DNA from: an uncultured Faecalibacterium sp.
GTDB lineage: Bacteria > Bacillota > Clostridia > Oscillospirales > Ruminococcaceae
Direction of reading: 5' to 3'
DNA: 64,000 nucleotides
NCBI GenBank assembly: GCA_900765105.1
Contig: CAAFQM010000126.1
Coordinates: 122-64,121 of the forward strand
The position numbers and the translations under genes were made by a program. This document shows, one piece after another, positions 1-64,000 of this stretch. Under the pieces are notes generated by a model. The model saw only the letters and a list, made by a program, of their open reading frames with translations. It was not told where the DNA came from and made no database searches. The number at the start of each line of letters is the position of its first letter. The stretch's first letter is position 1.

Positions 1-545
1 CGCTGGTGCAGGCCTATGTCATGGACGAGATCTTTGATAAGATGATCGGCGGCGAGGCGGCCATCGGCGTGTACTATTCCGGCGACGCTATCACCATGAT
101 CGACGACAACCCGGACTTGGCGTGGGTGTTCCCGGAGGAGGGCAGCGTGCTGTCGGTGGACAGCATGGCCATTCCCACTACAAGCGAACATCAGGAAGCT
201 GCTGAGATGTTCATCAACTTCATGTGCGAGACCGACATCGGCAAGGCGAACGCGGAGTACATCGGCTACACCACCCCCATGCACGATGTGTGGGAGGTGC
301 TGGACGAAGACCTGAAGGACAGCGAGATCGCCTATCCGCCCGAAGAGCTTGCCGCAAAGGAAAAGGTATTCACCGCGCTGGATGACGAAGTAAACAGCGA
401 GCTGGATGTCAAGTGGAGCGAGATGAAGAGCTACGACGAGGGCGGCAGCAGCTATCTGTTCCTGATGTTGCTGCTGGCCATGCTGGCACTGGCGTTCTTC
501 AACATCTGGCGCAAGCTGCGCAAACGCACCCGGAACCAGTATTAA
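1..545 (+). CDS. potD: Spermidine/putrescine ABC transporter substrate-binding protein (3' part; truncated by window edge) with C-terminal transmembrane helix
   Basis: PotD-type motifs YYSGDA, FPEEGS..SVDSMAIP, AEMFINFM, NAEYIGYTTP; hydrophobic C-terminal segment followed by basic residues. Confidence 0.85.
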   Translation, partial: LVQAYVMDEIFDKMIGGEAAIGVYYSGDAITMIDDNPDLAWVFPEEGSVLSVDSMAIPTTSEHQEAAEMFINFMCETDIGKANAEYIGYTTPMHDVWEVLDEDLKDSEIAYPPEELAAKEKVFTALDDEVNSELDVKWSEMKSYDEGGSSYLFLMLLLAMLALAFFNIWRKLRKRTRNQY

Positions 546-606
546 ACTCTCTACAGGCTGTGCTGCAAAAGGTACAGCCTGTTTTTGTACAGAAAGGAAG
601 CGCACT

Positions 607-1341
607 ATGGAACCCAATCATTACACAGAGACTGTCACCGTCCTGAACGCCGATGCCGACTTCCGCAGCTTGCTCAAGCCCAGCGCCCTGCTGCGCTATG
701 TGGAGCAGGTGTCTGCAGATCATGCCCGGGCTTTCGGCATGGACGATGCGTTTTTCCGGGAGCAGGGCGTAGCGTTTCTCGTTGGCAAGCAGGCACTGCA
801 GCTTACCCGTGTGCCCAGGCGGACGGAAAAACTTACCCTGACCACCCGGGCAGAAGAAAGCCGCCGTGGATCTATCAAGCGTATCACCACCGTGACAGAC
901 GAAAGCGGCGCACAGGTGGCCATGGTGGACTGTCGCTGGATCGTGGTGAGTCTTGCCGAGGGCCGCATCCTGCGTCAGCCGGGCTGGACGGTGGCGGGCT
1001 TCTGGAACGAGAGCGTGGAGGGCGAACTGCCCCTGCAGCTGCACAAATGCCGGGACGGCCTGACCAGTGCAGGGGAGTGGACTGCCCGGTATTCGCAGTG
1101 CGACCTGAACGGGCACATCAACAATGCATTTTATCTCGACATCGCCTGCGATGCTTTGCCGCTGGATGTGATGAAGCAGGGGCCTGTGAAATTTGCGGCG
1201 GTCAACTATCACCGCGAGATCCCGCTGGGTGAGAAGGCGGAGGTGCTGTATGCGCCTTCGGCAGAAGGATGGTATCTTATCGGTCGGCACGACGGCCAGA
1301 CCAGCTTTGAGTGTTATCTGGAGCTTGACACAGAAAGTTAA
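607..1341 (+). CDS. Acyl-ACP thioesterase family protein
   Basis: Double hot-dog pattern; RYSQCDLNGHINNAFY motif; SD GAAAGGAAG upstream. Confidence 0.85.
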   Translation: MEPNHYTETVTVLNADADFRSLLKPSALLRYVEQVSADHARAFGMDDAFFREQGVAFLVGKQALQLTRVPRRTEKLTLTTRAEESRRGSIKRITTVTDESGAQVAMVDCRWIVVSLAEGRILRQPGWTVAGFWNESVEGELPLQLHKCRDGLTSAGEWTARYSQCDLNGHINNAFYLDIACDALPLDVMKQGPVKFAAVNYHREIPLGEKAEVLYAPSAEGWYLIGRHDGQTSFECYLELDTES

Positions 1342-1373
1342 CAAAAGAAATGACAAAAAATCACAAAACCCTA

Positions 1374-1402
1374 TTGCAAAATGATTTCAAAAGAGTTACA
1401 AT
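1374..1402 (+). promoter_or_regulatory. Sigma-A type promoter for the orphan sRNA
   Basis: TTGCAA (1374-1379), 17 bp, TACAAT (1397-1402). Confidence 0.7.
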
Positions 1403-1408
1403 ATGGTT

Positions 1409-1586
1409 ACAGCATGGGCAATAAACCCTGCTGAGTGTGAAATCTTTTTCTTCTTGTTTTTGGGATATCGGGCACGGGTCCTCCTCCTCCGGCTGTTCTC
1501 CTTCACAGCTGTGACCCATGTGCCACACAGGCGATATCCCGCTTCGTGTGCAAAAAAGCCCGTCCTTTCTCCGGACGGGCTTTTTT
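1409..1586 (+). ncRNA. Candidate small regulatory RNA with CU-rich loops
   Basis: Bounded by promoter and intrinsic terminator; nested stems GGGATATCG/CGATATCCC, GGCAC/GTGCC, GGGTC/GACCC, GCTGT/ACAGC; no credible + strand CDS. Confidence 0.6.
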
Positions 1587-1590
1587 GCAC
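1548..1590 (+). terminator. Intrinsic terminator (potentially bidirectional)
   Basis: GTGCAAAAAAGCCCGTCC-TTTCTCC-GGACGGGCTTTTTTGCAC. Confidence 0.85.
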
Positions 1591-1810
1591 CCTGAAAACA
1601 GCTGTTGCGCCGGGAAAGTATGACCTTACGCCGTTTTGGTGGGCATTTTGCCTGTTTTTCTGCAAAGGACATTTGCAAAGTTTGGCGGGGCAGGGGTTTG
1701 TATTCTGGCCGGCTTTGTGGTATTGTATATACAACAATTTATAAGTTGCAAACATGAATTGATTTTGTTGTAGAATGCTTTTGCTGCGATAAGAGAAAAG
1801 GAGTTTGAAC

Positions 1811-3325
1811 ATGGCTTATTTTTATGAAGAACCTTCCCGCACCTTCGGCGAATACCTGCTGGTCCCGGGCTATTCCTCCGCAGAGAACGTTCCCACGGCC
1901 GTCAGCCTCAAGACCCCGCTGGTCAAGTACCGCAAGGGTGAGGAAGAGTGCCCCCTGCAGATGAATATCCCCATGATCAGTGCCATCATGCAGTCGGTCT
2001 CCGGCGATAAGCTGGCCATTGCACTGGCTCGTCAGGGCGGCGTGTCCTTCATCTACGGTTCCCAGAGCATCGAGAGCGAGGCCGCCATGGTGCGCCGCGT
2101 CAAGAGCTTCAAGGCCGGTTATGTTGTTTCCGATTCCAATCTGGCCCCCACTGCCACCCTGCACGACGTGCTGGAGCTGAAGGCCCGCACGGGTCACTCC
2201 ACCATCGCCATCACCGCCGATGGTACCCCCAACGGCAAGCTGCTGGGTATCGTGGCCTCCCGCGATTACCGCGTCAACCACACCCCCGATGATGCACCTG
2301 TCACCACCTTCATGACCCCCATTGAAAAGCTGGTCACCGCTCCGGAGAACACCTCCCTGCACGACTGCAACAACATCATCTGGGACAACAAGATCAACAC
2401 CCTGCCTCTGGTGGACGCCGAGGGCAACCTGAAGTATATCGTTTTCCGCAAGGACTACGACTCCCACAAGAAGAACGCCAATGAACTGCTGGATGCTAAC
2501 AAGAGCTATGTGGTCGGTGCCGGCATCAACACCCGCGACTATGCCGAGCGCGTGCCCGCACTGGTGGATGCCGGTGTGGATGTGCTGTGCATTGATTCTT
2601 CCGAAGGCTACTCCGAGTGGCAGGCACGCACCATCCACTGGATCCGTGAAAACTACGGCGACAAGGTAAAGGTCGGCGCAGGCAACGTTGTGGACGCCGA
2701 GGGCTTCCGTTTCCTCGCAGAGCAGGGCGCTGACTTCGTCAAGATCGGCATCGGCGGCGGCTCTATCTGTATCACCCGCGAGACCAAGGGTATCGGCCGC
2801 GGTCAGGCCACCGCTGTCATTGAGGTGGCAAAGGCCCGCGACGAGTATTTCAAGGAGACCGGCATCTATGTGCCCATCTGCTCCGACGGCGGCATCGTCC
2901 ACGATTACCACATCACCCTCGCTCTGGCCATGGGTGCCGACTTCGTGATGCTGGGCCGTTACTTTGCCCGCTTTGACGAAAGCCCCACGAACAAGGTGCG
3001 CATCAACGGCCAGTATATGAAGGAGTACTGGGGCGAAGGCTCCAACCGTGCCCGTAACTGGCAGCGTTACGATCTGGGCGGCTCTACCAAGCTGAGCTTT
3101 GAGGAAGGCGTGGACAGCTACGTTCCGTATGCAGGCCCGCTGGCAGACGGCGTGCAGACCACCCTGTACAAGGTCAAGAGCACCATGTGCAACTGCGGTG
3201 CACTGTCCATCCCCGAACTGCAGCAGAAAGCCAAGCTGACCGTGGTCTCCTCCACCTCCATCGTCGAGGGCGGCAGCCATGACGTTGTGCTGAAGAATGC
3301 GACCCCCAATATGATGAACGGCTGA
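1811..3325 (+). CDS. guaB: IMP dehydrogenase (with CBS domains)
   Basis: [13 protein letters not shown] catalytic loop, [26 protein letters not shown] 1811 after AAGGAG. Confidence 0.95.
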
Positions 3326-3340
3326 TTTTTTCAGCTCTTT

Positions 3341-3375
3341 GCCGCCTGTGCCGTTTGTGCATGGGCGGCTTTTTT
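3341..3375 (+). terminator. Intrinsic terminator of guaB
   Basis: GCCGCCTGTGC...GCATGGGCGGC followed by T6. Confidence 0.8.
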
Positions 3376-3410
3376 GTTACCGGAATTTGACCTTGATTTT
3401 CCAAAAGGGC

Positions 3411-3439
3411 TTGAACATCCTCCGGTTTGGTGCTATCAT
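3411..3439 (+). promoter_or_regulatory. Sigma-A promoter of pncB (extended -10)
   Basis: TTGAAC, 17 bp, TATCAT, preceded by TGn. Confidence 0.65.
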
Positions 3440-3554
3440 GATAGAAACGCACTGTCAAGACAGCTTGGGTGTGGCAGCTTTTCCAAAGGAAAAGCACAAC
3501 GGCAGGGGACAATGAGGAGCCTTTGCCGGGTGCAAAAAAGAGAGGATATTATTC

Positions 3555-5072
3555 ATGGACGAGATCAAGGTTGTGCCCTACATTCCGGATGAGGACTACG
3601 ACAACCCCGCGATGGTCGTGGATTTTTACGAATTTACCATGGCAAACTGCCTGTTCCTGCACGGGTTCAAGGACACCACACTGGTGTTTGATATGTTCTT
3701 CCGCAAGAACCCGGACAATCAGGGCTATTCCATCAGCGCCGGACAGCGCAAGCTGACCCGTTTCCTGATGAATTACCATTTCAATGCGCAGGATATCTGG
3801 TGGCTGCGCACCAAGGGAATGAGCGAGGAGTTCTGCGAGTACCTGCGCACCTACCAGTGGAAGGGCGATATGTACGCTCTGCCCGAGGGCACGGTGTGCT
3901 ACCCCCATGTGCAGATGGTGCGGATCGAGTGCGACCTTGTGGGCGCGATCCTGATCGAGACCTACCTGCTGCAGACCATGAACTTCCACAGCCTGATCGC
4001 CACCAAGGCGACCCGCGTCACCGGCATGAACACCCACACGCCTCGCAGCGTCATGGAGTTCGGCACCCGCCGCGCACAGGGCGAGAGCGCCGGTAATGAC
4101 GGCGCGTATGCCGCCGTTCTGGGCGGCTGCGTAGGCACTGCCAACTGTCTGGCCGAGATGAAGTTCGGCGCAGACGTCAAGGCTGTGGGCACCGTGGCGC
4201 ATAGCTTCATCGAGTTCTTCCCGACCGAGTTCGACGCCTTCAAGGCCTTTGCTGACACCTACCCGGATTCGGTCAGCTTGCTGCTGGACACCTATAATAT
4301 CATGGAGAGCGGCCTGCCCAATCTCATCAAGCTGGACGACTACCTCATCGAGAAATATCCCGACGATCCCAACCGCCGCGTCAAGAGCGCCCGCATCGAT
4401 TCCGGCGACCTGGCCCGCGGCTCCAAGCGCCTGCGCAAGGCACTGGATGCAGCAGGCAAGCCCTATATCAAGCTGGTGGCTTCCAACGGTCTGGACGAGA
4501 AGAAGATCGCCAACATGGAGCTGTACGAGCACGCACACTTTGACTCCTACGGTGTGGGCGAAAACCTCATTACCTCCGCTTCCGACCCGGTGTTCGGCGG
4601 TGTGTACAAGCTGGTGGCGGTCAAGCAGCCGGACGGCAGCTACATCCCCAAGATGAAGTGCTCGGATTCTGCCAGCAAGGCCATCATCCCGGGCAAGAAG
4701 ATGCCGTGGCGTCTCTATGACGAGAACGGTCAGGCGCAGTGTGACCTGATCGCCATGGATGACGAGGTGATCGAGGCCGGCAAGCCCATCACCATGGTCA
4801 ATCTGGACTCCGATGCCATCGAGCGTACTGTCACCTTTACCCCGACGGCGGTAAAGAAGCTGCTGGTACCGCACATCCTGAATGGTCAGCTGGCCATCGA
4901 GCTGCCTTCCATCGCCGAAAAGAAGGCTTATATTGCAAAGCAGCTTACCGAGGAAACATGGGAGAGCGAGCTGCGTCTGGAGTGCCCGCATAAGCACTAT
5001 GTCAACATGACCCCTGCCGTGGCCGAGTGCCGCTCCAAGATGTATGCCGAGCTGCATGGTGGAAAAGTGTAA
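3555..5072 (+). CDS. pncB: Nicotinate phosphoribosyltransferase
   Basis: DFYEFTM, EFGTRRAQ, GTVAHS, LLDTY, RIDSGD, SNGLDE, GGVYKLV motifs. Confidence 0.93.
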   Translation: MDEIKVVPYIPDEDYDNPAMVVDFYEFTMANCLFLHGFKDTTLVFDMFFRKNPDNQGYSISAGQRKLTRFLMNYHFNAQDIWWLRTKGMSEEFCEYLRTYQWKGDMYALPEGTVCYPHVQMVRIECDLVGAILIETYLLQTMNFHSLIATKATRVTGMNTHTPRSVMEFGTRRAQGESAGNDGAYAAVLGGCVGTANCLAEMKFGADVKAVGTVAHSFIEFFPTEFDAFKAFADTYPDSVSLLLDTYNIMESGLPNLIKLDDYLIEKYPDDPNRRVKSARIDSGDLARGSKRLRKALDAAGKPYIKLVASNGLDEKKIANMELYEHAHFDSYGVGENLITSASDPVFGGVYKLVAVKQPDGSYIPKMKCSDSASKAIIPGKKMPWRLYDENGQAQCDLIAMDDEVIEAGKPITMVNLDSDAIERTVTFTPTAVKKLLVPHILNGQLAIELPSIAEKKAYIAKQLTEETWESELRLECPHKHYVNMTPAVAECRSKMYAELHGGKV

Positions 5073-5077
5073 ATAAG

Positions 5078-5115
5078 AAAAAATCCCTTCAAGCGAACGC
5101 TTGAAGGGATTTTTT
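5078..5115. terminator. Bidirectional terminator between pncB and tRNA-Leu
   Basis: AAAAAATCCCTTCAAGCG-AA-CGCTTGAAGGGATTTTTT. Confidence 0.85.
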
Positions 5116-5116
5116 A

Positions 5117-5200
5117 TGCCGCCGACGGGGGTCGAACCCGTACTCTGTCTCCAGAAAGGGATTTTAAGTCCCTCGTGTCTGCCAATTTCACCACAGCGGC
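5117..5200 (-). tRNA. tRNA-Leu (TAA)
   Basis: Reverse complement GCCGCTGTGGTGAAATTGGCAGACACGAGGGAC-TTAAAA-TCCCT...GGTTCGACCCCCGTCGGCGGCA; long variable arm; upstream TTGACA-17-TATTAT promoter (5243-5215). Confidence 0.95.
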
Positions 5201-5443
5201 ATACAACGTCAATTATAATACAACAGAACCTTTTTTTTGTCAAGAAAAAGCGCGGTTGACAGAGCGTCACGGTCTGTTCATAGTTCATTTGAAAAAAGTG
5301 CTTTTTCTTTCTGCGGTTTCATGCTATAATAAAATCGATACGACCTTTGAGTCGTTGCAGCGCAGAGCGGCGGTGTATCGCTCTGCCGGGGTATTGCCCG
5401 CAGGGGTTAGCGGGCGGGAAAATCAAAAAGAGAGGCGAATCGA

Positions 5444-7720
5444 ATGTTGGATATGATCAAGTGCAGCACCGGCGGTGCATATTACGCCCGGGGCGAGTGG
5501 ATTCCTGCAGACGGCAATGCTGATGCCGCGCTGGCAGCAAAAGGCTTTGACGCGGCATCCATTGCAAATGCCAAGACCGGCACCATGGCCTATGGCATCC
5601 TGCAGGCGCATAACACCAGCGGCGATGCAGATAACCTGAAGATCAAGTTTGACGCCATGGCCAGCCATGACATTACTTTTGTCGGCATTATCCAGACGGC
5701 GCGTGCATCCGGGCTGGAAAAGTTCCCCATCCCTTATGTGCTCACCAACTGCCACAACAGCCTGTGCGCTGTGGGCGGCACCATCAATGAGGACGACCAC
5801 CGCTTCGGTCTGTCCGCCGCAAAGAAATACGGCGGCATCTTTGTGCCGCCGCATCTGGCTGTCATCCACCAGTATATGCGCGAGAAGTTTGCGGGCTGCG
5901 GTAAAATGATCCTTGGCTCGGACTCGCACACCCGCTACGGCGCTTTGGGCACCATGGCCATCGGCGAGGGCGGCGGCGAACTGGCAAAGCAGCTGCTGGG
6001 CCGCACTTACGATGTTGCCCGCCCGGGTGTTGTTGCCATCTATCTGACCGGTTCTCTTCCGGTCGGCTGCGGCCCCCACGATGTGGCCATCGCTCTTGTG
6101 GGCAAGCTGTTCAGGAGCGGTTATGTCAAGAACAAGGTCATGGAGTTCGTCGGCCCCGGCATCGCATCCCTGCGTCAGGATACCCGCAACGCCATCGATG
6201 CCATGACCACCGAGACCACCTGTCTGTCCTCCATCTGGGAGACCGACGAGACGACGCAGAAGTTCCTCGCCGTGCATGGCCGCGCTGCAGATTACAAGAA
6301 GCTGGCTCCGGCAGAGCTTGCTTACTATGACGGTGTGGTGGAGGTCGATCTGTCGGCCATCCGTCCCATGATCGCGCTGCCCATGCATCCCTCCAACGCC
6401 TTTACCATTGAGGAGTTGAACGCTAACCTCGAGGACATTCTCCACGCCTGCGAGCAGGATGTGCAGAAGCTCATCGGCCGCAAGGACGTCTCCCTTGATC
6501 TGTGCAGCAAGATCGAAAGCGGAAAACTCCGTGTAGATCAGGGTGTTATTGCCGGCTGTGCAGGCGGCCTGTATGACAGCATCTATGAAGCTGCCTCCAT
6601 CCTCAAGGGTCATACCGGCGGCTGCGGCGATTATGCCCTCAGTGTGTATCCCGGCAGCCAGCCCATCATGATGGAACTGGTGCGTACCGGCGTCATCCAT
6701 GATCTGATGGCCAGCGGTGCCACCATCCGTACCGCATTCTGCGGCCCCTGCTTCGGCGCAGGTGACGTGCCCGCTAACGGCGCTCTGTCCATCCGCCACA
6801 CCACCCGCAACTTCCCCAGCCGCGAAGGCTCCAAGCCCGGCAACGGTCAGCTGTCCGGCGTGGCGCTGATGGATGCCCGCAGCATTGCGGCCACCACGGC
6901 CAACGGCGGTATCCTGACCCCGGCCACCGACATCGATTATGATCCCACTGTGCCGGAATACCAGTACGATTCTTCCAGCTACGACACCCGCGTCTATCAG
7001 GGCTTCGGCAAGGGCGACTACGATGCACTGCTCAAGCTCGGCCCTAACATCAAGGACTGGCCCGAGATCGCACCGTTGGGCGATAATCTGTTGCTGAAGG
7101 TTGCTTCCTACATCACCGACCCTGTTACGACCACCGATGAGCTGATCCCCTCCGGTGAGACGTCCTCCTTCCGTTCCAACCCCTTGGGTCTGGCCGAGTT
7201 CACCCTCAGCCGCAAGGATCCGGAGTATGTAGGCCGCGCCAAGGCGGTGCGTGCCGAAGAGCAAGCCCGCCGCGCAGGCAAGGGCAGCACCGAAGTTCTT
7301 GCACAGCTGCACAAGGTGCCCGGCTGCGAAAGCCTGACCTGGGAGGATGTACAGATCGCATCCACGATCTTTGCGGTCAAGCCCGGTGACGGTTCCGCCC
7401 GCGAGCAGGCCGCCAGCTGCCAGCGTGTGCTGGGTGCCGGGGCCAATATCGTCACCGAGTACGCCACCAAGCGCTACCGCTCCAATCTGATCAACTGGGG
7501 CATGCTGCCTCTGCAGCTGGCGGGGGCGACTCCGTTCGGTCTGGGTGATTATGTGTTCATCCCGAATGTCCGCGAGGCGCTCAAGGGCGACCTGCAGAAC
7601 ATCAAGGCTTATGTTCTGGGCGACACCGTAAGAGAGTTCAGCCTGTATATGGCTCCGCTGACTTCTGACGAGCGTCAGATCCTTGCCGACGGCTGCCTGA
7701 TCAATTTCTATAAGCACTAA
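5444..7720 (+). CDS. Aconitase-family hydratase (YbhJ-like)
   Basis: [47 protein letters not shown] and C-terminal swivel domain ([18 protein letters not shown]). Confidence 0.88.
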
Positions 7721-7793
7721 GCAAAGAAGCATCTCGGCTGCACGCCTGCGGCTGAGGTGCTTTTATCTGGGACTCTTTGGAGGTTCATTTTCC

Positions 7794-8651
7794 ATGCCTG
7801 GCGATTTGCATAATCATTCTACCTGTTCCGATGGCTCGGTGCCCATCCACCGCCTGCCGCTCATGGCGGCGCGGGCGGGGCTGGACACAATGGCCATCTC
7901 TGACCACGATACCCTGATCAGCGTGAACTATTGCTATGAGCATCCTGTGCAGGATGGAGTTCGGCTCATCCCGGCCACAGAGCTGACCGGCTACGACCAC
8001 GAGCACCGCCACCGGGTGCATCTGCTGTGCTACTATCCGGACCCGGACAGCCGAGAGCTGAAAGCGCATTGCAATCTTCTGCGCCAGCGCCGCAACGAGT
8101 GCGGCCTGCAGAGTGCACGGGAGATCGAAGCGCTGTACCCGCAGTTCCGCACCGAGCAGGCGCTGGAATATGCAAAAGACAGCGGTGTGCTGTTCAAAAG
8201 CGGCATTATGGAGGCACTGCATCAGCTGGGTCTGTGCGATGCCGTGTACGGGGAACGGTACAGTTATCTCTTTGGCTGGGAGCCGCGTGGCGTCGTGCTG
8301 CATCAGGTAAAGTACCCTTCTGTGCAGGAGGTCATTGCCACCGCGAAAGCGGCAGGGGCCGTGCTGGTGTTTGCGCACCCCACAGTGTATAAGAGTATGC
8401 CGCTTGTGCGGCAGCTGGCCAAAGAAGGCGTGATCGATGGCATCGAGGTGGAGCACCCCCGTAACAGCCCGGAGGACAAAGCCGAATGTGCTGCCCTTTG
8501 TGAGCAGTACGGGCTGATCCGTACCGGCGGCACCGATTTCCACGGGGCAAACCATAAGCATCCCCATCCGGTGGGTACCTGCGTGACAGCGGACGATCAG
8601 GTGGTGCGTATTCTGGAGCTGGCCCGTCAGCGCCGAGGCATCTCTGTGTAA
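7794..8651 (+). CDS. PHP-domain metal-dependent phosphoesterase (TrpH/YciV-like)
   Basis: DLHNHSTCSDG, AISDHDT, VHLLCY, FAHP, GGTDFHG. Confidence 0.88.
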   Translation: MPGDLHNHSTCSDGSVPIHRLPLMAARAGLDTMAISDHDTLISVNYCYEHPVQDGVRLIPATELTGYDHEHRHRVHLLCYYPDPDSRELKAHCNLLRQRRNECGLQSAREIEALYPQFRTEQALEYAKDSGVLFKSGIMEALHQLGLCDAVYGERYSYLFGWEPRGVVLHQVKYPSVQEVIATAKAAGAVLVFAHPTVYKSMPLVRQLAKEGVIDGIEVEHPRNSPEDKAECAALCEQYGLIRTGGTDFHGANHKHPHPVGTCVTADDQVVRILELARQRRGISV

Positions 8652-8799
8652 GCGGCAGGACGGTCTTGCGCCAGCAAGATGGAGGGGTCTCACCCCCGAC
8701 AAGCCCGCGTTTGCGAAGCAATGAAAGCCCCAGTGGGGCTTTTAAGCGGCAGGACGGTCTTGCGCCAGCAAGATGGAGGGGTCTCACCCCGACAAGCCC
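8649..8799. repeat. Two-copy direct repeat (58/57 bp) of a palindromic REP-like unit
   Basis: TAAGCGGCAGGACGGTCTTGCGCCAGCAAGATGGAGGGGTCTCACCCC(C)GACAAGCCC at 8649-8706 and 8743-8799; the copies differ by one C. Confidence 0.9.
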
Positions 8800-8867
8800 T
8801 GGTAGAATACTATAATAATAGGCGCCCAAGCGCCAAAAGAATTTGTAATAAGAGAGGATTTTGAACG

Positions 8868-9131
8868 ATGAGCAAGGAATTCAGTTTTCCGAACAGGGGC
8901 ACCTGCTCCCAGCAGACAAACTTTGTGCTGAACGATGACCACACCATTGAGTCCATCGAGGTCATCGGCGGCTGCAACGGCAATCTGAAAGGCATCTGCC
9001 GTCTGGTCAAGGGGATGAAGGCAGAGGATGTGATCGCACGTCTGGATGGTACGATCTGCGGTTTCCGCAACACCAGCTGCCCGGATCAGATCGCCAAGAA
9101 CCTGAAAAAGGCTCTGGCCGAGATGGAGTAA
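8868..9131 (+). CDS. TIGR03905-family TSCPD-domain protein
   Basis: GTCS, GGCNGNLKGI and ICG..NTSCPDQ motifs; 87 aa. Confidence 0.85.
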   Translation: MSKEFSFPNRGTCSQQTNFVLNDDHTIESIEVIGGCNGNLKGICRLVKGMKAEDVIARLDGTICGFRNTSCPDQIAKNLKKALAEME

Positions 9132-9142
9132 CCGCATCGATG

Positions 9143-9175
9143 AAAGGGAGATGCCGAAAGGTGTCTCCCTTTTTA
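9143..9175 (+). terminator. Intrinsic terminator
   Basis: AAAGGGAGATGCC-GAAA-GGTGTCTCCCTTTTT. Confidence 0.85.
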
Positions 9176-9201
9176 TGTTTCATGCCCCGACACAAACAGC
9201 T

Positions 9202-9230
9202 GTTTTTTTTCGCTCGTTCAGGGCTATACT
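9202..9230 (+). promoter_or_regulatory. Putative sigmaF/sigmaG-type promoter of the ClpC-like gene
   Basis: GTTTT, 15 bp, GGCTATACT; resembles forespore-sigma consensus. Confidence 0.35.
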
Positions 9231-9269
9231 TCTTGTGCAAATGATTTTTGATCAGCAAGGAGCAAAGCA

Positions 9270-11570
9270 ATGAGCATCTGGGAGAAAATGGGCTTTGGCG
9301 GGTACAGGGGCTTTTCACGGGAATCAGCCGGGCTGCTGCGCACGGCTGTGGAGCTGGCTGGGAACTTCGGCTGCGAAAAAGCCGATACCGGGCATCTTCT
9401 GCTGGCTATGCTCCGGCAGGAAGACAGCGCCGCAGCACGGTTCCTGAACGGAAAGCGAATCACGGAACAGGCGGTGCGCCGTCAGCTGGCCGAGAACCGA
9501 TGCGCCCCTGCACGGCATCTGGACCATTGCGCCTTTGCACCCGATCTGCGCCGCACGATGGATTACGCCATCATCGGGGCACAAAACGCACACATTTCCC
9601 GTGCAGAACCGGAACACCTGCTCTGCGCCATGCTGGAGGATGACGGCTGTACTGCCGGGTTGCTGCTGGCCTCCATGGGCTTGTCGCTCACCGAAGCTGT
9701 GCGGGAATGCCGCCAGCTTTCCGGGCAATTTGTGCTTCCGTATCAGTCCCGCGCAACGGTCAGTGCACCCCGCGGGAGCCGTGCCAGCGATAAATATTGC
9801 CGTGACCTGACCCGCCGCGCCGCCGAACGGGAACTGGATCCGGTATTCTGCAGGGACGCAGAGCTGGACCGCATGGTCGAGATCCTCTGCCGCCGCCAGA
9901 AAAATAACCCCTGCCTTGTGGGGGAACCGGGCGTTGGCAAGACAGCTCTTGCTGAGGGTCTTGCCCAGCGCATCTCTGCCGGGAACGTTCCGCAGGCGCT
10001 GAAAGGCCGACGGCTGCTGGCACTGGATATGGCCAGCCTTGTGGCGGGCACCAAGTACCGCGGCGATTTTGAAGAGCGTTTCAAGAATCTGCTGGAAGAA
10101 CTGGTGCGGGACGGCAGCGCAATCCTGTTTGTGGACGAGTTCCACACCATCGTGGGCGCAGGAGCGGCGGAAGGCGCAATCGATGCAGCCAGCATCCTGA
10201 AACCGGTCCTCGCACGGGGCGAGATGCAGATCATCGGTGCCACGACCAACGAAGAGTTCCGCACCCATATCCAGAAGGATGCTGCGCTGGAACGCCGCTT
10301 CGGGCGGGTGCAGGTGGAGGAACCCACGCCGGAACAAGCCCTGGATATCCTCGAGGGCCTTGCACCCCGTTACGAGCGATACCACAGCGTAAGGCTCCCG
10401 CCAGAAACACTGCGGGCAGCGGTCGAATTATCGGTACGATATCTGCCGGGGCGTTTCCTGCCGGATAAATCTATCGATCTGATGGACGAAGCCTGCGCGG
10501 CGGCCCGCATTTGCGCCGAACAGGAAAAGCGCACCCAGCCCGTTCTGAAACCGGATGATATTGCCCGGGTAGTGGCGCAGGCCAGCGGCGTGCCTGCAGA
10601 GCGGGTAGGGGAGCAGGAGCGGGAACGGCTGGACAGGCTGGAGGACCGGCTGAATGCAGAGATCGTAGGGCAGAAGCAGGCCGTTGCCGCCGTGGCAGGA
10701 GCCATCCGCCGCAGCCGGACAGGACTTGGCGAACCGGGCAGGCCGATCGGGGCGATGCTGTTTCTCGGGCCGACCGGCGTGGGTAAAACGGCCCTCGCCC
10801 GTGCATTGGCCGTCGGCTGGTTCGGCAGCGAGAAAGCCCTGCTCAAGTTTGATATGTCGGAGTATCAGGAGCAGCACACAACAGCCCGGCTGCTGGGTGC
10901 GCCGCCGGGCTATCTCGGCCACGATGAGGGCGGTCAGCTGACCGAAGCGGTGCGCCGCCGCCCCTACAGCGTGGTGCTGTTCGATGAGATCGAAAAGGCT
11001 CACCCAGATATCCAGAACATCCTGCTGCAGATCCTTGAGGACGGTCAACTGACCGATGCCATGGGCCGCAAGGCGGATTTCCGCAATACCATCGTTCTGC
11101 TCACTTCCAACCTCGGGGCGAGGTTTCTGGCCGGCCAGTCTGCTCCGCTGGGCTTTGCGCCCGGCAGCGAAGCGTTGTTTGAAAAGCAGTCGGCACAGGC
11201 TGTGGAGGAGGCTAAAAAGTGGTTCCGTCCGGAGCTGGTCGGACGTCTGGATGAGATGATCGTATTCCGCCCGCTGGCAGAAGAAAGCCTTTGTGCCATC
11301 ACGGAAAAAATGCTCTGTCAGCTGGAAGCTCGTGCTGCCCGCAGCGGCTACCAGCTGCGGCACACCCCGCGTGTGGGGCAGGCCCTTGCAGCAAAGGCGC
11401 AGTCTGCCTACGGGGCACGGGAGCTGCGCCGTGCCGTTGACCGTGCCGTGGAGCAGGCACTGGCCGACCGCATTGCTTCCGGGCAGGCGGCTGCAGGCCA
11501 GCACTGGACGGCAGACTGTACTGCCGAGGGAACGGTCATTCTCCGGGCAGATGAACCCGCAACCTTATGA
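9270..11570 (+). CDS. ClpC-like AAA+ ATPase (Clp N-domain, two AAA modules, no middle coiled coil)
   Basis: GEPGVGKT, AGTKYRGDFEER, KDAALERRF, GPTGVGKT, GAPPGYLG, FDEIEKAH. Confidence 0.9.
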   Translation: MSIWEKMGFGGYRGFSRESAGLLRTAVELAGNFGCEKADTGHLLLAMLRQEDSAAARFLNGKRITEQAVRRQLAENRCAPARHLDHCAFAPDLRRTMDYAIIGAQNAHISRAEPEHLLCAMLEDDGCTAGLLLASMGLSLTEAVRECRQLSGQFVLPYQSRATVSAPRGSRASDKYCRDLTRRAAERELDPVFCRDAELDRMVEILCRRQKNNPCLVGEPGVGKTALAEGLAQRISAGNVPQALKGRRLLALDMASLVAGTKYRGDFEERFKNLLEELVRDGSAILFVDEFHTIVGAGAAEGAIDAASILKPVLARGEMQIIGATTNEEFRTHIQKDAALERRFGRVQVEEPTPEQALDILEGLAPRYERYHSVRLPPETLRAAVELSVRYLPGRFLPDKSIDLMDEACAAARICAEQEKRTQPVLKPDDIARVVAQASGVPAERVGEQERERLDRLEDRLNAEIVGQKQAVAAVAGAIRRSRTGLGEPGRPIGAMLFLGPTGVGKTALARALAVGWFGSEKALLKFDMSEYQEQHTTARLLGAPPGYLGHDEGGQLTEAVRRRPYSVVLFDEIEKAHPDIQNILLQILEDGQLTDAMGRKADFRNTIVLLTSNLGARFLAGQSAPLGFAPGSEALFEKQSAQAVEEAKKWFRPELVGRLDEMIVFRPLAEESLCAITEKMLCQLEARAARSGYQLRHTPRVGQALAAKAQSAYGARELRRAVDRAVEQALADRIASGQAAAGQHWTADCTAEGTVILRADEPATL

Positions 11571-11633
11571 TTTCGCTTGCATCCTGCGTTTTTTCTGCTA
11601 TCATAGAAATAACAGCAAATGCAGGAGGAAATC

Positions 11634-12629
11634 ATGCAGATATTGTTTATCTTGAATCCCACCGCCGGAAAGACCGACTGTACCCGGGAACTGCCCCGGC
11701 AAATCGAAGAAGCGGCTGCCCGGGCAGGGCTTTCCGCGCAGGAATATACCATTCAGGTCACGACCCATGCGGGCCATGCACGGGAACTGGCCCATGCGGC
11801 AGCAGAACAGACCCGGCAGACAGGGGAGACGCTTCACATCTATACAGCAGGCGGCGACGGCACCTTCAACGAAGCGCTTACCGGCGCTTACGGATACAAA
11901 AACGCCGCCGTGGGCTGCCTGCCCTTCGGAAGTGGAAATGACTTTCTGCGTACCTTCGGCACAAAAGAAGAGTTTTTGGACCTGGATGCCCAGCTTGCCG
12001 GAGGAGAAGTGCCCATCGACCTGATGGAGACGAGTCTCGGCCTTTCGGCGACCATCTGCGCCGCCGGTCTGGATGCGCAGGTGGCCTATGGAATCCCGAA
12101 ATTCCGGCGCATCCCGCTGTGCGGCGGAGAGATGGCCTATGCACTTTCCATCGTTCAGCAGCTGTGTGGTCCTATCGGACGCCGGGTGGAATACACGATT
12201 GATGGCGAGACCATGACAGTGGATTGTCTGATGTGCGCTGTGTGCAATGGCCGCACTTATGGCGGAGGTTTCTGTGCTGCACCCGAAGCCCGGCCCGATG
12301 ACGGCTGGCTGGATGTGTATATCATCCGCAAGGTGAGCCGCCTGACCATTGCAAAACTGCTCGGCCTGTACAAAAACGGCCGGCACTTCCGTAACGGTCA
12401 TCTTCTGCCGGAGGTGGAACCGTATTTCATTTATCGCCGGGCAAAAAGCGTGACCCTGAAAGCTGCAGACGGACGTGGCCCCATTGTGGCAACGGCAGAC
12501 GGCGAGTGCGTCCCGAAAGAAGAGGTTCGCGTACAGGTGCAGCCCCTTGCCGGACGGATCCTTCTGCCCAAACCGGCCTATGAGCGCTTTGCCATGCAAA
12601 AGGCCGCGCAGCACGCGGGCAGTATCTGA
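11634..12629 (+). CDS. Diacylglycerol/lipid kinase family protein (YegS/DgkB-like)
   Basis: NPTAG, GGDGT, LPFGSGNDF, NGRTYGGG, ADGE; ATG 11634 after AGGAGG. Confidence 0.9.
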   Translation: MQILFILNPTAGKTDCTRELPRQIEEAAARAGLSAQEYTIQVTTHAGHARELAHAAAEQTRQTGETLHIYTAGGDGTFNEALTGAYGYKNAAVGCLPFGSGNDFLRTFGTKEEFLDLDAQLAGGEVPIDLMETSLGLSATICAAGLDAQVAYGIPKFRRIPLCGGEMAYALSIVQQLCGPIGRRVEYTIDGETMTVDCLMCAVCNGRTYGGGFCAAPEARPDDGWLDVYIIRKVSRLTIAKLLGLYKNGRHFRNGHLLPEVEPYFIYRRAKSVTLKAADGRGPIVATADGECVPKEEVRVQVQPLAGRILLPKPAYERFAMQKAAQHAGSI

Positions 12630-12869
12630 GACGGCATTCCAACGGAAAAGCAGCAAATTTTATCTTCTCCCCTCTGTCCCGGGTGACCGGAGCAGCGGGG
12701 AGAATCATTTTGTCACATTTTGTTCTTATTTCCAGCAAATAGGGCCGGTTGCTCAAAATTTAAACATCAGCCCTTGTTTGTTGATTGTTCCCGCCCGGGA
12801 AAGCGGGGTATACTATTGCCATGAGGAAAGCATGAAGATGCTGAATAAAATCAAGGAGGTACGTTCTTT

Positions 12870-14642
12870 ATGTATTATTCCAGTGGCAATTACGAAGCTT
12901 TTGCACACCCGAAGAAGCCCGAGGGTGTCGATCATAAATCCGCTTATATCATCGGCTCCGGTCTGGCTGCACTGACCGCTGCCTGCTATCTGGTGCGTGA
13001 TGGCCAGATGCGGGGTGAGCATGTGCATGTGTTCGAAAAGGACCCTATTCCCGGCGGTGCCTGCGACGGCTACAAGTATGATGTCGGCTATGTGATGCGT
13101 GGCGGCCGTGAGATGGACAACCATTTCGAGGTCATGTGGGATATGCTGCGCTCCATTCCTTCGCTGGAAACCGAGGGCGCCAGCGTGCTGGACGAGTATT
13201 ACTGGCTGAACAAGGAAGACCCCAACTTCTCGCTCTGCCGTGCAACCGTCGATCAGGGTCAGGATGCCCACACCGACGGCAAGTTCGGCCTGTCCGATAA
13301 GGGTGCCATGGAGATCATGAAGCTGTTCTTCACCCCTGATGAGCAGCTGCAGGACAAAAAGATCACCGACTTCTTTGACGATGAAGTGCTGAACACCAAT
13401 TTCTGGATGTACTGGCGCACCATGTTCGCTTTTGAGAACTGGCACAGCGCACTGGAAATGAAGCGGTATATCAAGCGCTACATCCACCACATCGGCGGCC
13501 TGCCGGACTTTACGGCTCTGCGCTTTACCCGCTACAATCAGTATGAGTCCATCATTCTGCCCATGACCGAATACCTGAAGAGTTTCGGCGTGCAGTTCCA
13601 CTACGAAACCAAGGTCACAGATGTCAAATTCGACATTCAGGGCGACCGCAAGATGGCAAGTTCTGTCACCGTGGAGCACGCAGGCGAGGTCTCCAACATC
13701 GACCTGACCGAGAACGATCTGCTGTTCATCACAAACGGCGGTTGCGTGGAAAGCTGCACTGTTGGCTCCCAGAACAAGGCCACCGGCATGGATCCCACCA
13801 TCAGGCCCGGCAACGGCTGGGATCTGTGGAAGAAGATCGCTGCACAGGATCCTTCCTTCGGTCATCCCGAAAAGTTCTGCTCCGATCCTGAGCTTTCCAA
13901 CTGGGAAAGTGCTACCATCACCACGCTGGACGACAAGATCCCGCAGTATATCCAGAAGATCTGCAAGCGCGATCCGTTCAGCGGCCACACCGTCACCGGC
14001 GGCATCGTCACGGTCAAGGATTCCAGCTGGCTGCTCAGCTGGACGCTGAACCGTCAGCAGCAGTTCCGCGATCAGCCCAAGGATCAGCTGTGCGTCTGGA
14101 TCTACAGCCTGTTCACCGATAAGCCCGGTGATTACGTCAAGAAACCCATGCGCGAGTGCACCGGCAAGGAGATCTGCATGGAGTGGCTGTACCACATCGG
14201 CGTGCCCACTGACCAGATCGAAGAGCTGGCTGAGCACAGCGCTAACACCGTTCCGGTCATGATGCCCTATATTGATGCATTCTTTATGCCGCGTGCCATG
14301 GGCGACCGCCCCGACATCGTGCCGGAAGGCGCTGTCAACTTTGCCTTTATCGGCCAGTTTGCCGAGACCGAGCGCGACACCATCTTCACCACCGAATATT
14401 CCATGCGCACCGGTATGGAAGCCGTTTACACCCTGCTGAACATCGACCGCGGCGTGCCGGAAGTCTGGGGCAGCACCTACGATGTGCGCGACCTGCTGAA
14501 TGCAACGGTCAAGCTGCGCGACGGCAAAAAGATCACCGACATGGATCTGCCGCTCATTCCGCGTCTTGCCATGAAGGAAGCCCTGAAGAAGATCGAGGGC
14601 ACCGACATTGAAAAGCTGCTCAAGGAATATAATGCCATCTGA
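12870..14642 (+). CDS. ohyA: Oleate hydratase (myosin-cross-reactive antigen family)
   Basis: MYYSSGNYEAFA start, GSGLAAL FAD motif, RGGREM, YNQYES, FTTEYSMRT. Confidence 0.95.
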   Translation: MYYSSGNYEAFAHPKKPEGVDHKSAYIIGSGLAALTAACYLVRDGQMRGEHVHVFEKDPIPGGACDGYKYDVGYVMRGGREMDNHFEVMWDMLRSIPSLETEGASVLDEYYWLNKEDPNFSLCRATVDQGQDAHTDGKFGLSDKGAMEIMKLFFTPDEQLQDKKITDFFDDEVLNTNFWMYWRTMFAFENWHSALEMKRYIKRYIHHIGGLPDFTALRFTRYNQYESIILPMTEYLKSFGVQFHYETKVTDVKFDIQGDRKMASSVTVEHAGEVSNIDLTENDLLFITNGGCVESCTVGSQNKATGMDPTIRPGNGWDLWKKIAAQDPSFGHPEKFCSDPELSNWESATITTLDDKIPQYIQKICKRDPFSGHTVTGGIVTVKDSSWLLSWTLNRQQQFRDQPKDQLCVWIYSLFTDKPGDYVKKPMRECTGKEICMEWLYHIGVPTDQIEELAEHSANTVPVMMPYIDAFFMPRAMGDRPDIVPEGAVNFAFIGQFAETERDTIFTTEYSMRTGMEAVYTLLNIDRGVPEVWGSTYDVRDLLNATVKLRDGKKITDMDLPLIPRLAMKEALKKIEGTDIEKLLKEYNAI

Positions 14643-14681
14643 GACTGAGTTCTCCGGCTTCTGAGCCGGGATCCCCCATAT

Positions 14682-14730
14682 AAAATCATCCCTGTATGCT
14701 GAGACGGCTGCAGGGATGATTTTTTGTTTT
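14682..14730 (+). terminator. Intrinsic terminator
   Basis: AAAATCATCCCTG...CAGGGATGATTTTTT. Confidence 0.75.
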
Positions 14731-14909
14731 CTTGAAAAAACGGAAGGTTTGCACAAAACAAACGGCATAAAACACTTAGATTTGAACAAATCCGGCGGAA
14801 GACACTTGTTCTGCAACGGGTTCTGTGGTATGCTTAAAACAATGGATGCCGGGGCGGACTGTGCACCCGGCAGGAATATGAATGCAACAAGAGGAGGTCG
14901 TTTTTTGCC

Positions 14910-16667
14910 ATGAAACAGCTTATCTCCCGCCGCAATTTCCTGAAAGCCGCCGGGGTGACCACCGCTGCGGCTGCCATCAGTCTGGGCGCTCCTGCCGCAT
15001 CGGCGTGCATCGGCGATTTTGAGGATATCACCATCCTCTACACCAACGATGTCCACACTTACATCGACAAACAAAGCCCGGAGCTTACCTATGCGGCCAT
15101 TGCCGCTCTGAAGAAGAGCTATCAGGACGCCGGAAAGAATGTTCTGCTGGTGGATGCGGGCGACCATATTCAGGGCACCGCTTACGGCTCCATGGACGAA
15201 GGCGCGTCCATTATCCAGCTGATGAATGCCGCCGGTTATGATGCTGCGACCCCCGGCAACCATGAGTTTGATTACGGCATGGACCGTGCCCGGGCAGCTA
15301 TGCGGGAAGCAGATTACCCGTATCTGTCCTGCAACTGGGTCTATGAACCGCTGGGCACCCGTGTTCTGCCGGATGTAAAGTATTTCCGTCTCGGCGGGCG
15401 GACGATCGCGCTGGTCGGTGTAACGACGCCTGAGACCTTTACCAAGTCTACGCCGGCGTACTTCATGGACCCGAGCCAGAGCGTTTATATCTATGATATT
15501 CTGGGCGGCGACGACGGCCAGAAGCTGTACAAGGCCGTGCAGAGATCCATTGATAAGGCAAAGGTCATTGCGGACTACGTCATTGGTCTGGGACATCTGG
15601 GTGTTGATCCGTCCTCTTCGCCGTGGACCAGCCGGGAAGTCATTGAGCACACTTCCGGCTTCGATGCTTTCATTGATGGCCATTCTCACACCGTCATGGA
15701 GTGTGAGTGGGTGAAGGACCTGTCCGGCAAGGCGGTGGCGCTGACCCAGACTGGTTCCTATTTTGCCAATGTCGGCGAAATGACCATCAAGGCAGACGGT
15801 TCCATCGAAACAAAACTGGTCTCTTCCTATGATGGTGTGGACAGTGCTGCAGCAGCAATTCAGTCTGCATGGGTGAACACGGTGGACGAGATGCTGGGCG
15901 AGAAGATCGCAGTGGCCGATACCAAATTCTATATCACCGACCCGGAGACCGGCAACCGCCGTATCCGTTCGGCCGAAACGAACCTTGGCGATTTCGTGGC
16001 TGACGGCATCTATACTTACTTCAATGAGATCGAACAGCTGCATTGCGATGTGGCCATTATGAACGGCGGCGGTATCCGTGCAGACGAGGAGGCCGGTTAC
16101 TGGACCTTCAAGACCTGCAAACAGATCAGCCCCTTTGGCAATGTGGCCTGCCTGATGTCGGTTACCGGCAAACAGATTCAGGACGCGCTGGAATTTGCTG
16201 CCCGCTTTGCCGGAGAAGAAGGCAAGGAGAACGGCGGCTTCCTGCAGGTGGCTGGCGCGACGTATGAGATCCACACCGATATCCCCAACACGGTGCAGAC
16301 CGACGATAAGAATATCTGGATCGGCAGCGCCACCGGAACGCCCCGTGTACAGAATGTTAAAATCTATGACAAGGCTTCCGGAACCTATGTGCCGCTTGAC
16401 CCGGCAAAGACCTATGCATTGGCCGGTATGAACTATACCCTGCGCAATCTGGGCGACGGCTTTGCCATGTTTGATGGCGCCGAGCTAATCAAGGACTATG
16501 TGTCCGAGGATTATCTTGTCATGTCCACTTATGCCATGAGCTTTGGCGGTGTGGATGGCGAGGGTCTGCCGCACCTGTCCACGGCAAACAGTCCGCTGGC
16601 AGATTACCCGGGCTACCTGCTGGATTATGAGGATCCCTACGGCGCAGGCCGCATTACCATTTTGTAA
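14910..16667 (+). CDS. Tat-signal 5'-nucleotidase / UDP-sugar hydrolase family metallophosphoesterase
   Basis: SRRNFLK twin-arginine signal; TNDVH, DAGD, GNHEFD, GHLG, DGHSH; C-terminal RSAETNLGD, NGGGIR, GDGF. Confidence 0.9.
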   Translation: MKQLISRRNFLKAAGVTTAAAAISLGAPAASACIGDFEDITILYTNDVHTYIDKQSPELTYAAIAALKKSYQDAGKNVLLVDAGDHIQGTAYGSMDEGASIIQLMNAAGYDAATPGNHEFDYGMDRARAAMREADYPYLSCNWVYEPLGTRVLPDVKYFRLGGRTIALVGVTTPETFTKSTPAYFMDPSQSVYIYDILGGDDGQKLYKAVQRSIDKAKVIADYVIGLGHLGVDPSSSPWTSREVIEHTSGFDAFIDGHSHTVMECEWVKDLSGKAVALTQTGSYFANVGEMTIKADGSIETKLVSSYDGVDSAAAAIQSAWVNTVDEMLGEKIAVADTKFYITDPETGNRRIRSAETNLGDFVADGIYTYFNEIEQLHCDVAIMNGGGIRADEEAGYWTFKTCKQISPFGNVACLMSVTGKQIQDALEFAARFAGEEGKENGGFLQVAGATYEIHTDIPNTVQTDDKNIWIGSATGTPRVQNVKIYDKASGTYVPLDPAKTYALAGMNYTLRNLGDGFAMFDGAELIKDYVSEDYLVMSTYAMSFGGVDGEGLPHLSTANSPLADYPGYLLDYEDPYGAGRITIL

Positions 16668-16877
16668 AAGAAAGTCCTATCAGGGCAGAACCAACTGTAT
16701 AACAAAACCGGGCAGTCTGCGGGCTGCCCGGTTTTTGCGTCTTTGCATCCTCCTGCGATTATAAAAAAGTTTTCCGCTAATAATGCCCAGAGCAAAGCAG
16801 AGGGCATTCTGAATCGTTGCGCCGTGCAGAATAACAAAACAGAAAAGCCACCTGAGTTTCCTCAGATGGCTTTGTTC

Positions 16878-16951
16878 TGGTTGGGGATGAGAGAATCGAA
16901 CTCCCACAAGTAGAGTCAGAGTCTACCGCACTACCACTATGCAAATCCCCA
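16878..16951 (-). tRNA. tRNA-Gln (CTG)
   Basis: Reverse complement TGGGGATTTGCATAGTGGTAGTGCGGTAGAC-TCTGAC-TCTACTTGTGGGAGTTCGATTCTCTCATCCCCAACCA, CCA encoded. Confidence 0.95.
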
Positions 16952-16994
16952 ATATTCTGTTTTGCTTTGCGGGGTGAGCCGCTCGACGTGTGCT

Positions 16995-17023
16995 ATTATA
17001 CGCGGAAAAGTCTGACTTGTCAA
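16995..17023 (-). promoter_or_regulatory. Consensus sigma-A promoter of tRNA-Gln
   Basis: TTGACA, 17 bp, TATAAT on the minus strand. Confidence 0.9.
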
Positions 17024-17104
17024 GCGGATTTTATAAAAAAATCAGAAATTTTGAAAAACGTGCGAATCACCGAAAAAAGACTTTTGCATCCTGACCACAA
17101 ACCG

Positions 17105-17134
17105 GCATATTCCGCACACCCATCCTCATATACT
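17105..17134 (+). promoter_or_regulatory. Putative sigmaE-type promoter
   Basis: GCATATT, 15 bp, CATATACT. Confidence 0.55.
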
Positions 17135-17175
17135 GAAATGTGCAAACCCGGAAACGCACAAAAGGAGGATGGCCT

Positions 17176-17460
17176 ATGACGGAACGAACCACACAAAACA
17201 CCCAGACCCTGCTTTCGCCCCGTATCCCGCGGGATGATGAGCACGAACGCTACCACCCGGAACTGGAAGAAGAGCTCAAGGAGTGCCTGTTCTGCCTGAA
17301 GCGCAACGAGATGATGTTTGATCTTGAGGTAGATACCGACCTCATCGAGCAGCGCATCTATGAGCGGCAGGCGCTTTTGTGCCGCTACCGGTACTTACTG
17401 TCCCGCGCACGGGAGCTTGGCCTGCACACCGTTCTGACAAAGTATCAGCCGCAAGGATGA
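17176..17460 (+). CDS. DUF2508/YaaL-like small protein
   Basis: F..EVDTDLIE..IYE..AL..RYRYLL..ARE pattern; SD AAGGAGG. Confidence 0.7.
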   Translation: MTERTTQNTQTLLSPRIPRDDEHERYHPELEEELKECLFCLKRNEMMFDLEVDTDLIEQRIYERQALLCRYRYLLSRARELGLHTVLTKYQPQG

Positions 17461-17511
17461 AATAGAAACTCCCGGCCCCATACACAATGTTGATTTCACG
17501 ATACAAAAATC

Positions 17512-17540
17512 TTGACAGAACCCGTCTTGCGTGTTATCAT
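17512..17540 (+). promoter_or_regulatory. Sigma-A promoter of scfAB
   Basis: TTGACA, 17 bp, TATCAT with TGn extension. Confidence 0.8.
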
Positions 17541-17609
17541 ATGAAAAGATAAATGCGTGCTGGTTTTTCCAGCACGGTGAATTTTTGAGTGTTAGAGAGG
17601 TTTTCTATT

Positions 17610-17756
17610 ATGGAACGTATCAAGACCATTGCTACTCGTGACCTGACCAAGAGCGTCAAGACCGGCGGTTGCGGCGAGTGCCAGACTTCCTGCCAGTCCG
17701 CTTGCAAGACCTCCTGCGGCGTGGCTAACCAGCAGTGCGAGAACAGCAACAAGTAA
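17610..17756 (+). CDS. scfA: SCIFF (six-cysteine) ranthipeptide precursor, 48 aa
   Basis: MERIKTIATRDLTKSVKTGGCGECQTSCQSACKTSCGVANQQCENSNK; below the ORF-track size cut-off; directly upstream of the radical SAM maturase. Confidence 0.95.
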   Translation: MERIKTIATRDLTKSVKTGGCGECQTSCQSACKTSCGVANQQCENSNK

Positions 17757-17770
17757 TTTCTGCAAACCCT

Positions 17771-17799
17771 ATGCCGCCTTTGCCGGGCGGCATTTTTTT
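17771..17799 (+). terminator. Terminator/attenuating hairpin between scfA and scfB
   Basis: ATGCCGCC-TTTGCCG-GGCGGCAT followed by a T run. Confidence 0.7.
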
Positions 17800-17823
17800 G
17801 TGTAATTTGGAATGGAGAGTAAA

Positions 17824-19275
17824 ATGGTACATCAGTATCAATTGAACGGCTATAACATCGTGCTGGATACCTGCAGCGGTTCGGTACATGTGGTGGACGA
17901 TGTGGCGTATGACGTCATCGCCATGTATCCGGAGCACACCGCAGACGAGATCGTTGCAGCCATGATGGCAAAGTACGGCGACCGTGAGGATGTGACCGAA
18001 GAGGATCTGCGCCAGTGCATCGAGGATGTTACCGCCCTGAAGGAAGCCGGAAAGCTCTGGACCCCGGACGTTTACCGGGATATGGCCTTCGATTTCAAGA
18101 ATCGCAACACCGTGGTCAAGGCTCTGTGCCTGCATGTGGCGCACACCTGCAACCTGAATTGCAATTACTGCTTTGCTTCGCAGGGCCGCTATCAGGGCGA
18201 CCGCGCCCTCATGAGCTTTGAAGTGGGCAAGCGCGCCATGGATTTCCTCATTGAGAACTCCGGCACGCGTCGTAATCTGGAAGTGGACTTCTTCGGCGGC
18301 GAACCGCTGATGAACTTCGATATGGTCAAGAAGCTGGTGGCCTACTGCCGTGAACAGGAGAAGATCCACAACAAGAACTTCCGCTTCACCATGACAACCA
18401 ACGGCATGCTGATCGACGATGATGTGATCGATTTCTGCAACAAGGAATGCCACAATGTCGTGCTGAGTCTGGACGGCCGCAAGGAAGTGAACGACCGCTT
18501 TCGCAAGGACTACGCGGGCCATGGCAGCTACGATACCATCGTGCCCAAGTTCCAGGAATTTGTGAAGAAGCGTGGTGACAAGGGCTATTACATGCGCGGC
18601 ACCTATACCCACTATAACACCGACTTCACCAACGACATCTTCCACATGGCAGACCTCGGCTTTACTGAGCTGAGCATGGAACCGGTGGTGTCCAAGCCCG
18701 GCGATCCCAGCGCTCTGACCGAGGAAGATCTGCCCATCCTGAAGGAGCAGTACGAGATCCTCGCCAAAGAGATGATCAAGCGTGACCGCGAGGGCCGCGG
18801 CTTTACCTTCTACCATTATATGATCGACCTGACCGGCGGCCCCTGCATCTACAAGCGTATCTCCGGCTGCGGTTCCGGCACCGAGTACATGGCTGTGACC
18901 CCCTGGGGCGATCTGTATCCCTGCCACCAGTTCGTGGGCGACCCGAAGTATCTGATGGGCGACATCTGGAAGGGCGTCACCAACACGGAAGTGCGCGATA
19001 AGTTCAAGCACTGCAACGCTTACGCCCGTAAGGAGTGCCAGGACTGCTGGGCAAAGCTTTACTGCTCCGGCGGCTGTGCAGCCAACTCCTACCATGCCAC
19101 CGGCGACATCACCGGCGTGTATGAGTACGGTTGCGAGCTTTTCCGTAAGCGCATGGAGTGCGCCATCATGATCAAGGTAGCCGAAAATCAGGAGCTGGCC
19201 GCACAGGGCATCGAGGTGCCCATTGAGCTGGGCAGCACCTGCAACGCCTGCGCCGACGGCGAAGCCTGCGAATGA
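17824..19275 (+). CDS. scfB: SCIFF radical SAM/SPASM maturase
   Basis: KALCLHVAHTCNLNCNYCF, DFFGGEPL, GCGSG..YMAVTPWGDLYPCHQF, CQDCWAKLYCSGGCAAN; alternative ATG at 17812. Confidence 0.93.
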   Translation: MVHQYQLNGYNIVLDTCSGSVHVVDDVAYDVIAMYPEHTADEIVAAMMAKYGDREDVTEEDLRQCIEDVTALKEAGKLWTPDVYRDMAFDFKNRNTVVKALCLHVAHTCNLNCNYCFASQGRYQGDRALMSFEVGKRAMDFLIENSGTRRNLEVDFFGGEPLMNFDMVKKLVAYCREQEKIHNKNFRFTMTTNGMLIDDDVIDFCNKECHNVVLSLDGRKEVNDRFRKDYAGHGSYDTIVPKFQEFVKKRGDKGYYMRGTYTHYNTDFTNDIFHMADLGFTELSMEPVVSKPGDPSALTEEDLPILKEQYEILAKEMIKRDREGRGFTFYHYMIDLTGGPCIYKRISGCGSGTEYMAVTPWGDLYPCHQFVGDPKYLMGDIWKGVTNTEVRDKFKHCNAYARKECQDCWAKLYCSGGCAANSYHATGDITGVYEYGCELFRKRMECAIMIKVAENQELAAQGIEVPIELGSTCNACADGEACE

Positions 19276-20690
19276 GCGTGACTACGCCCATTGTGGACTT
19301 TGTGCGCCGCTATGCGCAGTCCGGGACCTCCCGGCTGCATATGCCCGGCCACAAGGGACAGAAGATTCTGGGCTTTGAACCGTGGGATATCACCGAGATC
19401 AGCGGTGCAGATGAGCTGTATGAAGCAGAGGGCATCATTGCAGAGAGCGAAGCCAACGCCACAAAGCTTTTCGGTACAGCGCATACTTTCTATAGTACAG
19501 AAGGCTCCTCGCAGTGTATCCGCGCCATGCTCTTTCTGGCGCTGCAGGCGGCTCCGAAGACCGGCGGTCGCCCGGTGCTGCTGGCAGCACGCAACGCCCA
19601 CAAGGCGCTGCTCTATGCGGCGGCACTGCTGGATTTTGATATTCGGTGGCTCTGGCCTGCACAGAAAGACGCCGGGGCGCTGTGTAGCTGCCCTGTTTCT
19701 GCCGGGCAGCTGAAGCAGACACTTCAGGAAATGGAACAGCAGGGCAAAAAGCCCTTCGGCGTCTATGTCACCAGCCCGGATTACCTCGGCGGGGTGCAGG
19801 ATATCGCTGCGCTGGCCGGGGTCTGCAATGCGTCCGGGGTACCGCTTCTGGTGGACAACGCCCACGGTGCTTATCTGCGGTTTCTCCCGCAGGGGCCGGG
19901 GCATCCCATCGCGCTGGGCGCTGCCATGTGCTGCGATTCCGGCCACAAAACGCTGCCGGTGGTCACGGGCGGGGCATACCTGCATCTGGGCGAAAACGCT
20001 CCGGTACAGGATGAAATTGCCGTGCGGAATGCGCTGGCGCTGTTTGGCTCCACCAGCCCGTCTTACCTGATTTTGCAGTCGCTGGATCAGTGCAACCGCA
20101 TCCTTTCGGAAGGATATCCGCTGCGGCTGATGCAGTGCTGTGGGTATCTGACCCGGCTGCGCAGAGAGCTGAACGAAGCGGCTGCGGCAAAACATTGTCC
20201 CATGCCGCTGGTGCTGGAAAGCGAGCCGCTCAAAGTCACGCTGGACGCTGCGGCACTGGGCCTGCCCGGGCAGGAGCTGGCCGGGCGGCTGCGCGGCGCA
20301 CAGATCGAGTGTGAGTATGCCGACCCGCGTTATGTGGTGCTGATGTTCACCCCGGAAAATCCTCCGCAGGATTTCGAACGTCTGACAGCTGCCGTCCGCG
20401 GTATCGTGGAAAGTCTGTCCGGGCCAATACCGGAGCCGGAACAGACGGCAGAAGGATTCCGGGCGCTGGAACAGAGCCTTGCGACCCGCTGCAGCATCCG
20501 GCAGGCTGTATTTGCCCCACAGGAGATGATCCCGGCAGAGCAGGCAGAAGGATGCATCTGTGCCATGCCGACTGTTTCCTGCCCGCCGGCGATCCCAATT
20601 GTGGTCAGTGGTGAGGTTGTTTCGTCGGCAGCTGTGGAGCTGATGAAGCGGTACGGAATCAAAACCATCTCTGTTCTGCACAAAAAATAA
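19272..20690 (+). CDS. PLP-dependent Orn/Lys/Arg decarboxylase family protein
   Basis: LHMPGHKG, DITEI.GADEL, RNAHKA, TSPDYLG, VDNAHGA, SGHKTLP, STSPSY. Confidence 0.88.
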   Translation: MSVTTPIVDFVRRYAQSGTSRLHMPGHKGQKILGFEPWDITEISGADELYEAEGIIAESEANATKLFGTAHTFYSTEGSSQCIRAMLFLALQAAPKTGGRPVLLAARNAHKALLYAAALLDFDIRWLWPAQKDAGALCSCPVSAGQLKQTLQEMEQQGKKPFGVYVTSPDYLGGVQDIAALAGVCNASGVPLLVDNAHGAYLRFLPQGPGHPIALGAAMCCDSGHKTLPVVTGGAYLHLGENAPVQDEIAVRNALALFGSTSPSYLILQSLDQCNRILSEGYPLRLMQCCGYLTRLRRELNEAAAAKHCPMPLVLESEPLKVTLDAAALGLPGQELAGRLRGAQIECEYADPRYVVLMFTPENPPQDFERLTAAVRGIVESLSGPIPEPEQTAEGFRALEQSLATRCSIRQAVFAPQEMIPAEQAEGCICAMPTVSCPPAIPIVVSGEVVSSAAVELMKRYGIKTISVLHKK

Positions 20691-20732
20691 GCCTGTTTCA
20701 AGAGCGCGGTGCTTTCTGCACCGTGCTCTTTT

Positions 20733-20761
20733 GCATATCCGCTTCATGCCGTGCATACCTT
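20733..20761 (+). promoter_or_regulatory. Putative sigmaE-type promoter
   Basis: GCATATC, 14 bp, CATACCTT. Confidence 0.55.
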
Positions 20762-20795
20762 TTGATAGAAACGGACAGGGAAAGGGGTACACTGC

Positions 20796-22313
20796 ATGGG
20801 ACTGAAGATTTTTCGGGATACATTGCCGCAGGCGGGGGCCGACTGCACGATAAAAGCTGAACTCCCGCTTGAGACCGAGATCCTTATTTCAGACTATCTT
20901 CCTCCGGTGTTCAAGCTGGTCAAGTGCTTTGCGAAACCGGTCGTGCTGCAAAAGCAGCTGCAGCCCGGGCGGCTGACGCTGGAAGGCTATCTGCGCTGCA
21001 TCGTATTTTATCAGGGTGAGGATGGAACTGGCCTTTGCCAGACAGAGCAGAAACTTCCTTTCACGAAGCAGCTGGAAACCCCGGAAGCCGCATTCACTTC
21101 ATGGACCGTTACCGCCGAGGGGCAGACCGAGTACCTCAACTGCCGGGCCGTGACGCCCCGACGCATTGAGGTGCGCGGCGCTTTCGGGATGATCGCTGCC
21201 CTTCATACTCAGAACAATTCTGAAATCATTACAGCACTGGCAGACGGAAACATTGAGCAGCGGCTGCAAACAGTCAGCGGCGTGCGCAGTGTCGCCGTGC
21301 TGGAAAAGCTGGTCACGGCAGAAGGTGAGCTGGTGTTTGCAAAGCCTCCGGCCGCGGTGCTGGATATCACAGGAACTGCAGCGGTGCGGGAGGTGAAACT
21401 ACTGACCGGAAAAGCTGTGGTCAAAGGCGAGATCCGGGCATCGTGTGCATGGCGTGCCGAAGGGGAGACCACTCTGCAGAGTCAGACGGCATCTCTGCCG
21501 TTCCAGCAGGTCGTGGATCTGGACGGTATCGCAGAGGATTGCAAATGCCTGTGCGTTCTGGAACCGGTCGGCTTTTCTGTAACCGAAGGGGAACAGGACA
21601 GCAGCCAGCTGACCGCGAATGTGATGATGCATCTGCATGCATGGCGGCCGTTCCAGTTACAGACCGCAGCTGACGCATTCTCCACCCGCTATGAGACCAA
21701 CCTCACTCCGCAGGAGCGGGCAGTGGATGATCTGGCCTGTCTGCTGAATGAGACTTCCTCTGCTACAGCAAACGGGCCATTACCGGATGCGGGCGCACAG
21801 CTTCGGGCCTGTTTTGTTTCCTACGGACCGGTGCAGATCGACTGGCGGGACGGCAGGCCGGAGCTGACGGTACGGGCTGTGGCCACGGCGTTTGCCGAGA
21901 ATAGCCTTGCGGAGTTGGAAAGCTACGAAAAGCCACTGGAACTGCGGTTCCCGCTTCCGGCAGAAGTGCCGCCGGAAACACAGCTTTTCCCGGAATGCTG
22001 GCTGAGCACGGAAAATGTCCAGTGCAGCTGCTCGGGCGGGACGCTGGAAGTAACGGTGACCGCCCGGGCGGAAGGTGCCGTCCTCTGCCGGAAAACATTT
22101 ACCGCCATCGGAGAGATTTCCCTCGGCGAACCGCTGACCGCAGCAGACCCGGAGATTGCGCTGCGCATCTACTATGCGCAGGAAGGAGAAAAGCCCTTTG
22201 ATATTGCCCGGCGGTTCCATGTTTCTCCGGCGCAGATGCTGGCGGCCAATGGGCTGGACGCTGGCACACAGGCTTTGCCGCAGGCACAGCACTTTCTGGT
22301 GCCCAGTGTGTAA
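20796..22313 (+). CDS. SPOCS (DUF3794) repeat protein with C-terminal LysM domain (SipL-like spore coat morphogenetic protein)
   Basis: Repeated ~170-aa beta-rich units; C-terminal IYYAQEGEKPFDIARRFHVS...MLAANGL LysM. Confidence 0.75.
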   Translation: MGLKIFRDTLPQAGADCTIKAELPLETEILISDYLPPVFKLVKCFAKPVVLQKQLQPGRLTLEGYLRCIVFYQGEDGTGLCQTEQKLPFTKQLETPEAAFTSWTVTAEGQTEYLNCRAVTPRRIEVRGAFGMIAALHTQNNSEIITALADGNIEQRLQTVSGVRSVAVLEKLVTAEGELVFAKPPAAVLDITGTAAVREVKLLTGKAVVKGEIRASCAWRAEGETTLQSQTASLPFQQVVDLDGIAEDCKCLCVLEPVGFSVTEGEQDSSQLTANVMMHLHAWRPFQLQTAADAFSTRYETNLTPQERAVDDLACLLNETSSATANGPLPDAGAQLRACFVSYGPVQIDWRDGRPELTVRAVATAFAENSLAELESYEKPLELRFPLPAEVPPETQLFPECWLSTENVQCSCSGGTLEVTVTARAEGAVLCRKTFTAIGEISLGEPLTAADPEIALRIYYAQEGEKPFDIARRFHVSPAQMLAANGLDAGTQALPQAQHFLVPSV

Positions 22314-22452
22314 AATGACTGAAGAACGCTGCCATTTTCCGGCAGCGTTCTCCTTTTTGTCAGGGAAATAACCTGAAAAGCTCTTTCTTATCCAGCCGGA
22401 GCGGAGTATAATAGACTCTGGTGTTTGGAATAGGAAAGGAGCATCAGTCAAC

Positions 22453-23241
22453 ATGGAGACGGAATCAAAGTTTCTGGATCCGGAACTTGTCAATGCGAAA
22501 AAACCGGTCTGGGCGTTCAGCCGTAAGACTTTCTGCGAGGGAATGCGCGACGGCGTGCCCATTGCGCTGGGTTATTTTGCAGTTTCGTTCTCGCTGGGCA
22601 TTGCGGCCCGGCGGGCAGGATTCACCCCATTTCAGGGCTTCTTGGTCAGCCTGCTGAATAATGCTTCGGCCGGTGAGTATGCGGCATTTGCCATTATCAT
22701 GGCAAATGCAACCAATCTGGAAGTAGCAGTCATTACCCTGATCGCAAATGCACGCTATCTGCTCATGAGCTGTGCGCTGGCCCAGCGCTTTGCACCGGGC
22801 ACCCCCTTCTGGCACAGGCTGGTCATCGGCTACGACGTAACGGATGAACTGTTCGGCATTACCATTGCACGGCCCGGCAGTCTGAACCCATATTATACTT
22901 ACGGTGCCATTTTGCTGGCTGCTCCCGCATGGGCGACCGGTACGGCACTGGGCATCATTGCGGGCAACCTGCTGCCGCTGCGGGCAGTCAGTGCACTGAG
23001 CGTGGCGCTGTACGGCATGTTTCTGGCTATCATCATCCCGCCGGCCCGAAAGAACAAAGTCGTGGCGGCGCTGGTGGCCATCAGCTTTGCGCTGAGCTTT
23101 GTGTGCAACTATCTGCCGGGCATCTCCGCGCTTTCGGAGGGCACCCGCACGATCCTGCTTACTGTGCTTATTTCCAGTGCAGCAGCGGTGCTTTTCCCGG
23201 TCAATACGGAGGAACAGGAGGCAGAACATGACCCACAATAA
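22453..23241 (+). CDS. azlC: AzlC-family branched-chain amino acid exporter permease
   Basis: GVPIALGY, ASAGEYA, ANARYLLMS, VTDELFG. Confidence 0.88.
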   Translation: METESKFLDPELVNAKKPVWAFSRKTFCEGMRDGVPIALGYFAVSFSLGIAARRAGFTPFQGFLVSLLNNASAGEYAAFAIIMANATNLEVAVITLIANARYLLMSCALAQRFAPGTPFWHRLVIGYDVTDELFGITIARPGSLNPYYTYGAILLAAPAWATGTALGIIAGNLLPLRAVSALSVALYGMFLAIIIPPARKNKVVAALVAISFALSFVCNYLPGISALSEGTRTILLTVLISSAAAVLFPVNTEEQEAEHDPQ

Positions 23242-23533
23242 TTACATCTACATTGCGGTCATGGCGCTGGTATCCTATGCCATCCGCATCCTGCCGCTGA
23301 CGCTGATCCGCAAGCCCATCAAAAACCGCTTTATCCAGTCGTTTCTGTACTATGTGCCCTATGTCACGCTGGCGGTCATGACCTTCCCGGCCATTGTCAA
23401 CGCGACCCAAAGCCCTGTGGCCGGTGCCATGGCACTGGTGGTGGGCATTGCTGCAGCGTGGTTCGGTGCCAGCCTGTTTCAGGTCTCGGTCGCCTGCTGC
23501 GCGGTGGTTTTTGTGCTGGAATTTTTTGTCTGA
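23228..23533 (+). CDS. azlD: AzlD-family membrane protein
   Basis: MALVSYAIRILP...FLYYVPYVTLAVMTFP; overlaps the azlC end. Confidence 0.85.
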   Translation: MTHNNYIYIAVMALVSYAIRILPLTLIRKPIKNRFIQSFLYYVPYVTLAVMTFPAIVNATQSPVAGAMALVVGIAAAWFGASLFQVSVACCAVVFVLEFFV

Positions 23534-23615
23534 CTCTTCGGCAAATGCTGCCCGGAAGCTGCGGTGCTCCCGGGCACTTTTGCATATTTCCGCTTTTTAA
23601 AAAGGAGGCGTCTCT

Positions 23616-24461
23616 ATGAAAAAGATCCTCATCACCGGGGCGGGCGGATTCGTTGGCTCTCGGATTCTGCAGCAGTGGAACCGGAACGATGCCCTGTACA
23701 CGCTGCCCAAAGGCTTTTTCCGGACGGCTGGCGAAGCACAAATCATGGAGCAGGTGGAAAAAATCTGCCCGAATGTGATCTTGCACACTGCAGCCATCTC
23801 GGACACCGGTTACTGTGCGCAGCACCCGGAAGAAGCTTACCGTGCAAACGTATTGCTTCCGGTCTGGCTGGCAAAAGCGGCCGCAAAGACCCGCGCAAAG
23901 CTGGTGGCCTTCAGCTCGGATCAGGTCTACGCAGGCGTTCAGGGGACCGGCCCGCTGCCGGAAACGCTGGAACTGACGCCCACCAATGTATATGGCTGCT
24001 ATAAGCTGGAAGCAGAGCAGCGTGTGCTGCAGGTCTGCCCGGACTCCGTTCACCTCCGTGCCACATGGATGTACGACCTGCCCGGCTACGGCCTGCCCAT
24101 CCGGGGCAATCTGCCACTGAATCTTCTGCACGCAGCGCTGAAAGGGGAAAGTGTGCGCTTTTCCCGCAACGATTTCCGCGGCGTGACGTATGTCCGGCAG
24201 GTGATCCGCAATCTGGAACCGGCACTCAGCCTGCCCGGCGGGGTATACAATTTCGGTAGCGGAAACGATACGGATATGGTGCGCACCGCGCAGCAATTTG
24301 CACAGGAAATGGGCATCTGTGCTCAGGTCGAAGAAGCAGACTGGTACCGTAACCTTGTAATGGACGGCACAAAGCTGAAACATTCCGGCATTCATTTTGA
24401 AACAACGCAGCAGGGAATCCGGCGGTGCCTGCAGGACTACGGATTGGAGGGCGGCATATGA
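23616..24461 (+). CDS. Extended SDR (dTDP-4-dehydrorhamnose reductase-like NAD-dependent epimerase/reductase)
   Basis: ITGAGGFVG, HTAA, SSDQVY, YGCYKLEAE. Confidence 0.8.
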   Translation: MKKILITGAGGFVGSRILQQWNRNDALYTLPKGFFRTAGEAQIMEQVEKICPNVILHTAAISDTGYCAQHPEEAYRANVLLPVWLAKAAAKTRAKLVAFSSDQVYAGVQGTGPLPETLELTPTNVYGCYKLEAEQRVLQVCPDSVHLRATWMYDLPGYGLPIRGNLPLNLLHAALKGESVRFSRNDFRGVTYVRQVIRNLEPALSLPGGVYNFGSGNDTDMVRTAQQFAQEMGICAQVEEADWYRNLVMDGTKLKHSGIHFETTQQGIRRCLQDYGLEGGI

Positions 24462-25324
24462 TTTATCTTGACGAGTTCCGTTTTCTGGATTCCGATGATG
24501 AATGGGATTATTTTAGGGATATGGAAAATGAAATGTCCTACGACTCCCTCTATCCATTCCAGATGTTTCCGAATATGGAATGGTCCGACGTGATTTTTGA
24601 TGCAGTTACGATCTTTTATGGCGGAAATGGTTCCGGTAAAAGCACGGCGCTGAACCTGATCGCAGAAAAGCTTCATCTGGCACGGGAGAGCAGCTATAAT
24701 CACAGCGCGTTGTTTGACGACTATGTAGACCGGTGCGATGCTTCTGTGTTGCACAGGCTCCCGTCCGGCAGCCGCATCATCACAAGCGATGATGTGTTTG
24801 ATTATATGTTTGGCGTGCGCAATTTCAACGAAGGCGTCGACCGACGCAGGGACGAGCTTTTTCAGGAATATGCTTCGTACAGCAATACGCCGCTCAGACT
24901 GCATAGCATGGATGACTACGAAGCGTTCAAGAAGGGAATGAAGGCCAGACGTTCTACCCGGACCGAATATGTCCGGCAGCGGGTCACGAACAATATCCGG
25001 ACCCGTTCGAACGGAGAAAGTGCCCTGCAGTATTTTCAGCACCAGATCCGGTCTGATGCGCTTTATCTTCTGGACGAGCCGGAAAACAGCCTGAGTGCGG
25101 AAAAGCAGATCCTTCTGGCAGAATTTCTGGAGCAGTCTGCCCGTTTTTACGGCTGTCAACTGGTCATTGCGACCCATTCGCCCTTTCTGCTGGCGATGAA
25201 GGGTGCCCGCATTTATGATCTGGACACAGTCCCGGTGGACACTGCTGCATGGACGGAGCTGCCCAATGTCCGGATGTATTATGATTTCTTTCAGAAACAC
25301 CGGGATGAATTTGAAGAGGACTGA
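24458..25324 (+). CDS. Stand-alone ABC-type/AAA ATPase (COG3910-like)
   Basis: GGNGSGKST, SNGES signature, LYLLDEPE, IATHSP. Confidence 0.8.
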   Translation: MIYLDEFRFLDSDDEWDYFRDMENEMSYDSLYPFQMFPNMEWSDVIFDAVTIFYGGNGSGKSTALNLIAEKLHLARESSYNHSALFDDYVDRCDASVLHRLPSGSRIITSDDVFDYMFGVRNFNEGVDRRRDELFQEYASYSNTPLRLHSMDDYEAFKKGMKARRSTRTEYVRQRVTNNIRTRSNGESALQYFQHQIRSDALYLLDEPENSLSAEKQILLAEFLEQSARFYGCQLVIATHSPFLLAMKGARIYDLDTVPVDTAAWTELPNVRMYYDFFQKHRDEFEED

Positions 25325-25517
25325 ACCTGAAAATCTTCCGAAATTTCTGTATCGCACAAAAAACAGAGAAATGGATACAACAAAGCAGGATGTTCTGTGC
25401 GGAAAATCCGCCGAAAGCGGAAGAAAAGGCGCGCAGAACACCCTGCTTTGTTTATCTCCGAGCAGAAAATGCCCTCGGAATACGAAGAATGGCCGTTCGT
25501 GGAAAAGTCATACTTAA

Positions 25518-25546
25518 TTTACAATAATTCTCAGTTTTGCTATAAT
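25518..25546 (+). promoter_or_regulatory. Sigma-A promoter of the NCS2 permease
   Basis: TTTACA, 17 bp, TATAAT with TGn. Confidence 0.75.
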
Positions 25547-25610
25547 GAATCCGCTTTTCCAAAGCATCCGAAAATCTAAATTGTGTCAAAATCTGAGGAG
25601 AGTGGATCGT

Positions 25611-27008
25611 TTGAAGGAAGTCAAACTCGAGGAGTCGGCTTATCAGTTCGACGCCAAAATGTCCCTGAAGCAGGCCATCCCGCTGGGTCTGCAGCACGTC
25701 TGCGCCATGTTCGTGGGCAACTTGACCCCGCTGTTGATCATCACCAGTGCCTGCGGCATTGCAGGCGGCGAATTTGCAGACCTGCAGGTCACGCTGCTGC
25801 AAAGCGCCATGTTCGTGGCCGGTGTAGTCACACTGGTGCAGCTGTTCACCATCGGCCCGGTCGGCGGCGGTGTGCCCATCATCATGGGTACCAGCTCCGG
25901 CTTTATCGGCGTGTTCAACAGCGTCGTCGGCAGCATGGGCGGCGGTGTGCTGGCCTATGGTGCCATTATGGGCGCGTCGATCATCGGCGGTATTTTTGAA
26001 AGCGTGCTCGGCTTCTTTCTCAAGCCCCTGCGTAAGTTCTTCCCGCCGGTGGTCACCGGTACGGTGGTTCTGTCCATCGGCCTGTCGCTGATTTCGGTGG
26101 GCATCAATTCCTTCGGTGGCGGCAACAGTGCAAAGGATTTCGGCTCCATGGAAAACCTCCTGCTGGCGCTGTTTGTTCTGGTGGTCATCCTATTTTTCAA
26201 GCACTGGACTACCGGCTTCCTCAGCTCTTCTGCCATCCTGATCGGCATTCTGGCCGGTTATCTGGCAGCTTTTGTGATGGGTCTTGTGCTGCCCACCACC
26301 GGCGTTACCGCCGACGGTGTGGAGTTCACCAAGGCATGGGTGCTCAACTGGGACAAGGTGGCGCAGGCTTCCTGGTTTGCTGTTCCCAAGCTGATGCCCG
26401 TCAAGGTGGTCTTTGATTTGCGCGCCATCCTGCCCGTGCTTGTCATGTTCATCGTCACAGCTGTGGAAACTATCGGTGATATTTCCGGCGTGATGGAAGG
26501 CGGCATGGACCGCGAGCCGACCGACAAGGAGCTGTCCGGCGGCGTCATCTGCGACGGCCTCGGCTCTACTTTTGCAGCGCTGTTCGGCGTCCTGCCAAAC
26601 ACCTCCTTCAGCCAGAATGTGGGTCTGGTGGCCATGACCAAGGTGGTCAACCGCATAGCTCTGGCTTCCGGTGCTATCTTCCTGATTCTGTGCGGCCTTG
26701 TTCCCAAACTGGGCGCACTGATTTCCATCATGCCGCAGGCAGTTCTGGGAGGTGCGGCTGTGATGATGTTCTCGTCCATCGTGGTCAGCGGCATTCAGCT
26801 GATCACCAAGGAGAAGATGACTCCACGTCACCTGACCATCGTGTCCGTGGCGCTGGGCGTCGGTTATGGCATGGGTGCCAACAGCGGCATTCTGGCCAAT
26901 GCTCCGCAGGCATTCCAGCTGATCTGCGGCGAGTCCGGCATCGTTCCGGCCGCTTTTGTGGCGATCCTGCTGAACGTCCTGCTGCCGAAGGACAATAAGG
27001 CGGAGTAA
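25611..27008 (+). CDS. NCS2/NAT xanthine/uric acid permease
   Basis: GLQHV in TM1, FPPVVTG, ETIGD, NAT motif QNVGLVAMTK; TTG start after GAGGAG assumed. Confidence 0.9.
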   Translation: MKEVKLEESAYQFDAKMSLKQAIPLGLQHVCAMFVGNLTPLLIITSACGIAGGEFADLQVTLLQSAMFVAGVVTLVQLFTIGPVGGGVPIIMGTSSGFIGVFNSVVGSMGGGVLAYGAIMGASIIGGIFESVLGFFLKPLRKFFPPVVTGTVVLSIGLSLISVGINSFGGGNSAKDFGSMENLLLALFVLVVILFFKHWTTGFLSSSAILIGILAGYLAAFVMGLVLPTTGVTADGVEFTKAWVLNWDKVAQASWFAVPKLMPVKVVFDLRAILPVLVMFIVTAVETIGDISGVMEGGMDREPTDKELSGGVICDGLGSTFAALFGVLPNTSFSQNVGLVAMTKVVNRIALASGAIFLILCGLVPKLGALISIMPQAVLGGAAVMMFSSIVVSGIQLITKEKMTPRHLTIVSVALGVGYGMGANSGILANAPQAFQLICGESGIVPAAFVAILLNVLLPKDNKAE

Positions 27009-27011
27009 GGT

Positions 27012-27653
27012 CTATCTTTTCTGAAACGCAAGAGTTTTCAGCTGCTCCAATGTTTCGGGCGTATCAGCATCCAGCAGCTCCGCACGGTCGGCAGCACTGA
27101 CGGTTCGGACAGCTTCAGGATACTTCCGCAACAGAACACTGCCGCCCTTGCCCTCGGGCAGAGCAAGCAGCTCGGGAAAGAAACTGTTTCCAAAGAGAAC
27201 GGGGCTTCCGGCAAGGGAAGCTCCGTTTTCTTCGATTCGGGCACCGAGACGGAAAATCTTCCGCTCTGCTTCTTTTGACCCGTCCGCCCGGAAGGCCGCA
27301 ATTACCGCTTCCACGCTGCTGCGCGTCAAAAGCGGCTGATCTCCGGGCAGGAACATACACCCGGCGAGATCCGGCCGCTGTTCCAGCAGATGGGAAAGAC
27401 CGAGACGGACGGTGTCGTTGCGCCCGGGCAGGCTGTGCAGCAGTACAGGAACTTCATGCTGTCGGCACAGCGACTGCACTTCTGCCGAGCGGGTGACAAC
27501 GATGCGCGCGGCCAGCTGCGGCGTATCCGTTGCAGAAAAGGCACGGCAGAGCACCGGCTCGCCGCAGAAATTGGCGAGAAGTTTGTTGGAGCCGAACCGT
27601 CGGCTCAGGCCGGATGCCATGATCACGCAGCCGACCGGAAAAAGTTCCTTCAT
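27012..27653 (-). CDS. mocA: Molybdenum cofactor cytidylyltransferase (MocA-like NTP transferase)
   Basis: MASGLSRRFGSNKLL, PGDQP, GSPVLF, DADTPE; divergent from the Mo-hydroxylase operon. Confidence 0.8.
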   Translation of the reverse strand: MKELFPVGCVIMASGLSRRFGSNKLLANFCGEPVLCRAFSATDTPQLAARIVVTRSAEVQSLCRQHEVPVLLHSLPGRNDTVRLGLSHLLEQRPDLAGCMFLPGDQPLLTRSSVEAVIAAFRADGSKEAERKIFRLGARIEENGASLAGSPVLFGNSFFPELLALPEGKGGSVLLRKYPEAVRTVSAADRAELLDADTPETLEQLKTLAFQKR

Positions 27654-27752
27654 GCAAAAAACACCCCTTCAAGTCCAAAGGATTTCTGATAGTATTATAG
27701 CGGATTTTGTGATAAAATAGAAGAACCGATAAAAAGAGAGGAACATGCATCT

Positions 27753-28553
27753 ATGATGACGATCCGAGAATACAAACGGGCCGAAAGTCTGGAAGAAGCC
27801 TGGCAGCTGAACCAGAAACGGCAGAACCGTGTGCTGGGCGGCATGATCTGGCTCAAGATGGAAAACATCAACGTGGGCACCGCCATCGATTTGTCCGGCC
27901 TTGGGCTGGACATGATCGATGAGACGGATGACAGCTTTTCCATTGGTGCCATGGTCACGCTGCGCCAGCTGGAAGAGCATCCCGGCCTTGCAGCCTATAC
28001 CCATGGTTCCGTCAAGGAAGCGCTGCGCCACATCGTGGGCGTGCAGCTGCGCAATCTGGCTACGGTGGGCGGCAGCATCTACAGCCGGTTCGGCTTTTCC
28101 GATGTACTGACGCTTTTTCTTGCCATGGACTGTTCGGTGGAACTTTACAAGGGCGGCATCGTTTCCCTGCAGGAATATGCCGAGCGCCCCTATGACCGCG
28201 ACATTCTGGTACGGCTGATCGTAAAAAAGACGGATGCGGAATACTGCTACCAGTCCGTACGCAACAGCCAGACGGATATCCCGGTGCTGACCTGCGCGGC
28301 TGCCCGCCTTGCGGACGGCAGCTACCGCGTCGCAATCGGTGCGCGCCCGTTGAAGGCTGTCCGGTTTGAATTTGCCGCCGGGAAAGTTCCTGTGCCGCAG
28401 CTTGCACAGACAATGGCAGACGAGGTGAAACAGCAGATCGTGACCGGCTCCAATATGCGCGGCAGCGCCGAATATCGCCGCCATCTGGCAGGTGTTCTGA
28501 CAAAGCGCGCCGTTCTGGAACTGGAAAGACACACCGCACAGGAGGTAAACTGA
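27753..28553 (+). CDS. Xanthine dehydrogenase-family FAD-binding subunit
   Basis: IGAMVTL, QLRNLATVGG, SD, NMRGSAEYR. Confidence 0.9.
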   Translation: MMTIREYKRAESLEEAWQLNQKRQNRVLGGMIWLKMENINVGTAIDLSGLGLDMIDETDDSFSIGAMVTLRQLEEHPGLAAYTHGSVKEALRHIVGVQLRNLATVGGSIYSRFGFSDVLTLFLAMDCSVELYKGGIVSLQEYAERPYDRDILVRLIVKKTDAEYCYQSVRNSQTDIPVLTCAAARLADGSYRVAIGARPLKAVRFEFAAGKVPVPQLAQTMADEVKQQIVTGSNMRGSAEYRRHLAGVLTKRAVLELERHTAQEVN

Positions 28554-29024
28554 ATGCAGATCCGTATTACGCTAAACGGGATCATGGTGACGGAGGAAGT
28601 TGCTCCCGACCTGCTCCTGATCGATTTTGTCCGCGCTCATGGCTGCAAAAGCGTCAAGCGCGGTTGTGAAACCTCCAACTGCGGCTTGTGCACCGTCTTT
28701 CTGGACGACAAGCCGGTGCTGTCCTGTTCGGTGCTGGCCGCCCGCGCCGACGGGCATAAAGTCACCACGCTGGAAGGCCTGCAGGAAGAAGCGGCGGAAT
28801 TCGGCGGCTTTATCGCCGATCAGGGCGCAGAGCAGTGCGGCTTTTGTAACCCGGGCTTTATCATGAATGCACTGGCGCTGTTCCGCGAAAATCCGTACCC
28901 CAGCGAGGAAGAGGTCAAGGAATATCTGTCCGGCAACCTCTGCCGCTGCTCCGGTTACGAGGGTCAGCTGCGGGGCATTATGAATTTTCTGGCATGGAAA
29001 AAGCAGAAGGAGGCCGCAGAATGA
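28554..29024 (+). CDS. Xanthine dehydrogenase-family 2x[2Fe-2S] subunit
   Basis: GCETSNCGLCTV, QCGFCNPG, GNLCRCSGY. Confidence 0.93.
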   Translation: MQIRITLNGIMVTEEVAPDLLLIDFVRAHGCKSVKRGCETSNCGLCTVFLDDKPVLSCSVLAARADGHKVTTLEGLQEEAAEFGGFIADQGAEQCGFCNPGFIMNALALFRENPYPSEEEVKEYLSGNLCRCSGYEGQLRGIMNFLAWKKQKEAAE

Positions 29025-31318
29025 ATACTGTCAACAAGCCCTTCCGCAAAAAAGATGCCATGCAGCTGGTCACCGGCCAGCCAGTCTACATGGATGACGT
29101 GATCCCGGCGGACTGCCTGATCGTCAAGCTGCTGCGCTCACCTCATGCCAATGCGATCGTGAAGACCATCAATACGGCTGTGGCCAAAAAGGTGCCGGGC
29201 ATCGAAGCCATCTTCACCTGGGAGGATGTGCCGCAGGATGCGCCCCGCTACACCCAGGCAGGCCAGACCTTCCCGGAGGCAAGCCCCCGTGACCGACTGG
29301 TCATCGACCGCCACGTCCGTTTCGTGGGTGATGTGGTGGCCATTGTGGCCGGTAAGGACGAAAAGTGCGTGGACAAAGCGCTGAAGCTCATCAAGGTCGA
29401 GTATGAAGTGCTGGAAGCCGTGCTGGACTACCATGTCGCCAAGGATAACCCGGTTCTCGTCCATCCGGAGGACAACTGGGAAAGCTTGTGCCCGGTGGGA
29501 GCCGATAACAAGCGGAACCTTTGCGCCCACGACGAATGCGGCTCCGGAGACATCGACGCAGTGCTGGCGGGGTGCGATGTGGTGATCGACCATGTTTACC
29601 ACACCAAAGCCTGCCAGCAGGCCATGATGGAAACCTTCCGCACCTACTGCTCCATCGACACCTATGGCCGCCTGAATGTGCTCAGCTCCACCCAGATCGT
29701 GTTCCATGCGCGGCGCAACATTGCCAATGCCCTGCATATCCCCAAATCCATGGTGCGTGTTTCCAAGCCCCGCATCGGCGGCGGTTTTGGTGCCAAGCAG
29801 ACAGCGGTCAGCGAGGTATACCCCGCCTTTGTGACCTGGAAAACCAAAAAGCCCTCCAAGATCATTTTCAGCCGGGTGGAAAGCCAGACGGCCTCCTCTC
29901 CGCGCCACGAAATGGAAATGCATGTCCGGCTGGGTGCCACGAAGGACGGCATCGTGAAGGGCATCGACCTGTACACGCTGTCCAACACCGGTGCCTACGG
30001 CGAGCACGGCCCCACGACCGTGGGCCTGTCCGGCCACAAATCCATCCCGCTGTACGGCAAGGCTGAAGCCTTCCGCTTTGTCAGCGATGTGGTGTATACC
30101 AACCACATGTCTGCCGGTGCCTACCGCGGCTACGGTGCGACCCAGGGCCTGTTTGCTGTGGAATCTGCCGTGAACGAACTGGCCCACAAGCTGAACATGG
30201 ACCCCTTTGCCCTGCGCCTGAAGAACACGGTGCAGGAGGGCGATGTGATGCCTGCCTACTACGGTGCCGTGAACACCAGCTGTGCGCTGGACCGCTGTCT
30301 TGTCAAGGTGCGGGAGATGATCGACTGGGAGCACAAATACCCGGCCCGTGATCTGGGCAACGGCAAGGTGCGCGCCGTCGGCATGGGCATGGCCATGCAG
30401 GGCTCCGGTATTTCCGGCATGGACGTGGGCAGTGCGACCCTCAAGCTGAACGATGATGGATTCTACTCGCTGATCATCGGTGCAGCGGATATGGGCACCG
30501 GCTGTGACACCACGCTGGCGCAGATCGCCGCCGAAGTGCTGGACTGCCCGCTGGACAACATTGCGGTATTTGGTGCCGACACCGATACCTCTCCCTATGA
30601 CTCCGGTTCCTATGCATCCAGTACCACCTACGTTACCGGCAAGGCCACTGAGAAGTGTGCCATGAAGCTGCGGGAACAGATCTGCAAGCTGGGTGCCGAG
30701 CTGCTGGGCTGCCCGGCAGATGCTGTGGAGTTTGATGGCAAAGAAGTGTTTGAAAGCGCCGCCCCGGAAACGAAAAAGACCCTGTCCGAGATCGCCTATG
30801 CGTCTCAGTTCGGCCATATGGTCCCGCTGGAGGCCACCGAGACCCACACTTCGCCTCTGTCGCCGCCGCCGTACATGGTGGGTGCCGCAGAAGTGGAAGT
30901 GGACACCGAGACCGGCGAAGTGAAGCTGCTGGAGTTTGACGCCTGTGTGGACTGCGGCACGCCCATCAACCCGAATCTGACCCGTGTGCAGGCCGAGGGC
31001 GGCCTGCTGCAGGGTATCGGTATGACCCTGACCGAGAACGTCACTTACGACAAAAAAGGCTATCCGGAGGAAAATTCGCTGTTCCAGTACAAGATCCCGG
31101 CCCGCACGGATGTGGGCAGGATCCGGGTAGAATTTGAGAGCAGCTACGAGCCGAACGGCCCCTTCGGTGCCAAATCCATCGGTGAGGTGGTCATCAACAC
31201 CCCGCTGCCTGCCATCTCCGATGCCATCTACAATGCCATCGGCACCCGGTTCTATGAGCTGCCCATCACGCCGGAAAAGATTGCCATGGCCGTGGCCGCC
31301 CAAAAAGACGAAGAATGA
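29021..31318 (+). CDS. Xanthine dehydrogenase-family molybdopterin-binding subunit
   Basis: RSPHANA, IGGGFGAKQ, AYRGYG, DMGTG, SYASSTT, GAKSIGE (catalytic Glu). Confidence 0.93.
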   Translation: MNTVNKPFRKKDAMQLVTGQPVYMDDVIPADCLIVKLLRSPHANAIVKTINTAVAKKVPGIEAIFTWEDVPQDAPRYTQAGQTFPEASPRDRLVIDRHVRFVGDVVAIVAGKDEKCVDKALKLIKVEYEVLEAVLDYHVAKDNPVLVHPEDNWESLCPVGADNKRNLCAHDECGSGDIDAVLAGCDVVIDHVYHTKACQQAMMETFRTYCSIDTYGRLNVLSSTQIVFHARRNIANALHIPKSMVRVSKPRIGGGFGAKQTAVSEVYPAFVTWKTKKPSKIIFSRVESQTASSPRHEMEMHVRLGATKDGIVKGIDLYTLSNTGAYGEHGPTTVGLSGHKSIPLYGKAEAFRFVSDVVYTNHMSAGAYRGYGATQGLFAVESAVNELAHKLNMDPFALRLKNTVQEGDVMPAYYGAVNTSCALDRCLVKVREMIDWEHKYPARDLGNGKVRAVGMGMAMQGSGISGMDVGSATLKLNDDGFYSLIIGAADMGTGCDTTLAQIAAEVLDCPLDNIAVFGADTDTSPYDSGSYASSTTYVTGKATEKCAMKLREQICKLGAELLGCPADAVEFDGKEVFESAAPETKKTLSEIAYASQFGHMVPLEATETHTSPLSPPPYMVGAAEVEVDTETGEVKLLEFDACVDCGTPINPNLTRVQAEGGLLQGIGMTLTENVTYDKKGYPEENSLFQYKIPARTDVGRIRVEFESSYEPNGPFGAKSIGEVVINTPLPAISDAIYNAIGTRFYELPITPEKIAMAVAAQKDEE

Positions 31319-32022
31319 ATCTGGAAAGCTGCTTTCCGTTTCTGACGGAAAAAGGGCATGTCATCTCGCTGGTGGGCGGCGGCGGAAAAACGACCCTGAT
31401 GTATGCCATGGCATCCTGCTGCGCCCGCAAAGGCTGGAAAGTTCTGGTCACGACCACGACCCATATTATGATGCCGTCCGGCGGTGTCTGGGCAGAAAGT
31501 GATGCCACCCGTGATGCGCTATGGGCTGGCGGGAACTATGCCGTTGCCGGATCGCCCGCTCCGGAAGGTAAACTGGCCACTCCGCCTGCGCAGCTTCTAA
31601 GCCGCTGGATGAAGCTGGCCGACCTGACACTGATCGAAGCGGACGGAGCAAAACGGATGCCCTGCAAAGCCCCGGCTGCACACGAACCGGTGATTTTGCC
31701 GCAGTGTGATACGGTGCTGGCAGTGGCCGGGCTTTCGGCACTGGAAAGACCGCTCGGAGTCGTTTGTTTCCGGGCGGAACAGGCAGCTACTCTGCTGGGC
31801 GTCCCACAGGATACGATTCTGACACCGGAACTTCTTGCTGCATTACTGGCAAGCAGTCAGGGCGGGCGCAAGTTGGTAGGCAGCAGGGTGTTTTGCGCCG
31901 TACTCAATCAGGCGGACACACCGCAGCGTCTGCTGCTTGGAAAGCAGACGCTTGATATCCTGCAGGAACGCTATCAGATAACCGGCGTTCTGACACATTT
32001 TGAAGAGGGAGAACGCGCATGA
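31315..32022 (+). CDS. yqeC: Selenium cofactor biosynthesis protein YqeC
   Basis: [32 protein letters not shown]. Confidence 0.88.
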
Positions 32023-33053
32023 ACAAAGAAGAAAAAATCGTGTTCTGCACCGGAGGCGGCTGCACGGCAAAGCTTGGAGCAGGCGTGCTGAGCCATATTC
32101 TGGAAAAGCTGCCCCGGGGCGAGAAAGACCCGAACCTTCTGGTGGGGTATGACAGCCGGGATGATGCAGCCGTCTACCGCATCACGGAAGACGTGGCGCT
32201 TGTGCAGACCGTGGACTTTTTTCCGCCGATGGTGGATGACCCCTATACCTTCGGGCAGATCGCGGCGGCCAACGCGCTGAGCGATGTCTACGCCATGGGC
32301 GGCGAGGTGAAAACAGCTCTGAATCTCGTTTGTTTCCCGGAAAGCATGGATTTGAACGTCCTGGGCGAGATCCTGCGCGGCGGTGCCGAAAAAGTAGCGG
32401 AAGCCGGCGGTGTTCTGGCGGGCGGGCACTCCATCGCAGACAGCGGCGTGAAATACGGTCTGTCCGTGACGGGGCTTGTAGACCCGAAGCATCTTTACGC
32501 CAACGATACCGGCTGCCCCGGCGATAAGCTGATTCTGACAAAGGCACTGGGCGTTGGGTTGATCTGCACGGCAAACCGTGTGGGCGAAGCAGCGCCAGAA
32601 CACATGGATGCTGCCATTGCTTCCATGACGATGCTGAACAAGACCGCCGCCGGGATCAGCCGCCACTACCCGGTGCACGCCGCTACCGATGTGACCGGAT
32701 TCAGCTTTCTGGGCCATCTGCACGAGATGATGGGCGGGAAGCTTTCCTGTATCGTCAATGCCCGCGCGGTGCCCGTGCTGCCGGGAGCGGAAAAGGCTGC
32801 GGATGATTTTCTGTATACGGCTGCCGGACAGCGCAACCGCAACCATACCGGCCCGTTTGTTACATTTGAAAATGTTCCTTTTGCCATGGAGGAAGTCCTG
32901 TTCGACCCGCAGACTTCCGGCGGGCTGCTTCTGGCCGTTGCGCCGGAAAGAGCTTCTGCGCTGGAAGCAGAACTGCAGTCAGCCGGTCTCCCGGCCCGGA
33001 TCGTGGGCGAGATCCTGCCCAAAGCGGAACAGGAAATTATTGTGAAATACTGA
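32019..33053 (+). CDS. selD: Selenophosphate synthetase (Cys form)
   Basis: [50 protein letters not shown]. Confidence 0.95.
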
Positions 33054-33068
33054 AAGGAACCACCCAAA

Positions 33069-33677
33069 ATGATGATGAATGTTGATGCCCGCGGAGATGC
33101 ATGTCCGCTCCCCATTGTGAAAGCCAAAAAGGCTATTGCAGAGCTGAAAGGCGCTGGTCAGGTAGAAGTTCTGGTGGACAATGAGATCGCCGTGCAGAAC
33201 CTGACCAAAATGGCGCAGCAGAAAGGCTATCCGTACAGTGCCGAAAAGCTGGCTGAAAAAGATTACCGCGTGCTGTTCACCATCGGTGAAGCAGCTGCAG
33301 AATCCGCCGGGGAAGCGCCTGCCTGCATGCCGGACACCCGCACGGATACGGTAGTGGCCATCGGATCGGACAAAATGGGCATTGGTGCAGAAGAGCTTGG
33401 CAAGACCCTGCTCGAAGCCTTTGTCTTTGCACTGACCCAGCAGGATCAGCTGCCCAAGACCATTCTTTTCTACAATAGCGGCGCATCCCTGACCTGCGAA
33501 GGTTCCCCCATGCTGGAAGACCTGAAGGCACTGGAAGCACAGGGTGTGGAGATCATGACCTGCGGCACCTGTCTGAATTTCTACGGCCTGACCGAGAAAC
33601 TTGCCGTCGGTAGCGTGACCAATATGTATACGATCGTGGAAAAACTGACGCTGGCCGGCAACATGGTGAAACCATGA
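33069..33677 (+). CDS. yedF: Selenium metabolism protein YedF (TusA/SirA + DsrE-like domains)
   Basis: VDARGDACPLP; FYNSG, CGTCLNFYG, VTNMY. Confidence 0.88.
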   Translation: MMMNVDARGDACPLPIVKAKKAIAELKGAGQVEVLVDNEIAVQNLTKMAQQKGYPYSAEKLAEKDYRVLFTIGEAAAESAGEAPACMPDTRTDTVVAIGSDKMGIGAEELGKTLLEAFVFALTQQDQLPKTILFYNSGASLTCEGSPMLEDLKALEAQGVEIMTCGTCLNFYGLTEKLAVGSVTNMYTIVEKLTLAGNMVKP

Positions 33678-34813
33678 TCTATCTTGATAATGCGGCGACC
33701 ACCCTGCACAAGCCCCCTGAGGTGGAACAGGCAATGATGGATGCACTTCGTACAGCGGGCAACCCGGGGCGCGGTGCGCATGAACCGACTCTGCATGCAT
33801 CACGAATCGTTTTTCAGGCACGCTGTGCAATGGCAAAGCTGCTGAATGTGCCGGATCCTTCCTGCATTGCTTTTACTTCTAACGCCACGCAGGCGCTCAA
33901 TCTGGCTATCAGCGGTTTGTTCGGGCCGGGCGATCACATCATCACAACGGTCTGCGAACACAACTCTGTTCTGCGGCCGCTGTATCGTCTGCGGGAGCAG
34001 GGCACACGGCTGGATTTCATCGAAACAGATGCGGAAGGCCGGTTCTGCGATACGCAATGGGATGAGTATCTCCGGCCGGACACCCGCGCATTCGTCCTGA
34101 CCATGGCATCCAACGTCACCGGAAACGAGCCGGATCTTGCACAGGCAGCGCGGACAGCTCACCGGAATGGGATGCTTCTGGTCGTGGATGCATCCCAGAC
34201 GGCGGGAGCACAGCCCATCGATGTGCAGGCGATGGGGATCGATGTGCTGTGTTTTACCGGGCACAAAGCCCTTCTCGGCCCGCAGGGAACAGGCGGCATC
34301 TATGTGCGTCCCGGGCTTGCTCTCCGCCCGCTGATCGTAGGCGGCAGCGGCGTACAAAGCTTTCTGGAACATCACCCTACGCAGATGCCGACCGCACTGG
34401 AAGCGGGCACATTGAACGTTCCCGGGCTGGCTGGTCTGTGCGCCGGTGCGGAGTGGCTCCTTGCACAAGGAATTGAAAATCTGCAGAAGAAAGAAACGGC
34501 TCTCACCGAACTGTTTTACGAAAATGTCCGCACGATTCCGAACGCGAAAATTTACGGCGACCCGCTTGCAAAACGGCACGCGCCCATTGTATCCCTGAAC
34601 ATCGGCGGTGAGGACTCTGCCCGGATTGCGGATCTTCTGTGGGAAGACTACGGCATCTGCGTGCGTGCCGGTGCTCACTGCGCGCCGCTGATGCACAAAG
34701 CACTGGGAACCGCCGGGCAGGGTGCGGTGCGGTTCAGCTTTTCGCATTTCAACACCGAGCAGGAGGTTCTGCAGGCGGCACAGGCCGTGCGGGAACTGGC
34801 ACAGGAGGCTTGA
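33674..34813 (+). CDS. Cysteine desulfurase / selenocysteine lyase family (aminotransferase class V)
   Basis: IYLDNAATT, EHNSV, VDASQ, FTGHK, EAGT, VRAGAHCA. Confidence 0.9.
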   Translation: MIYLDNAATTLHKPPEVEQAMMDALRTAGNPGRGAHEPTLHASRIVFQARCAMAKLLNVPDPSCIAFTSNATQALNLAISGLFGPGDHIITTVCEHNSVLRPLYRLREQGTRLDFIETDAEGRFCDTQWDEYLRPDTRAFVLTMASNVTGNEPDLAQAARTAHRNGMLLVVDASQTAGAQPIDVQAMGIDVLCFTGHKALLGPQGTGGIYVRPGLALRPLIVGGSGVQSFLEHHPTQMPTALEAGTLNVPGLAGLCAGAEWLLAQGIENLQKKETALTELFYENVRTIPNAKIYGDPLAKRHAPIVSLNIGGEDSARIADLLWEDYGICVRAGAHCAPLMHKALGTAGQGAVRFSFSHFNTEQEVLQAAQAVRELAQEA

Positions 34814-35044
34814 ATGAGAGTACGACGGACTTATATCGTTCTTTCGTTCCGTACGACCATGGAAGCCATGGAATGGGAAAAGCAATGCATGGCACAGCAG
34901 GTGCCGGGCAGGCTGATCCCGCTCCCGCGGGAGATCTCGGCGGGCTGCGGCCTTGCATGGCGGATGCTGCCGGAAGAGTTCGAACTCTGGCAGCATCGGC
35001 TGGACAGAACCGGATACGACAAGGCCGCAGTGGTAGAACAATAA
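34814..35044 (+). CDS. DUF3343 small protein (putative Se/S carrier)
   Basis: F.TT.EAM...RLIPLPREISAGCGLA. Confidence 0.8.
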   Translation: MRVRRTYIVLSFRTTMEAMEWEKQCMAQQVPGRLIPLPREISAGCGLAWRMLPEEFELWQHRLDRTGYDKAAVVEQ

Positions 35045-35062
35045 AAGCAGGAGAATGATTGG

Positions 35063-36133
35063 ATGAACAGAATTCCGCTTCACCGGGTATTGCAGACAGA
35101 AAATCGGAACGACAGCTTTATACTGGCCTGTGTTCTGGAAGGAGACTTTGCCGGAGAACAGCTGCTTTTACGGAACGGGCAGCCTGTATGGCAGGCTGGA
35201 AGCGCCGGCTTTCTCCGGCAACACGCGGACGCGCTGAAAAGGATCACGGCGGCAGGCGTCTGCGAGATCGGCGGAGTCCGCGTTTTTGCAGAGCGGTTCG
35301 GAGCGGTACCGCAGCTTGTCATCTGCGGCGGAGGTCATGTAGCGATATCTGTAGTCCGGCTGGCAAAGCTGTTAGGACTTCCCGTTCTTGCTATAGATGA
35401 CCGCGAAGAATATGCGCAGATGCTGCGCGATGCCGGGGCGGACAAAGTTATCTGTCTGCCGTTTGAACAGGCACTGCAGCAGGTGCCCGGCGGAGAAGAA
35501 ACATATTTTGTGGTTGTGACCCGGGCACATGAATTTGATGTAACTTGCCTGCAGCAGATTTTGCAGAAGCCTGCCGCCTATGTCGGTATGATGGGCAGCC
35601 GCGGGCGGGCGCAGCTGGTACGCCGTCAGCTTTTGGAACAGGGGGTGGATGCGCAGCGCGTGGAAGCGCTGTATGCACCCATTGGCCTTTCCATCGGATC
35701 CCAGACGGCGGAAGAGATCGCACTGTCTATCATGGCACAGATCGTGTCCATCAAAAATCAGCGGACGCAGACCGAGGGCTTCTCGCCTGCATTGCTGGAC
35801 GCCCTGTGTACCGCAGATAAAGCAGGCCAGCCCGCTGTTCTTGCGACCATCATCGACCGCCATGGCTCCACCCCACGCGAAATCGGCGCAAAAATGCTGA
35901 TCCTTCCGGATGGTAAAACGACCGGAAGCGTGGGCGGTGGCATTATGGAACATCGTACCATCCTTGCTGCACAGGAAATGCTGGTGGAAAGCTCCCTGCA
36001 GCACAAGGTGGTTCGCTTTTCTGCAGACGGTAAGAACGCAGATGCCGCTGTGGCAGCCTGTGGAGGGTCTATGGAATTATTGTTGGAAAAAGTCATCCCC
36101 GGGGAGGTGTTCGGATGGAACAGGATGCATTGA
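35063..36133 (+). CDS. xdhC: XdhC/CoxI-family Moco insertion chaperone
   Basis: ICGGGHVA, DDR, VTRAH..D, YVGMMGSR, APIGL, GSTPR..GAKM. Confidence 0.88.
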   Translation: MNRIPLHRVLQTENRNDSFILACVLEGDFAGEQLLLRNGQPVWQAGSAGFLRQHADALKRITAAGVCEIGGVRVFAERFGAVPQLVICGGGHVAISVVRLAKLLGLPVLAIDDREEYAQMLRDAGADKVICLPFEQALQQVPGGEETYFVVVTRAHEFDVTCLQQILQKPAAYVGMMGSRGRAQLVRRQLLEQGVDAQRVEALYAPIGLSIGSQTAEEIALSIMAQIVSIKNQRTQTEGFSPALLDALCTADKAGQPAVLATIIDRHGSTPREIGAKMLILPDGKTTGSVGGGIMEHRTILAAQEMLVESSLQHKVVRFSADGKNADAAVAACGGSMELLLEKVIPGEVFGWNRMH

Positions 36134-36930
36134 TCCTTGTACGCGGTGGCGGAGACCTTGCGACCGGAACCATTCATCGTTTATGGTCGGCTGGTTTCCG
36201 TGTGCTGGTATTGGAAGCCGAGCACCCGGCGGCCATCCGGCGACAGGTCGCTTTGTGCGAAGCAGTCTATGAGGGGGAGACTACGGTAGAAGGACTGCGT
36301 GCCGTTCGTGTCGATTCGCTGGAGCAGTCCGAAGCGGTCTGGGCAGAAGATGCAGTTCCGGTTCTGGTGGATCCCTTCAGTGAAAGCATCCGGATCGCAA
36401 AACCGGAAGTGGTCGTGGATGCGATTCTGGCAAAAAAGAATCTTGGCACGACCCGGGAGATGGCTCCGCTGACGATCGCACTCGGCCCCGGGTTTACCGC
36501 TGGGGAAGATGTGGATGTTGTCATTGAGACCAAACGCGGGCATCGTCTGGGCAGGGTCATCCGGGAGGGAACAGCTATTCCCAATACCGGCATTCCCGGT
36601 GTCATTGCGGGGTTTGGCAAAGAGCGTGTGATTCACGCACAGGCCGAGGGCATATTTGAAGATGTGCGTCAGATCGGTGATCTGGTAGAAGCAGGAGAAA
36701 TCATTGCACAGATCCGGACACAGAACGGGACGAGCGTTCCTGTCACAACGCAGATCACAGGGATCCTGCGTGGACTTCTGCGCAGCGGATATCCGGTAAC
36801 ACCCGGTTTCAAGGTCGCGGACGTAGACCCGCGCAAAGAGGAACTTGCCAACTGTTTTTTGATTTCTGATAAGGCACGCTGCATTGCTGGCAGCGTGCTG
36901 GAACTTGTCTGTGCGCATCTTTTAAAGTAA
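36115..36930 (+). CDS. yqeB: Selenium-dependent molybdenum cofactor biosynthesis protein YqeB
   Basis: VRGGGDLATG, AIRRQVA, DAILAKKNLGT, LGPGF, ETKRGH.LGR, DVDPR, ISDKAR. Confidence 0.92.
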   Translation: MEQDALILVRGGGDLATGTIHRLWSAGFRVLVLEAEHPAAIRRQVALCEAVYEGETTVEGLRAVRVDSLEQSEAVWAEDAVPVLVDPFSESIRIAKPEVVVDAILAKKNLGTTREMAPLTIALGPGFTAGEDVDVVIETKRGHRLGRVIREGTAIPNTGIPGVIAGFGKERVIHAQAEGIFEDVRQIGDLVEAGEIIAQIRTQNGTSVPVTTQITGILRGLLRSGYPVTPGFKVADVDPRKEELANCFLISDKARCIAGSVLELVCAHLLK

Positions 36931-37158
36931 CACAGGAAAAAGTGATTTTCACAACAGCTTCTGCTTCCCGGCGGGAGATTCTCCCGGGAAAAGGGAGCTG
37001 CTTTTATTTGCAGATTCCGTATGATACCGTACCCAAAGAAGGATATGGAAAAACCGATGGAAGCACTCGGAAAATTTTGTGCAATTTTCATAGTTTTCTA
37101 ATTGGTGTTTTGGTGGTACAATAGGAGCATCAAACTAGGCCTTTTCGGGAGGGTATCC

Positions 37159-38118
37159 ATGGCAGAAAAGAACATTGAACTGGATAGTGTAGAGATCGCA
37201 GCTGCAGTTTTTGGCAACTGCGACCGGAACATCCGCCTGCTGGAAAAAGAGTTTTCGGTCACGGCAGTCTGCAGGGGAACACAACTCCGCCTTTCGGGCG
37301 AACCGGCAAATGTTGCTGCGGCAAACCGCGCAGTGGAGGGAATGCTCCTTCTGATCGAGAACCACACACCTCTGGAGGACCAGACCGTCCGCTATTGTAT
37401 CAGTCTGGCACACGACGGTGCAGAAAAGCGTGTAAAAGAGCTGACAGAAGACTTTGTAACGGTCACCGTAAAAGGCCGTCCTATCCGCCCCAAAACGCTG
37501 GGGCAGAAGGAATATCTGAATGCGATCCGCAGCAACGCCATCACCTTTGGTGTCGGTCCGGCAGGTACCGGCAAGACCTATCTGGCCGTCGCCATGGCAG
37601 TGAAAGCCTTCAAGGCAAAAGATGTTTCCCGCATTGTGCTGACCCGTCCGGCGGTGGAAGCAGGCGAAAAACTGGGCTTTCTGCCCGGTGACCTGCAGCA
37701 GAAGGTGGATCCGTACCTCCGGCCTTTGTACGACGGCCTGTTTGATATGCTGGGCGCAGAGACCTATGAGAGGCTTGTGGAAAAGCAGATCATTGAGGTT
37801 GCTCCGCTGGCCTATATGCGCGGCCGCACGCTGGACGATTCCTTCATCATTCTGGATGAGGCTCAGAATACCACGCCAGAGCAGATGAAGATGTTTCTGA
37901 CCCGCATGGGTGTCGGCTCCAAGGTGGTCGTTACGGGCGATGTGACCCAGATCGACCTGCCGGAGCGTGCCCGGAGCGGACTTGTGGATGCGCTGCATGT
38001 GCTGAAGAATGTCAATGGCATTGCGCAGTGCTATTTTACCGAAAAAGACGTTGTGCGCCATCGCCTTGTGCAGGAGATCATCAAGGCGTATGAAAGGGCA
38101 GCACATCCTGAAAAATAA
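37159..38118 (+). CDS. phoH: PhoH-family ATPase
   Basis: GPAGTGKT, RPAVEAGE.LGFLPGD, YMRGRTL, DEAQN, DVVRH. Confidence 0.95.
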   Translation: MAEKNIELDSVEIAAAVFGNCDRNIRLLEKEFSVTAVCRGTQLRLSGEPANVAAANRAVEGMLLLIENHTPLEDQTVRYCISLAHDGAEKRVKELTEDFVTVTVKGRPIRPKTLGQKEYLNAIRSNAITFGVGPAGTGKTYLAVAMAVKAFKAKDVSRIVLTRPAVEAGEKLGFLPGDLQQKVDPYLRPLYDGLFDMLGAETYERLVEKQIIEVAPLAYMRGRTLDDSFIILDEAQNTTPEQMKMFLTRMGVGSKVVVTGDVTQIDLPERARSGLVDALHVLKNVNGIAQCYFTEKDVVRHRLVQEIIKAYERAAHPEK

Positions 38119-38160
38119 AAAACAACGGAACGATAGAACAGAAAGGAGCGGACTTGCTAT

Positions 38161-38652
38161 ATGTCCAATAAAGTTCTGATCACCAATTCACAGAAGGCTG
38201 TCAAGGTGCCTTCCGGCCTTCGTATCCTGATTCGCCGTGCCTGCAATGCTGTGCTGGAATATGAGCACTTCGATGCGCCGGCAGAGATCAGTGTCACCTT
38301 TGTGGATAACGCCGCCATTGCCGAGCTGAACAATCAGTACCGCAACAAGCCGATGCCCACTGACGTGCTGAGCTTTCCTCTGGGCGAAAACGGCAAATAT
38401 GATATCGACGAAAATAACGGCTGCATGATGCTGGGCGATATCGTTATCAGCATGGAGCGCGCACTGGAGCAGGCAAACCTCTACGGCCATCCGCTGCAGC
38501 GGGAAGTCGCTTTTCTGACGGTGCATTCCATGCTGCATCTGCTGGGCTACGACCATGAGAACGGCGGTCTGGAAGCCATGCGGATGCGCGAAAAAGAGGA
38601 AGCCGTACTTCTGCAGCTCGGCCTGCCCCGCACGGTCAGCTATACCGAATAA
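38161..38652 (+). CDS. ybeY: rRNA maturation endoribonuclease YbeY
   Basis: PTDVLSF, LGDIVIS, HSMLHLLGYDH. Confidence 0.95.
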   Translation: MSNKVLITNSQKAVKVPSGLRILIRRACNAVLEYEHFDAPAEISVTFVDNAAIAELNNQYRNKPMPTDVLSFPLGENGKYDIDENNGCMMLGDIVISMERALEQANLYGHPLQREVAFLTVHSMLHLLGYDHENGGLEAMRMREKEEAVLLQLGLPRTVSYTE

Positions 38653-38698
38653 AATCACCTTGTGCAGATGAATGCACAGAACAGACAGGAGATCCAAT

Positions 38699-39634
38699 TT
38701 GAGTAACGCTACGCCCATTCAGGGCCACTATGATACCTCTTCCGTTTTTGTCGCCGTGATCGGCCGCCCCAATGTGGGCAAATCCAGCCTGACGAATCTT
38801 TTGGTGGGGGAAAAGGTGGCTATCGTCACCTCAAAGCCTCAGACGACCCGTACCCGCATTACCGGCGTTATCACCCGCGGCCCGCTGCAGTATGTCCTGC
38901 TGGATACCCCAGGCGTGCACAAGGCCCGCAACAAGCTGGGCAAACGGATGGATAAGACCGCCAGCGATTCCATTGCCGATGTGGATGTTTCCATGATGCT
39001 GTTCGAGCCGTATGGTGCTCTGAACGAATCAGAAATGGTACTGGTCGATATGCTCCGCAGCAGCGGTGGCCCGGCCATTGCCGTCATCAATAAGACAGAC
39101 CTTGTCAAGGAAGCTGCCGATCTGAAAGCCCGGAAAGAAGAGCTGAAGGCACTGGGGGTCTTTGATGATATCTACACCATCAGCGTCCGCGACAATGAAG
39201 GCTGTGAAGTTTTGTTTGACGCGCTGAGCCGTTATGCCGTGGAGGGCCCGCATTACTTCGATGATGATGCATATACGGATATGCCGGAAAAAGAACTTGT
39301 CGCCGAAGTAATCCGCGAGAAAGCTCTGCTTTTCATGCGGGACGAGATCCCGCACGGGATTGCTGTTGTGGTGGAGCGCTTCAAAGAGCGCCCCGGCACC
39401 GACCTGATCGATATCGATGTGAACATCTACTGCGAACGGGAAAGCCACAAGGGAATGGTCATCGGCAAAGGCGGTGCCATGCTCAAGAAGATCGCCAGCG
39501 CGGCCCGCGCCGACTGCGAAGAATTTCTGGGTTGCCGTGTCAACCTGCAGTGCTGGGTCAAGGTGAAATCGGACTGGCGTGACAACGAATTTTTGCTGAA
39601 TAATTTTGGCTTCAAGCAGAACCCGGGCAAGTAA
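38699..39634 (+). CDS. era: GTPase Era
   Basis: GRPNVGKS, KPQTTR, DTPG, NKTD, KH domain; TTG start after AGGAG assumed. Confidence 0.95.
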   Translation: MSNATPIQGHYDTSSVFVAVIGRPNVGKSSLTNLLVGEKVAIVTSKPQTTRTRITGVITRGPLQYVLLDTPGVHKARNKLGKRMDKTASDSIADVDVSMMLFEPYGALNESEMVLVDMLRSSGGPAIAVINKTDLVKEAADLKARKEELKALGVFDDIYTISVRDNEGCEVLFDALSRYAVEGPHYFDDDAYTDMPEKELVAEVIREKALLFMRDEIPHGIAVVVERFKERPGTDLIDIDVNIYCERESHKGMVIGKGGAMLKKIASAARADCEEFLGCRVNLQCWVKVKSDWRDNEFLLNNFGFKQNPGK

Positions 39635-39652
39635 GCAGGGCAGAGTTTCCTT

Positions 39653-39682
39653 GCATGAACGGGCAGTACAGATCGGATACTA
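39653..39682 (+). promoter_or_regulatory. Putative sigmaG/sigmaF-type promoter upstream of yqzL
   Basis: GCATG, 18 bp, GATACTA. Confidence 0.4.
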
Positions 39683-39706
39683 ACCCTGAAAAGAGGTGCT
39701 GCCTGG

Positions 39707-39868
39707 ATGGAATTACAGGAAACATGGAATGCATTTGCCGGTACGGGAAATATTCTGCTTTATCTTGATTACAGACAACAAGCACAACTGATGGCATCTT
39801 CAACGGGAGAAACAGACGATGGAAACCATTGTAACACCGGGGCTTGTCCTGAAGGAGACCCGCTATAA
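39707..39868 (+). CDS. yqzL: YqzL-like small protein (53 aa)
   Basis: MELQETWNAFAGTGNILLYLDYR... matches W..F..TG.I..YL; era-yqzL-recO order; SD GAGGTG; absent from the ORF track. Confidence 0.7.
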   Translation: MELQETWNAFAGTGNILLYLDYRQQAQLMASSTGETDDGNHCNTGACPEGDPL

Positions 39869-40565
39869 AGAGTCGGACCGCATCCTGACGATCCTGACAC
39901 CGGAGCTTGGCGTGATCTCCGCTTCTGCACAGAGCAGCCTGCGGCTGAAAAGCAGGCTGTTCAGCGCCTGCGGGTTGTTCTGCTACTCGGAGTTTGTTCT
40001 GGTCCCTGGGCGGAATATGTATACCGTGCGGGAAGCGTCTGTGAAGAACGTCTTCCATGGAATCTCCCGTTCTATCGAAGCCACGAGCCTTGCCATGTAT
40101 CTGGCTGAGATGGCTGCAGCGCTTTCTCCCACCGGGGAAGAAGCCGGACGGGAACTGCGGCTATTACTGAACTGTCTGTACATGATCAGCGAGAACAAGG
40201 CCGACCTCCGGGTCATCAAGGCGGTATTCGAACTTCGGACGATGAGCGAATGCGGCTTTATGCCGCAGATCGTCTGCTGCCGTGATTGCAACGCCTACGA
40301 TGGAGAAGCTTTCTATCTGGATGCGCAGGAGGGACATCTGCTCTGTTCCGATTGTGCTGCAAAGGCCGGAAAGCACTGCAATCTGGATCCGGGTGCATTG
40401 TATGCCCTGCGGCACATCTGTCTTGTGGACGACAAAAAAATCTTTTCATTCAAAATTTCATTGGGCAGTCTGGGAAAGCTTTCCGCTGTAGCCGAACAAT
40501 ATGCGCTGGTGCATCTGGATAAGTCGTTGAAAAGTTACGATTTTCTGAAATCCGTGCTGCCCTGA
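39819..40565 (+). CDS. recO: DNA repair protein RecO
   Basis: GLVLKETRYKESDRILTILT; Zn finger CRDC...CSDC; position after era. Confidence 0.93.
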   Translation: METIVTPGLVLKETRYKESDRILTILTPELGVISASAQSSLRLKSRLFSACGLFCYSEFVLVPGRNMYTVREASVKNVFHGISRSIEATSLAMYLAEMAAALSPTGEEAGRELRLLLNCLYMISENKADLRVIKAVFELRTMSECGFMPQIVCCRDCNAYDGEAFYLDAQEGHLLCSDCAAKAGKHCNLDPGALYALRHICLVDDKKIFSFKISLGSLGKLSAVAEQYALVHLDKSLKSYDFLKSVLP

Positions 40566-40579
40566 CCAAAAGGATATCT

Positions 40580-42991
40580 ATGGAACAAAGTTACTTAAAA
40601 ACACTGGAACTGGATAAGATCATTGCCCGCGCCGCCGAAGGCTGTGTATGTAAGGAAGCAAGGGCAAATCTGCTTGTAATCGAGCCGCAGAGCGACCCGG
40701 ACGAAGTGCGCTATGCGCTGGAGCAGACGGATGCGATCAATACACTGCTTATCAAGAACGGCTCGCCCCGGTTTGGCGGGGTGGAGGGCGTCAGCCAGCT
40801 TGTGACCCGTGCGGTCAAGGGCGGTGTGCTGTCCATGGGCGAGTTGCTGATGGTGGCAGGCGCGCTGCGCAATTTCCAGAACCTCACCAGCTGGTACGGG
40901 GCATCGGAGCACGATGTACTGCCGACGGATGATCTTTTCTACGCGCTGGCACCGCAGCCGGGGCTTGAACAGCAGATTTCCAGTGCGATCCTTGCACCGG
41001 ATGCGATGGCTGATACTGCTTCCTATACGCTGAACGACCTGCGCAAGAAGATCCGCGCGACCGAAAACAGCATCCGCGACCGTTTGGAGAGCATGGTCCG
41101 CAATATGGATACCTCCAAATATCTGCAGGAGAGTGTCGTTTCCATGCGCAACGGCCGGTATGTCGTGCCGGTCAAGAGCGAATACCGCAGTGAAGTGAGC
41201 GGTATTATCCACGATGTTTCCTCCACGGGCGCAACCGTGTTCGTGGAGCCGCAGGCCGTGGTGGAAGCCAATGCCCGCATCCTGCAGTACCGTGCACAGG
41301 AAGCGCAGGAAATCGAGCGTATTCTGGTAGCCTTTACAGCACAGGTCGCCGCCATTGAGCCGCAGTTCCAGTACAGCTATAAGGCTATGCTGGAAATCGA
41401 TGTTCTGCTGGCAAAAGCACGTCTTGCACTGGATCTCAAGGCCTTTAAGCCGACTGTCCGTACAGACAATTCGTTCTCGCTCATCCGGGCGCGGCACCCG
41501 CTCATCGACCCAAAAAAGTGCGTTCCTGTGGATATTTCGCTGGGCAGGGAATACGACTCTTTGATCATCACCGGCCCCAATACCGGCGGCAAGACGGTCA
41601 CGCTGAAAACAGCAGGTCTTTTGTGCGCCATGGCGCAGTGCGGTTTCCTGATCCCGGCCGATGAGCGCAGCGAGATCTGTGTCTTTGATGAGTTCCTTGT
41701 GGACATCGGCGATGAACAGAGCATTGAGCAGAGCCTGTCCACTTTCTCCGGCCATATGAAGAAAATCACCGGCATTCTGGAGCTGGCCATGCCCCATACT
41801 CTTGTTCTGCTGGACGAGCTTGGAGCGGGCACTGACCCCGCCGAGGGTGCTGCGCTGGCAGTAGCGATCATCGAAGAGCTGCGCCGCCGCGGCGTTCTGT
41901 TGATGGCGACCACCCATTATGCAGAGCTGAAGGTATTTGCTCTGGAGACGAAGGGCGTGGTCAATGCAAGCTGCGAATTTGATCTGGAAACGCTGCGTCC
42001 GACCTATAAATTGAGCGTCGGCGTGCCGGGCAAATCCAATGCGTTCCTCATCAGCGAAAAGCTCGGCATCCCAGAACGGGTCATTGAAGCCGCCCAGCAG
42101 CATCTTTCGGCTGAAGACAAGCGTCTGGACGCTGTTCTCGGCCAGCTGGACGATCTGAAACTGCAGCTCAAAGAGAGCCAGAACGAAGTGGAAGAGCTGA
42201 AGAATGAGGCATCTCACCAGCTGGAAGCTGCACAGAAAAAGCGGGATGAACTGATCCAGCAGGGCGAAAACGAGCTGGAAGCTGCCCGTGCCAAGGCCCG
42301 TGCATTGGCACAGCAGGTGGAAAGCCAGGCCTACGCGCTGACGGATGAGCTGCGCCAGCTGCAGAAAGACGAGCGCATGAGCACGCAGCAGAAAGCACAG
42401 CGTGCCCGCGAGATCGCAAAAAAGGAGTCCGAGAAGCTCTTTATTGGCACGGAGGTCGTGCATAATCCGGTCAAGGAATTTGTACCGCTGAAGGAAGTCC
42501 GGGTGGGGCAGGAGGTCTGCATTGCTGAACTGGATCAGCTGGCAACAGTACTGGCACTGCCGGATAAAAATGGCGATGTCCTTGTGCGGGCGGGTATCAT
42601 CAAGACAAAAGTTCCGCTCAAGGGTCTGAAACAGCCGGAAAAGCTTGTCAAGGAGAAGAAGCCGCAGACAAAGGCACAGCAGCGATATTCCCGCCTGACC
42701 GGCGATGCCAACCGCCCCAACGGCAGGGTAGAGCGGGTACAGCGCTCTGCAAAGATGGAGTGCAACTTGCTTGGCCTGACAGTGGATGAAGCGCTGTCGG
42801 AGGTCGATTCCTTCATTGACCGTGCGATCCTGAACGGTCAGACGGTGGTCTATCTCATCCACGGCAACGGCACAGGAGCCCTGCGCACCGCGATCCATAA
42901 ACATCTGCGCGGAAACCGCATGGTCAAGAGCTTCCGTCTTGGCCGCTATGGCGAAGGCGAAAGCGGTGTGACGGTGGTCGAGCTGAAATAA
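40580..42991 (+). CDS. mutS2: MutS2 (with C-terminal Smr domain)
   Basis: ITGPNTGGKT, DIGDEQSIEQSLSTFS, LDELGAGTDP, IHGNGTGALR. Confidence 0.95.
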   Translation: MEQSYLKTLELDKIIARAAEGCVCKEARANLLVIEPQSDPDEVRYALEQTDAINTLLIKNGSPRFGGVEGVSQLVTRAVKGGVLSMGELLMVAGALRNFQNLTSWYGASEHDVLPTDDLFYALAPQPGLEQQISSAILAPDAMADTASYTLNDLRKKIRATENSIRDRLESMVRNMDTSKYLQESVVSMRNGRYVVPVKSEYRSEVSGIIHDVSSTGATVFVEPQAVVEANARILQYRAQEAQEIERILVAFTAQVAAIEPQFQYSYKAMLEIDVLLAKARLALDLKAFKPTVRTDNSFSLIRARHPLIDPKKCVPVDISLGREYDSLIITGPNTGGKTVTLKTAGLLCAMAQCGFLIPADERSEICVFDEFLVDIGDEQSIEQSLSTFSGHMKKITGILELAMPHTLVLLDELGAGTDPAEGAALAVAIIEELRRRGVLLMATTHYAELKVFALETKGVVNASCEFDLETLRPTYKLSVGVPGKSNAFLISEKLGIPERVIEAAQQHLSAEDKRLDAVLGQLDDLKLQLKESQNEVEELKNEASHQLEAAQKKRDELIQQGENELEAARAKARALAQQVESQAYALTDELRQLQKDERMSTQQKAQRAREIAKKESEKLFIGTEVVHNPVKEFVPLKEVRVGQEVCIAELDQLATVLALPDKNGDVLVRAGIIKTKVPLKGLKQPEKLVKEKKPQTKAQQRYSRLTGDANRPNGRVERVQRSAKMECNLLGLTVDEALSEVDSFIDRAILNGQTVVYLIHGNGTGALRTAIHKHLRGNRMVKSFRLGRYGEGESGVTVVELK

Positions 42992-43000
42992 ACCTGTCTC

Positions 43001-43033
43001 AAAAGCTGTCTGGATCTGTCCGGACAGCTTTTT
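43001..43033 (+). terminator. Intrinsic terminator
   Basis: AAAAGCTGTCTGGA...TCCGGACAGCTTTTT. Confidence 0.8.
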
Positions 43034-43111
43034 CTGTTTTTTGCAGGAAATGAAAAAAATAAATCGTATTCTATAAGAGAAGTTTATCGATAAAACAGGG
43101 AAGTGCTGCCT

Positions 43112-43948
43112 ATGGCGAAACATTGCCGTAAAACATCGCGCAATCGAAACAAAACCCGGCACAGACTCCGGAACATCATGGTTCTGACCATTTGTGCCGT
43201 CTTTGTCTGGTTCGGACTTGTGCTCTGGAAAGAAGCACTCCGATTGCAGACATATCAGCCGGCAGAGAGCATTCCTGGTCAGGAATTCCGTCCGCAGGTA
43301 GGCGACCCGCCATACCGGGTAATGGTGGATGCCGGACACGGCGGGGCAGATCCGGGCGCGAGGGGAGTGGTGGAAGAAAAAAATCTCACTGCTGCAACCG
43401 CATCTGCCTTGATGGAACTGCTTGAAAAGGATCCCAATTACATCCCACTTCAGACACGGGAAAACTACGGCGAAACCGCAACACCGGCGCAGCGGGCTGC
43501 AAAAGCCCGGGAGATGGTTCCGCAGCTGCTGCTTTCCATTCACGGCAACTCTGCTGCCAATGGTTCCACCGCATCCGGATTCGAGTGCTATCCGGCCGTT
43601 CCGGGGCGGACATGGCATAACGAGAGCTTTTACTTTGCACAGCTGCTGGCAGGCAAAATGAAGGCAGCCGGTGCCGCGCTGCGCGGGCGCGGAGGAGTGC
43701 GGTACATTTATTATCTGGAAAATGATCAGAAGCAGCTGGTCGAAAGCACCCATACGGAAGTTCGGGAGGAGCGAAGCTTTACGATTCTGGAAGATTCAAA
43801 TTGTCCGGCAGTATTGGCGGAACAGTGTTTTGTAACGAACGAGGCAGACGTTGCGCAGTTCGGCAGCGAAGAAGGCTGTAAAAAAGCAGCACACATCTAT
43901 TACGAAGCCATCTGCGAGTATTTTGGTACACAGCCGTTGGATGGATAA
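43112..43948 (+). CDS. Membrane-anchored N-acetylmuramoyl-L-alanine amidase (Amidase_3)
   Basis: N-terminal TM helix; DAGHGG.DPGA, EK, SIHGN, PAVLAE..FVTN. Confidence 0.88.
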   Translation: MAKHCRKTSRNRNKTRHRLRNIMVLTICAVFVWFGLVLWKEALRLQTYQPAESIPGQEFRPQVGDPPYRVMVDAGHGGADPGARGVVEEKNLTAATASALMELLEKDPNYIPLQTRENYGETATPAQRAAKAREMVPQLLLSIHGNSAANGSTASGFECYPAVPGRTWHNESFYFAQLLAGKMKAAGAALRGRGGVRYIYYLENDQKQLVESTHTEVREERSFTILEDSNCPAVLAEQCFVTNEADVAQFGSEEGCKKAAHIYYEAICEYFGTQPLDG

Positions 43949-44110
43949 GGTTATACTGCAGTAATGCACCAATCTGGTATTTCCATCGCAGCTGCAAAGG
44001 GGAAGAAGCAGTAGGAACAATCAAATGGAACCATATAAGCGCCATTTGAAAGATAAGGTTTCTGAACTCGAAATGGACGAGGGAGGAGACCTTATTTTTT
44101 GATAACATAA

Positions 44111-44138
44111 TTTTCGTATAATGCACGTTATGTGAAAT
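44111..44138. other. dif-like Xer recombination site (probable chromosome dimer resolution site)
   Basis: TTTTCGTATAA-TGCACG-TTATGTGAAAT, 11-6-11 layout; right arm one mismatch from the canonical XerD arm TTATGTTAAAT; lies at the gene-orientation switch. Confidence 0.8.
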
Positions 44139-44394
44139 ATAGGGGAGCGAAAAAAGCCCGTTTCCCGGATTTTGAACCTTTCCAGTGGCTTTCCACCGAT
44201 TCCGGCCTGTGTGGACCTCTTTTACAATTTTCGTCTGTTTGATTGTGTTTTTTCTTCGACCTTTGTTTTTTCGTTTCGGATGCTCAAACTTCTTTTGGCA
44301 TGTCGGCATGAATCAGCGCGCCCAATGGTGCTGATATTTGCGCCGTCAAATCATTTTATTTTTTGTACCATAGCCACCATCGTTCATTCCATTT

Positions 44395-44433
44395 AAAAAA
44401 GCGCCTGATCGTTTTTCAATTACGGTCAGACGC
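44395..44433 (-). terminator. Intrinsic terminator of the Xer-type recombinase gene
   Basis: Minus strand GCGTCTGACCGT...ACGATCAGGCGC followed by T6. Confidence 0.75.
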
Positions 44434-44467
44434 GGGTTTCTGGCAGACGCTTTCAAAACGGCTGCTT

Positions 44468-45685
44468 TCAGGAGTTGTTTTCTTGTGCAGTTGGCTCAAC
44501 GCGCGGCAGTTCGTCCTGCTCAAGCTGTAAGCCAAGCCCGATTCCTGCAGAGCCTTCCAAAGGCTCCATCCGGGCTGGATTTTCCGACAAATCGTCGGTT
44601 TCATCTTCTGGCTGGATGTTTTCTTTTATGCTCTTCCCTGTTTCCGGCTCTGTTGTATCCAAGCTTGCTTTTTTACGAGTGACTTTTCCGAGCGGATTTT
44701 CTTCGATCGCAGTTCGCACCTGAAATTCCTGCAGATGGGTGTAAATCTGCGTGGTCGATACGCTGCTATGGCCAAGCAGCTGCTTGAGGGTCAGGATGTC
44801 CACGTTTCCGGTCTGGTACATCAGCGTAGCTGCCGTGTGACGGAGTTTATGAGTGGAAAAACCTTTCAGACCGGCTGCTTTCATCGCGCCTGTCACAAGC
44901 TGCTCTACCCGCCGGTTTGAGATGCGTTCCTTGCGCCGCCGGGTAATGAATACTGCTTTTTCCTGCGGAAGAAGCCCTTCGATGGTATTGCGCTTTTTCA
45001 GATAAAGCTGCAGTGCATCCACGCAGGCATCATTCAGGTAGACCATGCGTTCCTTATGGCCTTTGCCGAACAGACGGATCTGCCGGTTTTCCAGATCGAT
45101 ATCATCCAGATCCATGCCAACCAGTTCTGCAAGGCGCATCCCGCAGTTCAGAAACAGCACGACCATGCAGTAGTCCCGCTCCGGAAAGTCGCTCTGGGTC
45201 TGCGTGCTTTCCAGCAGATTCATGGACTGTTCCGCCGTCAGATACTTTGGAAGAACCTTGTCCTGTTTTGGCGGGTGGATCGCCGCTGTCGGGTCGCTCT
45301 CGAGCTTGTTGACCTGATTGACAAGGTAATCATAGAAGCCGTGCAGGCTGGCCAGCCGACGGGCGGTCGATGACTTTTTGTTGCCGCATTCGCGGTTCAA
45401 AAAATACAGATATTCATAGATATCTTCTTTATTCACACTGGCCCAGAATGCGGTATCCAGCCCTTTCGGGTCAATATCTTTTATCTCACGATCTTCCGGC
45501 ACAAGGCCGCGGCGGCGCTTCATAAAGCGGCTAAACCCCCGCAGGTCGCAGTAATAGCTGAAAGCTGTGTTAGCGCTCTTGCCGGCAATCACTTCCAGAT
45601 AGCGAACATATGCTACAATATCCGGCGAAGCATCATCAAAAGGCTTGTGCTTTCCCGGATTTTTTTCGTCCAGATAAATCGACAT
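44468..45685 (-). CDS. Xer-type tyrosine recombinase with acidic C-terminal extension
   Basis: Catalytic set GMRLAE, GKG.KER, HKLRHT, LLGH, TTQIYTH; N-terminal core-binding domain; adjacent dif-like site. Confidence 0.9.
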   Translation of the reverse strand: MSIYLDEKNPGKHKPFDDASPDIVAYVRYLEVIAGKSANTAFSYYCDLRGFSRFMKRRRGLVPEDREIKDIDPKGLDTAFWASVNKEDIYEYLYFLNRECGNKKSSTARRLASLHGFYDYLVNQVNKLESDPTAAIHPPKQDKVLPKYLTAEQSMNLLESTQTQSDFPERDYCMVVLFLNCGMRLAELVGMDLDDIDLENRQIRLFGKGHKERMVYLNDACVDALQLYLKKRNTIEGLLPQEKAVFITRRRKERISNRRVEQLVTGAMKAAGLKGFSTHKLRHTAATLMYQTGNVDILTLKQLLGHSSVSTTQIYTHLQEFQVRTAIEENPLGKVTRKKASLDTTEPETGKSIKENIQPEDETDDLSENPARMEPLEGSAGIGLGLQLEQDELPRVEPTAQENNS

Positions 45686-45697
45686 AATTCCTCTTTT

Positions 45698-47110
45698 TTA
45701 TAAGCGGTCTGCTTTCAGTGCATTGATGGCGTCTCCGATATAGGCAGCTCCGATCAGCTGCATCCCCGGATAATCCGCCTGATTCAGGTGATTCATGCTG
45801 TGCTTCGGAACCACAGCGCGTTCAAAGCCGATTCGTTCTGCCTCATGCAGACGTTGTTCCAGGTTCGGGACGCTCCGCACTTCGCCGCCAAGTCCAACTT
45901 CACCAATAGCGATCAGCTTATCGCTGACCGGACGGTCCAGAAGCGACGAAACCATACTCAGGCAGACCGAGAGATCGCAGGCGGTGTCCCGAAGTGCAAT
46001 TCCGCCAACGATATTGATGTAGACATCCAGATTGCCAAAGAAATAGCCTGCCCGCTTTTCCAGCACAGCGATCAGAAGATTCATGCGGTTATAGTCATAG
46101 CCGCTGCAGGCACGGCGCGGCGCGGGGAAATTTGTTTTTGTGGCCAGCGCCTGGATCTCGCTCAGAATAGGGCGGCTGCCCTCGATGGTGCAAGCCACGC
46201 AGTTGCCCGAAACGCCCAGTGGGCGGCCTTCCAGCAGCATCTGCGAAGGATTTTCGATCTCTGCGAGTCCCTGCCCGGTCATATCAAACATGCCAAGCTC
46301 ATTGGTGGAGCCATAGCGGTTTTTTGCGGCGCGCAGAATGCGGTACGGCAGCATCTTGTCGCCCTCAAAGTAAAGCACCGTATCCACGATGTGCTCCATG
46401 ACCTTGGGGCCTGCAATGGCACCATCCTTGTTCACATGGCCCACAATGAACATCGGGATCTCCTGCTTTTTTGCCACCGCCAGCAGGCGTGCTGCGCTCT
46501 CCTTGACCTGACTGACCGTGCCGGAGGAGGAAGAGATATCCATGCACCGCATGGTCTGGATAGAGTCGATGACAACAAGGTCCGGTTTTTCCTTTTCAAT
46601 CAGGCCGCAGATCTCGTCCACATCGTTCTCGGCCACAAGGAAGATGTTATCCTGCGGTACTTTCAGGCGGGCCGCCCGCAGCTTCACCTGCCGTACCGAC
46701 TCCTCGCCCGTGATATAGAGCACACTGTGCTGGTTGGAAATTGCGCCGCACAGCTGCAGAAGCATCGTGGACTTGCCGACACCCGGCTCACCACTCAGAA
46801 GCACCACACCGCCCAGCACGATGCCGCCGCCCAGCACACGGTCCAGCTCAGAGATGCCGGTCAGGATGCGGCTTTTTTCTTCGGTCGTGCTAATCTCGGA
46901 AAGGCGCTTTGCCGTCAGGGTCGTAACCCCCTCCGGGCGGGCGGCAGCCGCTTGCCGTGCCGCTGCAGTCCCGGCTTTGGGTGCTTCGGCAATCACATCC
47001 TCATTCATGGTATTCCAGCTGCCGCAGCTCGGGCAGCGTCCCATCCAGCGGGGACTTGTTTCCCCGCAGTTGGAACACACATATACTGTTTTCAATTTTG
47101 GCTCTTTCAT
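45698..47110 (-). CDS. radA: DNA repair protein RadA/Sms
   Basis: CSNCG...CPSC Zn finger, GEPGVGKST, KNRYG, Lon-like C-terminus. Confidence 0.96.
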   Translation of the reverse strand: MKEPKLKTVYVCSNCGETSPRWMGRCPSCGSWNTMNEDVIAEAPKAGTAAARQAAAARPEGVTTLTAKRLSEISTTEEKSRILTGISELDRVLGGGIVLGGVVLLSGEPGVGKSTMLLQLCGAISNQHSVLYITGEESVRQVKLRAARLKVPQDNIFLVAENDVDEICGLIEKEKPDLVVIDSIQTMRCMDISSSSGTVSQVKESAARLLAVAKKQEIPMFIVGHVNKDGAIAGPKVMEHIVDTVLYFEGDKMLPYRILRAAKNRYGSTNELGMFDMTGQGLAEIENPSQMLLEGRPLGVSGNCVACTIEGSRPILSEIQALATKTNFPAPRRACSGYDYNRMNLLIAVLEKRAGYFFGNLDVYINIVGGIALRDTACDLSVCLSMVSSLLDRPVSDKLIAIGEVGLGGEVRSVPNLEQRLHEAERIGFERAVVPKHSMNHLNQADYPGMQLIGAAYIGDAINALKADRL

Positions 47111-47182
47111 GAAGTTCTCCTGCTATTTCATATAAAGCATTTTCTTCATTGTAGCATATAACACTCTGTTCTGCAAGAAAAA

Positions 47183-47923
47183 TCAGAGTAGTCGGCTTTC
47201 GATGCAGGCCATTCCGCAAGCCGCGCCGCATAAAGGCACAAACAGTGCAAGTGTGAGAAGATACTGCCGTATCAGAATACTGGTATCCGGCCGGCTCTTC
47301 GCCGGAATGCTTCTCCGGAATGAGTATTCCCGGAGCTTTTCGCTGACACGCAATGCAGATGCAGAAAGAATACACAGACATGACTCTGCGATGGAAGATG
47401 GAAGTGCAGTGAACAGGATGACCAGCAGCTTTTCCTTCCAGCTTGTCCCGTTCAGGAGATGAAGCATCAGCAGGCCGCCTCCGGTGCCATAGAGCATCAG
47501 GAAAAGTGAGATCAGCGCTGGACCAAATGCAGAAAAGCCGGACAAGAGTAAAACCGTTGCCGCGGTTGCCAATGTAAAATATTCCGCAGCAAAAAGCGCT
47601 GCGGTGTGCGTGCCAGAATCTGTGAAACAGTTGAGCCAGATGTTCAGATACGCGTTCAGCCATTCCAGCTGAAATCCGCTGCACATCGCCCGGATGACCC
47701 CGGCAGCAGCCGTTCCGGATAACACAGCAACAGCCAGAAGCCAGAGATCCTTTTCCGCCATGGGTCCCCGCTTTTTCTTCAAAGATACGGTTCTGATTTG
47801 GCTCTCCGGTTCTCTGCCCGGCTCCGGAGAGCAGCAGTTTCCCTGCACTGCAGGTACAGGAAGCTGCCGTACAGACTCAGCTGCCTGATCGGTAAATGTA
47901 TGATTCTGCTGGTAGATCCACAT
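47183..47923 (-). CDS. Multi-pass membrane protein, SpoIIM-like
   Basis: About five hydrophobic helices with LLLSGFSAFGPALI and a terminal ..IESRLL pattern reminiscent of SpoIIM; ATG 47923 after AAGGAG. Confidence 0.5.
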   Translation of the reverse strand: MWIYQQNHTFTDQAAESVRQLPVPAVQGNCCSPEPGREPESQIRTVSLKKKRGPMAEKDLWLLAVAVLSGTAAAGVIRAMCSGFQLEWLNAYLNIWLNCFTDSGTHTAALFAAEYFTLATAATVLLLSGFSAFGPALISLFLMLYGTGGGLLMLHLLNGTSWKEKLLVILFTALPSSIAESCLCILSASALRVSEKLREYSFRRSIPAKSRPDTSILIRQYLLTLALFVPLCGAACGMACIESRLL

Positions 47924-47948
47924 TCTGCTTTGTCTCCTTCCGGACTGT

Positions 47949-48344
47949 TCAATGGATATGCTTTTTTGCAGGGACACGGACACCCAAAAATCCGCCCAGA
48001 ATGCCGCACAAAACAGCTACGGCAAACCGCGTGAGGATGGATCGCTCCATTGGAAAACCAGCCGGAAAAGTCAGGATCGCCAGCAACGCAGCAAATATCA
48101 GCCCCTGTACGGCACCGCAGAGCAGGCCGCCTTCCCGATTCCGGAATGCGGCGAGCCATCCGCTGAAAAAGCTGCCGGCACCTGCCGCAACCGTTGCCAG
48201 CAGCGCCGCAGAAGAACCGGAAAGCTCCCGCGATACCATCAGGAACGCCATTCCTGCAAGGCATACGGCCATCATCAGAGCGCCCATCAGCCCGGCAAAC
48301 AGCCAGACGCCAAATCCCGCCTGGAATCTTTTTCTCTCAGACAT
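47949..48344 (-). CDS. TIGR04086/YrzE-like membrane protein
   Basis: 131 aa, four TM helices, FFSGWLAA...GGLLCG; position after yajC. Confidence 0.75.
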   Translation of the reverse strand: MSERKRFQAGFGVWLFAGLMGALMMAVCLAGMAFLMVSRELSGSSAALLATVAAGAGSFFSGWLAAFRNREGGLLCGAVQGLIFAALLAILTFPAGFPMERSILTRFAVAVLCGILGGFLGVRVPAKKHIH

Positions 48345-48366
48345 AAAAACGCGCCTCCCTGCTACA

Positions 48367-48396
48367 ATGCTATGCAGGAAAGCGCGTCGGATATGC
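48367..48396 (-). promoter_or_regulatory. Putative sigmaE-type promoter
   Basis: Minus strand GCATATC, 15 bp, CATAGCAT. Confidence 0.5.
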
Positions 48397-48409
48397 TCTT
48401 TGATAAAAA

Positions 48410-48727
48410 TTACTTCTTGTCGGAAGCGGCCTTGTCCATGTTCAGCTTCTCGACCGATGCGATGGCAGTCTTAGTGAAGCGGATCTTCACACGGTCAGCG
48501 CCGGTCTCCAGAACAAAGGTGTCGTCCTTGATGGCAACAACGCGGCCGATGACACCGCCGATGGTGGTGACCTGATCGCCGATCTCCAGGCTGCTGCGCA
48601 TGGCGGCGTCCTTCTTTTCCTGCTTCTTCTGGGGACGATAGATCATGAAGTACAGCAGGACCAGCATCAGTGCCAGCGTGAAGAACAGGCTGATGTAGCC
48701 TTCGGATGTGGTAGTCAGAAATTGCAT
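48410..48727 (-). CDS. yajC: Preprotein translocase subunit YajC
   Basis: YFMIYRPQKKQ, GDQVTTIGG. Confidence 0.95.
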   Translation of the reverse strand: MQFLTTTSEGYISLFFTLALMLVLLYFMIYRPQKKQEKKDAAMRSSLEIGDQVTTIGGVIGRVVAIKDDTFVLETGADRVKIRFTKTAIASVEKLNMDKAASDKK

Positions 48728-48799
48728 GGGCAAAATCTCCTCTCAAAATTCAGATGAATTTATTATACCCTTTTAAACGACACGTTGCAAGGGCTATTC

Positions 48800-50017
<1,218 letters not shown>

Positions 50018-50048
50018 TCAGAAATAAAACCATATCACCGAGAAAAAA

Positions 50049-51077
50049 TCAGAGAATCAGCATCGCATCGCCAAAACTGAAGAAGCGGTATTTTTCCTCA
50101 ACCGCCACCTTGTAAGCCGCCATTGTCTTCTCGTAGCCGTAGAGAGCGGACACAAGCATGATCAGGGTGCTCTCTGGCAGATGGAAGTTGGTGATCAAAC
50201 CGTCGATGCAGTTGAACTTCACGCCAGGATACAGGAAGATAGAGGTGTTGCCGCTGCAGGCGCGGATCTCGCCGTACTTTGCGGCAACTGCTTCCAGCGT
50301 GCGGCAGCTGGTGGTGCCCACGGCGATCACGCGGTGCCCGGCGGCCTTGGTGTCGCGGATCATCTGCGCGGTCTTTTCGTCGATGCAATACCACTCGCTG
50401 TGCATCTTGTGGTCGGTAATCTCGTCTTCCTGCACGGGACGGAAGGTGCCGAGGCCGACGTGCAGAGTCACTTCGGCAATGTTCACGCCCTTGGCGCGGA
50501 TAGTATCCATCAGCTCCGGGGTAAAGTGCAGGCCGGCCGTGGGAGCCGCAGCGCTGCCAAGCTCCTTTGCATAAACGGTCTGATACTGGCTCTGGTCTTC
50601 CAGCTGCTTCGTGATGTAGGGCGGCAGCGGCATTTTGCCGAACTCGTCCAGTTTTTCATAAAGCGTCTCGGTATCATAATAGAATGTAACGTACTTGTTG
50701 CCGTCTTCCAAGGTTTCATCTACCACGGCGGTCAGACTGCCGTCGCCGAAGCTGACCTTCGTGCCGGGCTGCATCCGCTTACCGGGCTTTGCCAGACACT
50801 CCCACTGGTCGCCTTTCACCTGACGGAGCAGCAGCAGCTCACACACGGCACCAGTGGGCTGTTTGATGCCGACGATGCGGGCCGGCAGGACCTTGGAGTT
50901 GTTGACAACCAGCAGGTCGCCCGGTTCCAGATATTCCGGCAGGTCACGGAAGATCCGGTGCTGGATGCTGTCGTCCTTCTGGCTCAGCACCATCAGCCGT
51001 GCAGAATCCCGGGGGGATGCCGGTTCCTGTGCAATGAGCTCTTTGGGTAAATCATACCAAAAATCTTTTTTTAACAT
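50049..51077 (-). CDS. queA: SAM:tRNA ribosyltransferase-isomerase
   Basis: LPPYI, YQTVYA, AAPTAGLHF, LHVGLGTF, TNFHLP, YRFFSFGDAM. Confidence 0.97.
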   Translation of the reverse strand: MLKKDFWYDLPKELIAQEPASPRDSARLMVLSQKDDSIQHRIFRDLPEYLEPGDLLVVNNSKVLPARIVGIKQPTGAVCELLLLRQVKGDQWECLAKPGKRMQPGTKVSFGDGSLTAVVDETLEDGNKYVTFYYDTETLYEKLDEFGKMPLPPYITKQLEDQSQYQTVYAKELGSAAAPTAGLHFTPELMDTIRAKGVNIAEVTLHVGLGTFRPVQEDEITDHKMHSEWYCIDEKTAQMIRDTKAAGHRVIAVGTTSCRTLEAVAAKYGEIRACSGNTSIFLYPGVKFNCIDGLITNFHLPESTLIMLVSALYGYEKTMAAYKVAVEEKYRFFSFGDAMLIL

Positions 51078-51154
51078 AGTGCGCAATTTGCCTTTCCGAT
51101 GATTGACACGGACACCGTATCAATGATATCATAAAATCTGTATAAACAGTATCT

Positions 51155-51183
51155 ATTATATTGCATTGCGGTTTGGTTTGCAA
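51155..51183 (-). promoter_or_regulatory. Sigma-A promoter of queA-tgt
   Basis: Minus strand TTGCAA, 17 bp, TATAAT. Confidence 0.75.
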
Positions 51184-51241
51184 GCCGTGATCTGCGCAAT
51201 CGTAATATTTATTGCTCTGGCTGAAAGGAAAGGTGCTGGAA

Positions 51242-52324
51242 ATGGAAAAACAGTATAAAGTGGGTATCGTAGGTGCAACCGGTATGGTGGGTCAGCGTTT
51301 TGTGACGCTGCTGGAAAATCATCCCTGGTTCAAGCTGACCGTTCTGGCTGCGTCTGGCCGCAGCGCAGGCAAGACCTACGAGGAAGCCGTCGGTTCCCGT
51401 TGGGCCATGACCGTTCCCATGCCCGAGAGTGTGAAGAAGATGGTCGTGCTGGACGCTTCCAAGGTGGAAGAGGTCGCTTCTCAGGTGGACTTCATCTTCT
51501 GCGCTGTCAACATGCCGAAGGATGAGATCAAGGCTCTGGAAGAAGCCTACGCCAAGGCCGAGTGCCCGGTTGTCTCCAACAACAGTGCAAACCGCTTTAC
51601 CCCGGATGTGCCGATGGTCGTGCCCGAGATCAATGCCGACCACATCGAGATCATTCCGGCACAGCGCAAGCGTCTGGGCACCAAGCGCGGCTTCATTGCC
51701 GTCAAGTCCAACTGCAGCCTGCAGAGCTATGTTCCCGCCCTGCACCCGCTGATGAAGGACTTTGGCGTCAGCAAGGCGCTGGTCTGCACCTATCAGGCGA
51801 TTTCCGGCGCAGGCAAGACCTTCGACCGGATGCCTGAGATCGTGGACAACGTCATCCCCTACATCGGCGGCGAAGAGGAAAAGAGTGAGCGCGAGCCGCT
51901 GAAGCTGTGGGGCCACATCGAGGGCGACCACATCGTCAACGCAGAGAAGCCTGTGATCACCGCACAGTGCTTCCGTGTGCCCGTTTCTGACGGTCACACT
52001 GCTGCCGTGTTCGTAAGCTTCGAGAAGAAGCCTACCAAGGAGCAGATGATCGAAGCATGGGAGAAGTTCCGCGGTCCCGCGCAGGAGCTGAACCTGCCCA
52101 GCGCACCCAAGCAGTTCCTGCACTACTTCACCGAGCCGGACCGTCCGCAGCCCAAGCTGGACCGCAACACCGAGAACGGTATGGCAGTGTGCATCGGCCG
52201 TCTGCGTGAGGATACCCTGTTTGATTACAAGTTTGCCTGCATGAGCCACAACACCCTGCGCGGCGCTGCAGGCGGCGGCGTTCTGCTGGCAGAACTGCTG
52301 GCAGCAAAGGGCTATTTTGACTAA
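51242..52324 (+). CDS. asd: Aspartate-semialdehyde dehydrogenase
   Basis: GATGMVGQ, VPEIN, KSNCS, QAISGAG, SHNTLRGAAG. Confidence 0.95.
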   Translation: MEKQYKVGIVGATGMVGQRFVTLLENHPWFKLTVLAASGRSAGKTYEEAVGSRWAMTVPMPESVKKMVVLDASKVEEVASQVDFIFCAVNMPKDEIKALEEAYAKAECPVVSNNSANRFTPDVPMVVPEINADHIEIIPAQRKRLGTKRGFIAVKSNCSLQSYVPALHPLMKDFGVSKALVCTYQAISGAGKTFDRMPEIVDNVIPYIGGEEEKSEREPLKLWGHIEGDHIVNAEKPVITAQCFRVPVSDGHTAAVFVSFEKKPTKEQMIEAWEKFRGPAQELNLPSAPKQFLHYFTEPDRPQPKLDRNTENGMAVCIGRLREDTLFDYKFACMSHNTLRGAAGGGVLLAELLAAKGYFD

Positions 52325-52366
52325 GCATATTTTGCGCGAAAACGCATGCAAAGGAGTTTTTAGGTT

Positions 52367-53260
52367 ATGAAGAATCCTGTCTTTACCGGCGCGGGCGTTG
52401 CGATCATCACCCCGATGTACGAGGACGGAAGCATCAATTTTGACGAGCTGGGCCGTATTATCGAGGACCAGATCGCCCGCGGCACCGATGCCATCGTGAT
52501 CTGCGGTACCACCGGCGAGTGCTCTACCATGACCGACGAAGAGCAGCTGGCCGCCATCAAGTACACGGTGGACGTTGTGAATCACCGTGTGCCTGTGATC
52601 GCAGGTGCCGGTTCCAACGATACGGATCATGGCTGTGCACTGGCTGCAAAGTCCGCTGAGTGCGGCGCAGATGCGCTGCTGATGGTCACCCCGTACTACA
52701 ACAAGACCTCTCAGGCTGGTCTTGTCGCCCACTTTACTGCCATGGCAGAAGCAGGCGGCATCCCCGTCATCGTGTACAATGTGCCTTCCCGCACGGGCCT
52801 GAACATTGCGCCGGAGACGGCTCTGGAGCTGAGCAAGCATCCGCTGATCAACGGCATCAAGGAAGCTTCCGGCAATATTTCGCAGGTGGCAAAGATCGCG
52901 CAGCTGTGCGGTGATGAGCTGAACATTTACTCCGGTAACGATGATCAGATGGTTCCTCTGCTGGCTTTGGGCGGCAAGGGCGTCATCAGTGTTGTTTCCA
53001 ACGTCAAACCGGAGCTGGTGCACAACTGCTGCAAGGCATTCTTTGACGGTGATACCGCAAAGGCACGCGAGTTGCAGCTGGAGATGCTGCCGCTGGCAGA
53101 CGCTCTGTTCTGCGAGGTGAACCCCATCCCGGTGAAGTACGCCATGAACGTGCTCGGCTGGGAGGCCGGCGAATGCCGTCTGCCTCTGGTAGAACCCAGT
53201 GACGCACACAAGGAGTATATCGAAAAGGCTTTGCAGGAAGCAGGTCTGATCCAGGAATGA
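52367..53260 (+). CDS. dapA: 4-hydroxy-tetrahydrodipicolinate synthase
   Basis: GTTGE, TPYYNK, YNVPSRTG, GIKEASG. Confidence 0.96.
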   Translation: MKNPVFTGAGVAIITPMYEDGSINFDELGRIIEDQIARGTDAIVICGTTGECSTMTDEEQLAAIKYTVDVVNHRVPVIAGAGSNDTDHGCALAAKSAECGADALLMVTPYYNKTSQAGLVAHFTAMAEAGGIPVIVYNVPSRTGLNIAPETALELSKHPLINGIKEASGNISQVAKIAQLCGDELNIYSGNDDQMVPLLALGGKGVISVVSNVKPELVHNCCKAFFDGDTAKARELQLEMLPLADALFCEVNPIPVKYAMNVLGWEAGECRLPLVEPSDAHKEYIEKALQEAGLIQE

Positions 53261-53345
53261 TCCAGCACAAAATGCCCGGCGGCTCCTGCCCGGGCATTTT
53301 GCCGTATTTGTCGCACCCATAACAGCGGCAGGAAGGGATAAAATT

Positions 53346-54104
53346 ATGACAGAAATTGTGATTCAGGGTATTGGCGGCCGGATGGGCCATGTTCTGTGCG
53401 ACCTGATCGCGCAGCGTGAGGATTGCTGTGTTGTCGCCGGTATCGATGTGAAAGATGGCGAGCAGAACGGTATCCCGGTTTACGACAGTCTGGAAAAGCT
53501 GAACGGCAAGGGCGATGTGATCATCGATTTCAGCTCCCCTGCTGCCGTGGAGAAGGCTCTGCCTTACTGCGAAGCTCACAAGCTGCCCATCGTGGTCTGC
53601 ACAACAGGTTTGTCCGAGGAGCTGCAGCTGAAGGTCGTGCAGCTGTCCCGCACGGTGCCTGTCTTCAAAAGCGCCAACATGTCCATGGGCATCAATGTGC
53701 TTTCCGAGCTGTGCAAGCGTGCCTCGGCCATTCTGGGCGTGAACTACGATGTCGAGATCGTCGAGCAGCACCACCATAATAAGCTGGATGCTCCCAGTGG
53801 AACGGCTTTGATGCTGGCCGATGCAATCAACGAGCAGAACAACGGTGAGTATCACTATGTCTACGACCGCTCTGCGGTCCGTCAGAAGCGCGACCCGAAG
53901 GAGATCGGCATCAGCTCCGTGCGCGGCGGCAGTATTGTGGGCGACCATGAAGTGCTGTTCTGCGGCCCGGATGAGGTGATCACCCTCAAGCATACCGCAT
54001 ACTCCCGCAACATTTTTGCAAATGGTGCGGTCAATGCTGCTGTCTATCTGGCAAATAAGGAACCGGGCCTGTACAATATGGGCGACCTGATCGCAGCTCT
54101 TTGA
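53346..54104 (+). CDS. dapB: 4-hydroxy-tetrahydrodipicolinate reductase
   Basis: GRMG, IDFS, ANMSMG, EQHHHNKLDAPSGTA. Confidence 0.95.
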   Translation: MTEIVIQGIGGRMGHVLCDLIAQREDCCVVAGIDVKDGEQNGIPVYDSLEKLNGKGDVIIDFSSPAAVEKALPYCEAHKLPIVVCTTGLSEELQLKVVQLSRTVPVFKSANMSMGINVLSELCKRASAILGVNYDVEIVEQHHHNKLDAPSGTALMLADAINEQNNGEYHYVYDRSAVRQKRDPKEIGISSVRGGSIVGDHEVLFCGPDEVITLKHTAYSRNIFANGAVNAAVYLANKEPGLYNMGDLIAAL

Positions 54105-54120
54105 GCTGTAGAACCGGCAT

Positions 54121-55440
54121 ATGCCGTTGAAAGATGTGAATCGAATGAGTAAGCATGAAGCTCCCCGCAGACGACGTTCTTCTGCTAAGCGGCGGGCACG
54201 GACACAGATTCTCTGGACAGCGGTCCCCGTACTGATTCTGGCGTTTCTGTGTCTGGCCTGCTTTCCGAGATTTTTACCGGGCAGTCTGATTCCTGTTGCC
54301 GGCCCGGAAGCGACGTCAGAACCAGCGGCTGATTCGTCGATCGCGGAGTCCAAGCCGCAGGAACCGGAAAAAGAACCGGAACCTGTTGTGCAGACGGTCC
54401 GCTTTTCTGCCACAGGAGACGATTTGATCCATTCCCCTATCTACAAGCAGGCAAAGCGCCGGGCTTCCGGGTCGGAAGCATACAGTTTTGACTACTGCTA
54501 CGAGCATATCGCGCCGTTCTATGCCAAGCAGGATGTCAACTGGATCAATCAGGAAACGCTGTGCAACGATGAGCTTGAGCCGTCTTCCTATCCGTGCTTT
54601 TCGACACCGGGAGATTGTGCCAGAGCACTTTACCGGGCGGGTGTCCGGGTGTTCAGCCTTTCCAATAATCATACATACGACAAAGGTGCGGCAGGCATTG
54701 CGGCAACGCTTCGTTTCTGGGAGAGTATGCCGGAGGACGTTGTGACGACGGGTCTCTGGCGCGGCGTGGACGATTACAGCCGCATCCCGACACAGACGGT
54801 CAACGGGGTCACAATCGCATATCTCTCCTATACTGAACACACCAATGGCATCCCTCAGAGCAGCGCTATGACGGCAAATGTGATCTACACCAGCCAGACT
54901 GATGTGATCGAGCAACAGGTGCGTGCCGCAAGGGAGGCAGCAGATTTTGTGGTAGTCGGCGTGCACTGGGGCGTGGAGAACAGCCATACGATCGTGGACT
55001 CACAGCGGACACTTGCGCAACAGTTAGCCGACTGGGGTGCCGATGTGATCGTGGGCACTCATCCGCATGTGCTGCAGGATGCCCAGTGGCTGATTGCTCA
55101 GGACGGACGAAAAGTCTTTGCAGCTTATTCGCTGGGCAACTTTCTCAGTACGCAGAATAAACCGGATCAACTTGTCGGTGCGATCCTGACCGCGCAGTTC
55201 CAGAAGACCACCGATCCGGACGGAACGGTTCAGACTGCAGTTCTGATGCCGGAGCTTCATCCAACCGTTACCCACTACGACGCCGGAAAATCCAATGTGC
55301 GCACCTATCTCCTGTGCGATTATACGCAGGAATTGGCGCGGCAGCATGGGGCGCGGGCGGATTATTCCAATTTCAGCCTTGACACAGCCCGCGAAATCGC
55401 GCAAAATAATATCAGCGCAGACTTTTTAACGCTTACATAA
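54121..55440 (+). CDS. CapA/PgsA-family membrane-anchored metallophosphoesterase-like protein
   Basis: TM anchor; ATGD, NQET, SNNHTYD, VHWG.E, GTHPHV, YSLGNF; start may be 54145. Confidence 0.85.
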   Translation: MPLKDVNRMSKHEAPRRRRSSAKRRARTQILWTAVPVLILAFLCLACFPRFLPGSLIPVAGPEATSEPAADSSIAESKPQEPEKEPEPVVQTVRFSATGDDLIHSPIYKQAKRRASGSEAYSFDYCYEHIAPFYAKQDVNWINQETLCNDELEPSSYPCFSTPGDCARALYRAGVRVFSLSNNHTYDKGAAGIAATLRFWESMPEDVVTTGLWRGVDDYSRIPTQTVNGVTIAYLSYTEHTNGIPQSSAMTANVIYTSQTDVIEQQVRAAREAADFVVVGVHWGVENSHTIVDSQRTLAQQLADWGADVIVGTHPHVLQDAQWLIAQDGRKVFAAYSLGNFLSTQNKPDQLVGAILTAQFQKTTDPDGTVQTAVLMPELHPTVTHYDAGKSNVRTYLLCDYTQELARQHGARADYSNFSLDTAREIAQNNISADFLTLT

Positions 55441-55492
55441 AACGTGGGAATTGAGAGTGATGCCTGCAAGGCGGGCAGAATGGAGGGCTTTT

Positions 55493-55960
55493 ATGTACGG
55501 AGTATCCAAAATCAATATTGAACCGAGTCTGATGATGATCAGTGTGCAGGATGTGGAGTTCAAGGACAACAGTCTGGCACGTTATCTGCAGATTTTTGCA
55601 GACAACGGCGTTGTGGTAGACATGATCAGCCAGAGTGCCCCGCACGGAACGACCATCGATTTCAGCTTTACAGCATCCGGCAGCGACCTGCCGCTGGTGA
55701 TGAAGGCAATCTCTGCTGCAAATCTGGATAAGGGCGCCAAGGCTTCTCCGCTGATCAGCGTCGGCTACTCCAAGCTGAACCTGTTCGGCGAAGAAATGGT
55801 CACCAGCTGCGGTGTAGCTGCCCGGGCACTGAATGCACTGGCAATGGCTGGCATTGAGGTGTTGCTGATCACTACCAGCGATCTGGACATTTCCCTGCTG
55901 GTTCATGCTGAAAACGAAGATGCCGCCTATGAGGCTCTGAAAAAGGCATACGAGTTATAA
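55493..55960 (+). CDS. Stand-alone ACT-ACT protein resembling the aspartokinase beta (regulatory) subunit
   Basis: VVDMISQS, FSFT, LFGEEMVTSCGVAAR, ITTSDLDISLLV; no kinase domain. Confidence 0.8.
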   Translation: MYGVSKINIEPSLMMISVQDVEFKDNSLARYLQIFADNGVVVDMISQSAPHGTTIDFSFTASGSDLPLVMKAISAANLDKGAKASPLISVGYSKLNLFGEEMVTSCGVAARALNALAMAGIEVLLITTSDLDISLLVHAENEDAAYEALKKAYEL

Positions 55961-56048
55961 GCCAGAAAGAGGCCCGGAGCGCAGGTGATTTGCTGCTCCG
56001 GGTCCCCTTTTTGTGAGGTTGAATTTTGTCAATATCGGGAGAGTATCT

Positions 56049-56375
56049 ATGAGCAAATATGATGATCTTGCAAAAGTCATCATCCGGAATGTTGGTGGAA
56101 GAGCCAATATTCTGTCACTGACGCACTGTGCGACACGGCTTCGTTTTCGGCTCCGGGACGAAGGTAAAGCGGACACACATGCACTGAATCATACCAGTGG
56201 CGTTGTTACAGTGATCCGGAGCGGCGGCCAGTATATGGTCGTGATCGGGCCGCGTGTTGTGGATGTGTACAGCGCTGTTTGCTCCGCTGCGCATCTTGGC
56301 AGTGACCTAAAAGAAGCAGACAGCAGCGAGAAGCATTTCCTTTCCGGTCTGCTGCATAAAATTTTCCGGAAATAA
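56049..56375 (+). CDS. Stand-alone PTS EIIB domain protein (Glc/Bgl family)
   Basis: VGGRANI..THCATRLRF with the phospho-acceptor Cys; 108 aa. Confidence 0.8.
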   Translation: MSKYDDLAKVIIRNVGGRANILSLTHCATRLRFRLRDEGKADTHALNHTSGVVTVIRSGGQYMVVIGPRVVDVYSAVCSAAHLGSDLKEADSSEKHFLSGLLHKIFRK

Positions 56376-56396
56376 GATATTTATAAGAATGTAAAC

Positions 56397-56430
56397 AAAA
56401 TGGGCCTGTGCTTTTAAGCACAGGCCCATC
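56397..56430. terminator. Terminator between convergent EIIB gene and tyrS
   Basis: ATGGGCCTGTGCTT-TT-AAGCACAGGCCCAT with an A run on the left. Confidence 0.75.
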
Positions 56431-56454
56431 TGCGTACTGCTGGACTGTAAAAGT

Positions 56455-57675
56455 TTACAGTGTAACTTTGTGGTAGATCTTTTTGCCCTTCTTGATCACG
56501 ATGCCCTTGGCAAGCTGCTCAGCGGTAAAGCTGACCGTCGGGGCTGCAACTTTTTCGCCGTCAGCCAGCACACCGCCCTGAACGACCAGACGACGTGCTT
56601 CGCCGTTGGAAGCAGCCAGACCAGCCTTGACCATCAGGGTCAGGATGCCAATGGAGCCATCGGTCAGATCTGCTTCGGTCAGTTGTGTGGAAGGCATATG
56701 CTCAGTGTCCATGGCGTTGCCACTGAACAGTGCACGGGCAGCATTCTGAGCCTTTTCGGCCTCTTCCTTGCCATGGACCATACTGGTCATCTCGTAAGCA
56801 AGGATCTCTTTGGCTTCGTTCAGGCGCTGGTCCTTCCAAGTGCTCATCTCGTCGATCTGCTCCAGCGGCAGGAAGGTCAGCATCCGGATGCACTTCATAA
56901 CGTCGGCATCACCCACATTGCGCCAATACTGATAGAACTCGAAGGGGCTGGTCTTGTTCGGGTCGAGCCAGACCGCGTTGCCGGCGGTCTTGCCCATCTT
57001 CTTGCCCTGAGAGTCGGTCAGCAGAGTAACCGTCATGGCGTAGGCATCCTTGCCAAGCTTACGGCGGATCAGTTCGGTGCCGCCCAGCATATTGCTCCAC
57101 TGATCATCGCCGCCGAACTGCATGTTGCAGCCGTAGTGCTGGAACATGTAGTAGAAGTCGTAGCTCTGCATGATCATGTAGTTGAATTCCAGGAAAGACA
57201 GGCCCTTCTCCATACGCTGCTTGTAGCACTCGGCGCGCAGCATATTGTTCACAGAGAAGCAGGCACCCACTTCACGCAGCAACTCCACATAGTTCAAGTT
57301 CAGCAGCCAGTCGGCATTGTTCAACATCAATGCCTTTCCCTCAGAAAAGTCGATGAAGTTTTCCATCTGCTTTTTGAAGCAGGCAGCATTGTGTGCAATG
57401 TCATCCTTTGTCAGCATCTTGCGCATGTCGGTGCGGCCGGAAGGATCACCGATCATGGTCGTGCCGCCGCCGATCAGGGCGATGGGCTTGTTGCCCGCCA
57501 TCTGCAGGCGCTTCATCAGGGTCAGAGCCAGAAAATGGCCGGCGGTCAGACTGTCGGCTGTGCAGTCAAAACCAATGTAAAAGGTAGCCTTGCCGTTGTT
57601 GATCAGGTCGATGATCTCATCATCGGTGATCTGTGCCACCAGTCCACGGGCCTGCAGTTCTTCGTACAGAGTCAT
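56455..57675 (-). CDS. tyrS: Tyrosine--tRNA ligase
   Basis: YIGFDCTADSLTAGH, IGDPSG, GGDDQW, KMGKT, S4 domain. Confidence 0.97.
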   Translation of the reverse strand: MTLYEELQARGLVAQITDDEIIDLINNGKATFYIGFDCTADSLTAGHFLALTLMKRLQMAGNKPIALIGGGTTMIGDPSGRTDMRKMLTKDDIAHNAACFKKQMENFIDFSEGKALMLNNADWLLNLNYVELLREVGACFSVNNMLRAECYKQRMEKGLSFLEFNYMIMQSYDFYYMFQHYGCNMQFGGDDQWSNMLGGTELIRRKLGKDAYAMTVTLLTDSQGKKMGKTAGNAVWLDPNKTSPFEFYQYWRNVGDADVMKCIRMLTFLPLEQIDEMSTWKDQRLNEAKEILAYEMTSMVHGKEEAEKAQNAARALFSGNAMDTEHMPSTQLTEADLTDGSIGILTLMVKAGLAASNGEARRLVVQGGVLADGEKVAAPTVSFTAEQLAKGIVIKKGKKIYHKVTL

Positions 57676-57711
57676 TGTTTCTTCCTCCTGTTGGATGTGG
57701 GCAGAGGGAAA

Positions 57712-57995
57712 AATAAAACACCCCCTGCCAAAATAAATTGGCAGAGGGCGAGAAAAATTCGCGGTACCACCTCTGTTTGCCGTTTCCTCACGGAAACGAC
57801 CTCACGAGTGCATACCCCAGAGTAGAGCAACACTCCTGCGTTTATAACGCTCGCACGCGGCACAGCCTAATAGCGCTTACGCATTCAGCCTGCAGCTCCG
57901 GGAGGTATTTCACCCGCTGCTCTGCAGCCCCTTTCACCAACCGGGGCCTCTCTGTCCAAAGCATATCGGGATACTTGTTCCCTTCATCGCCATTA
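57712..57995 (-). ncRNA. T-box riboswitch (Tyr)
   Basis: Minus strand stem I with AGAGA and GGTGAA motifs, specifier TAC (57905-57907), T-box AGAGGTGGTACCGCG, terminator CCCTCTGCCAA...TTGGCAGGGG; TTGACA-17-TAAAGT upstream. Confidence 0.95.
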
Positions 57996-58048
57996 ACATT
58001 ATTTACTTTATCACAAGTGCCGACACTTGTCAAGCAGCAAAATCAGCA

Positions 58049-59713
58049 TCACCCGGCGGAAGTGTTCAGCATTTCCCGCGCATTTGCAAGCGAAAGCTCG
58101 GTAACGTGATCGCCAGAGATCAGACGCGCCAGCGCCTTTACACGGCCTTCCGTATCCAGCGGGTGAATTTCCGTATAAGTACGGTCGTTCAAGATGTTTT
58201 TCTGGATCAGCAGATGACAGTCTGCCAATGCCGCGATCTGCGCAGTGTGTGTGATGCAGAGGATCTGATGTCCCTGAGCGCTCTGCCGCAGAACTTCGCC
58301 AATGCGGCTGGCTGCCTTGCCGGATACACCGCTGTCGATCTCGTCGTAGATCACAGTCGGCACAGCGTCCCTGTCGGCCATCGCATTCTTGATAGCGAGC
58401 GTAATACGGCTCAGCTCGCCGCCGGACGCGATCTTAGCCAGTGGCTTTGGCGCTTCACCGGGGTTTGTGGAAATATAAAATTCGATGCTGTCCTGACCAT
58501 GGCTCGCCAGAGGACCGCGGGTATGCTGCAATGTCATACGGACACCTGGCATATTCAGGAAATCCAGCGTTCCGGAGATACGCTTGTTCAACTCTTCGAA
58601 CGCATGCAGGCGTGTCTGGGTAAGAAGCTCTGCTTTTTCACGAGCCAGCGTATAAAGACGCCGCTTTTCTGCCTGAAGCTGATCCTGGCGTTCCTGCGAA
58701 GTCTGGATCCGCTCCAGTTCTTCCCGGGCCTTCTGCCCGAACGCAATCACATCTTCTACCGTGTCGCCGTATTTCCGCTTGAGCTTATACAGCAGATCCA
58801 GTCGCTGTTCGATCTCGTCAAGCTCGGCGTCGTTCGTGTCATAGGCATCCAGCCTCCGGATCAGATCGGCTGCTGCATCTTTCGCAGTATAATAAAGATC
58901 TGTCAGCTGGCCTGCTGTATCTGATAGAGCCGCATCCAGTTGCGCGGCTTCGTCCAGAGCATTGGACGCTTCGCCCAGAAGGTCTACCGCACCGGGTGCT
59001 TCGTCTCCACCGGAGAGCAGTGCATAGCACTGTGCGATACGGTCACGGATAGTCGATGCGTTCGCAAGAACCTTCCGCCGGGTTTCAAGGGTCTGTTCTT
59101 CCCCTGCCGTCAGCCCGGCGGCATCGATCTCCTGCACCTGATAGCTCAGCAGATCGATACGGCGCTGTTTTTCCGCTTCATCGGTGATCATGGCGTCCAG
59201 CTCCCGCTTGATCTGCACAAGCTTGCGGTACAGCGTATAATATTCCTGAAACTCTGCCCCATTCTGTGCATAGTCATCCAAGATGCCAAGATGATGCGCC
59301 GGGTTCAGCAAACCTACAGAATCGTGCTGTCCGTTGATGTTGATCAGCCCTCCGCACAGGTCCCGCAGAACGGCTGCTGTGGCTGGCATCCCGTTGATGC
59401 GGCAGGTGCTTTTGCCCTCCGCTGTGATCTCACGGCTGAGCATCAGCGCATCCGCCCGCTCATAACCGGCATTTTCCAGACGGTTCTGCACCGCCTCCGG
59501 GACCTGCTCGAATGCAGCGCGGATCACAGCTTTGGCAGCTCCGGTCCGCACAAGATCACGGGAAGTGCGGTTGCCCAGAATTGCATTGATCGAATCGATC
59601 AGGATCGATTTGCCCGCACCCGTCTCGCCGGTAAGAACATTCAGGCCCGGCTGAAAGTGCACTTCCGCTTTCTGAATGACGGCAACATTTTCTATTTGCA
59701 GGCTGCTCAGCAT
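58049..59713 (-). CDS. recN: DNA repair protein RecN
   Basis: TGETGAGKS, INGQHD, ASGGELSR, DEIDSG. Confidence 0.96.
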   Translation of the reverse strand: MLSSLQIENVAVIQKAEVHFQPGLNVLTGETGAGKSILIDSINAILGNRTSRDLVRTGAAKAVIRAAFEQVPEAVQNRLENAGYERADALMLSREITAEGKSTCRINGMPATAAVLRDLCGGLININGQHDSVGLLNPAHHLGILDDYAQNGAEFQEYYTLYRKLVQIKRELDAMITDEAEKQRRIDLLSYQVQEIDAAGLTAGEEQTLETRRKVLANASTIRDRIAQCYALLSGGDEAPGAVDLLGEASNALDEAAQLDAALSDTAGQLTDLYYTAKDAAADLIRRLDAYDTNDAELDEIEQRLDLLYKLKRKYGDTVEDVIAFGQKAREELERIQTSQERQDQLQAEKRRLYTLAREKAELLTQTRLHAFEELNKRISGTLDFLNMPGVRMTLQHTRGPLASHGQDSIEFYISTNPGEAPKPLAKIASGGELSRITLAIKNAMADRDAVPTVIYDEIDSGVSGKAASRIGEVLRQSAQGHQILCITHTAQIAALADCHLLIQKNILNDRTYTEIHPLDTEGRVKALARLISGDHVTELSLANAREMLNTSAG

Positions 59714-59731
59714 GTTAATCTCTCCCGCGTG

Positions 59732-60220
59732 TTATTTCTGCACGATATGCCGTGCCAGTTCCGAACAAATCGTTTTTGCATCCCGCTCCGAGCGCGCCAC
59801 GATCAGGAACGTATCATCACCTGAAAGCGTTCCCACGACATTCTTCCATTGCAGCGCGTCAAAGACCTCGCAGGCAGCATTTGCCATGCCAGAATAGCAT
59901 TTGACCAGAACCACATGCCCGGCGTAATCGACTCCGAGCACCGATTCGTGAAAGATCGTCTCGAAACGTCCCTGTGTTTTGGGATTGAAGCTTTCGTTCC
60001 GGCTGGAAACATACCGGTATCCTTCGGCTGTTGCAGCTTTTACAAGGCACAACTCCCGGATATCGCGGGAGACCGTGGCCTGCGTGACCTCAAAGCCTTC
60101 CTTACTCAGATATTCCAGCAAAACTTCCTGTCGGCTGATTGGATTTTCCCGGACCAGCCGGAGAATCGCCTGCTGCCGGTCCCCTTTGCTTTTTGCATCA
60201 TCCTTACGGCTGCGTGCCAT
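59732..60220 (-). CDS. argR: Arginine repressor
   Basis: TQATVSRDIREL, GTLSGDDT. Confidence 0.95.
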   Translation of the reverse strand: MARSRKDDAKSKGDRQQAILRLVRENPISRQEVLLEYLSKEGFEVTQATVSRDIRELCLVKAATAEGYRYVSSRNESFNPKTQGRFETIFHESVLGVDYAGHVVLVKCYSGMANAACEVFDALQWKNVVGTLSGDDTFLIVARSERDAKTICSELARHIVQK

Positions 60221-60235
60221 TTCTTTCGCCCCCTG

Positions 60236-61087
60236 TTATCGTCTGCTGCGCAGTTTCTGATCGATCGCCTGGAACTGATCGGCCCTGCCGAAAGTGATCA
60301 GCTTGACCATCTGATCAGAAAGCCGGATCTCTGCGGTCGCTCCTGCCTTGAGCGGAAAACCAGCTGCACCATCGCAGCTGATAAATACTTCATCATCGGC
60401 CACCTGACCGACGCATACATTCAATTTGCGCTCCTGCGCAAATACCATTGCCGGGCTTGCCAGACTGTGCGGGCAGATCGGCGTGACCACAACGCCCTTT
60501 GTCTGGGAGTCGAGGATCGGCCCTCCTGCAGCCAGTGAATACGCCGTAGAGCCGGTCGGTGTAGCAACGATGACACCATCGCCGCGATAATGCTCCACAA
60601 GGATGTCATCGCAATAGATGCTGAAATCGATCGCCTGCTGCAAGCGGCCTTTTGTGACAACAACATCATTCAGTGCGTGGCCTTCCCAGCCATCATGTCC
60701 CAGTACACGGGCATACAACAGCATCCGATTGTCCAGACTGAACTCGCCCTTTGCCACGGCTGCCAGCTTCGTTTCCATTTCACTGATCTCGCAGGTAGCC
60801 AGAAAACCGCAGCGGCCAAGATTGATGCCGAGGATCGGCTTTGCATACTGCAAAGACAGATTGGCTTCGTGCAGGATCGTTCCGTCCCCGCCGATGGTCA
60901 GGATCACATCAGCCCGTTTCAGGCATGCTTCCTGTGGCAGGTAGAGGACTCCTACGGTACTGCAGTTTGTTCGCATCGTCTCACACATCAGAACATCTGC
61001 CCCATGCGTCAGCAGGATCTGAGCAGCCCGGAGCGCGATCTCGTAAGCAGAAGGTTTGCCGGAATTCGGAGAAATATAGATCGTCAT
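60236..61087 (-). CDS. nadK: NAD kinase
   Basis: GGDGT, GINLGRCGFL, ALND, ATPTGSTAYSLAAGGP. Confidence 0.95.
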   Translation of the reverse strand: MTIYISPNSGKPSAYEIALRAAQILLTHGADVLMCETMRTNCSTVGVLYLPQEACLKRADVILTIGGDGTILHEANLSLQYAKPILGINLGRCGFLATCEISEMETKLAAVAKGEFSLDNRMLLYARVLGHDGWEGHALNDVVVTKGRLQQAIDFSIYCDDILVEHYRGDGVIVATPTGSTAYSLAAGGPILDSQTKGVVVTPICPHSLASPAMVFAQERKLNVCVGQVADDEVFISCDGAAGFPLKAGATAEIRLSDQMVKLITFGRADQFQAIDQKLRSRR

Positions 61088-61118
61088 GCTGCAAGCCCTT
61101 TCTTTTTAAGATGCCAGT

Positions 61119-61922
61119 TCAACGGTCAAGGGTGCTATGGCTTGCCGCAACGACCTGCTCTGCAACGCTGTCATCCAGAACTGCAGGTTCCGTGCTCTTC
61201 TGCACGAACATCAGATACTCAATGTTGCCCTCCGGACCTTTCACGGGGCTGAAATCCAGTCCGCGTACCACAAAGCCGTTAGCCGCGGCATACCCCATTG
61301 CATTGTGCAGCACTTCCCGATGGGTCGCCGGATCTCGGACAACGCCGTTCTTGCCGACCTTTTCGCGGCCCGCCTCAAACTGCGGCTTCACCAGACAGAC
61401 ACCCATGGCATCCGGCGTTGTAATGGCCTGTGCTACCGGGAAAATATGATGCAGAGAGATGAACGAAACGTCTACACTGAAAAACTCGATTGGCTCGGCC
61501 AGATCTTCCGGTGTAACGTTCCGGATGTTGGTGCGTTCCATATTGACGACCCGCTCATCGGTCCGCAGGCTCCACGCCAGCTGTCCGTAGCCGACATCGA
61601 CTGCGTAAACCTTGACCGCGCCGTTCTGCAGCATGCAGTCGGTAAAGCCGCCGGTAGAGGCACCGATATCCATGCACACTTTTCCATTCGGTGTGAGCGG
61701 GAAACACTGCATTGCTTTTTCCAGCTTCAGACCACCGCGGCTGACATAGCCGATGTCATGGCCGCGAACCTCGACTTTGGCGTCATCTTTGATCATCTCA
61801 CCGGCCTTATCCACCTTCTGCTCATTGACAAACACGATGCCGGACATGATCAGGGCTTTTGCCCGCTCCCGGCTCTGGACAAGCCCATTCTGCACCAGAT
61901 ATTGATCCAATCGGATTTTCAC
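61119..61922 (-). CDS. tlyA: TlyA-family rRNA 2'-O-methyltransferase
   Basis: YVSRGGLKL, DIGASTGGFTD, DVSFISL, KPQFE, GNIEY. Confidence 0.95.
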   Translation of the reverse strand: MKIRLDQYLVQNGLVQSRERAKALIMSGIVFVNEQKVDKAGEMIKDDAKVEVRGHDIGYVSRGGLKLEKAMQCFPLTPNGKVCMDIGASTGGFTDCMLQNGAVKVYAVDVGYGQLAWSLRTDERVVNMERTNIRNVTPEDLAEPIEFFSVDVSFISLHHIFPVAQAITTPDAMGVCLVKPQFEAGREKVGKNGVVRDPATHREVLHNAMGYAAANGFVVRGLDFSPVKGPEGNIEYLMFVQKSTEPAVLDDSVAEQVVAASHSTLDR

Positions 61923-61926
61923 GATG

Positions 61927-63801
61927 TTATACTCCTTTCATAAGTGCTGCCCGCACTGCCTGAACAAGATGGCCGGCATCCAGACCGACACACTGTTTGA
62001 TTTGATCAACCGTTGCATGGGGCAGGCAGGCATCCTGCACAGCGCAATGGATAAATCGTCCATTCCAACCGTTCTGCTGCAATTCATATTCCAAGTGCTC
62101 GCCAATGCTGCCTGCAGCTACACACTCTTCAGCAAACAAAATAATTTTATAATTTCTCAGTTCTGCGACAAATTTTTCTGTAAAGGGATATATCTTTACA
62201 ATCTTCAACACGTCACTTCTAACATTTTTGCTGCTCAGCATCCCGGAAGCCTGCAGTACGTCAGCAATTTCATCTGCATAACTCACAAGGACGATTGATG
62301 CATCGCTTTCCTTCTTCAGAAAATCATACTCTGCACCGCTACAGGGATATTCCGCCAGCAGAGCATTCTCTCCACCTCTTGGATACCGAATCGCACGGGG
62401 CCCTTGGAAGTCCTTCTGCAGCAAACGGTGCAGCCAGTATGTCAACTCGGCATAATTGGAGGGGGCATAAATCGGCATCCCGACCTGACTGAGAAAGGCC
62501 GGATCATAGATACCCTGATGCGTCTCGCCATCCGCCGGGACAAATCCGGCACGGTCGATTGCAAACACGACGTTTTCCTTGAGAAGGTTGACATCATGGA
62601 TGATCTGATCATAAGAGCGCTGCAGGAAGGTCGAATAAATGCAGACCACCGGAAGCATTTGCTGACTGGCAAGCCCGGCCGCAAATGTTACAGCATGCTG
62701 TTCCGCCATTCCGACATCAAAGAAACGCTCCGGATGGCTGTGCGAAAAGAACTGCAGGCCGGTGCCATACTTCATGGCGGCTGTGATTGCACAAATGCGG
62801 GGATCTGTCTCGCCTTCCTTCACAAGGGCCTTGCCAAACACCGTGGAGAAGGACTCCTTTGGAGCCACTTCCGGGTCTGGCATTCCATCCGGGTCAAAGG
62901 CCGATACGCCGTGATAGTTTCCCGGATTGATCTCTGCAGGCTGGTAGCCCTTTCCTTTTTTGGTGACAACATGCAAGAAATACGGTCCCTGACGGCTTGT
63001 GATCGTATGGAGCGTCCGTTCCAATTCTTCTTCGTTGTGGCCGTCTACCGGACCGATGTACTCGAACCCCATATCCTCAAACATCGTTGAGTGATACATT
63101 GCACGGCGAAGCAAGGTTTTGGCGTTTGTGAGTGTCTTTTTCAGGGGCGTGCCCACGACCGGAACCCCATCCAGAAAGCTGCGCACGTTATCCTTTGCAT
63201 CATAGTAGGCAGTCGTTGTGCGCAGATGGGTCAGGTAGCGCGCAAGGGCACCGACATTTTTGGAGATGGACATCTTGTTGTCATTAAGGATCACCAGGAG
63301 ATTGTTCAGGTGCTCGATGTTGTTCATTCCCTCATAGACCATGCCGCCGGTAAAGGCACCGTCTCCGATCACTGCGACCACAAGACCAGGCTCATGGCGC
63401 AGTTTTTTGGCCCATGCCATGCCGATTGCAAGCGACAGTGCAGTATTGCCATGTCCTGCAATAAAAGCATCGTGTTCACTTTCGTTCGGGTTTGGAAATC
63501 CCGAAATACCGTCCAGCTGGCGGAGTTTGTCAAACTGACCCTTGCGTCCGGTCAGGATCTTATGCGTATAGCACTGATGTCCCACATCAAAAACGATTTT
63601 ATCCTTCGGCGTTTCCAGTACCCTGTGCAGTGCAACGGTCAGTTCTACCGTGCCCAGATTGGACGCAAGATGACCACCGGTTTTTGAAATATTTTCCAGC
63701 AGAAAATGACGGATCTCTGTGCACAGCTGTTCGACCTGCTGGTGGTTCAGCTGTTTCAGATCGCTGGGTTGATTGATGTTGTCCAGCAGCAACGATTCCA
63801 T
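61927..63801 (-). CDS. dxs: 1-deoxy-D-xylulose-5-phosphate synthase
   Basis: GGHLASNLG, DVGHQ, GDGA, NDN.MSI, DVGMAEQHA, DGETHQG. Confidence 0.97.
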   Translation of the reverse strand: MESLLLDNINQPSDLKQLNHQQVEQLCTEIRHFLLENISKTGGHLASNLGTVELTVALHRVLETPKDKIVFDVGHQCYTHKILTGRKGQFDKLRQLDGISGFPNPNESEHDAFIAGHGNTALSLAIGMAWAKKLRHEPGLVVAVIGDGAFTGGMVYEGMNNIEHLNNLLVILNDNKMSISKNVGALARYLTHLRTTTAYYDAKDNVRSFLDGVPVVGTPLKKTLTNAKTLLRRAMYHSTMFEDMGFEYIGPVDGHNEEELERTLHTITSRQGPYFLHVVTKKGKGYQPAEINPGNYHGVSAFDPDGMPDPEVAPKESFSTVFGKALVKEGETDPRICAITAAMKYGTGLQFFSHSHPERFFDVGMAEQHAVTFAAGLASQQMLPVVCIYSTFLQRSYDQIIHDVNLLKENVVFAIDRAGFVPADGETHQGIYDPAFLSQVGMPIYAPSNYAELTYWLHRLLQKDFQGPRAIRYPRGGENALLAEYPCSGAEYDFLKKESDASIVLVSYADEIADVLQASGMLSSKNVRSDVLKIVKIYPFTEKFVAELRNYKIILFAEECVAAGSIGEHLEYELQQNGWNGRFIHCAVQDACLPHATVDQIKQCVGLDAGHLVQAVRAALMKGV

Positions 63802-63843
63802 AATCACACGTCCTTTAAAAGGTTTTGCACAACGGTCCGCCCA

Positions 63844-64000
63844 TTATACCATCGGGTACAACAGGCCCACTGCCACGCCGACCAGAACACCGGCAACGAC
63901 CTGCAGCGGGGTATGGCCGACCATTTCTTTCAGATGCATATTCTGGAGAAACGGAGCATTCTTTTCGCTCACTTCGATCCACTGGTCGATCATCCGGTTC
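63844..64000 (-). CDS. Divergent PAP2 family (DUF212) protein, C-terminal part (truncated by window edge)
   Basis: Minus-strand translation ...LKEMVGHTPLQVVAGVLVGVAVGLLYPMV*; usual position upstream of dxs. Confidence 0.8.
   Translation of the reverse strand, partial: NRMIDQWIEVSEKNAPFLQNMHLKEMVGHTPLQVVAGVLVGVAVGLLYPMV

Follow-up and report, generated by a model that had tools for sequence, protein, structure and literature searches.

The window analysed here is a 64,000-nucleotide stretch of a contig from an uncultured Faecalibacterium sp., a genus of abundant human gut commensals that are dominant gut anaerobes. Near its left end, two plus-strand genes flank a noncoding interval. A gene of the acyl-ACP thioesterase family (607 to 1341) is the upstream neighbour, as in 17 of 23 loci of the genus, and guaB, which encodes IMP dehydrogenase (PRK07107; 1811 to 3325), lies downstream in all 23. 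The 90% cluster to which this guaB protein belongs includes a member named F. prausnitzii. Between them, on the same strand, a 178-nt sRNA is predicted at 1409 to 1586, its start inferred to lie 7 nt past the -10 hexamer and its end set at a T run. Homologues measure 155-188 nt in the 22 gap-free genus loci that were aligned; the remaining locus, L022, carries a gap of Ns and was left out. Farther along the window, a tRNA gene with a long variable arm (RF00005) occupies 5117 to 5200 of the minus strand.

The sRNA is preceded by a sigma-A-type promoter, TTGCAA-17-TACAAT (1374 to 1402; hexamers at 1374-1379 and 1397-1402), whose hexamers and spacing are exact in 23 of 23 genus loci and which has a TTGACA variant in other genera. 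The transcript would open with a hairpin (1410 to 1433) of variable sequence that folds in all 22 homologues with energies of -4.9 to -13.3 kcal/mol. A U/C-rich single strand, termed seed A, follows at 1439 to 1460. Nested stems P1 to P3 (1462 to 1540) then expose CTCCTCCTCC at 1481-1490 and the loop TCTCCTTC at 1497-1504. Within these segments are two sites complementary to Shine-Dalgarno (SD) sequences. Seed B, the internal loop CUCCUCCUC (1481 to 1489), is kept in distant homologues and costs about 0.1 kcal/mol to open. Seed C, the hairpin loop UCUCCUUC (1497 to 1504), is specific to the genus and predicted to be unpaired in the 22 homologues (P 0.73-1.0), and its 8-mer complement, AAGGAGAA, is present in 110 of 2084 SD regions. 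Seed E, the conserved linker CUUCGUGUGC (1542 to 1551), is also genus-specific, with CUUCGUGU invariant in 22 of 22 homologues. The gene ends in an intrinsic terminator (1549 to 1589) that has a core stem at 1558-1580, a T run at 1581-1586 and the loop TTTCTCC. A sequence-only reading of this DNA had proposed the promoter, 5' hairpin, U/C-rich strand, nested stem and terminator, and each is found where that reading put it. Overlooked there were a set of direct repeats in the promoter and the status of the U-rich strand as the best conserved seed.

Folding of positions 1405-1600 gives -82.9 kcal/mol, with a z-score of -7.6 that is inflated by the terminator and that none of 200 shuffles equals. 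The claim that the stems exceed chance also holds in the alignment of 22 homologues, where 97.6% of stem cells are paired and double changes affect 23 of the 37 pairs, a result matched by 0 of 500 shuffles. Such shuffles can be beaten by related sequences, and slid controls, which serve as a second comparison, reach 41-49% pairing. Double changes occur in 7/9, 6/6 and 2/6 pairs of P1, P2 and P3, respectively, and in 8/16 pairs of the terminator, which is 99.7% paired across homologues. A simple terminator scan did not list this element, probably because its stem reaches into A/T runs. The invariant portions of the RNA are single-stranded: the U-rich strand of seed A, the CCUCC internal loop of seed B, the UCCUUC loop of seed C and CUUCGUGU of seed E. 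By comparison, the terminator loop varies freely in sequence, and the proposal that TTTCTCC serves as a further anti-SD site is not sustained.

A covariance-model search identifies the core of this RNA (1457 to 1564, plus strand) as the IMPDH RNA, Rfam family RF02994, at 124 bits (gathering threshold 95.4) and E 4.4e-28. The alignment spans model positions 1-108, so that the match is full length and the nested structure is the same. The RNA had been taken for an orphan outside any named family, a description that this match overturns, along with its claim to novelty. RF02994 is entered as type Gene; sRNA, and has a single copy in the genome. Its name refers to a position upstream of an IMP dehydrogenase gene, which is where it lies in the window. 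Of the roughly 178 nt, 108 are covered by the model, which leaves out the 5' hairpin, the terminator and all but the last bases of seed A. The motif reportedly originates from Weinberg et al. 2017. It is not named in the main text of PMC5737381, and a literature search that took in this main text found no paper on IMPDH RNA function. Nor was a paper found on sRNA control in Faecalibacterium. The window RNA is a copy of a catalogued motif, and the function given to it here is predicted. What is added here are the boundaries of its gene, a wider family missed by Rfam, a case against a cis-acting role, and named seeds with candidate targets.

The motif is present in 22 of 24 same-genus genomes and in 0 of 16 genomes of other families. 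A search of 150 other genomes of the family with RF02994 returned no genuine match; four weak matches in other genera (L024-L027) are attributed to chance. Diverged homologues are nevertheless visible when the region upstream of guaB is compared in the 28 best non-self loci. The promoter pattern has one match each in 34 of 301 family genomes, and its reversed control has none. Among the 32 matches inspected, 28 carry the RNA and 4 are chance occurrences. With one more found by synteny, 29 distant RNAs are known from 14 other genera. RF02994 matches none of 18 distant loci at its gathering score, whereas a covariance model trained solely on 16 of the other-genus RNAs recovers the window RNA with a score of 40 bits (E 2.6e-7) and has no match in 14 control loci. 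Matches of that model near E ~4e-4 are unreliable; two of them, L054:1336-1475 and L059:3015-3156, comprise a gene end plus a terminator and are not second copies of the RNA. An exact promoter-plus-seed pattern had no match among 374 genomes that represent other families of the order, a result that holds for the exact pattern and does not prove absence.

The distant copies bear directly on whether the RNA is a cis-acting leader of guaB, such as a riboswitch or attenuator, as the Rfam name might suggest. Such a role would fit the invariable position upstream of guaB in the genus, and an alternative fold allows seed E to pair with the bulge CACAGGCG. Among the 29 distant copies, however, only 18 lie directly upstream of guaB. 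Two run in the opposite orientation, away from it (L054, L059), three are separated from it by an intervening gene, and four either sit upstream of a different gene on another contig or lie 8 kb off; the last two are at contig ends. A leader would always be upstream and co-oriented, and 9 of the 29 copies are inverted, separated or unlinked. In addition, guaB has its own promoter-like site, TTGTAT-17-TATTGT with a TG element (1698 to 1726, plus strand), which a regular expression matches in 19 of 23 loci, and a similar site is seen by eye before guaB in genomes without the adjacent RNA. The terminator is nearly perfectly paired across homologues, with no evident antiterminator. As a pairing target guaB is also undistinguished: it stands at 390 among 2032 genes for seed A, and no site for seed B or C was scored in it. 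The 18 distant copies still next to guaB and one guaB leader (L231) with the seed match speak the other way. Because of the displaced copies, the separate promoter-like site and the terminator pairing, a leader function is very unlikely. The name 'IMPDH' records synteny.

Two features of the guaB upstream region were seen in passing. Conserved blocks AAAGTATGAC and AAAGTTTG (1615-1700) precede the guaB promoter, are kept where the RNA is not adjacent, and possibly constitute a regulator site for guaB. In three of 23 loci (L008, L011, L013), the guaB 5' UTR harbours a MITE-like insertion of 160 bp, bounded by the terminal inverted repeats GGTGTATCTG...CAGATACACC, between promoter and ribosome binding site (RBS) and about 250-410 nt past the motif. 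A remnant is present in L010 and none in the genome of the window.

The opposite flank raises the idea that the RNA is a 3'-end element of the thioesterase mRNA, either a stability element or a processed 3' UTR fragment, with no promoter of its own. No terminator was found between the thioesterase stop codon (1341) and position 1374, and the thioesterase gene is still upstream in L078, L079 and L088, where guaB is not downstream. Yet the promoter hexamers and their spacing are invariant, and in 6 of 23 genus loci and in L065-L067, L069, L083 and L084 the RNA is retained although the gene before it is a different or a divergent one. This explanation is slightly less credible even than the leader.

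Least credible of all, to the point of being nearly dismissible, is a sense/antisense pair resembling a type I toxin-antitoxin system, in which the RNA would oppose a small open reading frame on the minus strand. The window does have GGAGGAGG followed by GTG at 1475, and the minus strands of distant homologues read SD...ATG AAA AAG. The 22-codon frame offered as an alternative in the sequence-only reading is, however, not conserved: a start codon follows GGAGG in only 6 of 23 genus loci, where frames encode 7-41 amino acids, and antisense frames in distant homologues range from 5 to 100 amino acids without conserved length. The antisense peptide is not hydrophobic. A minus-strand promoter-like site, TTGCAA-18-TACAAT (1751-1722), exists in 1 of 23 loci and is probably a chance match.

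The reading preferred here, that of a stand-alone RNA acting in trans, draws on what the distant homologues preserve. In all 30 of them (the 29 copies above plus one basal Faecalibacterium), UUUUCAU is followed by an anti-SD run, giving each RNA unpaired anti-SD and anti-AUG segments. In short homologues, 5-11 nt separate the two elements (7-10 nt, within one strand, in forms like L078, L079 and L093), a spacing that mirrors SD-spacer-AUG-AAA-AAG; in long homologues a stem lies between them. Seed A reads CUUUUUCAU, the complement of AUG-AAA-AAG, in distant homologues and CUUUUUCUUCUUG in most Faecalibacterium. Homologues from genus g38 (L057:936-1125, L069:1312-1503) carry two anti-SD sites, one located 5 nt after UUUUUUCAU and the other in an internal loop.

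Pyrimidine-rich loops could also be sites for a protein or the ribosome, making the RNA a decoy or scaffold and not a pairing partner. Such a role would suit an RNA whose rigid scaffold presents several invariant single-stranded motifs, the seeds are generic, and PMC3091779 raises a protein site for a conserved nonamer of the streptococcal csRNAs. Against this, the family-wide motifs are exact complements of AUG-AAA-AAG and the SD sequence, arranged in mirror order and, in short forms, with initiation spacing, and the scaffold is gone from the ~70-80-nt forms L078 and L079. As for 6S RNA, model RF00013 does not match the window RNA, and the genome has a separate 6S gene (C20:9283-9487). Protein binding is an unlikely explanation, although the least unlikely of those opposed to a trans-acting, base-pairing RNA.

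The promoter of the proposed trans-acting RNA contains an array of direct repeats (1350 to 1412, plus strand). Units of the form TT(A/G/T)CA(A/G) begin at 1374, 1385, 1396 and 1407, with an 11-bp period, and two degenerate units are found further upstream at 1351 and 1361. GTTACAA is present at the -10 position in 50 of 50 promoters. Positions 1395-1411 fit, on the minus strand, the WalR box TGTWAH-N5-TGTWAH (consensus from PMC9210968). Repeats of this type occur 249 times in 26 genus genomes, versus 114 for the reversed pattern, and ten exact copies are in this genome; with a matrix of the promoter units, 11-bp spacing is only mildly enriched genome-wide (40 versus 15-33). The repeats are likely the site of an OmpR-family response regulator. 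Units overlapping the -10 and +1 positions hint at repression, and those upstream suggest activation.

Three candidate response regulators are encoded at C265:7575, C147:3407 and C339:11661. The best WalR/YycF candidate scores 256 bits against a YycF cut-off of 340, and its kinase, which shows no PAS domain, 233 against 725. The WalR consensus is satisfied as well by PhoP-type TTTACA repeats found at pstS and at Na/Pi transporter genes. Two conserved response regulators are present in 27 and 30 of the 30 RNA-bearing genomes; neither promoter has the sRNA-type repeat, and one has TTCACA-type repeats. A literature search for a ResD consensus yielded nothing relevant, and a link to ResD is not claimed.

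Several other features were noted alongside. Repeats of the type TTTACA-N5-TTTACA (G000:C339:13539-13555, C238:14162, C223:7706, C194:8947) precede a pair of Na/Pi cotransporter-like genes, along with pstS and a small membrane gene, and are a likely Pho box of the genus. TTCACA-N5-TT(C/A)CAY repeats, noted by eye upstream of the response regulator at G000:C147:3407 in many genera (L261-L290), suggest autoregulation. A van-type cluster (G000:C136:5760-11543) has a VanR-family regulator that scores 394 bits against an NCBIfam cut-off of 350, with neighbours that by eye resemble VanS, D-Ala ligase, a carboxypeptidase and a membrane racemase.

Metatranscriptome contigs give a weak hint that the locus is transcribed. 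Contig pieces over about 1430-1560 appear in two of four RNA runs (X1 and X3), but they are unstranded and may include DNA carry-over. Runs X9 and X10 have no pieces over the RNA, a gap that proves nothing. All four runs consist of assembled contigs, with shares of 0.04-0.08. No Hfq was found in the genome, which is 85% complete.

Candidate targets were sought in a gene set of 2343 genes from a simple caller of our own, some of whose starts will be wrong. Seeds directed against the SD sequence and AUG-Lys-Lys match hundreds of genes. No 9-nt start is more frequent in the genome than ATGAAAAAG (34 of 2084 genes), GAAAAAGAT is the commonest 9-mer at coding positions 3-11 (n=16), and AAAAAG also heads the internal Lys-Lys pairs (930 of 2213), so that target specificity is presumed. 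Five distant genomes have 24-33 SD-ATGAAAAAR sites each, one of which is the RNA's own antisense strand. Starts of the form SD...AUG-AAA-AAG are common to many exported proteins. In the window copy, CAU has changed to CUU and the seed reads GAAAUCUUUUUCUUCUUG; the copy retains only the anti-SD and anti-(G)AAAAAGAU parts.

Two groups of exported proteins stand out among the predictions. The 5' part of seed A complements (AT)GAAAAAGATTTC, the MKKIS start of several solute-binding lipoproteins, and the best two-site prediction is a lipoprotein gene of this kind. Of 709 two-site genes, the best 100 include 11 RR-type lipoproteins, whose enrichment is weak for single seeds, with 4, 3, 5 and 7 in the top 100 for A, B, C and E. 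The 3' part of seed A matches the leaders of exported FAD_binding_2 proteins, six of seven of which have an FMN_bind domain. According to PMC8238504, this group includes flavinylated respiratory reductases. When 2032 genes are ordered by their match to seed A, the seven full-length reductase genes stand at 2, 5, 7, 57, 137, 148 and 245, and in the corresponding list of 1619 for seed E three of them stand at 2, 4 and 5. In none of 150 trials did shuffled seeds equal this for A, in its own genome or in relatives, or for E in its own genome, and they did so in 1 of 150 for E in relatives; seed E in the leaders of 23 relatives shows no clear difference from background (p 0.08). Allowing one mismatch, CAAGAAGAAA is found at 28 genes genome-wide, six of the seven reductases among them, and the best of 120 permutations reaches five. 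An exact seed-SD-ATG pattern, shaped with the reductases in view, has 16 matches in 41 genomes, of which 11 are real genes, six of these being the reductases. Leaders predicted as targets include those of g0591 (C82:1962), g1208 (C173:4762), g1187 (C170:23492) and g1366 (C205:4644). The reductase set itself was picked after the top hits had been seen, and its members are related and not independent.

Covariation between seed and target presents a weak case for their co-evolution. CUUCUUG is missing from the seed in three genomes, and these same three have no match to reductase g1187 (at E<=1e-60), but kin are not independent. Two CAU-type genomes hold other such flavoproteins, and five parsed leaders pair with the window seed at -10.8 to -16.8 kcal/mol. 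Direct targeting of exported FAD/FMN reductases is a tentative, post hoc prediction that has perhaps a little over one chance in three. Further repeats, CTTAAC/GTTAAG (G000:C90:4025-4221, C212:805-954; L159-L161, L167, L168), separate a two-component operon from a divergent flavin reductase gene and also stand upstream of several reductase genes in relatives; they look like a second regulator box.

The IMPDH motif is probably the core of a stand-alone, trans-acting sRNA of about 178 nt that is predicted to block translation initiation. This view is supported by a promoter and a terminator of its own, stems that covary, pyrimidine segments that are conserved and unpaired, and a position independent of guaB. 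The earlier proposal of a ~180-nt trans-acting repressor directed at ribosome binding sites stands to that extent, with conserved anti-SD and anti-AUG segments now added, and repression itself remains a prediction. In the mechanism envisaged, an OmpR-family response regulator would bind the 11-bp repeats and set sRNA expression. The ancestral RNA would direct UUUUUCAU against AUG-AAA-AA(G) and CUCCUCC against the SD sequence. In most Faecalibacterium, the U-rich seed would have become GAAAUCUUUUUCUUCUUG, which matches the MKKI(S) starts of exported proteins as well as a AAGAAGAAA element just upstream of the SD sequence of the exported FAD_binding_2/FMN_bind reductases. Pairing would be Hfq-independent and repress translation at initiation regions.

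Taken to its fullest extent, this scheme describes a two-component-controlled analogue of csRNAs or RoxS in the Ruminococcaceae, with an ancestral seed aimed at SD...AUG-AAA-AAG that Faecalibacterium rewired to a leader element of flavin reductases, thereby switching extracellular electron disposal. That version is speculative and, on balance, doubtful. If the reductases are true targets, the RNA would connect extracellular redox chemistry with a sensor and provide a clear case of seed evolution from anti-start-codon to anti-leader pairing. A catalogued family also gains a testable function.

Three known systems are closest. The streptococcal csRNAs of the CiaR regulon share unpaired anti-SD as well as anti-start-codon (CAU) segments and an intrinsic terminator with the RNA family described here. 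As presented in PMC3091779 and PMC4507080, csRNAs are 87-151 nt long, have a hexamer-N5-hexamer promoter repeat and operate in hosts without Hfq. They occur as siblings, whereas the window RNA is single copy; no csRNA family is among the 13 Rfam matches at E<=10; the CiaR box, TTTAAG-N5-TTTAAG, differs from the TT(A/G/T)CA(A/G) unit; and the repeats of the window RNA, unlike those of csRNAs, also overlap the -10 and +1 positions. RoxS/RsaE has comparable C-rich unpaired regions, and PMC4409812 describes two-component control (ResDE/SrrAB) and redox-related targets, which in the present case are predicted only. The family motif here is CUCCUCC/UUUUUCAU and not a UCCC-type C run. Listeria LhrC likewise displays several CU-rich sites in loops and single strands and, according to PMC4132741, is under response-regulator control, has a surface-protein target and uses its terminator loop. 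The window RNA differs in being single copy, in its unconserved terminator loop and in belonging to a genome where no Hfq was found. The Rfam models for RoxS/RsaE, LhrC, RNAIII and FsrA do not match the window RNA. By analogy, it most likely works like csRNAs, RoxS or LhrC without belonging to those families.
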